In this document: positions 1 through 64,000 of the stretch, piece by piece
Layout of the letters: each line of letters starts with the position of its first letter
Numbering within the stretch: position 1 is the first letter of the stretch
Origin: Eledone cirrhosa
Lineage: Eukaryota
Reading direction: 5' to 3'
Assembly (NCBI GenBank): GCA_964016885.1
Contig: OZ024744.1
Span: 26,660,001-26,724,000 of the forward strand
DNA: 64,000 nucleotides
Made by a program: the position numbers and the translations under genes
The notes under the pieces: model-generated
The model's database searches: none
Seen by the model: only the letters and a program-made list of their open reading frames with translations
Told to the model about the DNA's origin: nothing

Positions 1-270
1 AAAGACTTCACACAGACAACGTTTCGTCTTCCATAAACATAAAAATAAAAATAAAATCACATTGCCCAGGTTTACGTCTAGGAAAGGAATTTTTTTTCCA
101 GAACGAACCCATAGTTTGTAATTTAGTTTCATATCTAGGAATGGTGACTAACACAATTAAGCAAATGGTTAGATACTTAGATACATGTGATGCTGACAAA
201 GATATAATGTCTAGGAATGCTAATTAATAGAATTAGACAAAAGGTCAGCTCTCTGGAATAGCAATAATGG

Positions 271-331
271 TATACTCTTTTACTCTTTTATCTTTTCCAG
301 CTGACTGGCTGAGGCTTTGCTGGAGCACCAC
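271..331 (-). mobile_element. Short 3' end of a CR1-type LINE, or of a SINE sharing its tail
   Basis: Reverse complement GGTGCTCCAGCAAAGCCTCAGCC...GGAAAAGATAAAAGAGTAAAAGAGTATA matches 58882-58940 (+) and the tail of the CR1 fragment at about 10141-10166. Confidence 0.6.
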
Positions 332-550
332 TTATCTAGGCATGGTGACAAATACAAGTCTACAATTAGGATATAAATTCTAGAATTACTAATTGAGAAT
401 GTTTTCATTAAGTAGAAGGAATTTAAACTTTATTGAACCAGTTATATAATAATGAAAGTATTAAATATAACGTATTGTTCAACAGGAAGAGAGAAAAGAA
501 AAACGGATTATAAAATTACATAATTAAATAAATATAATTATTCATAATCT

Positions 551-700
551 AAGAATAGGGCCAGCAATTTAATTACTGTCCTGGTTCTTTATTTTATCGA
601 CCCTGAAAGAATGAAAGATAAAGTTCTCCTCGGTGGGATTTGAACTGCAAATCATTTTCTCCAAATACTGCAAATCATTTCCTCCAACGGTCTAACGATT
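551..700 (-). mobile_element. tRNA-derived SINE, family A, degenerate
   Basis: Reverse complement carries the B-box GTTCAAATCC and the family core TTTCATTCTTTCAGGGTCGATAAAATAA. Confidence 0.7.
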
Positions 701-769
701 TTTACCTATCCCCCACGATACCGTCATTACACAGATATCATTTAGTGTGGAACACTCTAGAAATTTAGG

Positions 770-1290
770 GAGTAACCCTCAATTGATATACTAAGTAAAT
801 ATTAGTATGAAGTAACCGTTAACATACTTAGGGGATAGGTGTCGACAATGTTATGGAGTATATGTCGACAGATCTGGAGAGTATACGTAAACAATATTAA
901 GGATTATTTGTCAGCAGCTTTAGGGAGTATGTCAATAATTTTTGGGATTATACGATGGCAATTTTAGGGATTGCATGTTAACAGGTCTAGGGAGTATAGC
1001 TTAACAGTTTTTGGGTAGTGTATTTTTGCAGTTTTCTAAAAGATATGTCAACAATGTTTTGCGGTATACGTTAACAATTTTATAAAGTATATATAAAAAG
1101 TTTTACGAAGTATATGTCAATGATTTTAGGGAAGTATATGTCAAAATTGTTAAGGAGAATATGTAGAAAAATAGCATAGAAAAGTAAATTTAGAGGGTAA
1201 CTGTAGAATAAAACTTACTGAATCAAGAAACTATTATAAAATTTATTGAATAAATGTCAGCAAATTTAGGGAGTAACAACCAACAAACAT
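770..1290 (+). repeat. Degenerate ~23-bp minisatellite
   Basis: Recurrent unit approximating CAATTTTAGGGAGTATATGTCAA at ~23-nt period, heavily diverged. Confidence 0.7.
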
Positions 1291-1294
1291 ACTG

Positions 1295-1530
1295 AGTAGA
1301 ACGTTGGATAGAATGCTTTGCAGTATTCCTACTGGCTCTCTGTTCTCTGAGTTCAAATCCCGCCGAGGTCAACTTTGCCTTTCATCCGTTCGAGGTTGAT
1401 AGAACAAAGTAACACTCTAGTATTGGAGTTGATTCTTCCCCTCTCTGGAAAAATCTGCTGTACTCAGACCTGGAGAGCGTCTGCCAAGCTAAAAATGCTC
1501 AAGAAACCCCGTATATCAACACGGCACCTC
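1295..1530 (+). mobile_element. tRNA-derived SINE, family A core with alternative 3' tail
   Basis: CTGAGTTCAAATCCCGCCGAGGTCAACTTTGCCTTTCATCC core; the tail CTCTGGAAAAATCTGCTGTACTCAGACCTGGAGAG...AAGAAACCCCGTAT recurs at about 56350-56435. Confidence 0.75.
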
Positions 1531-1924
1531 TACGACTCTATCAAGAATTATGGGACTATACCCTACTATACCATTTCTTTCTACACAAAGTCTACTACCA
1601 TCAATTTAGTAACAACAAACTAAGTAATAAACAACAATTGACATTCTACAAATTAAATTATCAACAGTCGATACATTTAGTGAGTATCACTTATCAAATT
1701 TAACAAATTAATATAAAGAAAACTTTCAAAGGTTTTGCCTTGGTTTTGCTCCTGTTTTTACTTGGATATAAATATTATATAACATAAAATTTGAAGTGTG
1801 AAAGCCACGACAATATGAAATGAAAGAATAAAGAGTGAAACAAAATGTTATGTGTTTTACCTTAATTTATTTATATCCTGATATTTCGAGATTAATCTGT
1901 TTTCAATTTGGTTTTCGTGCCAAT

Positions 1925-2333
1925 CCTTACCTGTTGTCATGAATATTGGGCAATGACCGAAAGGATATAATCGCGAATACAAGCAGCCGAAATGGGTTCC
2001 TCCGAAGGGTCTTCGGAGATCAAACAGTCACTCCAAGTAGAGCCGCTATTTCTCCGAATTGAGAGATCACAGGACTGATTCTATGGGCATGTGGTTAGAA
2101 TGTCTCAGGAAAGAATCATTGGACAGATTTTACAGGCAAACACCAACTGGTAGGGGACCCAGGAGTAGACCCCGAGACAGATGGTTGGATAACATCCATG
2201 AGCTTGGCTGATCACGTTTGGGTATCCACCCGGATCAGTTGGAAACGATTGCTTCTTACAGGACTTGCTGGAGGGGGTGTTTGAGGACTTGCTCCGACGA
2301 CACTCTCAGGAATAAGTGGGTGAAGAAAAAGAA
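1925..2333 (+). mobile_element. 5'-truncated RTE-clade (Expander/Rex3-like) LINE 3' end
   Basis: Decayed translation resembling HEYWAMTERI.SRIQAAEM, GHVVRM and RPRDRWLDNI; ends GAATAAGTGGGTGAAGAA. A second copy lies at 48031-48520 (-). Confidence 0.8.
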
Positions 2334-2359
2334 CCTGCTAGAATTATTAGAGTTATGAA

Positions 2360-2586
2360 GGGTGGTGGATTGCCAGTATTGGTAGAGGGTTGGACACCAT
2401 ATTTTGCAAGCTTAGAGTTACGTCCCTTTACGGTCTGAGTTCAAATCCCGCCGAGGTTAACTTTGCCTGCCTTTCATCCTTATGGGGTCGATAAAATAAG
2501 GAACCAGTAAGGTACTGGGGTCGATTTATTCGACTTTCCCCTCCCCTCAATTTGTCGGCCTTGTGCCTATATAAGAAACAATTATT
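2360..2586 (+). mobile_element. tRNA-derived SINE, family A, full length with TSD
   Basis: A-box-like head, B-box GAGTTCAAATCC, family core and tail GTCGGCCTTGTGCC...GAAACAATTATT; flanked by direct repeat ATTATTAGAGTTA (2343-2355 and 2581-2593). Confidence 0.88.
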
Positions 2587-2784
2587 AGAGTTACCGAGAT
2601 TTTGACTGCTATTTCTAGTAAATTGATCGACCATGCAGACGTCCTGAAGCTGGCTAATAGTCACCAATAAGTTTCATTTTATTTATTTAGTTATATTTCT
2701 TATTTATAGTTATTTCCTTTTTTATTAAAGTAATTTATTTAAGGTTATTTTTGGATTGTTAACCTTTTTGGGACAGCTTCGGGC

Positions 2785-2898
2785 ATGTCTGGGTGTAGGT
2801 GTGTGTATATATATATATGTAGGTGTAGGTGTATATATATATATGCTGGCGTAGGTGTATATATATATATATATATCTATATATATATGTGGGTGTAG

Positions 2899-2985
<87 letters not shown>

Positions 2986-3520
2986 GGTGTATGTGTGTAT
3001 ATATATATATATATATGGGTGTAGGTGTGTATATATATATATATATGTAGGTGTAGGTGTATATATATATATGTGTGTGTGTGTAGGTGTAGGTGTATAT
3101 ATATATATGTGTGTAGGTGTAGGTGTATATATATCTACATATATATGGGTGTAGGTGTGTATATATATATATGTGTGTAAGTGTGTATATATATATATCT
3201 ATATGTGGGTGTAGGTGTATATATATATATATATGTAGGTGTAGGTGTGTATATATATGTGGGTGGAGGTGTATATATATATATATATATGTAAGTGTAG
3301 GTGTATATATATATATATATGTAGGTGTAGGTGTGTATATATATATATATATGTGGGTGTAGGTGTGTTTTTATGTATATATATGTGGATGTAGGTGTGT
3401 ATATATAAATATATATATATATATGTAGGTGCGTGTATATATATATATGTGTGGGTGTAGGTGTGTATATATATATATATATATGTCTGGGTGTAGGTGT
3501 GTATATATATATATATGTAG

Positions 3521-3580
<60 letters not shown>

Positions 3581-3822
3581 GTGTAGGTGTGTATATATAT
3601 ATATGTAGGTGTAGTTGTATATATATATATATATATATATGTAGATGTAGGTGTGTATATATATGTGGGCGTATACATATATATGTGTGGGTGTAGGTGT
3701 ATATATATATATGTAGGTGTAGGTGTATATATATATATATATATGCTGGTGTAGGTGTATATATATATATATATGTGGGTGTAGGTGTGTATATATATAT
3801 ATATATATATGTGTGTGTGGGT

Positions 3823-3869
<47 letters not shown>

Positions 3870-3947
3870 TCTAGGTGTAGGTGTATATATATATATATAT
3901 ATATGGGTGTAGGTGTGTATATATATATATATATGTAGGTGTAGCTG

Positions 3948-3986
<39 letters not shown>

Positions 3987-4050
3987 AGGTGTAGGTGTAT
4001 ATATATATATATGTGTGTAGGCGTAGGTGTATATATATATATATGTGTAG
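2785..4050 (+). repeat. Compound minisatellite (TA)n-GTAGGT/GTGGGT-GTAGGTGT
   Basis: Variable (TA)n runs punctuated by fixed GTAGGTGTAGGTGT or GTGGGTGTAGGTGT motifs. Confidence 0.95.
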
Positions 4051-4234
4051 ATAAATCTACCAAAAATTTACGGTAGTGTCCAATCCGTATGAAGAACTCA
4101 ATGTAATCCGGATATCATGAAAAGAGAAGATGCATTCAAAAACTATTTTCGGTGAAAATTAACGGAAAAAAGAGTCAAGATAAATTAATAAAGTAATGAA
4201 TAAACAAAGAAACAGTTCCTTATATTAAAAAAAT

Positions 4235-4376
4235 TCATCATTTTACGATCGTTTTTAGGATATATATGTGTTAGTGTTGGTATGCATATTCTATAGATCT
4301 ATGTAAAATATTTATACAAACTATCAGAGGGAATATACATACCTACACATATATATGCTGTCTTCAGAAATAATGA
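4235..4376 (-). ncRNA. Type I hammerhead ribozyme motif with very long stem II (G12A variant)
   Basis: UCAUUAUUU-CUGAAGA-(~105-nt hairpin)-AAAA-CGAUCG-UA-AAAUGAUGA; 9-bp stem I and palindromic stem III, with GAAA read as AAAA. Confidence 0.75.
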
Positions 4377-5218
4377 TATTTGTTTATTGAAAAAAACAAA
4401 GATTTAATACAATAGGTCTGTTTGGGAACAGGTTTTAAATTGACCAATAGAAAGATAGTGAAGGTCAAGATAGTAATCTAGTAGTAAAAGAACCTTAATT
4501 TATGGGTAGAGGAAGGTAGATTTCAGTTTTGGATGAAAAAGAATATTATGAATGAAAGATTATTTTAGGGACGAAAATAGGTCGTATGCAGACCTCAAAA
4601 ATAATTATATTTGTTCATTGAATAAAACCAACAAAGATTTGATATAGTCTGTCTGTTTGGTAACAGGTTTAGAATTAATCAATAGAAAGTTAATAATTGG
4701 CCAAATGGTAAAATAGTAGTAATTGAAGTTTATTTTAGGGGTAGATGAAGGTAGATTTCAGTTTTGAATGGAGTGTGAAGAATGAGGTTATTTTAGGGGT
4801 GAAAATAGGTCAGGTCAGTAAAAGGTATACGAACAGTTGCTGTTATAAAATAGTAATGCCAATGCAAATATCTAAGGAGACTAAAATTTTACGATAAGAG
4901 TGTTAGTGAAAAAAATACATCCATGAAAAGAATATAAATTAATTTAATTGATGGGTATATACACATACACATACAAACACATGCATATAATTATTGGGGG
5001 GGGGGGAGTTAAATTTATAATAAATATATAGAGATTTCAAGGAACATAGAGTCATAACCTGAAATTAAAGCATTATATATGCTTACTTAATGGTATCAGT
5101 TTTAGGAAATGATAGTTGTAAGAAGGAAAGTAAAATTATGTAGTTCATCAGTAGTAGAATATTAATTATAGGTTAACTAAATTAAAAACAGTTTATATAT
5201 TAATTTCAGAGATGTATA

Positions 5219-7540
5219 TTAATTAGGTTTATAATATTTAAAGGTTTTTCTCAGTTTGTGATTACACGATATTATTAATTCCTGTCGCTTATTTAATAGG
5301 ATATCCTTAGATTTCATTATTTCAAAAAGTTCTTGGGAACATAATCTACATTCAAATCTATTATTTTGATAAGGGGTGCCCCTTTTGAGCACACTCCAGG
5401 TCAGGTCATAATCTATATTCCTCTTTCTTTAATTATTAATTATTTCAGCTAGAGATGTTGTATTAGCTAGTGCGGCATTTTTAAAGCTATGTTTGTGGGT
5501 ATTAAATCTTACCTTAAATTTGTTAGAGGTAGCTCCTATATATGAATAAATTGAGTCTTTAGTGTTAACTTTACATTTATATACTATGTTATTAACAAGG
5601 CAATTTCCTTTTAATGGGCAGTTTGCCTTGTTTCTACAGTTACAACTTTTCGCGACTCCTGTATCTGAGGAGATATTATGGTTAGTTTGATGTACTGGTA
5701 GTATACTCATGGTTTTTTTACATTTATATGTATTGTAGGCACTTATATTTTGTTTTATGTTTTTGGTTGTTGAGTAGGAGAATTTAACAGTTGATCTATT
5801 TAAAATTTGATGGTATTTGTGGTTTGGCGGGAAGTTCTTCTCTAGGATATTAAAGAATTTTTTAGGTATATTATCCTTAATTTCTAAATTAAATGGAGCA
5901 TTATACCAAGTAACTCGTCTATTACGGTTTCGATGTTGTTAATTGTTTTTATAGGATGTATCCTGATGTTTATTAAGAGAATTATTGTTAATGACTTCAC
6001 CACACACATTTTTAGTTAGATTTATTGATTTAGGTGTTTTAGCTTGTTTATTAGGAGTTTTATTATTACCATTTATTAGAGTTGTAGGATGAGTGGTTTT
6101 TTGAGAGTTACTATATTGTATATTAGAAGAGTTAGAGAAATTTGGTTTTATGTTGGTATTTTGGGGTATAGTGTGAGTGGCATTTAGGTGTGTATGTTTC
6201 ATTTGGTGTTTGTTGGTAATATTAGGTAGTGTTTGTAGTGTTATTGGTACAAGGTATATATACTAATTTATTTTTGTGGCCACTTCTAGCTAGAGCTTCG
6301 TTATAAAAGGTCGCATTTTTATCAAATACATCCTGGTTAGACGAAAGGTTAGAAATTCTAAGTGATATATTATATGCAAGGTTTTTAAGGATAGATTTAG
6401 GGTGATTAGATTGTGAGTGTATGTAGTGTAAATTTTGGTTAGGTTTATGGTAAGGTTGGTAGATACCCGTAGATAAGTCTAATGTTATATCAAGGAAATT
6501 AACTACTTTACTTGTGTTTTCAAATGTAATATCTAGACTATAATAGTCTTTAAGGAAAGTTCTAATAAGCTTTTTATTTTTTTCTATCTCTGAAAGGCTA
6601 AGGTTATTGGAAAGAAGAAGACAGTCGTCACGATATAAACCACCTTTAAGGTGGGGAAAGGAAGCATTTATGTTGAAAAGAAGAAAGAGGCCCACAAGAT
6701 CAGTAATTTGGGCAGAATCACTTGAGCCCATAGTAATATCGAATAGATTACTATATGTGTTTCTGGTCCAGTATTCATTTTGAAATTCCAATAGTGTTCG
6801 TCTGGCATGTGTGATAATATTAATGTCATCCATAGTTAAGTTAGATCTATTTTTAGCAAATATCAAGGCTTTGTTCAGGGGTATAGGTGATATAGAAGAA
6901 TAATAATTATCTATATCAAATTGTAGAAATGAAGCAGAGGATCTATTTCTAATATTATTAAACCAGTTAATTACCTGGTATGTGTTTTCCCAGAGTGGTA
7001 AATTAACATGTTTTCTTAGTTGTGGGATGACTCTATCTAAAATGTTTTTACTAATGATTCCAATATCAGATTTAGAAGGGCATTTAAGCCTTATAGAAGG
7101 ATTAGAGTTAAAGTTAGATTTATAATCTTTCAGATTGAAATGTGATATTTTCAGTGCCAAAGGTTTGGTTCTATCTTCAATATTAAGTCTATTCACTATG
7201 TTGTGTGTTTTGTTGTTGATGTTGGTAAGTGACGCATTGTTTGTTTTTCTATAATTCTTCCTGAGTTCTTTATATATGAACTCATTGTAATTATCAATAT
7301 CCATGTGATACAGATTTCCAGTTTTGTCCGAGTGGACATGGATTTTTTTAGATTTTTTTAGATCCAATAGGGTAGAATCAAGATCCTTTTTGAAAATTAG
7401 ATTTATACCTCTTAAATTTGAGGTGTTTGATTAAATTAAAAAAGTCTTTCTCAAAGTTTTCAAGTAAGGAGTTGTGTGGTGGATTTTTATATATAGTGAA
7501 ATCATATAAATACTTCTTATCAGTACATTTTGTTTTTTTA
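5219..7540 (-). pseudogene. PLE reverse transcriptase plus GIY-YIG endonuclease, disrupted
   Basis: RT motifs FDIDNYYSSI, FDITMGSSD, GGLYRDDCL, VNFLDITLDL, SNHP; then RRVTWYNAPF, NRSTVKFSYS, CNCRNKANCPLKGNC, IVYKC..YIGAT, CRLC..LLNKRQEL..SCNH. In-frame stops at 5939 and 5429 and a frameshift near 6210. Confidence 0.92.
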
Positions 7541-7542
7541 TC

Positions 7543-8190
7543 TGTAGGTGTAGGTGTATTTATATGTAGGTGTAGGTGTATATATATATATATATGTGGG
7601 TGTAGGTGTATATATATGTAGGTTTAGGTGTGTATATATGTATATATATATGTAGGTGTATATATATATATATGGGTGTAGGTGTGTATATATATATATA
7701 TGTGTGTGGGTGTAGGTGTGTATATATATATATATATATATGTAGGTGTGTATATATATATATGTGGGTGTAGGTGTGTGTATATATATATATGTGGGTG
7801 TAGGTGTGTATATATATATATATATGTAGGTGTATATATATATATGTGTGGGTTTAGGTGCGTATATATATATATGTGTAGGTGTGTAAATATATATATG
7901 TCAGGGTGTAGGTGTATATATATATATATGTGTAGGTGTGTATATATATATATCTATATGTGGGTGTAGGGGTATATATATATATGTAGGTGTAGGTGTG
8001 TATATATATATTGGGTGGAGGTGTGTATATATATATATATATGTAGGTGTATATATATATATGTAGGTGTAGGTGTGTATATATATATGTGGGTGTAGGT
8101 GTGTATATATATATATGTGGGTGTAGGTGTGTATATATAAATATATATATATATATGTAGGTGTAGGTGTATATATATATGTGGGTGTAG

Positions 8191-8239
<49 letters not shown>

Positions 8240-8271
8240 GGTGTAGGTGTATATATATATATGTAGGTGTA

Positions 8272-8314
<43 letters not shown>

Positions 8315-8632
8315 GTGTAGGTGTGTATATATATATATGTGGGTGTAGGTGTGTATATATATGTAGGTGTAGGTGTATATATATATATGTAGGTGTGAAT
8401 ATATATATATATATATGTGGGTGTAGGTGTATATATATATATATATATGTAGGTGTAGGTGTGTATATATATATGTGGGTGTAGGTGTATATATATATAT
8501 ATGTGTAGGTGTAGGTGTGTATATATATGTCTGAGTTTAGGTGTGTATATATATGTGGGTGTCGGTGTGTATATATATATGTGTGTGTGTGTAGGTGTAT
8601 ATATATATATATATATATATATGTAGGTGTAG

Positions 8633-8669
<37 letters not shown>

Positions 8670-9044
8670 GGTGTAGGTGTATATAGAGATATATGTGTAG
8701 GTGTAGGTGTGTATATATATGTCTGGGTTTAGGTGTGTATATATATATGTGTGTGGGTGTGTATATATATATATTTATATGTCTGGGTGTAAGTGTGTAT
8801 ATATATATATAGGTGTAGGTGTGTATATATATATATGTCTGGGCTTAGGTGTGTATATATATATATATATGTGTAGGTGTGTATATATATATATATATGT
8901 GGGTGTAGGTGTATATATATATATATATGTAGGTGTAGGTGTGTATATATATATGTGGGTGTAGGTGTGTATATATATATATGTAGGTGTAGGTGTATAT
9001 ATATATAGGTGTAGGTGTGTATATATATATATGTGTGGGTGTAG

Positions 9045-9085
<41 letters not shown>

Positions 9086-9817
9086 GATGTAGGTGTGTAT
9101 ATATAAATATATATATATATATGTAGGTGTTAATATATATATGTAGGTGTAGGTGAATATATATATATATATATGTGTAGGTGTAGGTGTGTATATATAT
9201 GTCTGGGTTTAGGTGTGTATATATATATATAGGTGTAGGTGTGTATATATATATGTCTGGGTTTAGGTGTGTATATATATATGTGTAGGTGTGTATATAT
9301 ATATCTATATGCGGGTGTAGGTGTATATATATATATGTAGGTGTAGGTGTGTATATATATATATGTGGGTGTAGGTGTGTATATATATATATATATATGT
9401 AGGTGTAGGTGTATATATATATGTAGGTGTAGGTGTGTATATATATATATATATATGTGGGTGTAGGTGTGTATATATATATGTGGGTGTAGGTGTGTAT
9501 ATATATATATATGTAGGTGTAGGTGTATATATATATATATATATGTAGGTGTAGGTGTATATATATATATATGTAGGTGTAGGTGTGTATATATATATAT
9601 GTGGGTGTAGGTGTGTATATATATATATATGTGGATGTAGGTGTGTATATATAAATATATATATATATGTAGGTGTAGGTTTATATATATATAGATATAT
9701 GTGTGGGTGTTTGGTGTATATATATATATATATATGTGGGTGTGGTTTATATATATATATATATATATGTGGGTGTAGGTATATATATATATCAGTGGGT
9801 GTAGGTATATATATATA
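7543..9817 (+). repeat. Compound minisatellite (TA)n-GTAGGTGTAGGTGT, continuation of 2785-4050
   Basis: Same unit and strand as the left flank of the PLE. Confidence 0.95.
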
Positions 9818-9819
9818 CA

Positions 9820-10162
9820 TGGGAGCTGGACCAACCATTCAACAGGACTTCACTGTGTGGTGCTAAAGATCCCATTTTCCACATCGAGAATAAGGAGCAG
9901 ATATTGCAATTGCATGGGGTTCAGGGGCCCTCAACTCTTCAACAAGCTGCCGAGGGATCTGAGACATCTGAATGATGTGGATGTCGATGTCTTCAAGAAA
10001 CATCTCGACACCTTGCTATCCTGGATCCCGGATAAACCCACAGCAAGGCACGAGGGAAACCTAAGGGCAGCAGCAACGAACTCCCTCTTGCAGAAGTGGC
10101 CAACCAAAACAGGCTGGAGATGAAATGTGTAGCAACAAGAGAGGTGCCACAGCATGGTCTCA

Positions 10163-10166
<4 letters not shown>
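9820..10166 (+). mobile_element. CR1/L2-group LINE 3' fragment
   Basis: ORF 9857-10123 includes GPQLFNKLPRDLR..VDVFKKHLDTLLSWIPDKP..RAAATNSLL, a typical CR1-group ORF2 C-terminus, followed by a short 3' UTR. Confidence 0.8.
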
Positions 10167-10554
<388 letters not shown>

Positions 10555-10617
10555 ATCCATTGGGTGTCACCTATCAATAAATGCAATGAAGGAATAATCA
10601 ATCGTCCTTTTTATCCT

Positions 10618-10660
<43 letters not shown>

Positions 10661-10775
10661 AACCTGTAAGACCCCGACGGCTGAGCTCAAGCCGTTTCGA
10701 CGGCTAATTCTGAGAATTAGTATTGAGTACTTTGGTGCGTTATGATCCACCTGGTTCCTTACCACATTTCCTTCG

Positions 10776-10807
<32 letters not shown>

Positions 10808-10999
10808 GTGGCTGTAGGTGTATATATATGTGTATATATATGTAGGTGTATATATGTGTATATATATGTAGGTGTATATATATGTTAGTGCCTGTGTATA
10901 TGTCGTTGTGTGAGTGCGTGTTTATGTTTTTGTGTTAGTGTATATATATATATATATATATACATATCTTTGTGAGTGTATGTGCATGTTAGGGCATAT

Positions 11000-11530
11000 A
11001 TGTGTGTGTTACTGTCTGTGTATATATCATTGTGTGTATGTAGGTGTGTTACTATATATATATATATATATGTGTTTTACTATATATATATATATATATG
11101 TGTTACTATATATATATATGTGTGTGTTACTATATATATATGTGTGTTACTATATATATACATTTGTGTTACTATATATATATGTGTGTGTTACTATATA
11201 TATATATATGTGTGTTACTATATATATATATATCTGTGTTACTATATATATATATCTGTGTTACTATATATATATATATGTGTGTTACTATATATATATA
11301 TGTGTGTTACTATATATATATATCTGTGTTAATATATATATATATGTGTGTTACTATATATATATATATCTGTGTTACTATATATATATATCTGTGTTAC
11401 TATATATATATATGTGTGTTACTATATATATATATATGTGTGTTACTATATATATATATGTGTGTTACTATATATATCTGTGTTACTATATATATATGTG
11501 TTTTACTATATATATATATATGTGTGTTAC

Positions 11531-11565
<35 letters not shown>

Positions 11566-11590
11566 TCCTATATATACATGTGTGTGTTAC

Positions 11591-11660
<70 letters not shown>

Positions 11661-12515
11661 ATTAAATAAATGGAAATTATATTTATAAAACCATATCTAT
11701 TTTATTATATATATTTCAGGGATAACATATTAACAATATGCTATGCCTTCCTCAGACAAAATACAATATAAACAGTTTTATCGATAAATAGATTCGACAT
11801 ACCGTAACAACATCTACTTGCATTTGAGAAGGTTGATTTGGTTGATATATTGATTTGGTTGATATATTGTTAATATGTTATCCCTGAAATATATATAATG
11901 AAATAGATATGGTTTTATAAATATAATTTCCATTTATTTAATATTGTAAATATACTCCAAATATTTGTCGAGTGCTTTTATATCAGTTATAAATATTTAC
12001 TAGTTGTAACACAACAATTTAAATATAACTTTCCATATATATATATATATATATATATATTTGTGTGTGTGTGTTACTATATATATATATGTGTGTTACT
12101 AAATATATATATATATATATGTGTGTTACTATATATATATGTGTGTTACTCTCTATATATATATATGTCTTACTATATATATATATATATATATGTGTTA
12201 CTATATATATATATGTGTTACTATATATATATATGTGTGTTACTATATATATATGTGTTACTCTATATATATATGTGTGTTACTATATATATATATGTGT
12301 GTTACTATATATATATGTGTGTGTGTTACTAAATATATATATATATATGTATGTTACTATATATATATATGTGTGTGTTACTATATATATATGTGTGTTA
12401 CTATATTTATATATATATGTGTGTTACTATATATATATGTGTGTGTTACTATATATATATATGTGCTTTACTGTACATATATGTGCTTGTATGTGTTATA
12501 TATTTGTGTGTGTGT

Positions 12516-12550
<35 letters not shown>
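11000..12550 (+). repeat. Compound minisatellite GTGTGTTAC(TA)n, interrupted at 11656-12035
   Basis: Dozens of GTGTTAC or CTGTGTTAC motifs separated by variable (TA)n. Confidence 0.95.
11698..11763 (-). ncRNA. Type I hammerhead ribozyme, intact core
   Basis: UAUUUUGU-CUGAGGA-AGGCAUAGCAUAUU-GUU-AAUAUGUUAUCCCU-GAAA-UAUAUA-UA-AUAAAAUA; lies in an inverted-repeat element (arms 11656-11740 and 11863-11948). Confidence 0.82.
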
Positions 12551-12553
<3 letters not shown>

Positions 12554-12730
12554 CACCGTATTTTTGACTAAAGGAATGTTAGCCTGATAATGGGGTTTAG
12601 AACCCTCAGATAAATGGAAAAAGATGAGTATTGAAGTACATGTACGTCAATACTCATCTTTTTCCATTTATCTGAGGGTTCTAAACCCCATTATCATGGT
12701 GAAATTCCTTTAGTCAAAAATACGGTGAAA
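12551..12730. repeat. 180-bp near-perfect palindrome abutting (TA)n
   Basis: TTTCACCGTATTTTTGACTAAAGGAAT ... ATTCCTTTAGTCAAAAATACGGTGAAA, centred at 12640/12641. Confidence 0.9.
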
Positions 12731-12806
12731 GCTATTCTATTTTCTAATTTCAAACCTGCTCACTGTTTCAAAACATACTTATTTGATATACATATATATA
12801 CATGAA

Positions 12807-12859
<53 letters not shown>

Positions 12860-12860
12860 C

Positions 12861-12914
<54 letters not shown>

Positions 12915-13083
12915 CAGTTCAAGAGTAAACCAATCTTAAATAGAGAGATAGAAGTAGGACAGGTGAGTTTGGTGACGGTGTTAGAAGCCAAAGCTTAAAA
13001 GCTGGTGCTGGATGTGCAATATGGAGTGGAGAGCAGTTGGATAACTGGCTTCATGCTGAGGTTAGGTGTACAGAGCTGGAGTT

Positions 13084-14471
13084 ATTCTGTAGTTAAGCAA
13101 ATGAAGACCACAAATTCACACAGAAGACATCAGTCACAGAGTATCAACATTAAGTGCAGTTTAATATAGAAAGGGGATAGTAATGTCAGTTTACAATTGT
13201 TTCACTACTCCATATAATGTTTCTGGATCAATCGATGGTATGAAAGTTATTGATTTGATTACGATGAGTACTGGTATGGCTACGTGGAGTACTTATGGGA
13301 GGGGGCGTAGGGGGAGTTATATTATTTTAGTTTATGATAGTTGGTAAATGCGATATGGCTAGCTAGGTTCGGTGTAGTGGAGAAGGAGATTTTTATATTG
13401 TTTTTATTAAAGAGCTTGTAATATCTATGGTTGGGGGGGGGGGGTAGATAGGATGGAGAAGAAGCATTTAGGGATGTTGGTAGTTAAGTTAGATGAGAAG
13501 GGGGTGGTTAAGCCAGGTGATTTTTCTAGGCCTGTTACGTCTATGGGGTCTAGCAGAGTTGGCAGGGGCATTACTAGGGTTATTATTGCCAATGTGCTTG
13601 CTAATGGACGGCCTATTATCATTTCTTAATCTAGGGTTGATTCTGAGTCTGCTACTAGGAGTAGGGAGTAGGCCTCTGCCTCTATTACGATTAGCTGTAT
13701 AGATATTGGTAGGCCTAGACTTCCGGCAAATCTGGCTAAATGATAATGTGTTTCTAGTTCTAGTGTTATAGTTATTGAGGTTGTGGTGAAGTTGGGTGTT
13801 ATGGCCCTTAGGTATGTAGTAGATAGACTGTGTATAACCAGATTCAGAAGGGGCCTTATTATAATATACTGTATGGGGATTAAATATCTCCTCATTGGCG
13901 AATAGCAAGGAAATCCTATATAAGATAGACATAATGACCGCTCTGATGACTGCTGGTGGGTGGTTAGAGTGCGGGCTAATATAAGTAAGTATTTCACCTG
14001 GTTTATAATAAGGGTAATATAAGTTGTTAGTAAGATCAAGGGTGACATCAAGGAAATTCACTACCTTATTGTTAGGTGACAGATAGACCGTTATTTTTAA
14101 AGAATCTGTGTAGTTGTTTTCTGAGTGTTTACCTTCAGCCTCTACAGACATCTAATGTTTATTTATACCATACACCTGAAATTCTCCAGGGCCAAGGTGC
14201 CCCATCTGGGCTTTATATATAGTAATAATCTCATTATCTCTCCCTAAGTTCCGAAGATCTGCTCCATAATATTATTCTATGTTACTTATATTTTTCTGCA
14301 CCAAATCAATAACTTTCTTACCATCGATTGATCCAGAAACATTATATGGAGTAGTGAAACAATTGTAAAATGACATTACTATCCCCTTTCTATATTAAAC
14401 TGCACTTAATGTTGATACTCTGTGACTAATGTCTTCTGTGTGAATTTGTGGTCTTTATTTGCTTAACTACA

Positions 14472-14475
<4 letters not shown>
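13084..14475 (-). mobile_element. Second Naiad-type PLE fragment with inverted pLTR
   Basis: ORF 13489-14151 with VVNFLDVTLDL, YPYYKP, SNHPP and RKITWLNHP; 13084-13257 is the reverse complement of about 14302-14475; flanked by microsatellites. Confidence 0.85.
14247..14371 (+). ncRNA. Type I hammerhead motif with long stem II (U4C variant)
   Basis: AGUU-CCGAAGA-U-CUGCUCCAUA...UAUGGAGUAG-U-GAAA-CAAUUG-UA-AA(A/C)U; 10-bp stem II base and palindromic stem III. Confidence 0.68.
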
Positions 14476-14530
<55 letters not shown>

Positions 14531-14558
14531 TATATATAATATGTGTATATATATATAT

Positions 14559-14690
<132 letters not shown>

Positions 14691-14795
14691 AGCTCTACGG
14701 TTCTTCTATATTTGATATATATTTATCCTTTTCGAGCCCTCTTTGGATTTTAGTCTTCAAATGTATTATTATTACTATATATATATATATATATA

Positions 14796-15138
14796 TATTA
14801 TTCAAAATGTTAACAACTGAAAAATATTCTCATAATCAAAATATATACTTTATTATGTATATTTCAAAGTTACTATGTTGTTTTTTCAGTACGTCCTCAT
14901 CGTACAAAATCTTTAATTTGATATATGACATACCGCTACGGTGTTGATTATTCAATTCCAGTATTGCCAATCCTGGAATTGAATAATCAACAACATAGCG
15001 GTATGTCATATATCAAATCAAATATTTCGTCTGATGAGGACGTACTGAAAAAACAACACAGTACCTTTGAAATATTTATAATAAAGTGTATATTTTGATT
15101 ATGAGAATATTTTTCAGTTGTTAACATTTTTAATAATA
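14796..15138. repeat. ~340-bp fold-back element between (TA)n tracts
   Basis: Arms of about 165 bp are reverse complements centred near 14967. Confidence 0.88.
15023..15088 (+). ncRNA. Type I hammerhead motif, slightly decayed
   Basis: UAUUUCGU-CUGAUGA-GGAC-GUACUG...CAGUAC-CUUU-GAAA-UAUUUA-UA-AUAAAGUG. Confidence 0.68.
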
Positions 15139-15896
15139 TAAAAAACTCCAGGAAAACCTTTTTGTTGAGTGCTTCTAGTCTATTGTAAAATTGTATTCGT
15201 TGAGTAATCAACGAACCATTCTAATCTTTGGTCACATATATATATATAACTGTGTGTGCGTGATGAATTGATACTGTCATTTGTTGCAGTTTAGGAAGAA
15301 ATATAGAAATCATTATATGATCAACTAATGAATTGATAGATTGTGTGTGTGTATGTGTGGATATCTGTGTGTGTTTGTGGGCACGTGTATGTGTGGAAAT
15401 GTGTGTGTGTGGGCACGTGTGTGTGAGTGTGGATGTGTGTGGATATATGTGTGCGCGGGCAGGCACGTGTGTGTGCGTGTAGATATGTATGTGAGTGTGT
15501 GTGTGTGAACACGTGTGTGTGAGCACGTGTGTGTGAGTATGGATATGTATGTGTGTGTGTGTGTATGGATATGTATGTGTGTTCGCATGTGTGTGTGTAA
15601 GTGAGTGTATGTGTATGTGCGTGTATGCATGTATATATGTGTATATGTGTATGTGTATATCTATATGTGTGTGTATGTGATGAAATGAGATCAACTAATG
15701 AATGGGAGATGATAGCTTTGTGTGTGTGTGTGTTATATTTCTGACTTTTGTGATTTCTCGCCTCATTAGAGCTTTTCAGCATCGTTTGAAGTTGAAATCT
15801 TCAAACGATGTTTCGTTTCGGTCTTTTGATTCTACTGCAACTGCAAAGAACACTCGTCCCGGCGATTGGACAGTTTTTTCTCTTGCTGAGTGAGAC

Positions 15897-16165
15897 TCAC
15901 AATAAATAATATAATAAAATCAAACAACAATAACAACACAATAACAACTCAAAGACACAATAACAACACAAAAACAATACAATAACAACACAATAACAAC
16001 ACAATAACACCACAATAGCAACACAATAACAACACGATAACAACATAATAACAACACTATAGCAACACAATAACAATACAATAACAACACAATAACAAAT
16101 ATAATAACACAATAACAACACAATAATAACACAATAACAACACAATAACAACATAATAACAACAC
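15897..16165 (+). repeat. 11-bp minisatellite (CAATAACAACA)n
   Basis: Direct reading. Confidence 0.9.
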
Positions 16166-16242
16166 ATTTGTCTTTTTCATTTTAAAGCCCTCTCACCTAT
16201 CCACGTGTCCATGGGCTCTTCTATACCACATCTTCCTCTCTT

Positions 16243-16625
16243 TTTGTTGTTGTGGTTCTTGCTGTTGTTACTGCGGTTGAGCGTGTTGTTGTTGTTACTG
16301 TTGTTGTTATCGTGGTGGCGGTGGCGGTGGTGATGTTGTTGTTGGTGGTGGTGGTTGTGGTGGTGGTTGTGCTGGTGGTGGTGATGGTGGTGTTGGTGGT
16401 GGTGAGGGGCATATTTTTGGTGGTGGTGGTGGTGGTGGTGTCGTTGTTGGTGTGTGGTGCTGATGGTGGTGTTGGTGGTGATGGTGGTAGTGGTGGTGGT
16501 GGAGGTGGTGGTGGTAGTGGTGATGGTGGTGTTGGTGGTGGTGGTGGTAGTGGTGGTGGTGTTGGTGGTAGTGATGGTGGTGGCGGTGGTGGTGGTGATG
16601 GTGGTAGTGGTAGTGGTGTAGTGGT
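16243..16625 (+). repeat. (GTT/GGT)n trinucleotide repeat
   Basis: Direct reading; source of spurious poly-P/T/G/V ORFs. Confidence 0.92.
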
Positions 16626-16769
16626 CGTTTTAACTATTTCTTTTCTGAAAAAAGGACAGCTTAAGAATGCAGCACATGAAAAAGTGACAGTCAACCATTA
16701 CAAAAGGAAAATAAGCATGATTAAAGTAACATACATGATGTCACAGATGTGTGACGAAAGAACTTTGAT

Positions 16770-16811
<42 letters not shown>

Positions 16812-16818
<7 letters not shown>

Positions 16819-17059
16819 GTTTGTATATGTATAATAAAGCTAAAACAATGCAGGTATGGACATAGAATGAAGAATGCAAATGCAAAAGATATTGTTGACA
16901 ATTAGTCTTTTACCTTAGATTTATTTAAATGTCCTAGGACATTTAAATAAATCTAAGGTAAAAGACTAATTGTCAACAATATCTTTTGCATTTGCATTCT
17001 TTATTCTATGTCCATACTTGCATTATTTTGGCTTTATTATACATATACAAACGTTTATA
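16812..17059. repeat. 248-bp spacerless palindrome between (TA)n tracts
   Basis: Centre GTCCTAGGAC at 16931-16940; the arms match with few substitutions. Confidence 0.93.
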
Positions 17060-17098
17060 CCTCATTACACAATGCTTCAAGTGAACTATAACCTCCTC

Positions 17099-17135
<37 letters not shown>

Positions 17136-17733
17136 GATCGAGTATCGAAAAATCGGCGCACGAGTTCACGATAAACAATATTCGAAATGAGCGGCAGAGG
17201 GCTCAATAATTCAGATGAATCAGAGCTATAACTATCGTTAAAATACCGTCACACATAGAACAAGTCTAAAATCAACCATACGATAAAAAATCGATAATAG
17301 AAGATTCGGAACAAACAGATAAAAAATATCAATAAAACAATACATCAATAATTTAAATGAATGTAAAATCATATATATATATATGTGTGTGTGTGTAGGA
17401 GGTGAGTTTTATTGTAGCACAATATTAATACTCACTACAGCATTCTCCAATTTTCCATTTTTCCTCATATTATTGGCCATAGAAACTATATATTTATTAA
17501 TATATAATAATATTACCATTAGTAAATTTTTGTAAACATATACTTTTTGACGTTAGATATTTTTTCTTCCTTAAATTCTCTTTTTTCTTCTCTCCTTCCA
17601 TGCTCGTTTTAAACCTATTATTTATGTTTACATATTACAATACATAAAAACAAACTTAAACCCTATCAGAAATTCCTCTAAGTTCATAATTCATTTATTC
17701 TTCTCCTTCTTTCACATTACATCCTTAATATAA

Positions 17734-17923
17734 GGGCGGTGGATTGGCAGTATCGGTAGAGGGTCGGACGCCATGCTTTGCAGCACAGTTACGTCCCTTT
17801 ACGGATTGCGCTCAAATCCAACCGAGGTTAACTTTGCTTCCATCCTTACAGGGTCGATAAAATAAAGTACCAGTAATACACTGAGATAATTGCTGGCCTT
17901 GTGCCAAAAGTAGAAACAATTAT
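17734..17923 (+). mobile_element. tRNA-derived SINE, family A, with TSD
   Basis: GGGCGGTGGATTGGCAGTATCGG head, core and tail; direct repeat ATCCTTAATAT at 17721-17731 and 17924-17934. Confidence 0.88.
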
Positions 17924-18420
17924 ATCCTTAATATCATTAATATTTTTATTTTAATAATACATATTAATAAATTGTCTTTTTTTTTGGCACATATTATTAA
18001 ACCTTTCAATATATAAACCTAAATTAATACTATTCCTAATTCCTTTTTCTTCAACCATAAACATCAACATCCATAAACCTCATTAACTTTTATTTTCAAA
18101 ATCTTTTTAAATTATATATTATCTCCCAACGGTTTTTTAATTTCTCTCTGTGAGACAGTGTTTTTCTCAGTTGTAAAGGCTATTTCTCTCTCTCTATCAC
18201 TCATTTCTCCTCCTCTCTCATTCTTCCTTCTTATACTCCTCCCCCACCATACTTTATTTTCTTTCTTCCTCTTCCTTACCTTTTCCTAACCTCACCCCCC
18301 CCCCCCCCTCCCCTCACTTTTTCCCAATCTCATATATCCATCTTACTTTTATTTTTCATATGTTGATTTAAAACTTCACTGCTCACAAGTGTTTTTTAAG
18401 TTTCATATCATGTCTCCTTA

Positions 18421-18487
18421 TTTTATCTAATGAGAACGCAGATATCATCCCATGATGATATTTGTTTTTGAAATGCGCATAATAAAG
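18421..18487 (+). ncRNA. Type I hammerhead relic (G5A variant)
   Basis: UUUUAU-CUAAUGA-GAAC-GCAGAUAUCAUC-CCAU-GAUGAUAUUUGU-UUUU-GAAA-UGCGCA-UA-AUAAAG. Confidence 0.7.
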
Positions 18488-18706
18488 TACTTGGAACTCT
18501 TTTAACCATCTTTTGATCTTATATTATATATATATTTATATTTACATCTGTATTATTAACATTTGGTCATTTAATGATAAACATTGATTGCCAGATAAAT
18601 TAACTATGGAAATATAAAATATACAGAAGTGAAAACCACCAAACAATGAGTGTGTTATGTTATATATTTCTGGCAATATTACAACATTATGACCCTCCCC
18701 AAGTAT

Positions 18707-18764
<58 letters not shown>

Positions 18765-18805
18765 CTTATATAGACATGTAATATATATATATATATATAT
18801 ATATA

Positions 18806-19510
18806 CAGTTGTCCCCCAGTATTCGCGGGGTTACATTCCTAGAGCACTCGCATAGAGGGAACAACTGCGGATATTGGACCTGGTCCATAAAATGACCATA
18901 AACCTCAAAATATGACGTCAAATATAATTAAAGAAAAGAGAGGCCTCTCATGCGACGGGTCGACTTGGATGAGTTGACCTCGAGACCTATTCTCGCCAGT
19001 ACAAGGACCACCGATTGTAGGTCGCGGCAGACAGTCTCCACGGACCCGTCCAACGTAGCATTATCCAGGTACCAAACGTTGAGATCGACCATGATATTCC
19101 GAGCAATGCGGTTTATACCAAGAGCAAATAGGAGGGGGGCCAGTGGCAAAAGGTATGAGCGTATCAGCAGCAAGGAGCATGCACGTGGCTCCATATGACA
19201 GGTAGACCAGCGGGTCGGTAAGGGAGCTCGGCTGAGGCAGGCCTCAAGCAGATGATCACGGCATAAGCAGTTAAAAGCAATCCTTATGTCGAGCATGCCA
19301 ATGAGATCCCTGGAGTCCATGGAGTCCGGTAAGAGCCATTAATACCGTATATTGTTATTAATAATTTAGCATTTAAAAATATATATATTACCACGAAAAA
19401 AGCCATAACAAATCGCGGAAGATTCCGTGAATATGCGATTAGGGTCAAAGGAAAATTCAGCGATAACCGGGACTGCGGAAACCGGAACCGTGAATGCTGT
19501 GGGTACAATA
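18806..19510. mobile_element. pogo/Tigger-like non-autonomous DNA transposon with nested LINE fragment
   Basis: TA|CAGTTGTCCCCCAGTATTCGCGG left end and degenerate complementary right end ACCGTGAATGCTGTGGGTACAATA, with internal CGCGG/ACCG subterminal motifs. Confidence 0.6.
18930..19330 (-). pseudogene. CRE-like non-LTR retrotransposon RT fragment
   Basis: LDIRIAFNCLCRDHLL, PLAPLLFALGI, DLNVWYLDNATL, IGLEVNSSK resemble RT domains 3-6 with the WYLDD-type motif. Confidence 0.7.
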
Positions 19511-19528
19511 TATATATATATATATATA

Positions 19529-22500
19529 TCTTGGTTGTCCATCGTAAACGATGATGACATCTTCTTTATTTTAGTTCCCGTCTGCCGTGGGCACGAAGGT
19601 GGCTATGGAGGCCGATCCATGACTTGCAGGTCCGGAGACAGTGGGCGCAGGGTAAGAGACCGGAGTCGCTTGGGGTAGCTGTTGATGTCCTTTCACGGGC
19701 CTCAATGAGCTCTGCGCGTCTCTTCTCATCAAAAGAGTCTTTGGCGCGTCTGGTAAGGGCGCGCCACTCATTCCTGTCCTGAGCATGGGACTCGAGTTGT
19801 TTTGGGGCGATTCCAGTGTTGTTGATGTTAGACTTCACGCAGTCTTTGAACCTCATGAGAGGCCTGCCCTGCTTTCGTTTCCCCGAACAGAGTTCCCCAT
19901 ACATCAATTGCTTCGGAAGCCTGGGATCGTCCATCCGGATGACAAGTCCCACCCATCGAAGTCGGCTCTTCAGTATCATAGCTTTGATACTGGTTGCCTC
20001 AGCCATGTCAAGAACTTTGAGGTTGGAGACCTTGTCCTGCCATCTGATGTTCATGATTGACCGCAGGCTGCGCATGTGGAACCGTTCCAGCTGCTTCAGG
20101 TGTCTTCTGTACAGGGTCCATGTCTCACATTCGTAGAGGATGCTGGGGAGAACAACGCCTCTGTACACCTTGAGCTTGGTGGACTGCTTGATGTTGTGCT
20201 GGTTCAGGACGCGTGTCATCAGGCGGTCAAGGGCTTGACGGGCCTTGCAGATCCTGGCGTTTATCTCCTTGTCGAGGCTTCCATCGCTGCTGATGACACT
20301 GCCGAGGTACTTGAAGTCGTCCACCGTCTTTAGCTGGGTGCCTCCGATGGAGATGGAAGGAGGGTGGGAGAGGGAGGCAGGTGCAGGATGGAACTGGACC
20401 TCAGTGTGGCCAAGGCTAATTGTGAGACCGAAGAGGCAGGAGGCCTCCGAGAACTTGTTGACGATGACTTGGAGGTCAGACTCCTTGTGGGCCATGTGGG
20501 CACAGTCGTCAGCAAAAAGTGCCTCCAGGACGATCCTCTGCACGGTCCTTGTCTTGGCCGTCAGGCGCCGCATATCAAACAGGGAGCCGTCTAGTCTGTA
20601 TTGCAGATATACTCCGTGCTCGAGATCCCCGACGGCATGATTCCGCACGCAGGTGAAGAACAGGTTGAAGAGGACGGAGCCAGCACGCATCCTTGCTTGA
20701 TTCCGAACGGCTCCGATACCTCTCTGCCCGAGCGTACCTTCCCGGTCATGTCGTCATGGAATTGCCGTATCAGGTTCACGAACTTGGTCGGGCATCCAAG
20801 CTTCGACAGGATCGACCAGAGGGTCTCCCTGTTGACAGTGTCGAAGGCCTTCGTAAAGTCTATGAAGACGGCAAAGTGGTCCATGTTCTGTTCAACACAC
20901 TTCTCCTGCACCTGGCAAACTGAGATCATGTCGATCGTGCTGCGGTTTGGGCGGAACCCACACTGGGCCTCAGGCAGGTTGTCATCGGAGATGTTGGCGA
21001 TGAGGCGGTTGAGCATGACTCGAGCCAGGACCTTCCCAGCGATGGACAGGAGAGAAATGCCCCGATGGTTGCCACAGTCAGTTTTGCTGCCTTTGTTGTT
21101 AAAATGCGAGACAACTGTGGCATCCATGAAGTCTTCTGGCACCTCTTCTTCCTCCAATATGCTGACGAGGAGGGTGTGGAAGGCCCCAGGGTAGCTGCAT
21201 CGACCGACTTGAAGATCTCGGCAGGAATCCCGTCCATCCCAGAGCCCTTTCCTGAGCTGGTCTGGTTGATTGCCTTCGTGACTGCATCCAACGTGGAGGG
21301 GGGGTCGAGGATGCCGACTACGGGTTTCTGTGGGACCTAGTCGAGGGGGCAGGGTCGACAGTGGAGGGCCCGTTGAGCAGGTTGCTGAAGTGCTCTCTAC
21401 ACCTCGAGTTGATGCTGCTCTTCTCCTTCAGCAGGGTCGAGCCGTCAACAGACAGGAGTGGTGACAGGCTTGGAGTGTCCATAGACGTCAAGGATGGTGC
21501 TGAAGAATATCTTCGAGTTCATTGTGTCAGCGTATCTCTCGACTTTTTCAGCCTTCTTTTCCCACCACACGTCCTACATTCTGCGTAGCGCTGCTTGGGT
21601 CTGCCTCTGGAGGTGCTTGAAGGGGTTGTACTTCGAGGTGGAGGATCTGTCATTCTGCCACTCAATGAAAGCCCTCTTCTTCTCGTTCAGGAGTTGTCTG
21701 ATGTGCTCATCATTTTCATCTAACCAGTGCTGGTAGACTTTCTTCCTCGGCCCGATGGTTGCCTTGGCTGACTCTGTCACCAGCGACCTGAATGGGTCCC
21801 ACTGTTGAGTTGGGTGTCGGTCAGTGGTCCATGGGCAGTCAGCCGGCCGTCCAGGTCTTCCGCGAACGCATCACGATGCTCTGGCTGCTTGAGTCGCGCG
21901 ACGTCGAAAGCTGGTCTACAGACTTTCGGAGTCTTGCGATGCGTCGGGGTGTTGTGCAGTGACAGGATGGTCCTGACAAGGCGATGGTCGGTCGAACACT
22001 CTGCACCACGCATGGCAATGGTGATTCTGACGTCACCGATGTCCCTCTTGCGGCATATGGCAAAGTCAATCAGATGTCACTGTTTGGATCTGGGGTTCAT
22101 CCATGTCATCTTGAACTTGTCTGCCTGGCGGAACAGTGTGCTGGTGATGGTGAGGTCGTTCTCGGTGCAGGAACTCAACAGTATGAGGCCGTTAGAGTTC
22201 AGCTTCCCTGTGCCGTGAGGTCCCAGTACGCCTCTCCAGTTGCTGCTGTCAGACCCGACTCTTGCGTTGAAGTCCCCCAGTAGGATGAGTTTATCGCTTG
22301 GGGGACGCCCTTCATGAGTTCCCCGTAGAAAGCGTCCTTTGCTTCATCGCTGCTGATGAGAGTGGGGGCGTACGCGCTGATGACTGTGACATACCGAGAT
22401 GGGTCGAGGGGGAAGCGGAACTTCATCAGCTGCTTACTCACAGGTGTTGGGAGGTCTGGTAGCTACTTGCAGAGTGAAGTCCTGATGGCCAGGCCTACCC

Positions 22501-22760
22501 CGTGGATTCTGTCAACGTCCTTTGCATTGCCCTTCCAGAAGAAGGTGTTCCCTCCTTTCAGTTCTGCTACTGATCCTTCTTCGGCGAGTCTGGTATCGCT
22601 GAGGGCCGTCCAGCTACCCTCAACATGTTTCGGCCCGCCAGCCAAGGCGGTTTACCGGGTTGTGGCCGCTGTCGCATGCTACAGCTTCTTGGGGCCGCAG
22701 GTGAGAGGTGAGTGTCAGGTGGGACCCAATGCAGGACAAGCTGTCCTGAAAAGGGCATGG
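19529..22760 (-). mobile_element. Near full-length RTE-clade (BovB-like) LINE, frameshifted
   Basis: APE motifs (VISAYAPT, GDFNARVG, TDHRLV), RT motifs (FIDFTKAFDTV, KQGCVLAP, LFADD, FKYLGS) and C-terminal C2H2 CAHC..SHLRAH; visibly more GC-rich than its flanks. Confidence 0.95.
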
Positions 22761-22929
22761 CTAGACCCCCCCCTACAGAGGTACATTCCCCTCCATGACA
22801 CCCCAGGAATATACACACGTATATACATACACATACATATGTACATGCGTATATACATATTTACACACTTTTGGATGGCTGTTGACTCTTGAGTTCAATA
22901 TATGATGGTACGGACACACAGTGAAACGT

Positions 22930-24100
22930 CTCACGTGGAACCCCAACGACAGGCTACATCAATGGTACATCCAGTGTTGAATCCTAATGACTAGCTGTAC
23001 CAGTGGCACATCCAGAGTGACACTCCAACTACTGGCTGTATCAGTGGCACATCTAGAGAGGCACCCCAATGACTAGCTGTACCAGTGGCACATCTAGAGT
23101 GGAACCCCAACTACTGGCTGTATCAGTGGCACATCTAGAGAGTCACGCCAATGACTAGCTGTACCAGTGGCACATCCAGAGTGGAACCCCAACTACTGGC
23201 TGTATCAGTGGCACATCTAGAGAGTCACGCCAATGACTAGCTGTACCAGTGGCACATCCAGAGTGGCACTCCAACTACTGGCTGTATCAGTGGCACATCT
23301 AGAGAGTCACGCCAATGACTAGCTGTACCAGTGGCACATCTAGAGTGGAACCCCAACTACTGGCTGTATCAGTGGCACATCTAGAGAGTCACGCCAATGA
23401 CTAGCTGTACCAGTGGCACATCCAGAGTGGCACTCCAACTACTGGCTGTATCAGTGGCACATCTAGAGAGTCACGCCAATGACTAGCTGTACCAGTGGCA
23501 CATCTAGAGTGGAACCCCAACTACTGGCTGTATCAGTGGCACATCTAGAGAGTCACCCCAATGACTAGCTGTACCAGTGGCACATCTAGAGTGGAACCCC
23601 AACTACTGGCTGTATCAGTGGCACATCTAGAGAGTCACGCCAATGACTAGTTGTACCAGTGGAACATCTAGAGTGGAACCCCAACTACTGGCTGTATCAG
23701 TGGCACATCTAGAGAGGCACCCCAATGACTAGCTGTACCAGTGGCACATCTAGAGTGGAACCCCAACTACTGGCTGTATCAGTGGCACATCTAGAGAGGC
23801 ACCCCAATGACTAGCTGTACCAGTGGCACATCTAGAGTGGAACCCCAACTACTGGCTGTACCAGTGTCACATCTAGAGTGGCATCCCAATGACTAGTTGT
23901 ACCAGTGGCACATCCAGAGTGGCATCACAACTACTGGCTGTACCAGTAGCACATCCTGAGTGGAACCCCAATGACTAGCTGTACCAGTGGCACATCTAGA
24001 GAGGCACCCCAATGACTGACTGTACCAGTGGCACATCTAAAGTGGCACCCCAACAAGTGGCTGTACCAGTGGCATCTAGAGTGGCACCCCAACGACGGGT
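22930..24100 (+). repeat. 41-bp minisatellite with 82-bp dimeric higher-order structure, about 28 units
   Basis: Alternating GCTGTACCAGTGGCACATCYAGAGTGGAACCCCAACTACTG and GCTGTATCAGTGGCACATCTAGAGAGTCACGCCAATGACTA; unit starts at 23076, 23117, 23158. Confidence 0.95.
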
Positions 24101-24449
24101 TAGTTCAAGAAATCATTTAGCTAGAAATAGTTTCATCAAATCCAATGTAGTACTTACGTATATATAAACACGACTTTATGTATATGGTAGTAATGTTTAC
24201 GTATGTGTATTTCCATTTCTTGTGTGTTTAATTATTCTTATGTGTGTGTGTGTGTATGTGTGTAAATATGCAAGTGCATCCGCATATGAATACATATATC
24301 AACCATAATGATACAACGTGTGGGATTGCACATTTTTCTATATTTCTGTCTGTAAATCTTTAAAATTACACACACACGCACTCACACACACACACACACA
24401 CACATTCACACACACAAGCACATACACACACACAAACACAGCCACACAA

Positions 24450-24481
<32 letters not shown>

Positions 24482-24619
24482 ATACTCACAATGGATTTGC
24501 TATCTCAGTCATGTTGCTACAAGAAGTTCACTTTTCAATCCCAAGGGCCTTGGTTTTAACCCTATAATTGTTTCTGTAAATTGTTATTTCTCCAAAGTTA
24601 CTCATACATTTACTCATAT

Positions 24620-25227
24620 ATGTGATTTAAACCATGTCAAACAACCGTTGCTACCAGCCTTTAAGTCCATCTTTGTAAAACTGAGGGTCATGTGATTTGA
24701 ACCATATCAAACAGCTGTTGATACCAGCCTTTAACACTTTAACATCTGTTTAACACTGAGGGCCATGTGATTTAAACCATGTCAAATAACCGTGGATACC
24801 AGCCTTTAAGTCCATTTGTGTAAAACTGAGGACCATGTGACTTAAACCATGTCAAAGTAGCTTATTTTTACATCTTCAACTGGGGATCATCTTCAACCTC
24901 ATCTCTTCCACTTCTAAAACGACTTATCTATTTGTAGGTTGTTGATTTATTTGGGACATTCTCCCCATAAACTTGCTTGAGAGTGTCAATGATTTGGCTG
25001 CTCTGCCACCCTAGATTCACCATGAATTTGATGTTTTGATGGAGGCCATGCTGCTGAAGGGTGCTGACTTCCAACTGGTGGTACCGCGTTGCAATATGCA
25101 TATAAGGGTTCATGTTAGAACATGTTATGACACGTTAGTAAGAGAACGTACAGGTGCATTGAGATCACAATCCCTGCATATGATGTTTAGCTATGTACCC
25201 TTTCCACGAGCTATTTGAAGCCCTGCG
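24620..25227 (-). mobile_element. Hsmar2-like mariner, internally deleted, with tandemly amplified end
   Basis: TIR TA-CGCAGGGCTTCAAATAGCTCGTGGAAA; transposase N-terminus NIKFMVNLGWQSSQIIDTLKQVYGENVPNKSTTYK; near-identical to 49239-49784. Confidence 0.85.
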
Positions 25228-25486
25228 TATGTCATTTGTACATATAAGTTGAAGATTTATGTAAGTTTATGTTAGACATACATTATTCAAATACCATTTT
25301 TATCTTTCATCATTTCTATCTGTCAGTAACCAAGATATACTGTAGGGTTTCTTTTACGCAAACCATTAAATTATTAAAATGCAAATCTGGTAATCCTAGT
25401 ATATAAATGACACACTAATTCATTCAACGCTATTACAGTCATTGTTGATGACACGCACGGGTTCACTAATATACATACAGTATATA

Positions 25487-25586
25487 CCGGGTGTCCCCAA
25501 AGCATGTATACATACTTCTACAGCATTCTAATAAATATTGTCTGTACAGTTAATCAAAGTGTATATACATCTTTTTGGACACCCTG
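25487..25586. mobile_element. 100-bp Tc1/mariner-type MITE
   Basis: TA|CCGGGTGTCCCCAAAG ... CTTTTTGGACACCCTG|TA. Confidence 0.78.
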
Positions 25587-25597
25587 TATAGACACAT

Positions 25598-25634
<37 letters not shown>

Positions 25635-25679
25635 CATATATAAATCGGAATGGATGCAGTAAAAACCTGTTATACAATT

Positions 25680-26010
25680 ACTAACCAGAGTACTCGATAC
25701 TTAGGGCAGTAGAGTGGGTAATATGAAGGATTCGGGACCTCGACAGCTGAACTCCTGCCGTTTCAACTAGTTGTTCCAAACTAGCTGTTGAAACTATATA
25801 TATATATAACGAAGGAATTGTGGGAGGGAACCAGATGGACCATGACGCACCAGAATACTCAATACATAGAGTAGTAGAGTGGGTAATAGGAAAAAGTATG
25901 ACCCCGACGGCAGAGCTCAAGCCGTTTCGACGGCTATTTCTCGACTCAGTTCAGAAATAGCCGTCGAAACGAAACGGCTTTAGCTCTGCCGCCGGGGTCA
26001 TACTTTTTCC
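25680..26010. mobile_element. Two fold-back relics of the 10211 family
   Basis: GACCCCGACGGCAGAGCTCAAGCCGTTTCGACGGCTATTTCT...AGAAATAGCCGTCGAAAC; shares the tail GTAGTAGAGTGGGTAATA with 10320-10399 in reverse complement. Confidence 0.72.
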
Positions 26011-26075
<65 letters not shown>

Positions 26076-26077
<2 letters not shown>

Positions 26078-26905
26078 CTCTGGTTCATCTGAATCATTGA
26101 GCACTTGCCTCACATCTTGGAGGTTGTTTTTCGTTATTTCGTGGGCCGAAATGCGAATCTCGATAATTTATGTTTGTATTTATCTCCAGACTCTAGCTAT
26201 TGACCAGTTAATATTCTTGATTTTTTAGTTGATTCTATTGACTGATGAATAGCTTATGTTAATTTTAACCCTTCTGTTGAGAACTCTATTCGATTTGTGA
26301 TGTTTTTGCATTCTTGCAAAAATATACACAACTGAATTTATTCGCCTGATATAGGGGCTGCCTCCCTTGCCGATCCCCACGTGAAGTCAGCAATAGTCAG
26401 TCCTTGTATTAACATTGAACTGAAACCTGTTGAGAAAGTGGCTTCCTTGTACAATCATCTTACCAGAAGCCTGACATTTTTTATGTAAGCGGACGGTACT
26501 TGATTTAGGAGCCGCAGAAACCCAAATACTGGATTTTACCAACCTTCCAGGGGTCCGGGTAAATTTTCAATACCCGAATTACTTGATCGTTTTTTGGGGC
26601 TATGCGAATGATTGTTTAACCATCGTCTCATTGATTTTGTCCTTTAACGTTTGTTATAGCTCTGGTTCATCTGAATCATTGAGCACTTGCCTCACATCTC
26701 GGATTTTTCTTTTTCGTTATTTCGTGGGCCGAAATGCGAATCTCGATAATTTATGTTTGTATATATATATACATATTTTGGCCTTTAACGTTTGTTATAG
26801 CTCTGGTTCATCTGAATCATTGAGCACTTTCCACACATCTCGGAGGTTGTTTTTCGTTATTTCGTGGGCCGAAATGCGATTCTCGATAATTTATGTTTGT
26901 ATTTA
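26076..26905. mobile_element. Three direct copies of a ~105-125-bp repeat around a possible PLE remnant
   Basis: AGCTCTGGTTCATCTGAATCATTGAGCAC... at 26076, 26658 and 26799, with a diverged inverted copy near 17137-17243; the minus strand at about 26190-26340 reads HKSNRVLNRRVKINISYSS, similar to the Naiad linker. Confidence 0.55.
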
Positions 26906-26951
26906 AATATATATATATATATATACGTTCAACCATCTGGCAGAAAGGTAT

Positions 26952-26994
26952 ACGGTGCTGACGATAGTTAATAAGCTTGAAACTAGTACATGGT
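26952..26994 (+). ncRNA. Minimal type I hammerhead
   Basis: ACGGUG-CUGACGA-UAGUUAAUAAGCUU-GAAA-CUAG-UA-CAUGGU. Confidence 0.75.
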
Positions 26995-27488
26995 TCCTGT
27001 GTCAGTGTTGAACAAAAAAGGTGACGTGGTTGCCTAAACATTATAATGAATGTTCGGTAAACTGATACGTGCATATATATATGTGTGCCTGTATGTATAT
27101 ATATACATGCTACTGTACGTCTGTATACATATATGTATGTACGTATACATACATACTTACATTTAAGTAAGTGCCGTACTAAGAGTGAGAAATGAAATTT
27201 CGTTTCATTCTATTCCATTTATATATATATCGAAAAACCGAAATTTTAAATTTCATTCTCACTCTTAGTACGGCTGATACTTAAATATAAGTATGTATAC
27301 GTACATACATATATGTATACAGACGTACAGTAGTATATATATACATACATGCACACATATATATATGTACGTATGGGTTTACCGAACATTTATTATAATG
27401 CTCAGTTTTTTTGTAAACAAACATCCCTAATTAAGCCGTACAGTGTTCGGCAACCATCGTCGTCCTTTTGTTCATTACTGACAAAGGA

Positions 27489-27531
27489 ACGATGTACTAG
27501 TTTCTAGCTCATTAGCTGTCATCAGCACCGT
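27489..27531 (-). ncRNA. Minimal type I hammerhead, intact
   Basis: ACGGUG-CUGAUGA-C-AGCU-AAUG-AGCU-A-GAAA-CUAG-UA-CAUCGU. Confidence 0.87.
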
Positions 27532-27903
27532 ATACCTTTCTGTCAGATGATTGAACGTTTGAAAGTATATACTTTCCTTATGCATATTAACGGCTGAGCA
27601 GCCCAATTTGCATATCGAGTGAGTTAATCGGCCGGGCGCACCGAAAACGATAAATGGAAAAAATGAAATTTGAAATTTCATTTCTCACTCTTAGTACGGC
27701 TGTTACTTAAATATAAGTATGTATACGTATATACATACATGTATACAGACGTACAGTAGTATGAATATATATATACATACATTTATCGTTTTCCGTACGC
27801 CCGGCCGACTTACTCACTCGATATGCAAATTAGGCTGCTCAGCCGTAATATGCATAAGGAAAGTATATACTTTCAAACGTTCAATCGACTGACAGGAAGG
27901 TAT

Positions 27904-27946
27904 ACGGTGCTGATGACAGCTAATAAGCTAGAAACTAGTTCATCGT
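27904..27946 (+). ncRNA. Minimal type I hammerhead
   Basis: ACGGUG-CUGAUGA-C-AGCU-AAUA-AGCU-A-GAAA-CUAG-UU-CAUCGU. Confidence 0.85.
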
Positions 27947-28149
27947 TCCTTTGTCAGTGTTGAACAAAAGGGCAACGATGGTTGCCGAACACTGTACGGC
28001 TAATAATTCGGACTGTTTGTTTACAAACACACCGAGCATTATAATAAATGTTCAGTAAACCCATACATACATGTATATATGTGTGCATGTATGTATATAT
28101 ATACATACTACTGTACGTCTGTATACATATATGAATGTACGTATACATA

Positions 28150-28222
<73 letters not shown>

Positions 28223-29079
28223 GTATATATATATATAATATGTATATATATGTGTGTGTGCGTGCACGCGCGTGTGTGTTTATATACCAAGGTTTACAAA
28301 TGAGCACTATGGGTCTTTCAATGTAAGGTGGCTAAGTCTAAAATTGTATAGTACTTACTTGTAAGTCGTCGACTATGTAAAGACGCCTTATGATGCTTCT
28401 CACAAGACTAAGTTCTCTCTATATCTTTGTATATTGTAACTGTTACAACCACGCCTGCACACACACGCACACGCGCATACATACATGTGTATATGAATGT
28501 GCGAAGACAAGTGTCATACTGTTGGCCGCACCATTATTAGTTCGACGGTTCAATACTTAGACGGTGGGCATTGTGTTCTTGAACACAATACTTTATTTCA
28601 AGTTGCTTTTGCAACCAGAAGTTGCGGGAGATTACATCAGCAATTGAAAGACCAGTAGAAACATTCTTTCCTTAGCCACAGCTGAGATCCTCTGAGTGCA
28701 CCGGTGGAACTCCAGTGTAACAAGACTCACGACTTATTACTCATACATATATGTATGTATATATTTTTTAATATCATATTACATTTTTTTTCATGCATCT
28801 TTTTATGTTGATGCTTATGACAACATTTGTATTCCTAAAGGTATGTAGAACAACAATAAATATTGAGGTATGGTCTGCTGTTATACATTGAAACGTTTGT
28901 AGAGTAAAGTTCTGTTCACATGCCAACACATTCTACTGACATGGCTATAAAATTGAGGCTTGTTTGCATAATTGCAAACCAATCGAATGTTATTATTAAT
29001 ATTCCAAAAACTCAGATTACATTTATTGTATACAGCCATTTAGAGCGAAAATGTTCTATATATATATATATATATATAT

Positions 29080-29206
<127 letters not shown>

Positions 29207-32200
29207 GGAGTTACCAGTTTAGACTAGAAAGCCCATGTTCTGCTAGGTACTTGATACTTGGAAAATAGAGTTTATGTATATTGAAAATTAGTGCCCGACG
29301 GCTGAATTCGTCGGCGAATGGATAGCTGAGTTATTTTTTGTTCCTTTTTAGCTATTTCCAAATGCTGTTTCATTAGCGGTGTGGTCCAAATTTGATTGGC
29401 ATGTGGGATAAGAGGAGAAAATGACACAGTGAACTATTGTAAGGTGGTGCTTTGGCCGAGAATCTCTGTCACGAAGTTTCTGTAACCAAGTCGGCCCCTT
29501 AATTCATTACATTTTTCGGGGGAGAGTGGAAGTTAAGGCGCATCTAAGTGATGTCTTTTGGTGGCCTTTTGCTGTTATCTATTTAAACCACTTAATTTTT
29601 CAGAGGCGATATAATATACTTCTGGATCTTTGCAAGAAACACTCAGATCGATGAGATTGTTATTGTTACTGTTGTTTAGCACAAGGTCCGTCCTGATCAA
29701 GTAGACTTATGATCAAAGGTCCCTTACTAGAGCATATTCTACTTGTTTTGGGTTTGTTGTGGGGGGGGGGTATAGTGTACCTAGGAGATTACACTAGATT
29801 CATTGAGAACTTTTATTTAATTGATGCAAATTTAAACCAACACCACCATCGTTACCACGTGTCACATATGTGCTGTAATTTATCCAAGTTTTCAAAATGT
29901 ATAATGAATAAGGTACCAGTCCAGGGAAAAAGATTGCTGGAATTGTTGACGTGTCAGACGAGATAACTTGCAGCCCAGGTCTTTACGTTATTATTTAAGA
30001 GTCCTCCGAGGATCCAATTACCAAAGCTAATCACCCGACAATGAGGCCTTATTGTCTCACACGGAATTGACCAATGTGAATGTGTAACCCTACAATCAGT
30101 TTACATACGTCGGCAACAACAATGCTAAGGCTGTCATTCAATAGAATTTGGAATATAGATGAATCCTAGGAAAAGCGTGTATAGAATCAAAGTGTCCATC
30201 TTTATTATGACATGAGGATGTGATTTGAGGGAGATTTGGCTGCTATTTCCATAAGATTGAACGGTTAAATAGTCTTCCAGCTTAGCTTCAGACTAGTTCC
30301 ATTGAAAACCAGCCTAAATGTCTGTAAGTAAACACGTGGGTTGAGGAGGAAACAGTGTGATGCGACTACAGGTACCCACGGGCCAAGAGGGAGTAACATA
30401 TTGGGTGGCGTATTAAACCTACCACCCAAGTTTGATCTATGGCGCAACAGAACAGCTCTTAAAAATTCTGCTAGTCTAACGGCGCCTCCTTCGGTTTGTC
30501 TGACGTAATTCTAGAAGCCATTATGTACAGTCTAGTTTTCTAAGTGGTTTGTCACATCTCATAGATTAAATTCCTTAAATAATTGAAACATATTTGTATT
30601 GAAATATCAACTTAAAAGAGACAAAAATGTCAACTGAGCTATTGAATATAATACGAAATGTATTTATCTAGGGATTAAAGGGGACCAATATGGTTTGCAA
30701 CTCACTTCAATTCCATTAACATCCAGTGAACCTTTCCGTCCGCGTTCGCAACATTCCTCATTTCGGCAAATATTGAAACGAATCTTACAAAACCTTATGA
30801 CAGAAATGACACTTTCCTTAATGCTGGGCATTTTCTCAACAAAAATTCTATTCGTATTCATTAATAGTGATAGGCGCCACATTTGTCTTTCGTTCCTTAT
30901 TTATTGATCCGAAGAATATTTAGATAAAATTACTCGGAAAAGCGTAGTGTATTTCAGTTTTCATATTAAGGTAATATTTGTCTCGAAAAATGTCGTGCCC
31001 CATAATAGAACAATATTTTCTTCGGACGCTAGTTACAATGCTGATCGATACATCGAACTCATATACATTCAGTTTAGTTCAACGTCCGCCGTATAATTAA
31101 TGAATCGTCGTCGTCGGCGGCAGTATGTCACTGGCGGGTTCTTTGTGGCCGCTCACTCGACCTGTTAGAAATACCATCGAAATCTCACCCAAAAGCACAT
31201 ACACAAACATACACATCCACGCATGCATATCCACACCACTCATATATGTTAAATGCACATTTGATACTGTAGTCTTTGATTCGACTAAAAGATGGAGTAG
31301 TCATGACTGAACCCTCTTTCAACTTAGGTTTGCCCCATTGAGCTGCAACTGCAAACGGTGATACAGACTAGGAGAAAATGTAATCTTTATTATAAGTTCA
31401 AAATAATAACACAACATAACATCATATTATCCTCAAGGAATGTCCAGCGTCAAATTGGTTCAACAGATAGTAACTGTCCAATTCTGATATATTTAAATCA
31501 TTGCAAAAAGGCGAAGTTCTGTGGCTAAGAATTCGCTTCACATCTACGTGGACTCTGGTTTAATCCCGCTTCGCTGCAGAATGAGTGTGGAAAGGTTATG
31601 CGATATGGGAAGGTATTTTAAAATATAGTGTCCTATTGTTTTTGATTGCGTATTCACTTAATTAATTTTATCAAATGACTCATACTTTCTAAGTCCAATT
31701 TTAGTTTTATTAGTTCTTTGAAAAATTAATATAAAATGTGTTTATAGCTTTATAAAATTGTTGGCGTATTCTGAATCTGTTTACTTCTTAGTTTATTTTA
31801 ACAGAGTTACTTAGAAATATATCTTTACTGGAAATAATTTAACATTTGTTAATAGTTTTGGGTATTCAGTAGATTAATCGATATCTTTTATTTAAATACC
31901 ACCTTCATTGCTAATTGTTGTATATGTGCAAGAAAATATCTGTCTTGAAAATATCCAGTCCAATCTAGAGCCTTCTCACTCGTGTTCGAGTAACCCGTCC
32001 CTGGTTTACTTCCACCACTTTCTATTTGGTTTTGGTTATCTCAGGGGTGTAGCTGTACTCACCACGCTTGGTCAATTGTGGGATGGTGGAACTATTTAAC
32101 CCATAGTTGGAGTTGATGGTTGTTGAATCTGAGGAGTTCATCCACCCTTTTAACAACTCTTTGTACTGCAGGGGTTCCACTTATCAGAACATGGCAAGGG

Positions 32201-33113
32201 AGTCGGTTTAGTCGTCGAACGTTCGACCATGAAGCAGGTTGTTCTGTGTTACATCGTACCGGTAGCAGGCAGAAGCCTGATCTGACCAACATTAAGGGAA
32301 TAAATGACATATATCATCTAACATAACGACAAAACAATGACAAATCCAGGAATATAGTCACAGGAATAAAGTCGCAAGTGAAAAGTCACATTTTATGGAA
32401 ATGCCATAAAAAGTAAAAATTATCTTAAACATTGGTAAAAGACACCAAAAATAAATATATTTGTTAATTTCCTGTGATTATTTTCATTGCCACAATGATA
32501 ATCCATGAATCTATACACTGTTTATTTTATCTCTCACCCATAGACTATGGACTGTAAACAAGTTAGAAAGAGCACAATTTCAGGTCCTTGTAGATAGATA
32601 AATAACATCAGGTATTGACGGGGGAAGAAGATTTGTCATCTGAGGAAGAATTGCATGTGCAATTAATTGTACTATATAAGGTCAGTAGAGCATCGATATA
32701 TCTGAAAAAGTTCAAAGTCGATGCAATATGAATACTCATTGTACTGACACAAATACTTATTCAAATATGATGTAGGAATGGTAGATACTGAATAATAATA
32801 ATAATGATTTCTTTATTGGCCACAAGGGCTGGCATCAAGAAAAACATTACAGACGGCACAGGACGGTACAGGACGGTACGATGTGGGTTTTGTGCGTGGA
32901 AATATTTTTATTATTTATATAAAAAAGAAAAAAAGACATAGAAACATATATATATATATATATATAAACAATAAAAATGAAAATTGAAACAAGGAAAAAT
33001 TCCCCAATAGGGGGAAACCTCCGAGGGTTACTCGTGGCGAAAGCCACACAAAAGACCACGCCCACCCTGACCACCAGGGCGAGCGCCCTCTCTCAATTTT
33101 TCCATCTCTCAAA

Positions 33114-36100
33114 CTACAGAAGTATATTCAGAGTGGTCCCGTTCACTCGGACCATTCTCGCTACATTCACCCACCTTTCAACAAACTTGCTAGAAGGCAG
33201 CACTTGCGTCTCCACCCTGATTTTCCTCTTCAAGTGAAACTTGAAAAAGTTAATTAGGGATTCGCCGAAGAAGAAAGTGTCTGTCTTTAACCCTTTCAAC
33301 CTTGTCCACCACACAATCTCTTTCGCCATGGCCACCAGGCAGATGAAAACCGCCTGCCCTTCCTCCTCGAAAGGAAGACGGCGAGACCATCTGCTCAATG
33401 GACTCAGTCGATAACCGGATCAGTCCTACACGAAACAAATGTTCGACATAGTTCCACAAGTCAGCAATGCTCGGGCACTGAACGAGTGCGTGCACGACGG
33501 TTTCGACACTCTGCGCGCATCTCGGACAGACTCGGCTGACGGCACTTCCGTGCCGCTAGAGCTTATCTCGAACCGGTAACGCTCCACAGTAGCACAGCCA
33601 GGCCAGGGATTTTTGCAAGTTATCCATAGGCCTTGGGCTGAAATTCTTCGGAAGAGAGCAAACAGCTGATCTTCTTCGATGCCCAGGATGTCTCCAAGAA
33701 CGCCGTCGCACTTCCTCTCCACTAGTCCTCTATAGAACGCCAATGTGGTGATCCACCGATACTGGTGCCCAGCTGGCAGAGGGCAGTGAGCACCTGGAGA
33801 CATTCCAGTTTCCAAGCGCTATCCCTCGGTCTTTTCCTGACCCAGGACTGCAGCTCCGTCAAGGAGACGAGCTGTGGGAAAACGTGCCTGGCGAACGGCG
33901 ACCACACCTGTTTACCGTCAAGGAAGCACCAGAGTTTTCGCAGCCTCAGCGCATGTTTGCGCATCATCAGCTATGGCTTGCCCAGTCCTCCACGCAACGG
34001 GTGTTAACAGCAGATAGATCGTCTGACCATGGGAGCGCGTCCCTTCCACAAAAAGCGGAAGAGGAGGCGCTCCATTTTGGTGAGAGTTGTGCCGGGGCAG
34101 AGGACGACGGTGAGGTGGTAGCAGATGACGGATGCGATGTACGCATTCGCCACCTCCACCCGGCCTTTCAGGGACAGCTTCCTCTCGGCCCATTTCTGGG
34201 TGAGGGAGGCCACCTAGCTCCAGTTTGTCTCCATCTGGAAGACCGGTCCGAACCAGACCACAAGCACTTTAACCGGTCCGTCCGTCCAACGCAGCACGAC
34301 GCTATCGGACGGCATGGACTTGCCTCTCCAGGTGCCGAGCTGCAAGCCCACCGACTTTTCCTGGTTTATCTTTGCTCCTGTCACCGCTTCGTATTCCTTG
34401 AGAGCGGTGCCGAGCATCTGGATGTGTCTGGTGTTCGACACCACAACGGTGACGATGTCGGCGAAAGCCGACTCGGATTTCACGCATCCTAGTTCGCGTG
34501 GGACGCACCTCATCGCCCCCAGTTTGTGCAGTAACGGCTCGAGAGCCATTACGTACACGAGGGACGAGAGGGGGCAACCCTGACGGACCGAGCGCCTGAT
34601 GCTGAACGGCTGCGACAGGTGTCCGTTCACCTTCACAACTGAGCATATGTCGCTGTAAATCGCAACGTTACAACCCCTGAAAACGGGCCCGGAACCGGCT
34701 GCCGCGTGGACCGCTGCCAGGTACCAATGGTCGACCCTATCGAATGCTTTGGATTGATCCAAGTTGATCGGGGCCCCACCCGTGCCAGGTTCCTTAACCA
34801 CACTCTCTATGATGTATCGCATCAGGTGGCGGTTGTAGGGATCTGTGTATGTATCTGTCCGGGAGGCGCATATCCCGGCCTCTCCCACCAGACCCTCGAC
34901 GACAAGCGCCAACCTCGTTGCAAATACATTGGCCAAAATCTTGAACTCTGCGTTTAGCAGAGTTATGGACCTGAAATTATTGATAACAACCCCCTTGTTC
35001 GGGTCTTTTCTCAGCAGCGCCACTGCTCCCCAGCTCACAAAACTGGGAATGCTCCCGTTCTGCTGCCAGTTGAAGTAGATGTCTGCCAAGAGGTCACCGA
35101 ACAAGTCTGGCATAAATGCATAAAGCTCGTAGGGCACACCATCCAAACTTGGCGATTTACCCCTCGTACAGTTAGCCACCGCTTTCTGTATTTCACCGGC
35201 TCTTATTGGCTTTTCGCAATACTGTGCTGCGGTCGTCGAGAGCCGAGGCAGTCCGTCGAGGTATGCACTGAAGTTCATACCCGATCCGACCGCCGCCGCT
35301 CCCGAACAGTTCAGCAAACTGCTGCTGAAAAGCCTCACACATCTGCTCAGGTTCGAGCAACACGCACCCGTTTTGGTCAGACAAAGACCGAAATGTGGCT
35401 TTGTTGCCACATCGCGCGTCTGCCACCCGGGCACATTGGACGGCTTTCGTCCCCTCGTGTTTCAGAGCACGCGCTTTAGCTCTGACAACGGAGCCTTCGT
35501 ATTTTGCGTTGAAGAATTGGTCGAGTGCCAATCTCGCCGCAAGTACTTCGGTTGCAATGCCTGTTCTAAACGACTCTTCTAGTTTTCTGTCTAGCTCTCC
35601 CTCTACTCTATTTTCCTCTATCACTAGTCCTTTGCTAAACCTAATCGACTCTACTTTAATTGCCCTTTTCAGGGCAAACCACCAACTGTTGTTGACGACC
35701 GCTCCCGTCAACGCCCGCTTAACTAATACGCTAATCCGGTCTCTGTAGGCTTTGCGCTCCGGGAAAGACGCGTTAAGCTTCCAGTAACCAGGTCCTTGTC
35801 TATGAAGTCTGTCTATGTCGATCTCACAGATCACAAATTTGTGTCTGTGTAGTCGACTATTTTAAATTGTGGACAACCTATACTAGCCTTATCTAGTTCC
35901 CTGCAGAATACCCTATCGAGATACGATCTGGATGACCCGATGCGGTTTGTCCATGTCCACATTGGCACATTCGGGGGATCCAGTCGATACCTGTCAGCCA
36001 GTTCAAAACGTCTGAGCAGGTTGGTGAGGCTCTTGCACCCTCCTCGCCTATCTACTAGCCCCACACAATCCCAGCGTGCATCCAAGATACCGTTCCAGTC

Positions 36101-36469
36101 GCCCACTAACACTAAAGAGCGGGACATTCCCAGAAAATTATCTAGACGTCTGAAAGAGTTGCCTTCGGTGCCGTTCACGTCCAGCACCACCGACTTACCA
36201 TCTGGGTCCAGGAAGATGGTCTGTATGGCAAGACCCAAGCCCTTCCGGAACAGCATAGCCACTCAGGCCCCCGCTCCCGGACGGCTCTGAGATGCGTACA
36301 CCTTGTAACCGTCGAAGATCGGTGCGAAAGCTTACGTTTCGGAGATTCTCGTCTCGCTGATGGCCACCACATCTATGTTTAGTGACCTGAGGTCGTTAAG
36401 CAAGTGACCTTGCTTCCAAATTGTGCTCAAGCCACGCACGTTTACACTTGTGATCTTGAATACGGCCAT
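33114..36469 (-). pseudogene. Tx1 ORF2 (APE endonuclease plus RT), multiply frameshifted
   Basis: MAVFKITSVNVRGL, VGDWNGILD, SYLDRVF, GPGYWKLN, LDQSKAFDRVDH, RQGCPLS; the catalytic YADD reads FADI. Confidence 0.92.
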
Positions 36470-36943
36470 GTTGGGTGAGGAACGGGGCAAGTGAGAAAGG
36501 ATCACTTCCTTGATCGTCTGGTGAAGGGACCGTTGATCCGTCCCTTCGGTTGGTCGTCGGCTCTTCTGTGAGTATATCCGAGTATACTCTCCGGTTGAGT
36601 GTCCCTCCTAGGTCTCTGAAATCACCAACTGCGTTGGGGAATTTCGTTTTAATGTTAGTGTATTGTTTATGTGATATTCTTACCAGTCTTATGTTCGTTG
36701 GTGTTTTGATTGGTGCTGGTATTATGTAGTCGTGCTGTTAAATGTCATTAGTTTTTGCTATTTTCTTGTCGTTGTTGCTGGATGTGTGTGTTTTGTTGTT
36801 GTGTTTGCGATGTTGGTGCTTGTGGTGGTGTTGTGAAGGTTTTGTTGTTGGTGGTGGGGTTGCTGCCGGTGGTGATGGTAGTGCTAGTGTGGGTGGTGAT
36901 GGTGTTGGTGGTTTTTCTGCTGTAAGTCTCTTTGCAGTAGCCT

Positions 36944-38010
36944 TCACCCTTTTTCATCTCTTCCCTCCGTTTTCGAAGGCGACGTTACGCTGCTTCTGCG
37001 TTTGTGCCTTCTTGCGACCTTTTGCCATCCCTCTCCCATCTCACACTCCATGTCCGATTCTGTGTGGTCGGGGAGCGGTACCAGCTCCACTCTTTCACTT
37101 GTTGTTGTTGGTGATGGTTGCAGTGGAGTCTCTATTGCAGCTGCAGTTGGTATTACTGTTGTTTTTGTTAATACTTCCACTGCTGCTGCTGTTCTTGATT
37201 TCAGTGGCGTGGGTATGGGTGCCACGGACCTATCGTTCCTGGTTGCCGCCTGTCCTGTTGCTGGTAGCAGTGGAGCCGGTTTCGGAAGGAGGGGGGTTTT
37301 CTCCTTTCTCAGGGTCTTCTCATTGCAGAAGGCCCTGAGGTGAGTCTTCGACCCACAGCGAAAGCATTTCGGGCGTTTTCCCTCAACACTTATGGGTAGT
37401 TGAGTGCCGTTATCGAAGTCTATCACATCCGGGATAGCTTCGATGCACTCCTGGTTGGTTTGAATTAACATCTCAATGGAGTCGCCGACCCAATCTTCTC
37501 GTACTTTTTTCTGTACTTGCAGTACGGTTGTTTTGTCCTCGATTCCGACGAGGACAGACGCGGCCAGCCAAGAAGGGGCCATCTCGCAGGGGATTTGGGT
37601 CAGTTTTACCTTCACAATTTTTTTCCTGCAGTAGGAGAGCACCAACACCATTTCCTCGCTCCTTGGGGTCACTAAGGATTGAGCCTTTGCCTCCTGGGGT
37701 GTGGCTAAAAGGACGTCAACGGTGGCATATTTCTTGCCTCGGGTGATATGCGTTTTCCGCTGCCTCACATACCCTAAGGCTTTTTGTATTTGAGCCTCTG
37801 TGGCTCTTTCAACCCTACGTGATTTTGTACTTACTGTACGGTACGTGACCGTACAATACTGTTGGGTTTCGAAAAATTCTCAGGCGGCTTTGCAGATTGA
37901 TCGGTGTCCGGTTTTCGTCGCCCTCTTCTTTGCTTCCTGTAATTCCTAATTTGTTATAACGATGATTTCCAGGTTCTCTGCGATACCTGCAAACGAGATT
38001 GGTTTTTCTT
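36944..38010 (-). pseudogene. Tx1 ORF1 (gag-like, CCHC zinc knuckle)
   Basis: ORF 36944-37768; homologous to 46234-46878 of copy 2 (THITRG(K/R)KYATVDVL, SVEG(K/R)RPKC). Confidence 0.85.
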
Positions 38011-38743
38011 TGTTGTTGTTGTTGTCGTCATAGCTGCTGTTACTTTTGTTGTTGCTGCTGGTACTACGACTGCCGCTGCAGCTGTTGCTGTTGTTGTTGC
38101 TGTTGCTTCTGCTGTTGTTGTTGCTGTTGCTGCTGTTGTTTATGCTGCTGCTGATGTTGTTGTGGCTGCTACTGTTGTTTTTCTCGCCACTGTTGCTGCT
38201 GCTGCTGTTATTACGGTTGCTGCTGCTATTATGCATGACGTCAGACGAATGAAATGGCTTTCCGTATTTACCGCACACATTTTTCGTCGTCGTCGTCATG
38301 GAGAAATGTTCCACGGCACGCAAGTTATTTTGATGAAGAACGCTACGAGAAACTACAATTTTCTTTTTCTTTAATGGCGTCGCTTGTGAAAGAGGCGACC
38401 GAGGTGACACCACATTTAGAGAAGGGAGGCAGAGAGACAATCTTTTCTCTGACGTAATGACGATTGGGGAAGAAGAAGACTAAAGGAGTGGGAGTGACTT
38501 GTGAACATTCTTTTTTGTAGCCATGTTTTTTTTTTTACGGTTTAAAATGAATATTGGGCACAAATCCCCAATAACTGGTTATTTAACCCCGAAGGGCCAA
38601 ATAACGGGCAGAAAAACCCCTCTCACGAGGAGGAGGGTGTCTTTATCTACACTTTGGTTCAAGTTTTAAACAATTTACAATTGTTATAACGTTTAAAAAT
38701 TACAATACTTTACAGAGCCGAGCCTCCGTCAACCACGGCATTC

Positions 38744-38793
<50 letters not shown>

Positions 38794-38795
<2 letters not shown>

Positions 38796-39577
38796 TATCC
38801 GCACAAGATCAGTGTCTGCCAACAAAAAATTACCAAGCCAACATAATAAAAAATGGGTGCAGCCCACTATGCCGTGTATGCAAAAAACAACCAGAGAACA
38901 TTGACCATATAATTTCAATGTGCAGTCCTATAGCTCCAACCGAATACCTAAACAGGCATGACAGAGCTGCACAATACATACATTGGATAATGTGTAAGCA
39001 TTTTGACCTGCCCCATCAAAAGAATTGGTGGGAGCATCAACCACCTCCCATACTTGAAAAAGATCACATCTCAATCTTGTGGAACTTTAGCATCCAAACA
39101 GACCGAAAAATAGATGCAAATAGACCTGATATAATATTGAAGGACTTTCAAAGGAGGGTATGCCTGCTAATTGATATGTCTGTTCCAATAGACAAGAATG
39201 TATCTATAAAAACATTTGAAAAATTGAGCAAGTATAAGGACCTGGAGATAGAAATTGGAAAAATGTGGAAATTGAGAACTAAAACAATACCAGTGGTTGT
39301 AGGCGCTCTGGGAATGATACCTAAGGGGTCTAACGACTACTTATCGCAAATCCCAGGAAACCCGCGTATAGGAGAAATACAAAAGATAGTACTAATGGGA
39401 ACTGCCCATATACTAAGGAAGATCCTGTCAATATAAGTACATCACAAGTCTAAACACTAAGGATGCATGTGTGAATATGTGTGTTCTTTCTTGAACATGG
39501 CGGACCTTGTTGTCTCTTGAGGTCACTGGTTGTGACTTGGTGATAACTCGTATAAACATAAAGCAAGATAAATGCAA
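38794..39577 (+). mobile_element. R4/Dong-clade non-LTR 3' end, family A copy 1
   Basis: CRVC..HIISMC, RHD, RPDIILKD..LIDMSVP..EKLSKY restriction-like endonuclease; (AAT)n on both sides. Confidence 0.92.
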
Positions 39578-39595
39578 ATAATAATAATAATAATA

Positions 39596-40092
39596 AGACA
39601 AGTGGTAAGAGCATAAGCCAGAATCGGTGATAGAAAACGATCAGGTGAAGGTGCTGTGGGATTTTAGGATACAGACGGACAAGAAACTGAAACACAACAG
39701 GCCTGACCTGGTGGTTTGGGACAAGGAAAACAAATCGTGCCTCATTGTAGATGTAGCCTGCCCATTCGACACGAGAGGGCAAGAGAAGGAGAGGGAGAAA
39801 ATTAACCGATACCAGGACTTAAAGTGAGAGGTAAAAAGGATTTGGAACTGTCATGAAGTGAAAGTGGTCCCGATTGTCATAGACGCAATAGGTACTATCT
39901 CAAAGAGTTTCCAAGGATGGTTAAACAAAATTAGTCCCACCCCGCTTTTTGGAACACTTCAAAAGGCATGCTTGCTGGGAACAGCAAGAACCTTCCGATA
40001 CGTCCTGAATATCTGAGGCTGCAGGTAGTGGCTTGATATTCATTTCAACAAACTTTCCAGTTAAATAACATCAATGACTGAGACTCAAAGAA
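39596..40092 (+). mobile_element. R4/Dong-clade 3' end, family B copy 1
   Basis: VLWDFRIQTD..HNRPDLVV..IVDVACPFD..EKINRYQDL with a premature stop. Confidence 0.9.
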
Positions 40093-40093
40093 A

Positions 40094-40137
<44 letters not shown>

Positions 40138-40139
<2 letters not shown>

Positions 40140-40636
40140 TGAGAAATGGTATGAGCATAGGCCAGAGGCGGTGATGGAGAACAGTCAGGTGAAGGTGCTG
40201 TGGGATTTTAGGATACAGACGGACAAAAAACTGGAACACAATAGACCTGACCTGGTGGTTGTGGACAAAGAAAAAAGATCGTGCCTGATTGTGGATGTGG
40301 CCTGCCCGTTCGACACGAGAGTGCAAGAGAAGGAGAGGGAGAAAATTAACCGATACCAGGACCTAAAGTGGGAGGTGAAAAGGATTTGGAACTGCCATGA
40401 AGTCAAAGTGATCCCGATTGTCATAGGCGCACTGGGGACTATCTCCAAAGGTTTCCAGGGATGGTTAAAGAAAATCGGCCCCATCACGCTTTTTGGAACG
40501 CTTCAAAAGGCATGCTTGCTTGGAACAGCAAGAACCCTCCGATGCGTCCTGAATATCTGAGGCTGCAGGTAGTGGCTTGATATTCAATCCAACGGACTTT
40601 CCAGTTAACCAACATCAATGACTGCGATTCAAGGAA
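40138..40636 (+). mobile_element. R4/Dong-clade 3' end, family B copy 2
   Basis: ORF 40171-40560 is open to the natural C-terminus LQKACLLGTARTLR. Confidence 0.9.
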
Positions 40637-40643
40637 TAACAAC

Positions 40644-40724
<81 letters not shown>

Positions 40725-40726
<2 letters not shown>

Positions 40727-40978
40727 GGTCTAATGATTACATATCGCAAATTCCAGGAAACCCGCGTATAGGAGAAATACAAAAGATAGTACTAATGGGA
40801 ACTGCCCATATACTAAGTAAGATCCTGTCAATATAAGTACATCACAAGTCTAAACACTAAGGATGCATGTGTGAATATGTGTGTTCTTTCTTGAACATGG
40901 CGGACCTTGTTGTCTCTTGAGGTCACTGGTTGTGACTTGGTGATAACTCGTATGAACATAAAGCAAGATAAATGCAAC
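40725..40978 (+). mobile_element. R4/Dong-clade 3' end, family A copy 2, very short
   Basis: Near-identical to 39325-39577. Confidence 0.9.
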
Positions 40979-41002
40979 TATAATAATAATAATAATAATA
41001 AT

Positions 41003-42192
41003 AGGAAAGAAGGAGGACGTGGGTTAATCCAGTTAGACATTGCGTTGAAAACTGCAACAATTGGATTATCTACATATCTAAGGGAATCACATGATTGGAT
41101 GATCAAACTCGTTTTGAAACACGAAAGCATCAAAAGATCATATTCCATTACAAACGATGCACAAAGATACAGTAATGGACTACACATTTCAGAAGTCCCA
41201 TTTACTGCTGAAATGGAAAACACAGAAAAAGCAAAGCAGGTAAAAGTAACTGCAAAGAAAGAACTGCTACAGAAACTAGCTAAGAAATGGCAAGAAAAGC
41301 CTCTGTATGGAAAATACCCAGAGCGAGCTAACAATCCTGATGTTGACAAAACTTTAACCCATCAGTGGTTGGCATCCTCTGGACTGAAATCGGAGACTGA
41401 AGGACTGATTATATCAGCACAAGATCAGTGTCTGCCAACAAAAAATTACCAAGCCAACATAATAACAAATGGATGCAGCCCATTATGCCGTGTATGCAAA
41501 AAACAACAAGAGACCATTGACCATATAATTTCAATGTGCAGTCCTATTGCTCCAACCGAATACCTAAACAGGCATGACAGAGCTGCACAATACATACATT
41601 GGATAATGTGTAAGCATTTTGACCTGCCCCATCAAAAGAATTGGTGGGAGCATCAACCACCTCCCATACTTGAAAAAGATCACATCTCAATCTTGTGGAA
41701 CTTTAGCATCCAAACAGACCGAAAAATAGATGCAAATAGACCTGATATAATATTGAAGGACTTTAAAAAGAGGGTATGCCAGCTAATTGATATGTCTGTT
41801 CCAATAGACAAGAATGTATCTATAAAAACATTTGAAAAATTGAGCAAGTATAAGGACCTGGAGATAGAAATTGGAAAAATGTGGAAATTGAGAACTAAAA
41901 CAATACCAGTGGTTGTAGGCGCTCTGGGAATGATACCTAAGGGGTCTAATGATTACTTATCGCAAATCCCAGGAAACCCGCGTATAGGAGAAATACAAAA
42001 GATAGTACTAATGGGAACTGCCCATATACTAAGGAAGATCCTGTCAATATAAGTACATCACAAGTCTAAACACTAAAGATGCATGTGTGAGTATGTGTTC
42101 TTTCTTGAACATGTCGGACCTTGTTGTCTCATGAGGTCACTGGTTGTGACTTGGTGATAACTCGTATGAACATAAAGCAAGATAAATGCAAC
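41003..42192 (+). mobile_element. R4/Dong-clade 3' end, family A copy 3, longest
   Basis: Open frame RKEGGRGL...WQEKPLYGKY...SETEGLIISAQDQ...RLE domain ending at 42052. Confidence 0.93.
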
Positions 42193-42195
42193 TGT

Positions 42196-42227
<32 letters not shown>

Positions 42228-42229
<2 letters not shown>

Positions 42230-45200
42230 TTTTTTTATTAACCACAAGGGTTTACATAAAGTAGACATTAAGGACAGCACAGGACAATACAGGACGGTAC
42301 AAATGGGCATTTCTGCGTGTAAAAAAAACAGAGTATGTAATAAAATAACAAAGAAAGATTCCCCAATAGGGGGGAGACTTCCGAGGGACATTTATGGAGA
42401 AAGCTCATTAAAAGAGCACAGTGACCCTGACCATAATGGTTTCTTTATTGGCCACAAGTGTTAACATGAAGAAAAACATTAGTGACGGCACAGAATGGTA
42501 CAGGAAGATACAAAGTGGGTTTTGGCCGTGTAAAAAAGATTACAAGAAAATAGAAAAGTGTAAAAGCAAATCAAAAAAATTCAAACAACAAAATTTCCTA
42601 AATAAGACGGAAACCTGCTAGGGTCACTCAAAGGGAAAACCACACAAAAGACCACGGCGACCCTGACCACCGGGCAAGCGCCCTCTCTCAGTTCTCGCAT
42701 TCCTCAGTCTACAGGCGCATACATAGAACAGGCCCGTTGCTCGAACCAGACTTGCCACTTTCACCCACCACCGTTCAACAAACTTACTAGACGGCAGCAC
42801 TTGCCTTTCCACCCTGATTTTCCTCTTCAAGTGAAACTTGAAAAAGTTAATCAAGGATTCGCCAAAAAGGAAAGTGTCCGTCTTCAATCATTTCAACCTT
42901 GTCCACCACACAATCTCTTTCACCATGGCCACCAGGCAGATGAAAACTGCCTGCCTTTCCTCCTCTTTAAAGGAGGATGGCGGGGCTATATGCACAATAG
43001 ACTCAGTCGATAACCAGATCCGTCCTACACAACGATTTCTTTGCTCTGCGCGCTTCTTGGACAGGTTCGGCTGACGGCACTTCCGGTTCTATACAGTTTA
43101 TCTCGAACCCCCAACGCTCCGCGGGAGCACTGCCTGGAGAGGGATTTCTGGAGGTTGTCAATAAGCTCCGAGCTGAAAGAGAGCAAACAGCTGATCGTCT
43201 TCGACGCCCAGGGTCTCCCCGAGAACATCGTCGCACTTTCCCTCCACTAGCCCTCTATAGAACGCCGAGATGGATGTTCCACCGATATTAGTGCCCAGCT
43301 AGTAGAAGGCTTGGAGACATTCCATCTTCCAAGCGTTATCCCCCGGTATGTCCTGATCCAGGACTGCAGCTCCGTCAAGGTGACGGGCTGGGGAAAAACA
43401 CGTCTGGCAAAGGTGACCACACCTGTTCACCGTCAAGGAAGGACCAGGGATGTTGCAGTCTCCACGCATGTTTGCACGTCATCATCCACGGCATGCCCAG
43501 CCCTCCACGCAACGGTTGTTGACAGCAGATAGATCGTCTGACCACGGGAGCACGTCCCTTACATAAAAAGCGGAAGAGGAGGGGCTCCATTTTTGTCAGA
43601 GTTGGGTCAGGGCAAGGCACAGCGGTTAGGCAGATGACGGATGCGATGAACGCATTCGGCACCTCCACCCGACCTTTCAAGGACAACCTCCTCTCGGCCC
43701 ATTTCTGGGTGAGAGAGGCCACCCTGCTTGTCACCGCGTTCCAGCTTTTCTCCATCTGGATGTCCGGATCGAACCAGACCACGAGCAATTTAACCGGTCC
43801 TTCCGTCTAGCGCTCCACGACGCTGTCAGACGACATGGACTTGCCTCTCCAGGTGCCAAGCTGCAAGCCCACCGACTTTTCCTCGTTTAACACTGCTTCA
43901 TATTCCTTGAGAGCGGTGCCAAGCGTCTGGACATGTCTGGTGCTCTACACTACCACGGATCTCCCGCATCCCAGTTCGACGCCTCTCATCGCCTCAAATT
44001 TGTGCGGTAATGGCTCGTGGTCCAATGTGTACAAGAGGGACGAGAGGGGACAGCCCTGGTGGACTGAGCGCATGATGATGAACGGCTGTGACAGGTGACC
44101 GCTCACCCTCGCAACTGAGCAGATGTAGCTGTCCATCGAAGCGATTATACCCCTGAAAACAGACCCTATCAAATGCCTTAGATTGATCCAAGTTGATCAG
44201 AGCCCCACCCGTGGAATGTTGCTTAGCCATCCTCTCTATGATGTATCGCATGAGGGGGAGGTTGTCGTGGATGGATCTATCCGGAATGGCACATGTCTGC
44301 GCCTCTCCCACCAGATGACTGGCACCAATCTCGTTGCAAACACCTTGGCCAAAATCATGAACTCATGCGTTTAACAGAGTTATGATGCCTGAAGTTGTCT
44401 ATAACGTCCCCCTTGTACGGGTCTTTTCTTAGCAGCGCCACCGCTCCCCGGCTCACAAAACTGGGAATGATCCCGTTCTGCTGACAGTTGCACTAGACAT
44501 CCGCCAAGAGTTCGCCGAACAAGCCTGGCATGTACGCATAAATTCATAAGGCAGACAATCCAAACCTGGCGATTTACCCCTGATGCAATCAGACATCGCT
44601 TCCCGTATTTCACCTGCTGTTATCGGCTTTTAGCAATACTGCGCTGCGGTCGTCGAGAGCTGTGGCAGTCCGTCGAGGTAGGCACTGAAGTTCATTCTCA
44701 GATCTGGCCTGCCACCTCTCCCAAACAATTGAGCAAAGTGCTGCTGAAAAGCCTCACACATCTGCTCGGGTTCGAGTAACATCTGCCCGTTTTGGTCTGG
44801 AAAGGACCGAATTGTGGCTTTGTTGCAACGTCGCGCCTCCACCACCCGGGCCCATTAGACAGCTTTTGTATCCTCTTGTCTAAGAGTACGACCTCTAGCT
44901 CTGACAACGCAGCCTTCATGCTTTGCGTTGAAGAATCGGTCGAGTGCCAATCTCGCCGCAAGCACGTCGGTCTGATGCCTGTCCTAAACGCCTCTTCTAG
45001 CTTTCTAACTAGCTCTCCCTCTACTCTATTTTCCTCTATCACTATCCTTTGCTAAACCTTATCGATTCTACTCTAATTGCCCTTTTCAGAGTAAACCACC
45101 ACCTGTTGTTGACGATCGCACCCGTCAACGCCCGCTTAACTAATTCGCTTATCCGGTCTCTGTAAGCTTTGCGCACCGGGAAGACGTGTTCAGCTTCCAG

Positions 45201-47200
45201 TAACTGTGCCCTTGCCTATGGAGTCTATCTAAGTCGACTTCACAGATCCTATATTTGTGGTCCGTGTAGTCGACTACTTTAAATTGTGGACAACCTAGGC
45301 TAACCTTATCTGTTTCCCTACAGAATACTCTATCTAAATACGATCTGGATGACCCGATGCGGTTTGCCCATATCCACATTGGCACATTCGGATAATCCAG
45401 TCTATACCTGTCAGACAGTTCAAAACGTCTGAGCAGGTTGCTGAGGCTTTTACATCCTTCTCCCTTATTTACTAGCCGCACATAATCCCAGCGGGCATCT
45501 ACGATAGCGTTCCAATCACCCACTAACACTAAAGAGCGGGACGTTCCATAAAAGGTCTCTAGACGTGTGAAGAAATCTGGCCGTCCTGCCCCTGTTGGGG
45601 CGTAGACGGCTACCACCCTGGGATGTCTGTGTGCTACTTTATATGTTCTATAAATTCTTTATTTATAAAGTTTATGGCTGTGTAACGTTTTTTTGGTGCT
45701 TGGTTTTCTTGTTGCTGCTGTTGGGTGTATGTGCTTTGTTGTGTTTGCGATGTTGGTGTTTGTGGGGATGCTGGTGGTGGTGTGGTTATTGCTTGTGATG
45801 ATATTTGTGATGGTGATGGTGGTGGCGTAGCTTCGAGTCGTCTTGCAGCCTTTTCCCCTCTCTGTCCTCTCTTTTGGAGGGCGAAGCTAAGGGGTTCTAT
45901 CTTTTTTGTGGCAGACCGTTTGCCACACCACTCCCACCCCAGACTCTATGTCGGATTCCGTGGCGTCTGGGAGGGGTATGTGCTCCACGGCTGTTGGTGG
46001 TGGTAGTGGAGGCCTCTCCGGCGATTTTGTTGCTGGTGCAGCTACTGCAAATGTAGCTACTGGTGTTGCCTCCACTGCTGCCGCTGTTTTAGTTGCCCAT
46101 GCCTTGGTATGTGTGCCACGGATGTAGCCCTTCTACTCACCGTGGAAGGGTCTGCCGCCCCTGTTTCCTGCCCTTCTCCTGGTAGCAGCGGACCAGGCGT
46201 CGAGAAAAGGGGGGTCTTCTTCTCTGCTGTCTTTTAAGGGCAAATGTCCCTGAGGTGACCCTTTGACCCACAGCGATAGCACTTTGGACGCCTTCCTTCC
46301 ACACTTATACGGAGTTGGTCTCCTTCTTCGAGGTCTATAATGTCCGGGATAGCTTCGATCCACTCCTGGTCAGTTTGTATTAGCATTTGCATTGCTATAC
46401 CAGACCAGTTCTCCCTGCCTATCCCCTGTACTTGCAGCGTGGTCGTCCTTTCCTCGATTCCAACAAGGACAGACGTGACCAGCCAAGGTATGGGCACATC
46501 GGGTGGGACCTGGGTCACTTTGACCATTACAATCTTCTGCTCATACTAGGAGGGCACCAAAACTATCTCCTCACTCTTTAGGGTTACCAAAGAGTGAGAC
46601 TTCGCCTCATGAGGTGTGGCAAACAGTACGTCTACTGTGGCATACTTTCTGCCTCGGGTGATGTGGGTTTTTTGTGCCCAAACGCTCATTAAGGCCTTTT
46701 GTATTTGAGCCTCCGTGGATCTCTTCACCCGATGTGATATTTTGCTTACAGTGCTGTAAGTCACCGTCAGTAACTGCTGGTCCTTGATCAAATCGGTTGG
46801 AGGTTTCAGGGAGACTCGATTGGCATTTCTCGTCACCTTGGCCCTTTCGACTGCCAACTCCTCCTCTGTGACTAACACTGTTTCTATATTTTGGGCGACA
46901 CCTGCAAAAGAAGTGGCCCCTTTTTCAGCGGCACCACTATTGCTGCAGCTACTGCTGCTACTGGTCTTGGTGGTGCTGAGATCGTTGTTACTGTTATTGA
47001 TGTTGTTTTTGTCGATACTGTTGCTGCTGTTATTGTTGTTGTGGCTGTTGTTATTGTCATTGTTATTGTCTTTCTCGACCTTATCGCTGTTATTTTTGTT
47101 ATTTTTGTTGTTGCTGTTGTTATTGATGATGTTGTTGTTGTTGTTGTTGTTATTGTTAGTGTTGTTAGTGTTAGTACTATTTGGTATTTTTTAATCTGAA
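42228..47200 (-). mobile_element. Tx1/L1-clade LINE copy 2 with internal deletions, plus an extra 3' end at 42228-42432
   Basis: Colinear homology with copy 1; ORF1 knuckle CYRCGSKGHLRDIC; lacks the ORF2 N-terminus (junction near 45620) and the YADD region. Confidence 0.9.
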
Positions 47201-47776
47201 ACAATATTATTATAAAGGATATATTTTTCCTTTTATTTCATAATATATTCTTTATTTTTAATATACCTTCGCTCGAACGCTGTCTTGTTGACATGTTGAC
47301 AATGTCCTCCTCCTCTCTATCTCTCTCTTTCTCTCTCTCTCTCTTGACAGACTTGAGTCAAACATATATTCTACACTGAGGGAAGTACAAATATTTCCTT
47401 TGAGGCATATTATACGGCAATAAAATAAATTGTATTCTTCAAGAGTCCAGAATTTCCCACGAACATATTAAACATTTTGATATCTAACGGCCTGACGCCC
47501 CCCCCCCCCCCCCCGGTCTTACAATACAAAACTATTTTAAAGTGCTCATATTTATATGAAAACCTTCCATCATAATTTTATGTATTAACCTTTTTTAAGT
47601 TAGGTTCCAAACTTCAGCTTAATAATGAGAAAGTTAATATTACATCTCGCAAAATTCTTGCTTATTTTCAAACTGATTCTAAAATTATAAGCCGTATATT
47701 TTATTAGAAATGTTACCTAAAATCGAGGAAATCTGCTATACCCGTATAACTTGCTTCATAGTAGAGCGTTCGGTCC

Positions 47777-48009
47777 CTAAACAAGGTATACTAATGAAGA
47801 AGCTTGTGTATCTTTATTATGGAGAATGTGGCAGATTATTTCGAGAATCATGCTTTTCCAAACTCTATTGCCTAGTTTAGCACCATTAATTGGTTCATTG
47901 TTGTAGTTTTCAAAGGCCACACTTGTATACGCATTCGCGCCTGGTCTCCGGCGATACCTTCCTTCACTCTTTCCATCAGTTTTAGAAGTTCCATACCAGG
48001 TTTCCCACT
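47777..48009 (-). CDS. Unrecognised coding segment (exon or pseudogene), paralog of 55673-55812
   Basis: Open frame EWETWYGTSKTDGKSEGRYRRRPGANAYTSVAFENYNNEPINGAKLGNRVWK after a CAG acceptor-like site; 16/30 ungapped identity to the plus-strand segment. Confidence 0.45.
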
Positions 48010-48030
48010 CTGAGTAAGACTTAAAAGTAT

Positions 48031-48520
48031 CTTCTTCTTCTTCTTCTTCTTCTTCTTCTTCTTCTTCTTCTTCTTCTTCTTCTTCTTCTTCTTCTTCTTC
48101 TTCTTCTTCTTCTTCTTCTTCTTCTTCTTCTTCTTCACCCACTTATTCCTGAGAGGGTCGTGGGGCCAGAGTCCTCAAGCACTCCCTCCAGCAGGTCCTG
48201 TCAGAAGCAACCGTCTCCAACTGATCTGGCTGGATACCCAAGCGTGACCAGCCAAGCTCATGGATGTTATCCAACCATCTTGCTCCAGGTCTATCCCTGG
48301 ATCTCCTACCGGTTGGTTTTGCCTGTCCATTCTAACCACATGTCCACAGTATCAGAGCTGTGATCTCTATATCCGGAGAAGTAGAGGCTCTACTTGGCGT
48401 GACTCTCATCTCAGAGCTACACACTTTATCGAGTAACGTTACTCTAAAAACCCTTCGGAGGAATCACATTTCGGTCGCTTGTATTCGTGTTTGTATTCTT
48501 TCGGTCATTACCCAAGATAC
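48031..48520 (-). mobile_element. RTE-clade LINE 3' end with expanded (GAA)n tail
   Basis: Homologous to 1925-2333; (TTC)n at 48031-48136 abuts ACCCACTTATTCC. Confidence 0.85.
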
Positions 48521-49238
48521 ATGAACAGTTTTAGTGGCAATAATTAAAGGATTTTGCTTTCATTGAGAATAAATTTAAGTCACCGCCTCAATATTGGTGG
48601 AATATGTAATTTTTTCTTTGGACTAAACACAACAGTTCTTTAGTTTTGATAATAAACGTAAACGTAAACGTTCAGCCCTTCCTCCAAAGATGTTTGTGGT
48701 GCAACTGAAAAACAATCTACCTAGGATTAAAACCTCGTTGCCAACATTTTGTTAAAGGCTTACTACTTATTTTTAGTTGATCGTTTTTTCACGGTACTTG
48801 CCTATCTTTGACAGGAAACATTTTAAAAGAAAAAATAATTTCTAATAAAGAATATTTTTGACTGCTTTGCAATTTTTGTTTTTTGCTGCATATAACGCTT
48901 TTACTCTTTATTTTTGTCCCTCTTTACGATCGTCTGGTTTAGAAGAGATTTCTGAAGCGCATACACTCCCATGAATATTGCACAATTTTATTGTCAAAAG
49001 AAACACGATATTACTCGTTCTCTGAATAGTTTATAAAAAAATATTAATCAAGTTAAATTTTAATGGTGAACCAAATTAAATATTAAAAAAACATAGCGAA
49101 CTTCTCTGAACATCAACCACCCCCACACAATTTTCATGACCAACAAGTTGTTGTTTGACCCCATGCCAACCCAGTTTGGTTCCAACAACCATATGATCAT
49201 ATACATTTAACCGTGACCACACGATATCACGTGTTTTA

Positions 49239-49784
49239 CAAGGGGGCTTCAAATAGCTCGTGGAAAGGGTACATAGCTAAACATCATATGCAGGGATTGT
49301 GATCTCAATGCACCTGTACGTTCTCTTACTAACGTGTCATAACATGTTCTAACATGAACCCTTAAATACATGTTGTAACGCGGTACCACCAGTTGGAAGT
49401 CAGCACCCTTCAGCAGCATGGCCTCGATCAAAACATCAAATTCATGGTGAATCTAGGGTGGCAGAGCAGCCAAATCATTGACACTCTCAAGCATGTTTAT
49501 GGGGAAATATCCCAAATAAATCAACAACCTACAAATAGATAAGTCGTTTTAGAAGTGGAAGAGATGAGGTTGAAGATGATCCCCAGTTGAAGATGTAAAA
49601 ATAAGCTGCTTTGACATGGTTTAAGTCACATGGTCCTCAGTTTTACACAAATGGACTTAAAGGCTTGTATCAACCCTTGCAGAAGTTTATTGACCTAGAT
49701 GGAGCATATGTTGACAAATAAACATCATAACTGAAACCGTTTTTTCCAACTATCCTTTTTCACCAACTGTTTGAATCCCCCTAA
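49239..49784 (+). mobile_element. Hsmar2-like mariner deletion derivative with both TIRs
   Basis: TIRs CAAGGGGGCTTCAAATAGCTCGTGGAAA and TTTCACCAACTGTTTGAATCCCCCT; N-terminal HTH joined to C-terminal ALTWFKSHGPQFYTNGLKG...QKFIDLDGAYVDK*. Confidence 0.88.
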
Positions 49785-50407
49785 TATTATCTCATGAGGC
49801 GTTCCTGTATGTAAGAGAGAATTATTGTGTGATCATAAGTAAAGTTGAATTGGAGTCCCAGCCTTACGTTATTGTTGTAGTTGTTATATTGTTGCTGTTA
49901 TTGTTGTTGTTTGTGGTGGTGTCATGGTGGACAGTTGTTGTTACTGTTGCTGTTGTTGGTGGTGTTGTTAAGTTGTTGTTGATTTGGTTGTTGCTTTTGT
50001 TGTTACCGTTGCTGTTGTTGTTATTGTTGCTGTTGTTATTGTTGCAGTTGTGGTGTTCTTGCTGTCCTTTAAATGTTGTCGTTGTTAGTGTTGTTTTGCT
50101 TATTGTTGATGTTGATGGTGGTGTTTTTTAACCACAGGTCAGTCATGGTCCAGCCGATCTATGATCAAAGGGAAGCGTCTAGTTGTGAACAACATATTTT
50201 CAAAGGTACATTGAACTATATTATCTAACGAGCTATTTACCTTATTTCTAACGAGACTACGAACTGACAGAAATAATATAGGTAGAGCATCGGGCAAGAT
50301 GACTTCCGGTATTCTTTCCAGCTCTCAGAGACGAACCGTTATATGTATCTCTTTGCTTTTCAAAGTTGATAATTAAAGTGGTAGTCTGCAAATAAGTATA
50401 AGGGAGA

Positions 50408-50537
50408 TTCTTCTTCTTCTTCTTCTTCTTCTTCTTCTTCTTCTTCTTCTTCTTCTTCTTCTTCTTCTTCTTCTTCTTCTTCTTCTTCTTCTTCTTCTTC
50501 TTCTTCTTCTTCTTCTTCTTCTTCTTCTTCTTCTTCT
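50408..50537 (+). repeat. (TTC)n microsatellite
   Basis: Direct reading. Confidence 0.97.
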
Positions 50538-52250
50538 ATAGGGTTTATCAACGAAGTAATGTTAGAGAAAAATAGAAAGGAGTGGGAGCTGTAAGATAAG
50601 TTAGATAAGACTATTCGTAGTGGCATTGCAACGGACATGCTAGCGGTGAGAATGGCACTAGACCATTTCTTCAATGCGAAACACGAAGGTCACATTGTCA
50701 GAGCGAAATCGCGTGCTCTAAGAAATGAGGGAACCAAAGCTGTTCGATAGGCCCGACTGGTGGTGGAGCAACGTGGTGACAAAACCATACATCGGTATTT
50801 GGCGGACCGGGATAAATGCGAGTTGAACGATTCCTGGCAGATGTTTCAAGCCCTTAGATGGCGTATTTCAGTCCCTACTTCGACGGCCTACCGCGCCTCT
50901 CACCAGCCGATGGTAGGTGTTGTGAAAGACCGATAACTTCAGCCGTGATTCGGGATGATCTAGTCGGCTGCACGAGGCGCAAGTCACCCGATGCGTATGG
51001 TCTATCCAACGAGCTTTGCGTAGACATGTCAGACATGTTCTCCGATCTCATTGAAGCGCTCTACTGCAACTGGCAACCGAACAGGAGTATTCCCAGTTAT
51101 GTTAGCCGGGGCGTTATGACGCTGATAAGGAAGACATTAGACAACTTCAGGCCTATAACTCTGCTAAACACAGAGTTCAAGATTTTGGCCCAGGTTTTAG
51201 CGAAGAGGTTGGCACTTGTAATCGAGAATTTGGTAGTAGGGGAGGCGCAAACTTGCACAATCCCGACCAAGCCTATACACAACAATCTACACCTCATGCA
51301 TTAGGGTGTAAACCTGGCTTCGGTAGGTTTCTGATCTATTCAGATCAATCGGAAGCTTTCGATAGGGTCGACCATTGAGGCTGCCCTCGGGGCAGCCGTC
51401 TTCAGAAGCTGGATCGCTGCAATGCACAGTGGTATTTGCTCAGTGGTATCTGCAAAGTTAAGGCCATCTTTCGGAACCGTTTCAAATCTCCTGATTGGTC
51501 CGTCAATGGTGTCCCCTCTCCTCTCTTTTGTACGAGGATCAGTGGGGGCCAACTACAACGATACACTCGGAGAGGATCTGGTTGTCTACGAAGTCGAACT
51601 AACCAGTCTCATCCGGAGGACTTTCAAGCCGGGTTCCATGGAAAACTTCCAGAAATCTCTCGCTTGGCAGTGCTCCCAGGGGGCACTGCCAGTTAGAGAT
51701 AAACTCTACAGACACAGAAGTACTGTTAGACTGACTTGCCCGGGATAAGTGCAGGTAGTTTTCCTGTCTGGTGGCGGTAGCGAAAGGAGTTGTGTAGGAG
51801 CAGGTTGAAACGACTGAAGACAGACAATTTTCGACCAATCCCTCTCCAACATTTTCAAGTTTCCTTTGGAAAGGAAGTTGAAGGTGGAGCGGCAAGCTCT
51901 GCCCCCTCCCCAGTTCATTTCCAAAAAGATGAGTGAATAAGGCTAGGACGACCCGGGTGAGTGGGCCTACTCTAAGTACGTGCCTGTAGGCAGGTTAACT
52001 TGAGAAGGAGAGGGACACCGTTCCCGGTTGCCCTCCAAACCTCGGGTGGTTTAGATTGGTGGGGGTACCTGAGTCGCATCTGAATGGTGCCCCCCCCCCC
52101 CACTGTAAGGGAATTAATTTTGTTATATTTGTAATTGATAATTGGTTTTGTTATTGTATACTTTCATTCAATTTTATTGTAAAACACCACTGTCCCTGTC
52201 TTTGTAGTGTCCCCTATATGTCGGCCCTTGTGGCCAATAAATGAAATCAT
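50538..52250 (+). mobile_element. Tx1/L1-clade LINE copy 3, 5'-truncated and deleted
   Basis: NFRPITLLNTEFKILAQVLAKRL and DQSEAFDRVDH; same 3' tail GGCCCTTGTGGCCAATAAA. Confidence 0.88.
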
Positions 52251-52271
52251 TATCAGTATCATTATTATTAT

Positions 52272-53070
52272 TGGCAGTATCGGTAGAGGGTCGGACGCAA
52301 TGCTTTGACGCATAGAGTTACGGCCCTTGCCATTCTGAGTTCAAATCCCACGGAGGTTAACTTTGCCTTTCATCCTTAAGGGTTCGATAAAATAAAGTAC
52401 CAGTAATGCACTGGTTAATTGTTGGCCTTGTGCCAAAAGTAGAAACAATTATTATTTTTATTATCGGACGCCATGCTTTGAAGCATAGAGTTACCTCCTT
52501 GTATGATCTGAGTTCAAATCCCGCCGAGGTTAACTTTGCTTTTCATCCTTACGCGGTCGATAAAATAAAGTACCAGTACGCACTGGGGTTGATTTCATCG
52601 ACTTTTCCCTCACCCAAAATTGCTGGCCTTGTGCCTAAATAAGAAACCATTATTATTATTAGGGTGGTGGATTGGCAGTATCTGTAGAGCGTCGGACACC
52701 ATGCTTTGCAGCATAGAGTTACGGCTTTTTACGTTTTGAGTTCAAATCTCGCCGAGGGTAAACCTGTCAACCTTACGGGTCGATAAAACAAAATACCAGT
52801 AATGCACTGGGTCGATCTAATTTACTTTATCCTCCCAAAAATTGCTGGCCTATATAAGAAACCATTATTATTATTAGGGCGGTGGATTGGCATTATCGGT
52901 AGAGGGTCGGACTCCATGCTTTGACGCATAGAGTTACGGCCCCTGCCATTCTGAGTTCAAATTCCGCCGATGTTAACTTTGCCTTTCATCCTTACGGGGT
53001 CGATAAAATAAAGTACCAGTAATACACTGGATAATTGCTGGCCTTGTGCCAAAAGTAGAAACAATTATTA
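52272..53070 (+). mobile_element. Head-to-tail array of four family A SINEs
   Basis: Copies at about 52272, 52463, 52661 and 52877, each ending GAAAC(A/C)ATTATTATT. Confidence 0.92.
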
Positions 53071-53859
53071 TAGTTGTTGTTGTTCCCTTTATTCCATTCG
53101 TGGTGAAAATATGCCGACGACGAAGAAGTTGGAAAATTAGAAATCGGCGATTTAATAGTATTTATCCTAATAATAATTTCATTGCAATACATTCTTAGAA
53201 ACTAGATCAACGGTTCGATGTCTAACCATTGTCAAGAAATCTATTGCTTTGTGCCGTTACCATTTTTTCAGTTTATATTTATCCCTTTTTTATTTTTTTA
53301 TATTGTATTTTCTGTATTCGATGTGATATTTGTTTTGTTTTGTTTGTTTTGATTTCGTTTATATATTATTATTCTTCCTCTATCCTCGTTTTCCTTTTAT
53401 TTTGTCTGTCTTTGTATTTTCCCTTAATTATTTTCCTGCTTCTATCTTATGTAGGAATACGACAGAGTTCTTGAAACCTTTCAAATGGAATGGAAAACGC
53501 TTAAAAATAAGATTGTCTGTAGTTGTTGGCCGGTTCTAGCTGTTGCGAATCTAGAAGAAGAAAAAGAAGAAGAAGAATTTCGTGTTGTTTTTTTAGTAAA
53601 ATAAGTAAAATTGAATTGAATTCTGTTAGTAAGTATAATGGGATGATGTCCAGAAAAATATATCAATTTCTACCAGGGATTTTTCGTTTTATACGAAAGA
53701 ATGAAACATTGGAATGAAGGAAAGGAAAACATCTTATGGGAAAGAGGGAACGTGTAGAGTAGAATCGAATTAATTCGGAACAGGCTGAATTTAGAAAATA
53801 AAATATAAAGTAAATTTAAAAAAAAACAAAAACAAAATAATTCAAGACAACAATGGTAT

Positions 53860-54272
53860 TGGTGGGTTGGCAGTATCGGTAGAGGGTCGGACGCCATGCT
53901 TTGCAACAAAGAGTTACAACCATTTATGATCTGAGTTCAAATCGCGTCGAGGTTAACTTTGCCTTTCATCCTTACGGAGTCGATAAAATAGAGTACCAGT
54001 AATACACTTAGAAAAATTGCTGGCCTTGTGCCAAAAGTTGAAACAATTATTTTTAAATCATGATTTCTCATTGAGGCACAAGGCCAACAATTTTATGTAT
54101 GTTTGGAGATTCGAGTATATCGATCCCCGTGTGTAACTAGTTGTTTATTAACAAACCTGTAAGGATGAAAGGTAAAGCTAACCTCCGCGGGATTTCTACT
54201 CAAAACGTAAAGGTACGTAACTTAATGCCACTAAGCAAGTTGACTGACGCTCTACCGACACTGCCAATCCAC
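53860..54272. mobile_element. Two family A SINEs tail-to-tail (+ 53860-54050, - 54075-54272)
   Basis: Core and tail recognisable on opposite strands. Confidence 0.82.
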
Positions 54273-54818
54273 TATATATCGCTTTAAAATATTAGATAAG
54301 TTACTTGATGTAAAACTAAGATAGTAAAAATGTAAAACGGTTTTAAAACAAAATCTGAATGAAAAAGAATTCAGGTTTAAGTTGAATATTTATGCAATGA
54401 AACGAATTTCGGTCCGCCTTTCCTTGGAATATAAACCTGGTATTCTGGCATTCCGGTATTCTGGCTTTCTGTCATTCCCGTATCACCTCACAAAACTTAC
54501 ACGCCATGAAATTAAATACAAACAACAAAAAGCAAAACTGCAGACATTTTTTTCTTCCGAACTATCACCACATTCGTATAGTCCGTCAGTTCACAGTCTG
54601 TAAATAGCACACTGGATAGTCTCAAATTCTCTTATAAGCACAAACAAAACCCTTCTCTATTACACACTATTATATACAAACACACATACATATACACACA
54701 TAGATTCTCTCCCTCTCATATATATTATATATATATATAATTCATTTTTATCGTGAGTATATACATATATATAAATATATTTATATGTATATCCATATCA
54801 TTTGTTTTTTATCGTATG

Positions 54819-54927
<109 letters not shown>

Positions 54928-55672
54928 GTATATGTGTGTGTGTCAATACATATCGTTCTTTTCTCTGCCTCTCTGTCTGTCTCTTTCTCTCTATCTATCT
55001 CTATCTTTCTTATACACACACACACACACTCATCACTGTTCCATACAAAAATAAGGAGTGTACATGAGAACCCTTTCTAGGAGAAATGTTCATTGAGATT
55101 AGTTGTCTTTCTATAAACTGGCATTGATGAAAAAAAAATTGTTTAAAAACCATACTCGACAAACAAGTGAGTTAACTCTACCAAACTGGGAGGAAACTCA
55201 AATTTCATGATGGGAAATGGCGAGACGATAATGGATCAAAGCTCCACTTATGTCTCAACTCGAGGTATCCTACCCAACATGTGTTTTTCATCCATTTGTA
55301 TTTTATTTATTTTTTTCATCCTATTGAACAAAAATAATGTTAGTCTTCTGAAGAGTAATTATAGCACACCTCCTGACATCTGTTATTAACTGGCATTGCT
55401 TTATATTTACCAAATATCTCTACTGAGGAGCATTCTGTGACATCCGTAAAGGATGGTCTCATTCAAAATGTAATCAGTTAAATCCAATACTTTGTGGCTT
55501 TGTAATTCAAAACCGTAAATGTCTTTTGACTATTGAAAAGACCAATTTTGATGGGTGGTTTGGGTGGAAAAGAGAATGTAGTTGATTGAATTAACTCATT
55601 ATATTACAAATAATTTTTTTACCATTTAGTAAGAGAGGGAAAGGCACATCCCATGATCTATTGTTTATTCAG

Positions 55673-55812
55673 GACCTCCGAGATTTGTGAAAGGAAGAGG
55701 GGAGCAGGTTTCTACATACCGGAGACATGGCCCTAATTCTTATACGAGTGTGAAGTTTGCTAAAGATAACCAAAAACCCGACGATGGTGTAAAGTTGGGT
55801 GGCAGATTTTAA
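55673..55812 (+). CDS. Unrecognised coding segment, paralog of 47777-48009
   Basis: After TTTATTCAG: (G)PPRFVKGRGEQVSTYRRHGPNSYTSVKFAKDNQKPDDGVKLGGRF*; too short for the ORF track. Confidence 0.45.
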
Positions 55813-56689
55813 AACATTTATGTGGGAATAACATAATAACAAACTATTCCAGTTGTATTCTAGCGTTTGAAAAAACAGAAATGTAATTTCTGTTGCTCGG
55901 GCAATACATCCAGACATGGTCCTTCCTTTGCGAGAGAAACTATGAGCAGTATTGTAGGGAGCTAACGATTCATATGACGCTAAAGTTCCTTTTTTCTTCT
56001 TAGTTTACTCTCGCCATCTTTCTATCCCTTTCTTCGTTTTTCTCCATAAATTCTGCTCCATCGTTTTCATCCCCATGTTTCTCCTCTCCTCCTCTTCTTT
56101 TTCTCTATAACTCTCTGATTTCTCATCTCATACTTTAGACTCTCTTTCTTCCTCCCTCTCCCTCTCCGTTCGATTTGAGGTTATATCTTAACTCCCAAAT
56201 GTTTTACTACACATATAGTATCTAGCTGTTTACGGCTACCCTTTGCGCTGAGAATTCTTTCGAGGTCGATAAAAAAAGTACCAGTCAAGTTCTGGGGTCG
56301 ATTCTGCCTCTATATATAATGCTCACTTCCATTCACTCACTCGCTACCCTTCTCTGGAGAAAATGTGCTGTATTCAGCCCTGAAGAGATAGATGGACTCC
56401 GCCAGATTTTAAAATATCCTAGAAACACCGTATGTGAATATTGTGCTCCTGCGCCTTCCTCGGGTGTAACGGGGCCATGCATGCAATCCACCTAGTTGTA
56501 ATAGAAATAGATATCATGATAGGTACAATTCTCTATTATTAACAACAGTAGTATAACATAATCATCATTTTTTTGTTAGCTAGGACTGTCAGATGCAATA
56601 CAGTCGAACAACAACCTACGTAAAGATTGGAGAAGTCCGGGCTTCACAACGCTGAAAAGAAAAAAGAAAATGAAAATTATAGTTCCCAC

Positions 56690-57095
56690 CTAAGTTAGTT
56701 GTATCTTATATGAGGTTTCTTGGGTGTTTTGATGATAGAGTTCCCAGTCCTACCAACGTTCTACATATTGTTATTACAGCTCATACTTATGTAGCTTTAG
56801 CTGGCCTCCGACAAGTTTGATATTATACGCGGTTTCTTGGGTGTTTTAATGATAGGGACCCATATCAGGTTTATGGAGCGTTTTAATGATAGGGGCCCCA
56901 GTCCTATCAATACTCTACAAATTGTTGTTACAGTTCACACCTATGTTGGTTTAATTGGCATTCTACAAGGTTGATTCTCGTGGAATGTTTCTTGGTTGTT
57001 TTAATAATAGGGATTCCAGTCCTATCAACACTACATATATAAGTTTAGCTGTTGTACCTTGTAGGAGGTTTTTTGGAGTGTCTTAATGATATGGG
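56690..57095 (+). repeat. Diverged tandem repeat of up to ~120 bp, 4-5 partly incomplete units
   Basis: Recurring GGTTTCTTGGGTGTTTTAATGATAGGG...CCAGTCCTATCAA. Confidence 0.7.
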
Positions 57096-57603
57096 AAAAA
57101 CTTTGTTGATTCCTTACATAAACTTAAAATCCTTATTTATAATGGGATATTGAGATGATTATTCCTTCCTGAAAAAATATAGGGACGTAAATAAAGGGAA
57201 ACTCACATTGAGCGAGAAACGAAACTACATCGTTATCTGCAAAGCCACCAATTTAGTCGAAGGTACAGTCGATTTCATTATCTCCGTCCAACCTAGTACA
57301 TGTCTGCTACTTTATTCTATATACCCTAAAACAATGACAGCCAAAGTTCATCTGTCTGGGATTTGAACTTAGAAGGTAAAGTAATGTTAGTGAAAACCAG
57401 CCAGACATATCCTTGACCCTCTATTGGATTTTGCCAATCCCCCGCTCCACTTTTTTCAAGAATATATTATTACATGAAAAATATTTTAAATCGAATTTTC
57501 TTACATCTCGTTAGATGTAGCAACATTAAGGTGATACTTCGGTTTCAAAGAAAATCTTCTGCTTGCATAACCATCCTTCAGTCTCATTAAGCAGGCACTA
57601 TAG

Positions 57604-57921
57604 CAGAGGTTCTCAAAGTGGGTGCTACCACCCACCAGGGAGTGTTGAGAAGGTCCAGGGGCGCTGGTGGGTAGAGATAATATAATAGTATATTAAATAT
57701 CAAATGATACTTATATATATATAAATGTAGTAAAATATATAATATATATTTATACATAGTATATATTATATTATTTATTATATATAAATTAACGATTTTA
57801 TTTATTATATATTATTTACAATTTGTGTATAGGTAGCTCTCTCTGGAAATAGGGTTGAAGGGCTGAGGATGTAACATGGCCGTGAAGGGTGGGGAGGGGC
57901 TCCAAACTTTGAGGACCTCTG
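57604..57921. mobile_element. hAT (Charlie/Buster-like) MITE
   Basis: TIRs CAGAGGTTCTCAAAGT and ACTTTGAGGACCTCTG; 8-bp TSD CACTATAG / CTCTATAG. Confidence 0.85.
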
Positions 57922-58058
57922 CTCTATAGTGATAAACCATTGCTCATAATCTGGAATACCCATCTTCCCAGATAGCAAAACCACCGTAATGTAATATAAA
58001 GAATAATCAGCTGTTCTTCTTATATTAGCTAATCTTCCATCCTACCACCATTACCACA

Positions 58059-58321
58059 TCTATATATCTCTTTCTATATAAACGAAAACGTCTGTGTCTG
58101 TATGCAGGCGATGCATTTCCACAGTTTTCGTCCGATTTTGTTCACATTTATTACATAGGTTATTTAGCTCCTGGATCATGTCACCTTATAGTTTGAATCT
58201 TGCTCTCTCCTAAAATAGCAGAGTTCTGGGACTATCATAAGACGGCCATGTTGAGGAGAGAGGGAGGTCTTTATCTACAGTGGAGGATGGTGTGCCCGGC
58301 AACGTCGGGTTTTTTTACTAG
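58059..58321 (+). mobile_element. Non-autonomous Helitron
   Basis: A|TC 5' end, subterminal hairpin GCCCGGCAACGTCGGGT, CTAG|T 3' end. Confidence 0.78.
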
Positions 58322-58334
58322 TAAATAATTATTT

Positions 58335-58505
58335 TTTTCTTTTGGCACATGGTCAGCAATTATTCAAGTACGTTACTGGTACTTTATTTTATGGACCCCG
58401 TAAGGATGAAAGGCAAAGTTAACCTAGGCGGGATTTAACTCACATCTTAAAGGGCCGTAACTCTATGTTGCAAAGCATGGCGCCCGACCCTCTACTGATA
58501 GTGCC
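58335..58505 (-). mobile_element. tRNA-derived SINE, family A
   Basis: Reverse complement of head, core and tail. Confidence 0.8.
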
Positions 58506-58652
58506 ATAATGCAATGGGAGTGAATAGAAATGATGCATCGTGATACCAGTTACGTCACAAACGTTTATAAATCATTGCTGTTAACAACAACGGTGTCATT
58601 CATTTTGAGCGAAGTTAGCGAAGTCATTTTAAGCAAGGTTATTTTTAAGTAA

Positions 58653-58845
58653 TACTAGAGCTGACAAGTTCATAGGCTGACCAAGATACTCTCATGTAAT
58701 GACCAAATGAGGTTCATTTTTCAACATCGTCCCTGAAACAATACAATTATTGATAATAAAAGTTGAAATTAATGCGTGCAAGATTTCACAGCTCTAGCAT
58801 CACTACTTGATAGTCAGCCTTTGAACTTTACAGCCGACATTCGTA
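58653..58845. mobile_element. Mariner-type MITE
   Basis: Imperfect TIRs GCTGACAAGTTCATAGGCTGAC and GTCAGCCTTTGAACTTTACAGC with terminal TA. Confidence 0.68.
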
Positions 58846-59251
58846 TCACAGCCTGATTTATACATGATATGTTTATATATAATGGCCCCAGCATGGTCTC
58901 AGCCAGGTGGCTGGAAAAGGTAAAAGAGTAAAAGAGTATATATGAAACAACTAACCCATTTCTTTCAATCTATCTATATTATAAAAGAGAATCTGTTTCT
59001 CCCTCTGGCTGTCACAATATATATTTAGAAGGAGGGGAAAATGGGAGGAGTGTAAAGTTGGTGTTGTTGTTGTTGTATATATCGTGTGTATATATATATC
59101 TTCTTCTTCGGCCGAGACAAACTGACATCGCTTAATAGGCATCACTCAAAATACAGATAATTTTAACTTCGCTCAAACGACTGGACACGAACAACAACAT
59201 CGTACTGTCTTCAGGCATTAGATTTCACTAATAATGGTAATGAAATGAGAA

Positions 59252-59575
59252 AGTGAGTAGCTTAATGGTTAGTGTGATCGGCTCAAGATGATATGGCCGT
59301 GAGGTAGATTCTGTTGAGTCCTTGAGTAAGAAATGTTATTTCACATTGCTCCAGTTCACTCAGTCTGCAAAGAAAAGTGAGTTGTGCTTATTATTGAAAA
59401 GGGCAGCCGTTCCACTCCATGTGTGACGCTGTATATCTGTGATAACTACACTAATTGTAGATTAAAGGTACACGTGTCTGTGGAATATTCAGCTACTTAC
59501 TCGTTAATTTCAGGGACAGGCTTGTATTCCGTTGCTTGTATCAACTGGAGAACGAAACAGAGCTTCAGCATGGAC
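59252..59575 (+). mobile_element. Second tRNA-derived SINE family (B), decayed
   Basis: A-box-like TAGCTTAATGGTTAG, then GTCCTTGAGTAAG..TATTTCACATTGCTCCAG body; related fragments near 28540-28630. Confidence 0.6.
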
Positions 59576-59906
59576 ACAGAAACTTAACAGACGCAATGAT
59601 TTCATCCAATAATCTAAAGGTTGGTGTTGGAATGTGAAACGAGATTCCTTTACGATAAAGATTGACATTTGTGAAGTTTAAAACTATATTGGAGGTCTTC
59701 TAAAACCCTTACAAACACCAAAACATTATTCCCAAGTGTTCCTATCTCCCCCCCCCCTTTTTTTTGCGTCATCACCTACTTTCAAAAGGAAAAATTTTCC
59801 ATCGCCCACCAGTGTCGTAAATATTCAAAAGTATACTAAAGATATTTGGTAAAAATGTTTTACTAAATATATTTGGTAAAAGTTTTATTCCCATTTAGCC
59901 TCTTGT

Positions 59907-59947
<41 letters not shown>

Positions 59948-60245
59948 TAATTTAATATATCAACTAACATAGGCGCACAGATGCACGTCCATGCCAGCAA
60001 ATACACAGGTTATGTCATAGTACCTAGGTGGTTCAATGCAGGAGGGTGCAGAACAATAATATAAACTTCTAACTAGCCTCTGTGTCACGTGATTGATTCT
60101 TTAGAATCGGCCATTTGACTAGAAGCAGTGAGAATTTCAGTACATGGAATCCAGTCCTCGCCAGCTGTTCTTTCTACCGAATTATTATTATTTTTATATG
60201 AGCCGCCAGTGTCCGCGCATTGCCTGGAGACTCAGCTGAGAATAG

Positions 60246-60327
60246 ACTCCCTGATGACGCAATGAATTCTCGACAGTTGGATTATGTAACTGTCTTTATC
60301 CCATTGCAGAAACTAATTAGTTGGAGT
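60246..60327 (+). ncRNA. Type I hammerhead ribozyme, intact core
   Basis: ACUCC-CUGAUGA-C-GCAAUG..GACAGUU..AACUGUC..CAUUGC-A-GAAA-CUAAUUAG-UU-GGAGU. Confidence 0.88.
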
Positions 60328-60515
60328 GAAAATTTAAGTAAGTAAGTAAAAGATTTTTTTAAAATTTTTTTAAAAATTATTTTCTTATCTTACGTCTTTT
60401 ATATTATTGTTCTGCACCCTCCTGCATTGAACCATCTAGGTACTATGACATAACCTGTGTATTTGCTGGCATGGACGTGCATCTGTGCGCCTATGTTAGT
60501 TGATATATTAAATTA

Positions 60516-60572
<57 letters not shown>

Positions 60573-60864
60573 ACAAGAGGCTAAATGGGAATAAAATCAC
60601 TGATTTGTCGAGCAAACCTGCCAAAACCACTTCTAAATTTTTTTGGGGGTGTTAGTAGGCGTCAGTCATCTTACCATCCCATTCCTTCTAACTAGCCTCT
60701 GTGTCACGTGATTGATTCTTTAGAATCGGCCATTTGACTAGAAGCAGTGAGAATTTCAGTACATGGAACCCAGTCCTCGCCAGCTGTTCTTTCTACCGAA
60801 TTATTATTATTTTTATATGAGCCGCCAGTGTCCGCGCATTGCCTGGAGACTCAGCTGAGAATAG

Positions 60865-60946
60865 ACTCCCTGATGACGCAATGAATTCTCGACAGTTGGA
60901 TTACGTAACTGTCTTTATCCCATTGCAGAAACTAATTAGTTGGAGT
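60865..60946 (+). ncRNA. Type I hammerhead ribozyme, second tandem copy
   Basis: Identical to 60246-60327 except one loop base. Confidence 0.88.
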
Positions 60947-61012
60947 GAAAATTTAAGTAAGTAAGTAAAAGATTTTTAAAAAATTTTTTTTTAAATATTT
61001 TCTTATCTTACG

Positions 61013-61107
<95 letters not shown>

Positions 61108-61108
<1 letters not shown>

Positions 61109-61513
61109 TAGCCGAATTACCCGCGCCTTCCTGCGTTTCACATATTTTTTTAATAAGTAAATAATGATTGATTTTAAATCAGTGATATCATTTATGGAGA
61201 AAAACTCTGCATTTCAATATTACTCAATGTAAAATGTAATGCATGAAAAATTAGAAAACATTATTTTTTGTAATATATCAAATCAAAATTTACATTATTA
61301 AATCTTATTCTCATTTTGTTTTTGTAAATCATTTTTTTTAAAATATCAATTCAAAACTTTTGTGAATAGGTATCATATCTTGTGATTTACCTATGGTTTA
61401 ACTTTCATATAAATCGAAGGAAAAACATTTTCAGAATATATAGGGTTATGGGGGTCTATCTCCAAAACCATAGGAGTAGTTCATGAACAAACAAACAGAC
61501 AGACAGGAATACA

Positions 61514-61525
<12 letters not shown>
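61108..61525 (-). mobile_element. Non-autonomous Helitron in (TA)n
   Basis: The minus strand begins TATAAAGTTGTATTCCTGTCTGTCTGTTTG and ends ACGCAGGAAGGCGCGGGTAATTCGGCTAG. Confidence 0.62.
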
Positions 61526-61586
<61 letters not shown>

Positions 61587-61725
61587 ATGCTTTGGGAGGG
61601 TCATGTTGCCAATAAGAAACACACGCACCATTGCTGTCACTCCAATTTATTATAAATTAAATTTGTAAATTTATAAATTTCCGGTTGGTTGGTTGGTTCC
61701 ACAACCGGACGGTTGTTCATATATT

Positions 61726-61768
61726 GTCAAAGTTCTTTCGTCACACATTCTGTGAACTCTTCAGTGAC
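61726..61768 (-). ncRNA. Type I hammerhead motif with non-palindromic stem III
   Basis: GUCA-CUGAAGA-GUUCACAGAAUGUGUGAC-GAAA-GAAC-UU-UGAC; a decayed relative lies at about 16735-16772 (+). Confidence 0.62.
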
Positions 61769-62236
61769 TGGGGATTCTTTTCTTTGTTTTTGTGCCTCTC
61801 CTTTGTTCTGTCCTACGCCATCTTGTTTTTGTGTGTCAAAGCATAACAATATCGGTTTCAACACATGTTTTTCAGATAACGAATCTTGCTAAACAAATTC
61901 AGAAACGAAATATATATATATATATCACATAAGAAACGGAGAATCAATGTTGCGACAAATAAAATGTATTAGACATATTAAAATCCTTTCTCTGTCGACC
62001 AGATTGATGCACGATCGATGTAATGATCAAACCTGACTCTGAAATCGCAAGGTCCTCAAATACGTCTGGATTCTACGAAGCGGAGTTTCCAAATATATAT
62101 ATGGTAAACATTGAGGACCAAATGAATTAACTGTGGAGATATAAAAGATACAGAAGCGAAAACCAGCCAAACAGTGAGTGTATTCTGTTATTATTTCTGG
62201 CAATATTATTACAACAATATGACCCTCCTCAAGTAT

Positions 62237-62320
<84 letters not shown>

Positions 62321-62483
62321 GAATTAGGATTTAGCTTCATGCATAGCTGTATACAGATATGTATTGGAATTTCGTATTTCTAAAGAAATACGGCATGTTT
62401 ATAGGTAAACATTTAGAAAGCCGTAGCTATGCAAACACCAGGGCTAACGCCCTCTGGTGGTGTCCAGCAGAAGCAAGGGGACA

Positions 62484-62527
62484 ATCGTCGATGCATTTCG
62501 AACTTAAGTGGTTTTCATCAGGACGAT
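62484..62527 (-). ncRNA. Minimal type I hammerhead, intact core
   Basis: AUCGUC-CUGAUGA-AAACCACUUAAGUUC-GAAA-UGCA-UC-GACGAU. Confidence 0.85.
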
Positions 62528-62777
62528 CGCCCCACCCTTGCGACTGCTAGACTTGAAAACATGGGATAATATGTAGTTTTCTCGTCTGTGTAAATGAGAT
62601 GATTAATCTCATTTGCATATGAAGCTACTTAAGTTGGATCAACAGGACGATCCCTCCCACTCTTAAGCCAACTTATGCCGCTTCATATGTACATGAGATT
62701 AATCACCCTATTTACACAGACGAGAAAACTATATATTCTCACCTGTTTTCAAGTCTAGCAGTCGCAAGGGTGTGGGG

Positions 62778-62821
62778 ATCGTCCTGATGAAAACCAGTTA
62801 AGATCGAATTACATCGACGAT
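62778..62821 (+). ncRNA. Decayed hammerhead in the opposite arm
   Basis: AUCGUC-CUGAUGA-...-GAAU-UACA-UC-GACGAU, with A15.1 mutated. Confidence 0.65.
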
Positions 62822-63767
62822 TGTCGCTCTTGCTTCTGTTGGACACGACCAGAGGGCGTTAGCCCAGGTGTTTGCATAGCTGCGGCTTTCTAAATGTTTA
62901 CCTATAAACATACCGTATTTCTTTAGAATTACGAAATTCCAATAGACACATATATATGTAGGTTCTTTGCATATCTCGTTTGAATTTCTTTTTCAACTAG
63001 CCTATATTGAAATACCTTCTTAATATTCTAAATCCTATATCGTACACCGAAATATCCAATCGTTCATCACTATCTATTCAATTGCTCATTACCTACCTAA
63101 CAGTTGAAATTGCCCTCCGGTGGGTGATATCAGCTACGTTGGGAAACCCAGATATAAATGAAGCCCATGGTAAAAGTAAGCGAGACGTTTTACTGCTCAG
63201 GTACGCAGGTTCATTTGTCTCTGAAAATAATCAATCAGTAACCATCAATCCCTTGTGCTGAAGACTATAGCTATGTCGGACACTTTGTAAAAGCCTTAAA
63301 AATGTCAAGGACAAAATTCCTTTTACTGAAATAAATGAAATATTTTTTGTCAAGAAAGACTCTATGAGCAAAGTGTTTCCTGGCGAAGGTTTAACTTTTG
63401 AGGTTTCATCTTGTTTGTTATTGTTGGTTTTTATTGTATTTTAATTTGATTTGTTGTTTTAAACATTATTAATCTTTAAAACAGGACGTAATTAATGCTT
63501 GCTGAATTCCCTAGACATTAATCTGTTGAACTATTATTTTTCGTGTTAGAGCAGGGTCAGAGTGCAGAGAAACATCTTGGAGAAAAAAGGTGGAAGGGAG
63601 GGGTGCAAATATATATGTATATATGTATGGCTGGATGGATGGATAAATGTATATACGGTCTCATAACGGCATTTCTTGGGTATTTTAAGCCTGGCCTGAG
63701 AACAGTATATTTCTTCCAGAGAAAGATAGAAAGTGAAAGATAGAGGAAATGAGAAAGAAGAAGAATT

Positions 63768-63895
63768 GACTCCAGTACTTGACTGGTACTTTCTTTATTT
63801 CGACCTCGAAAAGAAGAAAGGCAAAGTTGACCTCGGCGTGATTTGAACTCAGAGAGCAGAGGGCCGGAATGAATACCATAAAGCATTCTATTTGA
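63768..63895 (-). mobile_element. tRNA-derived SINE, family A core
   Basis: Reverse complement CTGAGTTCAAATCACGCCGAGGTCAACTTTGCCTTTC...GAGGTCGAAATAAAG..AGTACCAG. Confidence 0.78.
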
Positions 63896-64000
63896 CGATA
63901 TATATATATATATATATATAAACTTAAATTTCAAGAATGTCGGTCAGACCCGACATAATGTTGACTCAGTAATTATTGAACAAGCATATTGAGAATTTAA

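Follow-up and report, generated by a model that had tools for sequence, protein, structure and literature searches.

The 64,000-nt window of Eledone cirrhosa DNA analysed here, which sits in a 3.0-Gb animal genome, contains a locus with three minimal type I hammerhead motifs in the order +/-/+. This raises two questions: how the alternating copies came to lie side by side, and how a repeat of this kind is copied into the genome at all.

Three hammerhead copies at one locus

All three hammerheads share the CUGANGA and GAAA boxes; stem I has 6 bp and stem II 4 bp, and stem III consists of the palindromic CUAG closed by the single pair A15.1-U16.1 (Table 1). The initial annotation, made from the letters of the window, placed three minimal hammerheads in alternating orientation here, and all three are where it put them. 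Its description of the stems (6-bp I, 4-bp II, CUAG III) is right in outline, but it overlooked two mismatches, one in the basal pair of stem II (U.U in copy 1; C.A in both other copies) and one in stem I of copy 1 (CAUGGU). Because of the latter, a strict motif scan recovers only copies 2 and 3. The nested inverted repeats that it reported are real (156 nt at 94%, 101 nt at 91% and 106 nt at 85%). The direct repeat at an offset of 426 nt is also present, and the middle copy does exceed one unit, spanning 536 nt of a 428-nt unit; two head-to-tail hammerheads are absent at the locus itself. The element has a GC content of 0.35, no ORF of at least 150 aa overlaps it, and Rfam at gathering thresholds returned 0 matches.

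Table 1. Features of the three-copy locus in window coordinates; A and B are the two recurrent 3' ends of the repeat described below
Feature	Position	Strand	Description	Remark
(TA)n tract	26907..26925	.	left edge of copy 1, likely target	sequence
Copy 1	26925..27222	+	single-armed, 5'-truncated, subfamily of the large C2 array, 53-nt internal deletion, long end B	
Hammerhead 1	26952..26994	+	CUGACGA core at 26958, GUA, predicted cut after 26988, one stem I mismatch	
Short (TA)n	27220..27230	.	common to the B ends of copies 1 and 2; tail-to-tail junction	sequence
Copy 2	27230..27782	-	inverted arm of two-armed insertion, ~1.3 units, long end B (diverged)	
426-nt-offset repeat	27233..27360	-	downstream pass (RNA sense)	other pass 27659-27786
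Hammerhead 2	27489..27531	-	CUGAUGA, core 27519-27525 (at 27525), GUA, predicted cut between 27495 and 27494	
Head-to-head arm junction	27780..27782	.	short overlap; the only TA spacer is copy 2's own TA-rich segment	
Copy 3	27780..28156	+	forward arm, 381 nt of unit, short end A	
Hammerhead 3	27904..27946	+	CUGAUGA, core at 27910, GUU, predicted cut after 27940	
(TA)n tract	28152..28251	.	fused to end A	

Several other repeats occur in the window. Adjoining the element on its left is a TA-bounded repeat (26073-26916) with a 110-nt end segment present three times (26073, 26655 and 26796; a 141-bp tandem); its minus-strand end fuses into (TA)n, and it may be another TA-targeting element. A second hammerhead repeat, unrelated to the first (62300-62960; core at 62521 on the minus strand, palindromic UGCA stem III), has the same layout: its forward arm runs out into (CA)n(TA)n and is accompanied by a partial arm in inverse orientation. 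Matches to RT, zf-RVT and AP-endonuclease domains at 20591-21427, 34214-35461, 40895-42052 and 45149-45658 are probably LINE remnants. Elsewhere in the genome, other type I hammerheads lie near L160, L166 and L066:1240-1295; their stem III is long (CAGUUCUAGUCCUG-like) and the basal pair of their stem II is U.U.

Repeat family, ribozyme and predicted fold

An exact 35-mer across the cut site has 16,400 matches in the genome and its reversed control has 0, which excludes a chance origin of the motif. The unit is a non-coding retrozyme family of at least 16,400 units with a ~430-base repeat. Its majority sequence, derived from one sample, is 428 nt long, and 58 dispersed whole units range from 414 to 556 nt. 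When 195 dispersed units were clustered, they formed seven clusters with at least six members and seven singletons; the median divergence from the cluster majority ranges from 0.3% to 4.3%, and some subfamilies are therefore very young. Units also occur in a head-to-tail array on C2 (G000:C2:382983500-383040000; L066-L070, L256), where they are 442 nt long and ~4.9% apart. We scored 107 units in 48 kb of this array, which continues for at least 8 kb further and so covers at least 56 kb. Best-match spacings of 3.1 and 6.2 kb hint at a 7-unit higher-order repeat, and the array begins abruptly beside a hairpin-like inverted repeat.

To judge from an alignment of 121 loci, the hammerhead is under sequence constraint, with its core intact across subfamilies. 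None of the 23 columns of the core, stem II and palindrome varies at 5% or more, compared with 5 of 8 free columns (p = 3e-4), counts that come from related sequences and not from independent events. Stem I alternates between G.U (78), A-U (33) and U.G (5). The circular unit has a predicted folding energy of -140.7 kcal/mol, compared with -88.4 +/- 5.3 for 40 shuffles (z ~ -10), and a consensus fold of 13 sequences has two-sided changes in 8 of 117 pairs. In the predicted circle the long TA tracts are paired and sites A and B are largely unpaired, which may explain why priming avoids the best TA matches. The single-motif hammerhead fold is not the minimum-energy one and, with U.U or C.A instead of G-C at 10.1-11.1, cutting may be weak. 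Alignments of several copies (L028, L040, L100 and copy 1 of the window) break or jump just after an A-run at unit position ~29; this position is possibly a hairpin-skipping hotspot, or the pattern may partly be a subfamily difference.

Insertion ends and the history of the locus

Ends were sampled at matches to an exact 36-mer that lies downstream of the hammerhead. Of its 882 places the first 100 listed were considered, and 85 of these, minus one duplicate, gave 84 runs, all on one contig and only from subfamilies bearing the chosen 36-mer. The 3' ends fall at site A in 38 runs, at site B in 36 and elsewhere in 10. Counted from the cut site, A lies at unit position ~219 and B at ~273, which places them ~54 nt apart, and 70 of the 74 fixed ends run into (TA)4 or more, compared with 215 of 1680 background windows (12.8%). 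Circularly permuted start points, proposed as a check in the initial annotation, are thus not what the sample contains: the 3' ends are fixed and only the 5' ends scatter round the unit.

An inverted arm is attached head to head in 49 of the 84 runs. At 171 loci we identified 114 head-to-head pairs, 37 of which have at least one unclassable end. The outer ends of the remaining 77, typed by alignment, are one A and one B in 75 cases and BB in 2, with no AA pair (p ~2e-20). A motif-based count of ends (11 AA and 4 mixed of 15) was discarded because it called internal positions A in plainly B-ended loci (e.g. L086, L113). Given that 75 of 77 pairs have one end of each kind, the inversions likely arise by separate priming of both DNA strands, and not by the strand switching to which they had been attributed at the outset. 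The start of the + arm is unrelated to the 3' end of the inverted arm (6 of 49 within 20 nt, 4.7 expected), and + arm starts do not cluster at the inverted arm's 5' start. LINE-1-like twin priming, in which the + arm begins where the inverted arm was primed, was likewise rejected (6 of 49), although the present locus happens to fit. A search for the empty sites of 73 insertions, the ends of which lie in (TA)n, yielded none that was usable and one uninformative match.

Coding Penelope-like elements in the same genome provide a direct comparison. GIY-YIG domains are abundant (10,596 candidates, 150 scored). In all three proteins tested an RT is followed by a C-terminal GIY-YIG domain, and most of the protein sequences inspected include a cysteine linker, CxxxxCxxC; we assign these elements to the Neptune type by this domain order and linker rather than by a tree. 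In the available part of PMC8557442 the cysteine linker is tied to Neptune elements and microsatellite targets, and the Penelope tail is often found at one end only. The 3' regions of the coding elements contain minimal hammerhead-like motifs with a palindromic stem III, followed by TA. Two coding families have a short and a long TA-fused end, with one of each in 3 of 3 two-armed insertions. A Penelope-like protein has been found to start at two adjacent internal RNA sites, producing a genomic tail unique to these elements, and to cut and extend both DNA strands (PMC11167929). Because its two fixed ends, one per end of the insertion, match both the coding elements here and those of PMC11167929 and PMC8557442, we conclude that the repeat carries a Penelope footprint; 5' truncation, partial tandems, an inverted 5'-truncated copy and (TA)n bias, which belong to that footprint, are all present in it.

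At one locus (L162:1190-1860) a retrozyme copy lies inside the TA tail of a coding Neptune-type element, which shows that targets are shared and that elements nest. Long open Neptune-type ORFs of 938 and 844 codons occur in a young family (L151:3009-5822 on the minus strand and L152:1488-4019 on the plus strand). The hammerhead-like motif of this family begins UUGAAAA instead of CUGANGA, and that of another family begins UUGAUAA; both starts resemble the U3-A8 core variant in the available text of PMC4209133. No coding element sharing the unit's sequence was found in 45 GIY-YIG loci (of many thousand) or in 188 tblastn loci, nor did a relaxed pattern reveal a coding partner in 20 of 36 matches examined. 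The partner enzyme is therefore one that we infer.

With these rules the three copies in the window can be read as two insertions, likely stacked in one TA tract. Copies 2 (B) and 3 (A) likely represent the usual tail-out pair from one insertion, and copy 1 (B) a separate single-armed insertion. Copy 1 differs from the majority of its 12 best relatives at 4 positions, belongs to the subfamily of the C2 array and has ~75% gapped identity to copy 2. TA flanks it at either end, and its junction with copy 2 is tail to tail, a configuration found once among 13 switches, the other 12 being tail-out. For these reasons the +/-/+ structure is probably not the product of a single event, as had been suggested at first. 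A single reverse transcript that ran round a circle and switched strands twice would account for the alternating orientation, the over-unit length of the middle copy and the small extra flips seen at some inner junctions. However, the separate subfamily of copy 1, the agreement of the outer ends with the A/B rule, the lack of a fold-back register at the inner junctions and the rarity of tail-to-tail switches largely refute this origin, and we consider it very improbable.

Another alternative, to which we give roughly a one-in-a-handful chance, is that all three copies are independent single-armed insertions, copy 3 having inserted into a TA-rich stretch within a copy 2 that was already present. 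The closest genomic relatives are 93-94% identical to copy 2 and 97-98% identical to copy 3, the differences from the majority of the 12 best matches number 15 and 4, respectively, and the junction falls inside copy 2's TA-rich segment. Yet the contrast narrows to 8 versus 3 when only differences present in at most 1 of 12 relatives are counted, copy 2 has no leftover beyond the right end of copy 3, and the pair obeys the family rule, with B outward on the left and A outward on the right. Copies 2 and 3 differ by 6.5% and have different subfamily alleles; therefore, they derive from two RNAs or, less likely, from two events. A-to-I editing was considered for the divergence of copy 2 and rejected for want of a strand bias (A>G 40, T>C 34).

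Template, mechanism and known systems

Runs are longer than one unit in 40 of 84 cases and longer than two in none, arms of at least three units exist at other loci, and 68 of the 84 runs read through the hammerhead. Genome-wide, ~63 5' ends lie at the cut site, compared with ~40 at a control position located 10 nt upstream of it (design-corrected p = 0.28); the counts were sorted by hand, and 19 of 82 and 16 of 56 rows, visually judged to be minor indels or duplications within intact copies, were left out. Over three positions this amounts to ~0.7% of units at the cut site and ~0.5% at the control. A pile-up of 5' ends at the cut site, which looked suggestive in 6 of 84 runs, was rejected (8 of 133 ends, 5.0 expected, p = 0.13; no genome-wide excess). 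As 5' ends are not in excess there, cut linear monomers are not the main template, and the initial proposal that greater-than-unit copies fit reverse transcription on circular or multimeric RNA agrees with both observations.

Among 35 whole units, 27 are nearest to their own insertion, 5 tie and 3 lose; 2 of the 3 losses come from a locus with two separate insertions. Six units spread over both arms of a single insertion show 0 differences across 185 nt, and other insertions have their own haplotype and unit length (422, 466 and 508 nt). In 8 insertions same-arm and cross-arm divergence are equal (p = 0.81), which argues that multi-unit arms were written at insertion; arms of several units with one haplotype and age fit rolling round a circle. 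The arms fall in different clusters in 4 of 20 pairs, so that one RNA molecule per insertion is not universal; rare variants common to both arms occur in 1 of 20 pairs, too few to inform. Four of the longest runs (646-695 nt) begin within 8 nt of the cut site, a hint that some templates were cleaved linear dimers. In addition, two variants alternate along five consecutive units at L201:1186-3606 (one site reads A, G, A, G, G, and the first and third units are 484 nt long), an observation that speaks against a monomeric circle and suggests a dimeric template or later duplication. Taken together, we think it somewhat probable that the template is an RNA circle.

Penelope-type insertion could instead proceed from an uncleaved linear multimer of tandem copies, with a hammerhead that rarely cuts and no need of a circle, a possibility that we rate as unlikely but well worth keeping in view. 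In vitro, uncleaved RNA is the main substrate of the Penelope-like protein and the hammerhead is dispensable (PMC11167929), which favours this template. Tandem sources exist (an array of more than 100 units, and at least two exact hammerhead matches in 14 of 78 arms), stem II is mismatched at its base, and the L201 units alternate. Against it, units lie 4.9% apart in the large array examined but are uniform in young multi-unit arms, and haplotypes are specific to single insertions; unit number could not rise on a linear multimer without template jumps or DNA-level duplication; and the catalytic core is kept across subfamilies. We find it hard to give any credence to a repeat, satellite or MITE-like, that spread at the DNA level by recombination or a DNA transposase and retains a relic hammerhead, even though a large satellite-like array exists, the inverted outer ends look like terminal repeats, and TA is a common transposon target. 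The 3' ends are fixed while 5' truncation is scattered, a pattern that refutes DNA-level spread as the main route; moreover, the outer ends are unequal (A versus B), units and arms are of equal age, and the RNA structure is conserved (the two-sided changes given above). A DNA-level route likely accounts for the later growth of the large array.

The reading that we favour, and hold to be reasonably probable, is that of a hammerhead repeat of the animal retrozyme kind, copied into (TA)n by a Penelope-like enzyme that would use two fixed sites of an RNA, likely a circle, to prime both strands. Its anatomy, copy number, fixed ends, one-of-each rule, cut-site read-through and the same footprint in coding Penelope-like elements are observed directly. 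The steps could be as follows. Tandem copies would be transcribed, and their hammerheads would pair via the palindromic CUAG and cut out unit-length RNA, which would be ligated into a circle of rod and hairpins. A Neptune-type RT/GIY-YIG protein, a predicted dimer, would nick both strands of a (TA)n tract; synthesis would begin at site A from one DNA end and at site B from the other, the two sites being unpaired in the predicted fold. The cDNAs might then extend for differing lengths, passing the hammerhead and in some cases circling the template repeatedly, before the two join head to head to give a tail-out inverted pair, or a single arm survives. More tentatively, and with slightly more doubt than belief, we propose that a Penelope-like dimer reverse-transcribes a ribozyme-made circle in rolling-circle fashion: each half would prime one strand at its own site and both would roll on the same circle, writing multi-unit mirror arms in one event.

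Retrozymes are an established class, and this locus is an unremarkable representative of a large family. Mobilisation of animal retrozymes from circular RNA by Penelope enzymes has been proposed since 2014 and 2020 on the basis of co-occurrence and similarity, and the available parts of the published accounts leave the insertion mechanism open. Here, a protein-free repeat bears the tail signature described as unique to Penelope-like elements, and the near-strict rule of one site per strand constrains how these elements form inversions. The footprint renders the long-proposed copying of RNA circles testable; as some members are very young, direct tests of the circle, the ribozyme and the start sites are feasible. 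If the rolling-circle reading is true, the still-active subfamilies, which have identical units across loci, would offer a ready substrate and a strict A/B rule for reconstitution. In the openly accessible texts searched, we found no account of such a footprint in a retrozyme, nor of a cephalopod retrozyme.

The unit resembles animal non-LTR retrozymes, as far as the available text of PMC7229834 and 10.64898/2026.07.22.740005 describes them, in being short (a few hundred bases) and non-coding and in containing a type I hammerhead, in occurring as tandem arrays and dispersed copies of low GC, and in having a strongly self-paired predicted circle and co-occurring with Penelope-like elements. The same sources, in the parts seen, propose Penelope-type mobilisation from co-occurrence and pLTR similarity; pLTR homology to a coding element was not found in the limited samples compared here. 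Likewise, the weak helix III with a palindromic tetraloop and the U.U at the base of helix II recall the axolotl families, whose hammerheads cut poorly alone and well as dimers according to the portion of PMC7229834 available. The two fixed starts, TA targeting and near-strict one-of-each tail-out pairs set the repeat apart from published retrozyme accounts, which in their accessible parts describe no insertion footprint.

The repeat shares 5' truncation, partial tandems and an inverted 5'-truncated copy with Neptune-type EN+ Penelope-like elements (PMC8557442, available portion), as well as an optional tail, often at one end only, and microsatellite targets (same portion, and PMC11167929). 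Two internal initiation sites and extension of both strands are further likenesses to EN+ elements (PMC11167929). Unlike these, the repeat has no ORF, RT and GIY-YIG being absent, and it is not an autonomous member. Its tail is also longer (~54 nt, versus 30-40 in Penelope-like elements), the repeat unit is the entire element, and several units may follow one another in an arm. The accessible text of PMC4209133 describes opposite-strand pairs of hammerheads 100-700 bp apart in Penelope-like elements and proposes more-than-unit copying of a circle. Its minimal hammerheads, like those here, have a palindromic stem III suited to dimeric folding; they have G10.1-C11.1 and a short stem I, whereas the motifs in our repeat have U.U or C.A at 10.1-11.1 and a stem I of 6 bp, which the predicted fold prolongs considerably.

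Follow-up and report, generated by a model that had tools for sequence, protein, structure and literature searches.

The locus studied here, in a 64,000-nt stretch of the Eledone cirrhosa genome (hereafter the window), is probably a single head-to-head insertion into (TA)n of a high-copy hammerhead repeat of 555-556 nt, likely made on a circular template by a Neptune-type enzyme. The family to which it belongs is likely a new one among the non-LTR retrozymes, i.e. a non-autonomous Penelope-like element (PLE), and it is of ordinary size. The initial annotation of this DNA had proposed a non-autonomous retrozyme that is bounded by hammerheads, has moved recently and depends on Penelope-like machinery, a view that is well supported by the copies, scars and units described below. 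Its further proposal, that the monomer measures 619 nt and contains its own (TA)n tract, gives way to a family unit of 555-556 nt, the (TA)n tracts being target DNA. Nor is the monomer unusually long, as had been thought: published retrozyme consensus sequences run from 51 to 972 bp (10.64898/2026.07.22.740005), a range in which neither 619 nor 556 is unusual.

The two near-identical direct repeats recognized at the outset lie at 60066-60404 and 60685-61022, with a spacing of 619 bp and about 98% identity, and the CUGAUGA cores within them place both GUU cuts where they had been predicted (Table 1). The inverted copy seen to their left corresponds to the arms 59883-60065 and 60398-60596 and represents the family's normal Penelope-type head-to-head structure. 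A 16-nt link occupies the site of the window's (TA)26 and 27 nt in 72 of the 73 distinct copies examined, and among 40 scored matches the captured 27 nt, which reproduce the left flank in reverse complement, are confined to this locus. Hence, the 619-nt spacing is evidently a local, one-off product of integration and not the family monomer, and no daughter copy of the 619-nt unit appeared among the same number of scored matches. The window locus is otherwise an ordinary family copy with a local rearrangement. To judge from the junctions, its most economical reading is likely a template switch to the left flank. The last 3 nt of the captured 27-mer are a microhomology (AAA) with monomer positions 466-468; the right-arm cDNA, on arriving at monomer 466, would have jumped to the left flank through these 3 nt and copied 27 bp along with (TA)n before being re-primed at site 2, yielding the unique 619-nt spacing.

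Table 1. Features of the insertion locus, in window coordinates (strand. where none applies)
Feature	Position	Strand
Host flank, unique, adjoining the target; the captured inverted 27-mer derives from it	59883..59909	+
(TA)18 target microsatellite, left insertion end	59910..59945	.
Left inverted arm, monomer ~333-452; 3' end at TATAT site 2; bears the 118-nt tail	59946..60065	-
Middle arm, covering monomer 1-452, with its end at site 2	60066..60517	+
Type I hammerhead 1; core at 60251, predicted cut after 60322	60246..60327	+
(TA)26, locus-specific; takes the place of part of the family's 16-nt link	60518..60569	.
Inverted copy of host flank 59883-59909	60570..60596	-
Right arm, passing from monomer 466-556 into 1-339; TATAT site 1 at its 3' end	60594..61022	+
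Type I hammerhead 2; core at 60870, predicted cut after 60941	60865..60946	+
(TA)44 target microsatellite, right insertion end	61018..61105	.

Other repeats surround this insertion. A second, unrelated small hammerhead element (61582-61915, core at 61764, minus strand) also has head-to-head arms into (TA)n and occurs at many other loci, and the end of one of its relatives, at 61990-62240, continues into (TA)n. The segment 61107-61517 is a short high-depth repeat flanked by TA tracts, with ends resembling those that we take to be typical of a non-autonomous Helitron. An imperfect, MITE-like palindrome of about 600 bp lies at 62350-62956, and retroelement fragments with reverse-transcriptase and zf-RVT domains are found at 20594-21427, 34217-35461 and 40895-42049.

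Genome-wide, a 21-nt half of the hammerhead occurs in 9,320 exact copies across the superfamily (0 for the control), and the repeat numbers thousands of copies; a 23-mer from the 3' end occurs in 4,754 exact copies, and the window's own variant of it in 136. A first look at the species' own 3.0-Gb genome had returned 2,356 repeat candidates, the best being 97-99% identical among the 40 scored. Units measured from cut to cut are 478-623 nt long with a mode at 555-556, and fall into subfamilies that are about 68-91% alike (124 distinct units). The monomer is non-coding, with a longest ORF of 31-36 aa and a GC content of 0.35-0.38; the early remark that no meaningful ORF is present holds equally for the 619-nt circle, in which the longest ATG ORF is of 36 aa. 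Each tandem unit bears one type I hammerhead, the copies are dispersed and recently amplified, and 5'-truncated arms are found where an LTR organization would have LTRs. Array sizes range from dimers up to about 54-mers. The ~54-unit, ~30-kb satellite (G000:C3:255003940-255034270) retains the original head-to-head insertion ends and is a mosaic with periodic variants shared among its units; these signs of later expansion rule it out as a single reverse transcription product, and it appears to have grown from one insertion by such expansion.

The insertion scars were studied in 105 non-redundant stretches, 53 of them drawn from the first 100 matches of the 3'-end 23-mer and 52 from other match sets; ends were counted in those 157 of 177 arms that are at least 84% identical. 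The 3' ends concentrate at two TATAT sites 118 nt apart, with 78 arms ending at site 1 (monomer 335-339), 70 at site 2 (monomer 453-457) and 9 elsewhere, and at least four TA repeats follow 145 of the 148 site-1 and site-2 ends. These stretches contain 60 head-to-head pairs, of which 9 are unclassifiable. All the remaining 51 combine one site-1 with one site-2 end and none has the same site twice (binomial p 4e-16), two of the 51 deriving from one duplicated locus. In every one of these pairs we find the Penelope-like hallmark of an inverted 5'-truncated copy with a tail at one end. The hallmarks described for PLEs include inverted truncated copies, a tail of 30-40 bp at one end and a bias to microsatellites (PMC8557442), and work on such elements places the tail between two internal start sites of reverse transcription, with both strands extended by a protein predicted to be a dimer (PMC11167929). 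The arms extend through as many as 4 or more whole monomers without coding sequence. Since 121 of the 148 arms run across one cut site or more, and 52 of them across at least two, the template should have been either a circle or an uncut multimer.

Units were compared within and between insertions. With regions of A/T runs masked, they diverge by 0.63% within an arm, by 0.74% between arms and by 4.75% between insertions. Among rare variants in the 40 insertions with at least three units, 135 are singletons, 11 are fixed in all units and 5 are intermediate; the fixed variants are spread over 8 insertions, and seven of these variants are present on both arms and one in 8/8 units. Uniformity was seen in 713 of the 732 checks made at polymorphic sites of dispersed insertions. 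In only 14 of 43 cases, however, did units of one insertion resemble each other more closely than the nearest other insertion, so that much of this uniformity is explained by subfamily structure. The pattern fits both arms having been copied from one monomer template, likely a circle; the alternatives are gene conversion and a source array that was itself uniform.

The 5' ends of the arms are also unevenly distributed. Monomer positions 258-280, just beyond the predicted cut at 257/258, hold 20 of them against 7.8 expected (p 2e-4; the interval was partly chosen after inspection of the data, and the excess is spread over 258-300), positions 230-257 hold 8 against 8.8, without enrichment, and positions 255-260 hold 4 against 1.9, which is not significant. 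At one insertion (L182) both arms end at 257/258, as expected from a cut linear monomer. Stalling of the reverse transcriptase at the folded ribozyme is a possible other cause of the excess; AT-richness alone was rejected as its cause, as the 95%-AT bins 301-320 and 441-460 show low rates.

It is conceivable, if unlikely, that the same non-autonomous Penelope-type element is copied from uncleaved read-through multimers, the hammerhead being weak or only occasionally active and the circle unneeded. Insertion in vitro is reported to be unaffected by hammerhead mutants, the main substrate of the Anolis PLE being uncleaved RNA (PMC11167929), and no in vitro cleavage was seen for eight of nine dimers of frog retrozymes (10.64898/2026.07.22.740005). 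Furthermore, the ~54-unit array could supply multimer transcripts, the hammerhead core is atypical in that stem II has C.A at its base and the site is GUU, and the monomer fold is disfavoured. However, rare variants that every unit shares on both arms call for gene conversion or a bottleneck of one monomer, the dispersed insertions are uniform whereas the large array is a mosaic, and the core and stems are kept across units of about 68-90% identity.

The predicted ribozyme has a 5-bp stem I (ACUCC/GGAGU), a CUGAUGA core, GAAA and the GUU cut site. The two-part stem II proposed in the initial annotation is borne out and consists of 6 bp continued through an internal loop into a 7-bp hairpin. 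Stem III, a short palindrome, owes part of its invariance to our search patterns. The hammerheads had also been called intact. This is right to the extent that the core (CUGANGA/GAAA/UH) and stems I-III are present in the family motifs, but it overlooks a mismatch at the base of stem II and the shortness of stem III: in the 77 distinct motifs the stem II base is a 1x1 loop (C.A in 70, A.A in 6 and U.A in 1), stem II lacks the canonical closing pair that would immediately follow A9 and precede G12, and a stable stem III is likewise lacking. A search of Rfam gave no hammerhead match at E<=1, and fold prediction assigns the active fold of the monomer a probability of about 1e-4. Covariation in the hammerhead points to a conserved fold, with 90.4% of cells paired, none of 500 shuffles reaching the score and all slid controls beaten; one pair of stem II occurs in four Watson-Crick forms (A-U, U-A, C-G and G-C). 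The set consisted of 24 diverse hammerheads hand-picked from 55 distinct ones, and their relatedness can inflate the score. In the predicted fold of the whole unit, 11 of 97 pairs show compensatory changes, including some in a long-range helix (16 units), and the predicted 556-nt circle folds at a z of -3.4 (25 shuffles). Six of 10 predicted family circles, but not the 619-nt circle, are dominated by a decoy pairing that would block stem I, which we treat as a lead only. Hammerheads located beside coding elements in this genome have similar 1x1 loops and NUU sites, and others have core changes of the U3/A8 type. A search for hammerheads with a short stem II returned 35 matches, and those listed look like deletion derivatives; among 30 such loci one adjoins a separate PLE, and no coding element there shares the monomer. 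Another tandem hammerhead family (L102:5900-7000) has a 459-nt unit, a two-part stem II and U.U at the stem II base, and a motif just after site 1 is common to it and the retrozyme monomer.

No ORF with reverse transcriptase (RT) and GIY-YIG domains lies within the retrozyme, and the enzyme would have to be provided by another element. The genome contains 10,596 GIY-YIG candidates and several RT and GIY-YIG families with a CxxxxCxxC linker; the domains were identified by search, and the CX2-5CxxC linker before the C-terminal GIY-YIG by eye. These candidate enzymes are Neptune-type by motif, with Nematis also compatible. The coding RT and GIY-YIG elements end at two TA sites with tails of 38-66 nt, and their head-to-head pairs are mixed in 5/5 cases in one set and 9/9 in another (14/14 together). 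One such family, N4, has 8,438 exact 3' ends, an overlapping upstream ORF and a full open frame of 784 aa in 26 of 150 matches. This young two-ORF family, whose 4.7-kb unit stands in tandem at L325 (G000:C5:17087500-17097400), carries only a degenerate hammerhead-like motif, and no common sequence was found between N4 and the retrozyme monomer. Single arms at two loci (L181 and L261) join an N4 3' end directly, a weak hint of partnership given the 8,438 N4 ends. The second of these loci is a compound of three families, starting with an inverted arm that belongs to the second small element and passing through the N4 3' end to the retrozyme, and TA is absent between the latter two. In our partner search, 150 of the 10,596 GIY-YIG candidates were scored and 50 stretches read, with no coding element found to contain monomer sequence; a coding PLE sharing the repeat (pLTR homology) was not found among the roughly six coding families sampled. 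Likewise, in 100 loci and the 105 stretches no ORF continues the monomer, and 9 protein matches belong to separate neighbouring elements. The partner is narrowed to a type (Neptune-type) and not to a family.

The identity of the scar with that of coding elements, and a sample of only about six coding families from the GIY-YIG candidates, might suggest that the repeats are truncated pseudo-LTR ends of a coding PLE not yet found, which is very improbable in view of arms that traverse up to 4 or more whole monomers without coding sequence and the 0/105 stretches with a continuing ORF. We can scarcely credit the idea that faulty assembly around (TA)n produced the 619-nt arrangement. The junction is unique and no contig spans the locus, the contigs of four sequencing runs containing the family without crossing it (an independent one matches 59600-59898 with zero differences), but the copies of the duplicated parts are not identical (TA18 against TA26, a single substitution in the inverted arms, and two substitutions plus poly-A/T variation in the direct repeats) and the outer ends follow the family's rule, with site 2 on the left arm and site 1 on the right.

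Returning to the circle-based reading, we envisage that tandem copies would be transcribed and cut by their hammerheads, most likely acting as dimers or aided by a protein, and that the monomer would be ligated into a circle. A GIY-YIG nuclease would break the (TA)n target, and both DNA ends could then prime reverse transcription on the same RNA at the two UAUAU sites, one end per site. The RT would roll round the circle for 0.1 to more than 4 units, and the two cDNAs would be joined head-to-head with little overlap. More tentatively, and with somewhat less than even confidence, we suggest a specific form of this scheme, in which a dimeric Neptune enzyme primes both (TA)n ends at two fixed sites, one for each end, on one hammerhead-made circle and rolls round it, the decoy pairing is conserved and silences the ribozyme in the circle, and the core with the stem II mismatch is an active, undescribed variant. 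The insertions would in that case amount to a record, on the scale of the genome, of retrozyme movement.

Mobilization of animal retrozymes by PLEs via RNA circles is proposed, in the literature consulted, from co-occurrence and pLTR similarity and not from insertion products (PMC7229834, 10.64898/2026.07.22.740005). Here, the full Penelope scar is borne by a purely non-coding family in a genome that also has an intact Neptune-type family of recent amplification, and the value of the non-coding family lies in the genomic evidence for how retrozymes move. The strict priming rule, with one of each site, sharply constrains the PLE mechanism, which is poorly understood, and a 556-nt RNA with a 784-aa enzyme offers a compact system for tests of circle versus multimer templates. 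Our literature searches found no earlier description of the family or of the insertion-scar statistics, the latter being the part not found in print; Repbase, Dfam and supplements may list such families or hammerhead variants.

The first of these papers defines non-LTR retrozymes and proposes PLEs as their mobilizers (PMC7229834), and the second reports their co-occurrence, lengths of 51-972 bp, cleavage in 1/9 dimers and, for part of the frog retrozyme families, homology to the pLTR of coding PLEs (10.64898/2026.07.22.740005). The present family resembles the elements described there in its non-coding tandem units, each bearing a single type I hammerhead, and in having low GC (38%), arrays from dimers to ~54-mers, thousands of copies, a structured predicted circle and coexisting PLEs. 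In contrast, its 556-nt unit exceeds the 170-400 nt of PMC7229834 while falling within the wider range of the later paper, pLTR homology to a coding PLE is lacking among the six or so families sampled, and head-to-head arms, (TA)n targeting and the tail are not returned by term searches of the two papers. The hammerheads of PLEs are described as having an extra 5' nucleotide, a long helix II and a palindromic helix III, with low in vitro activity and action as dimers (PMC4209133); those found here differ in a second extra nucleotide (A) before G12, the GUU site and the two-part stem II. In insertion structure the family resembles Neptune-clade and other EN+ PLEs and the non-autonomous Chlamys elements (PMC8557442, PMC11167929), with which it has in common partial tandems, the inverted 5'-truncated copy, the one-end tail, microsatellite targets ((TA)n as in Neptune and Naiad) and two internal RT start sites. 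It departs from them in the absence of an ORF and in a tail of 118 nt versus 30-40. Unlike in the Anolis element (PMC11167929), both start sites match the target TATAT, and each insertion makes strict use of one of each site.
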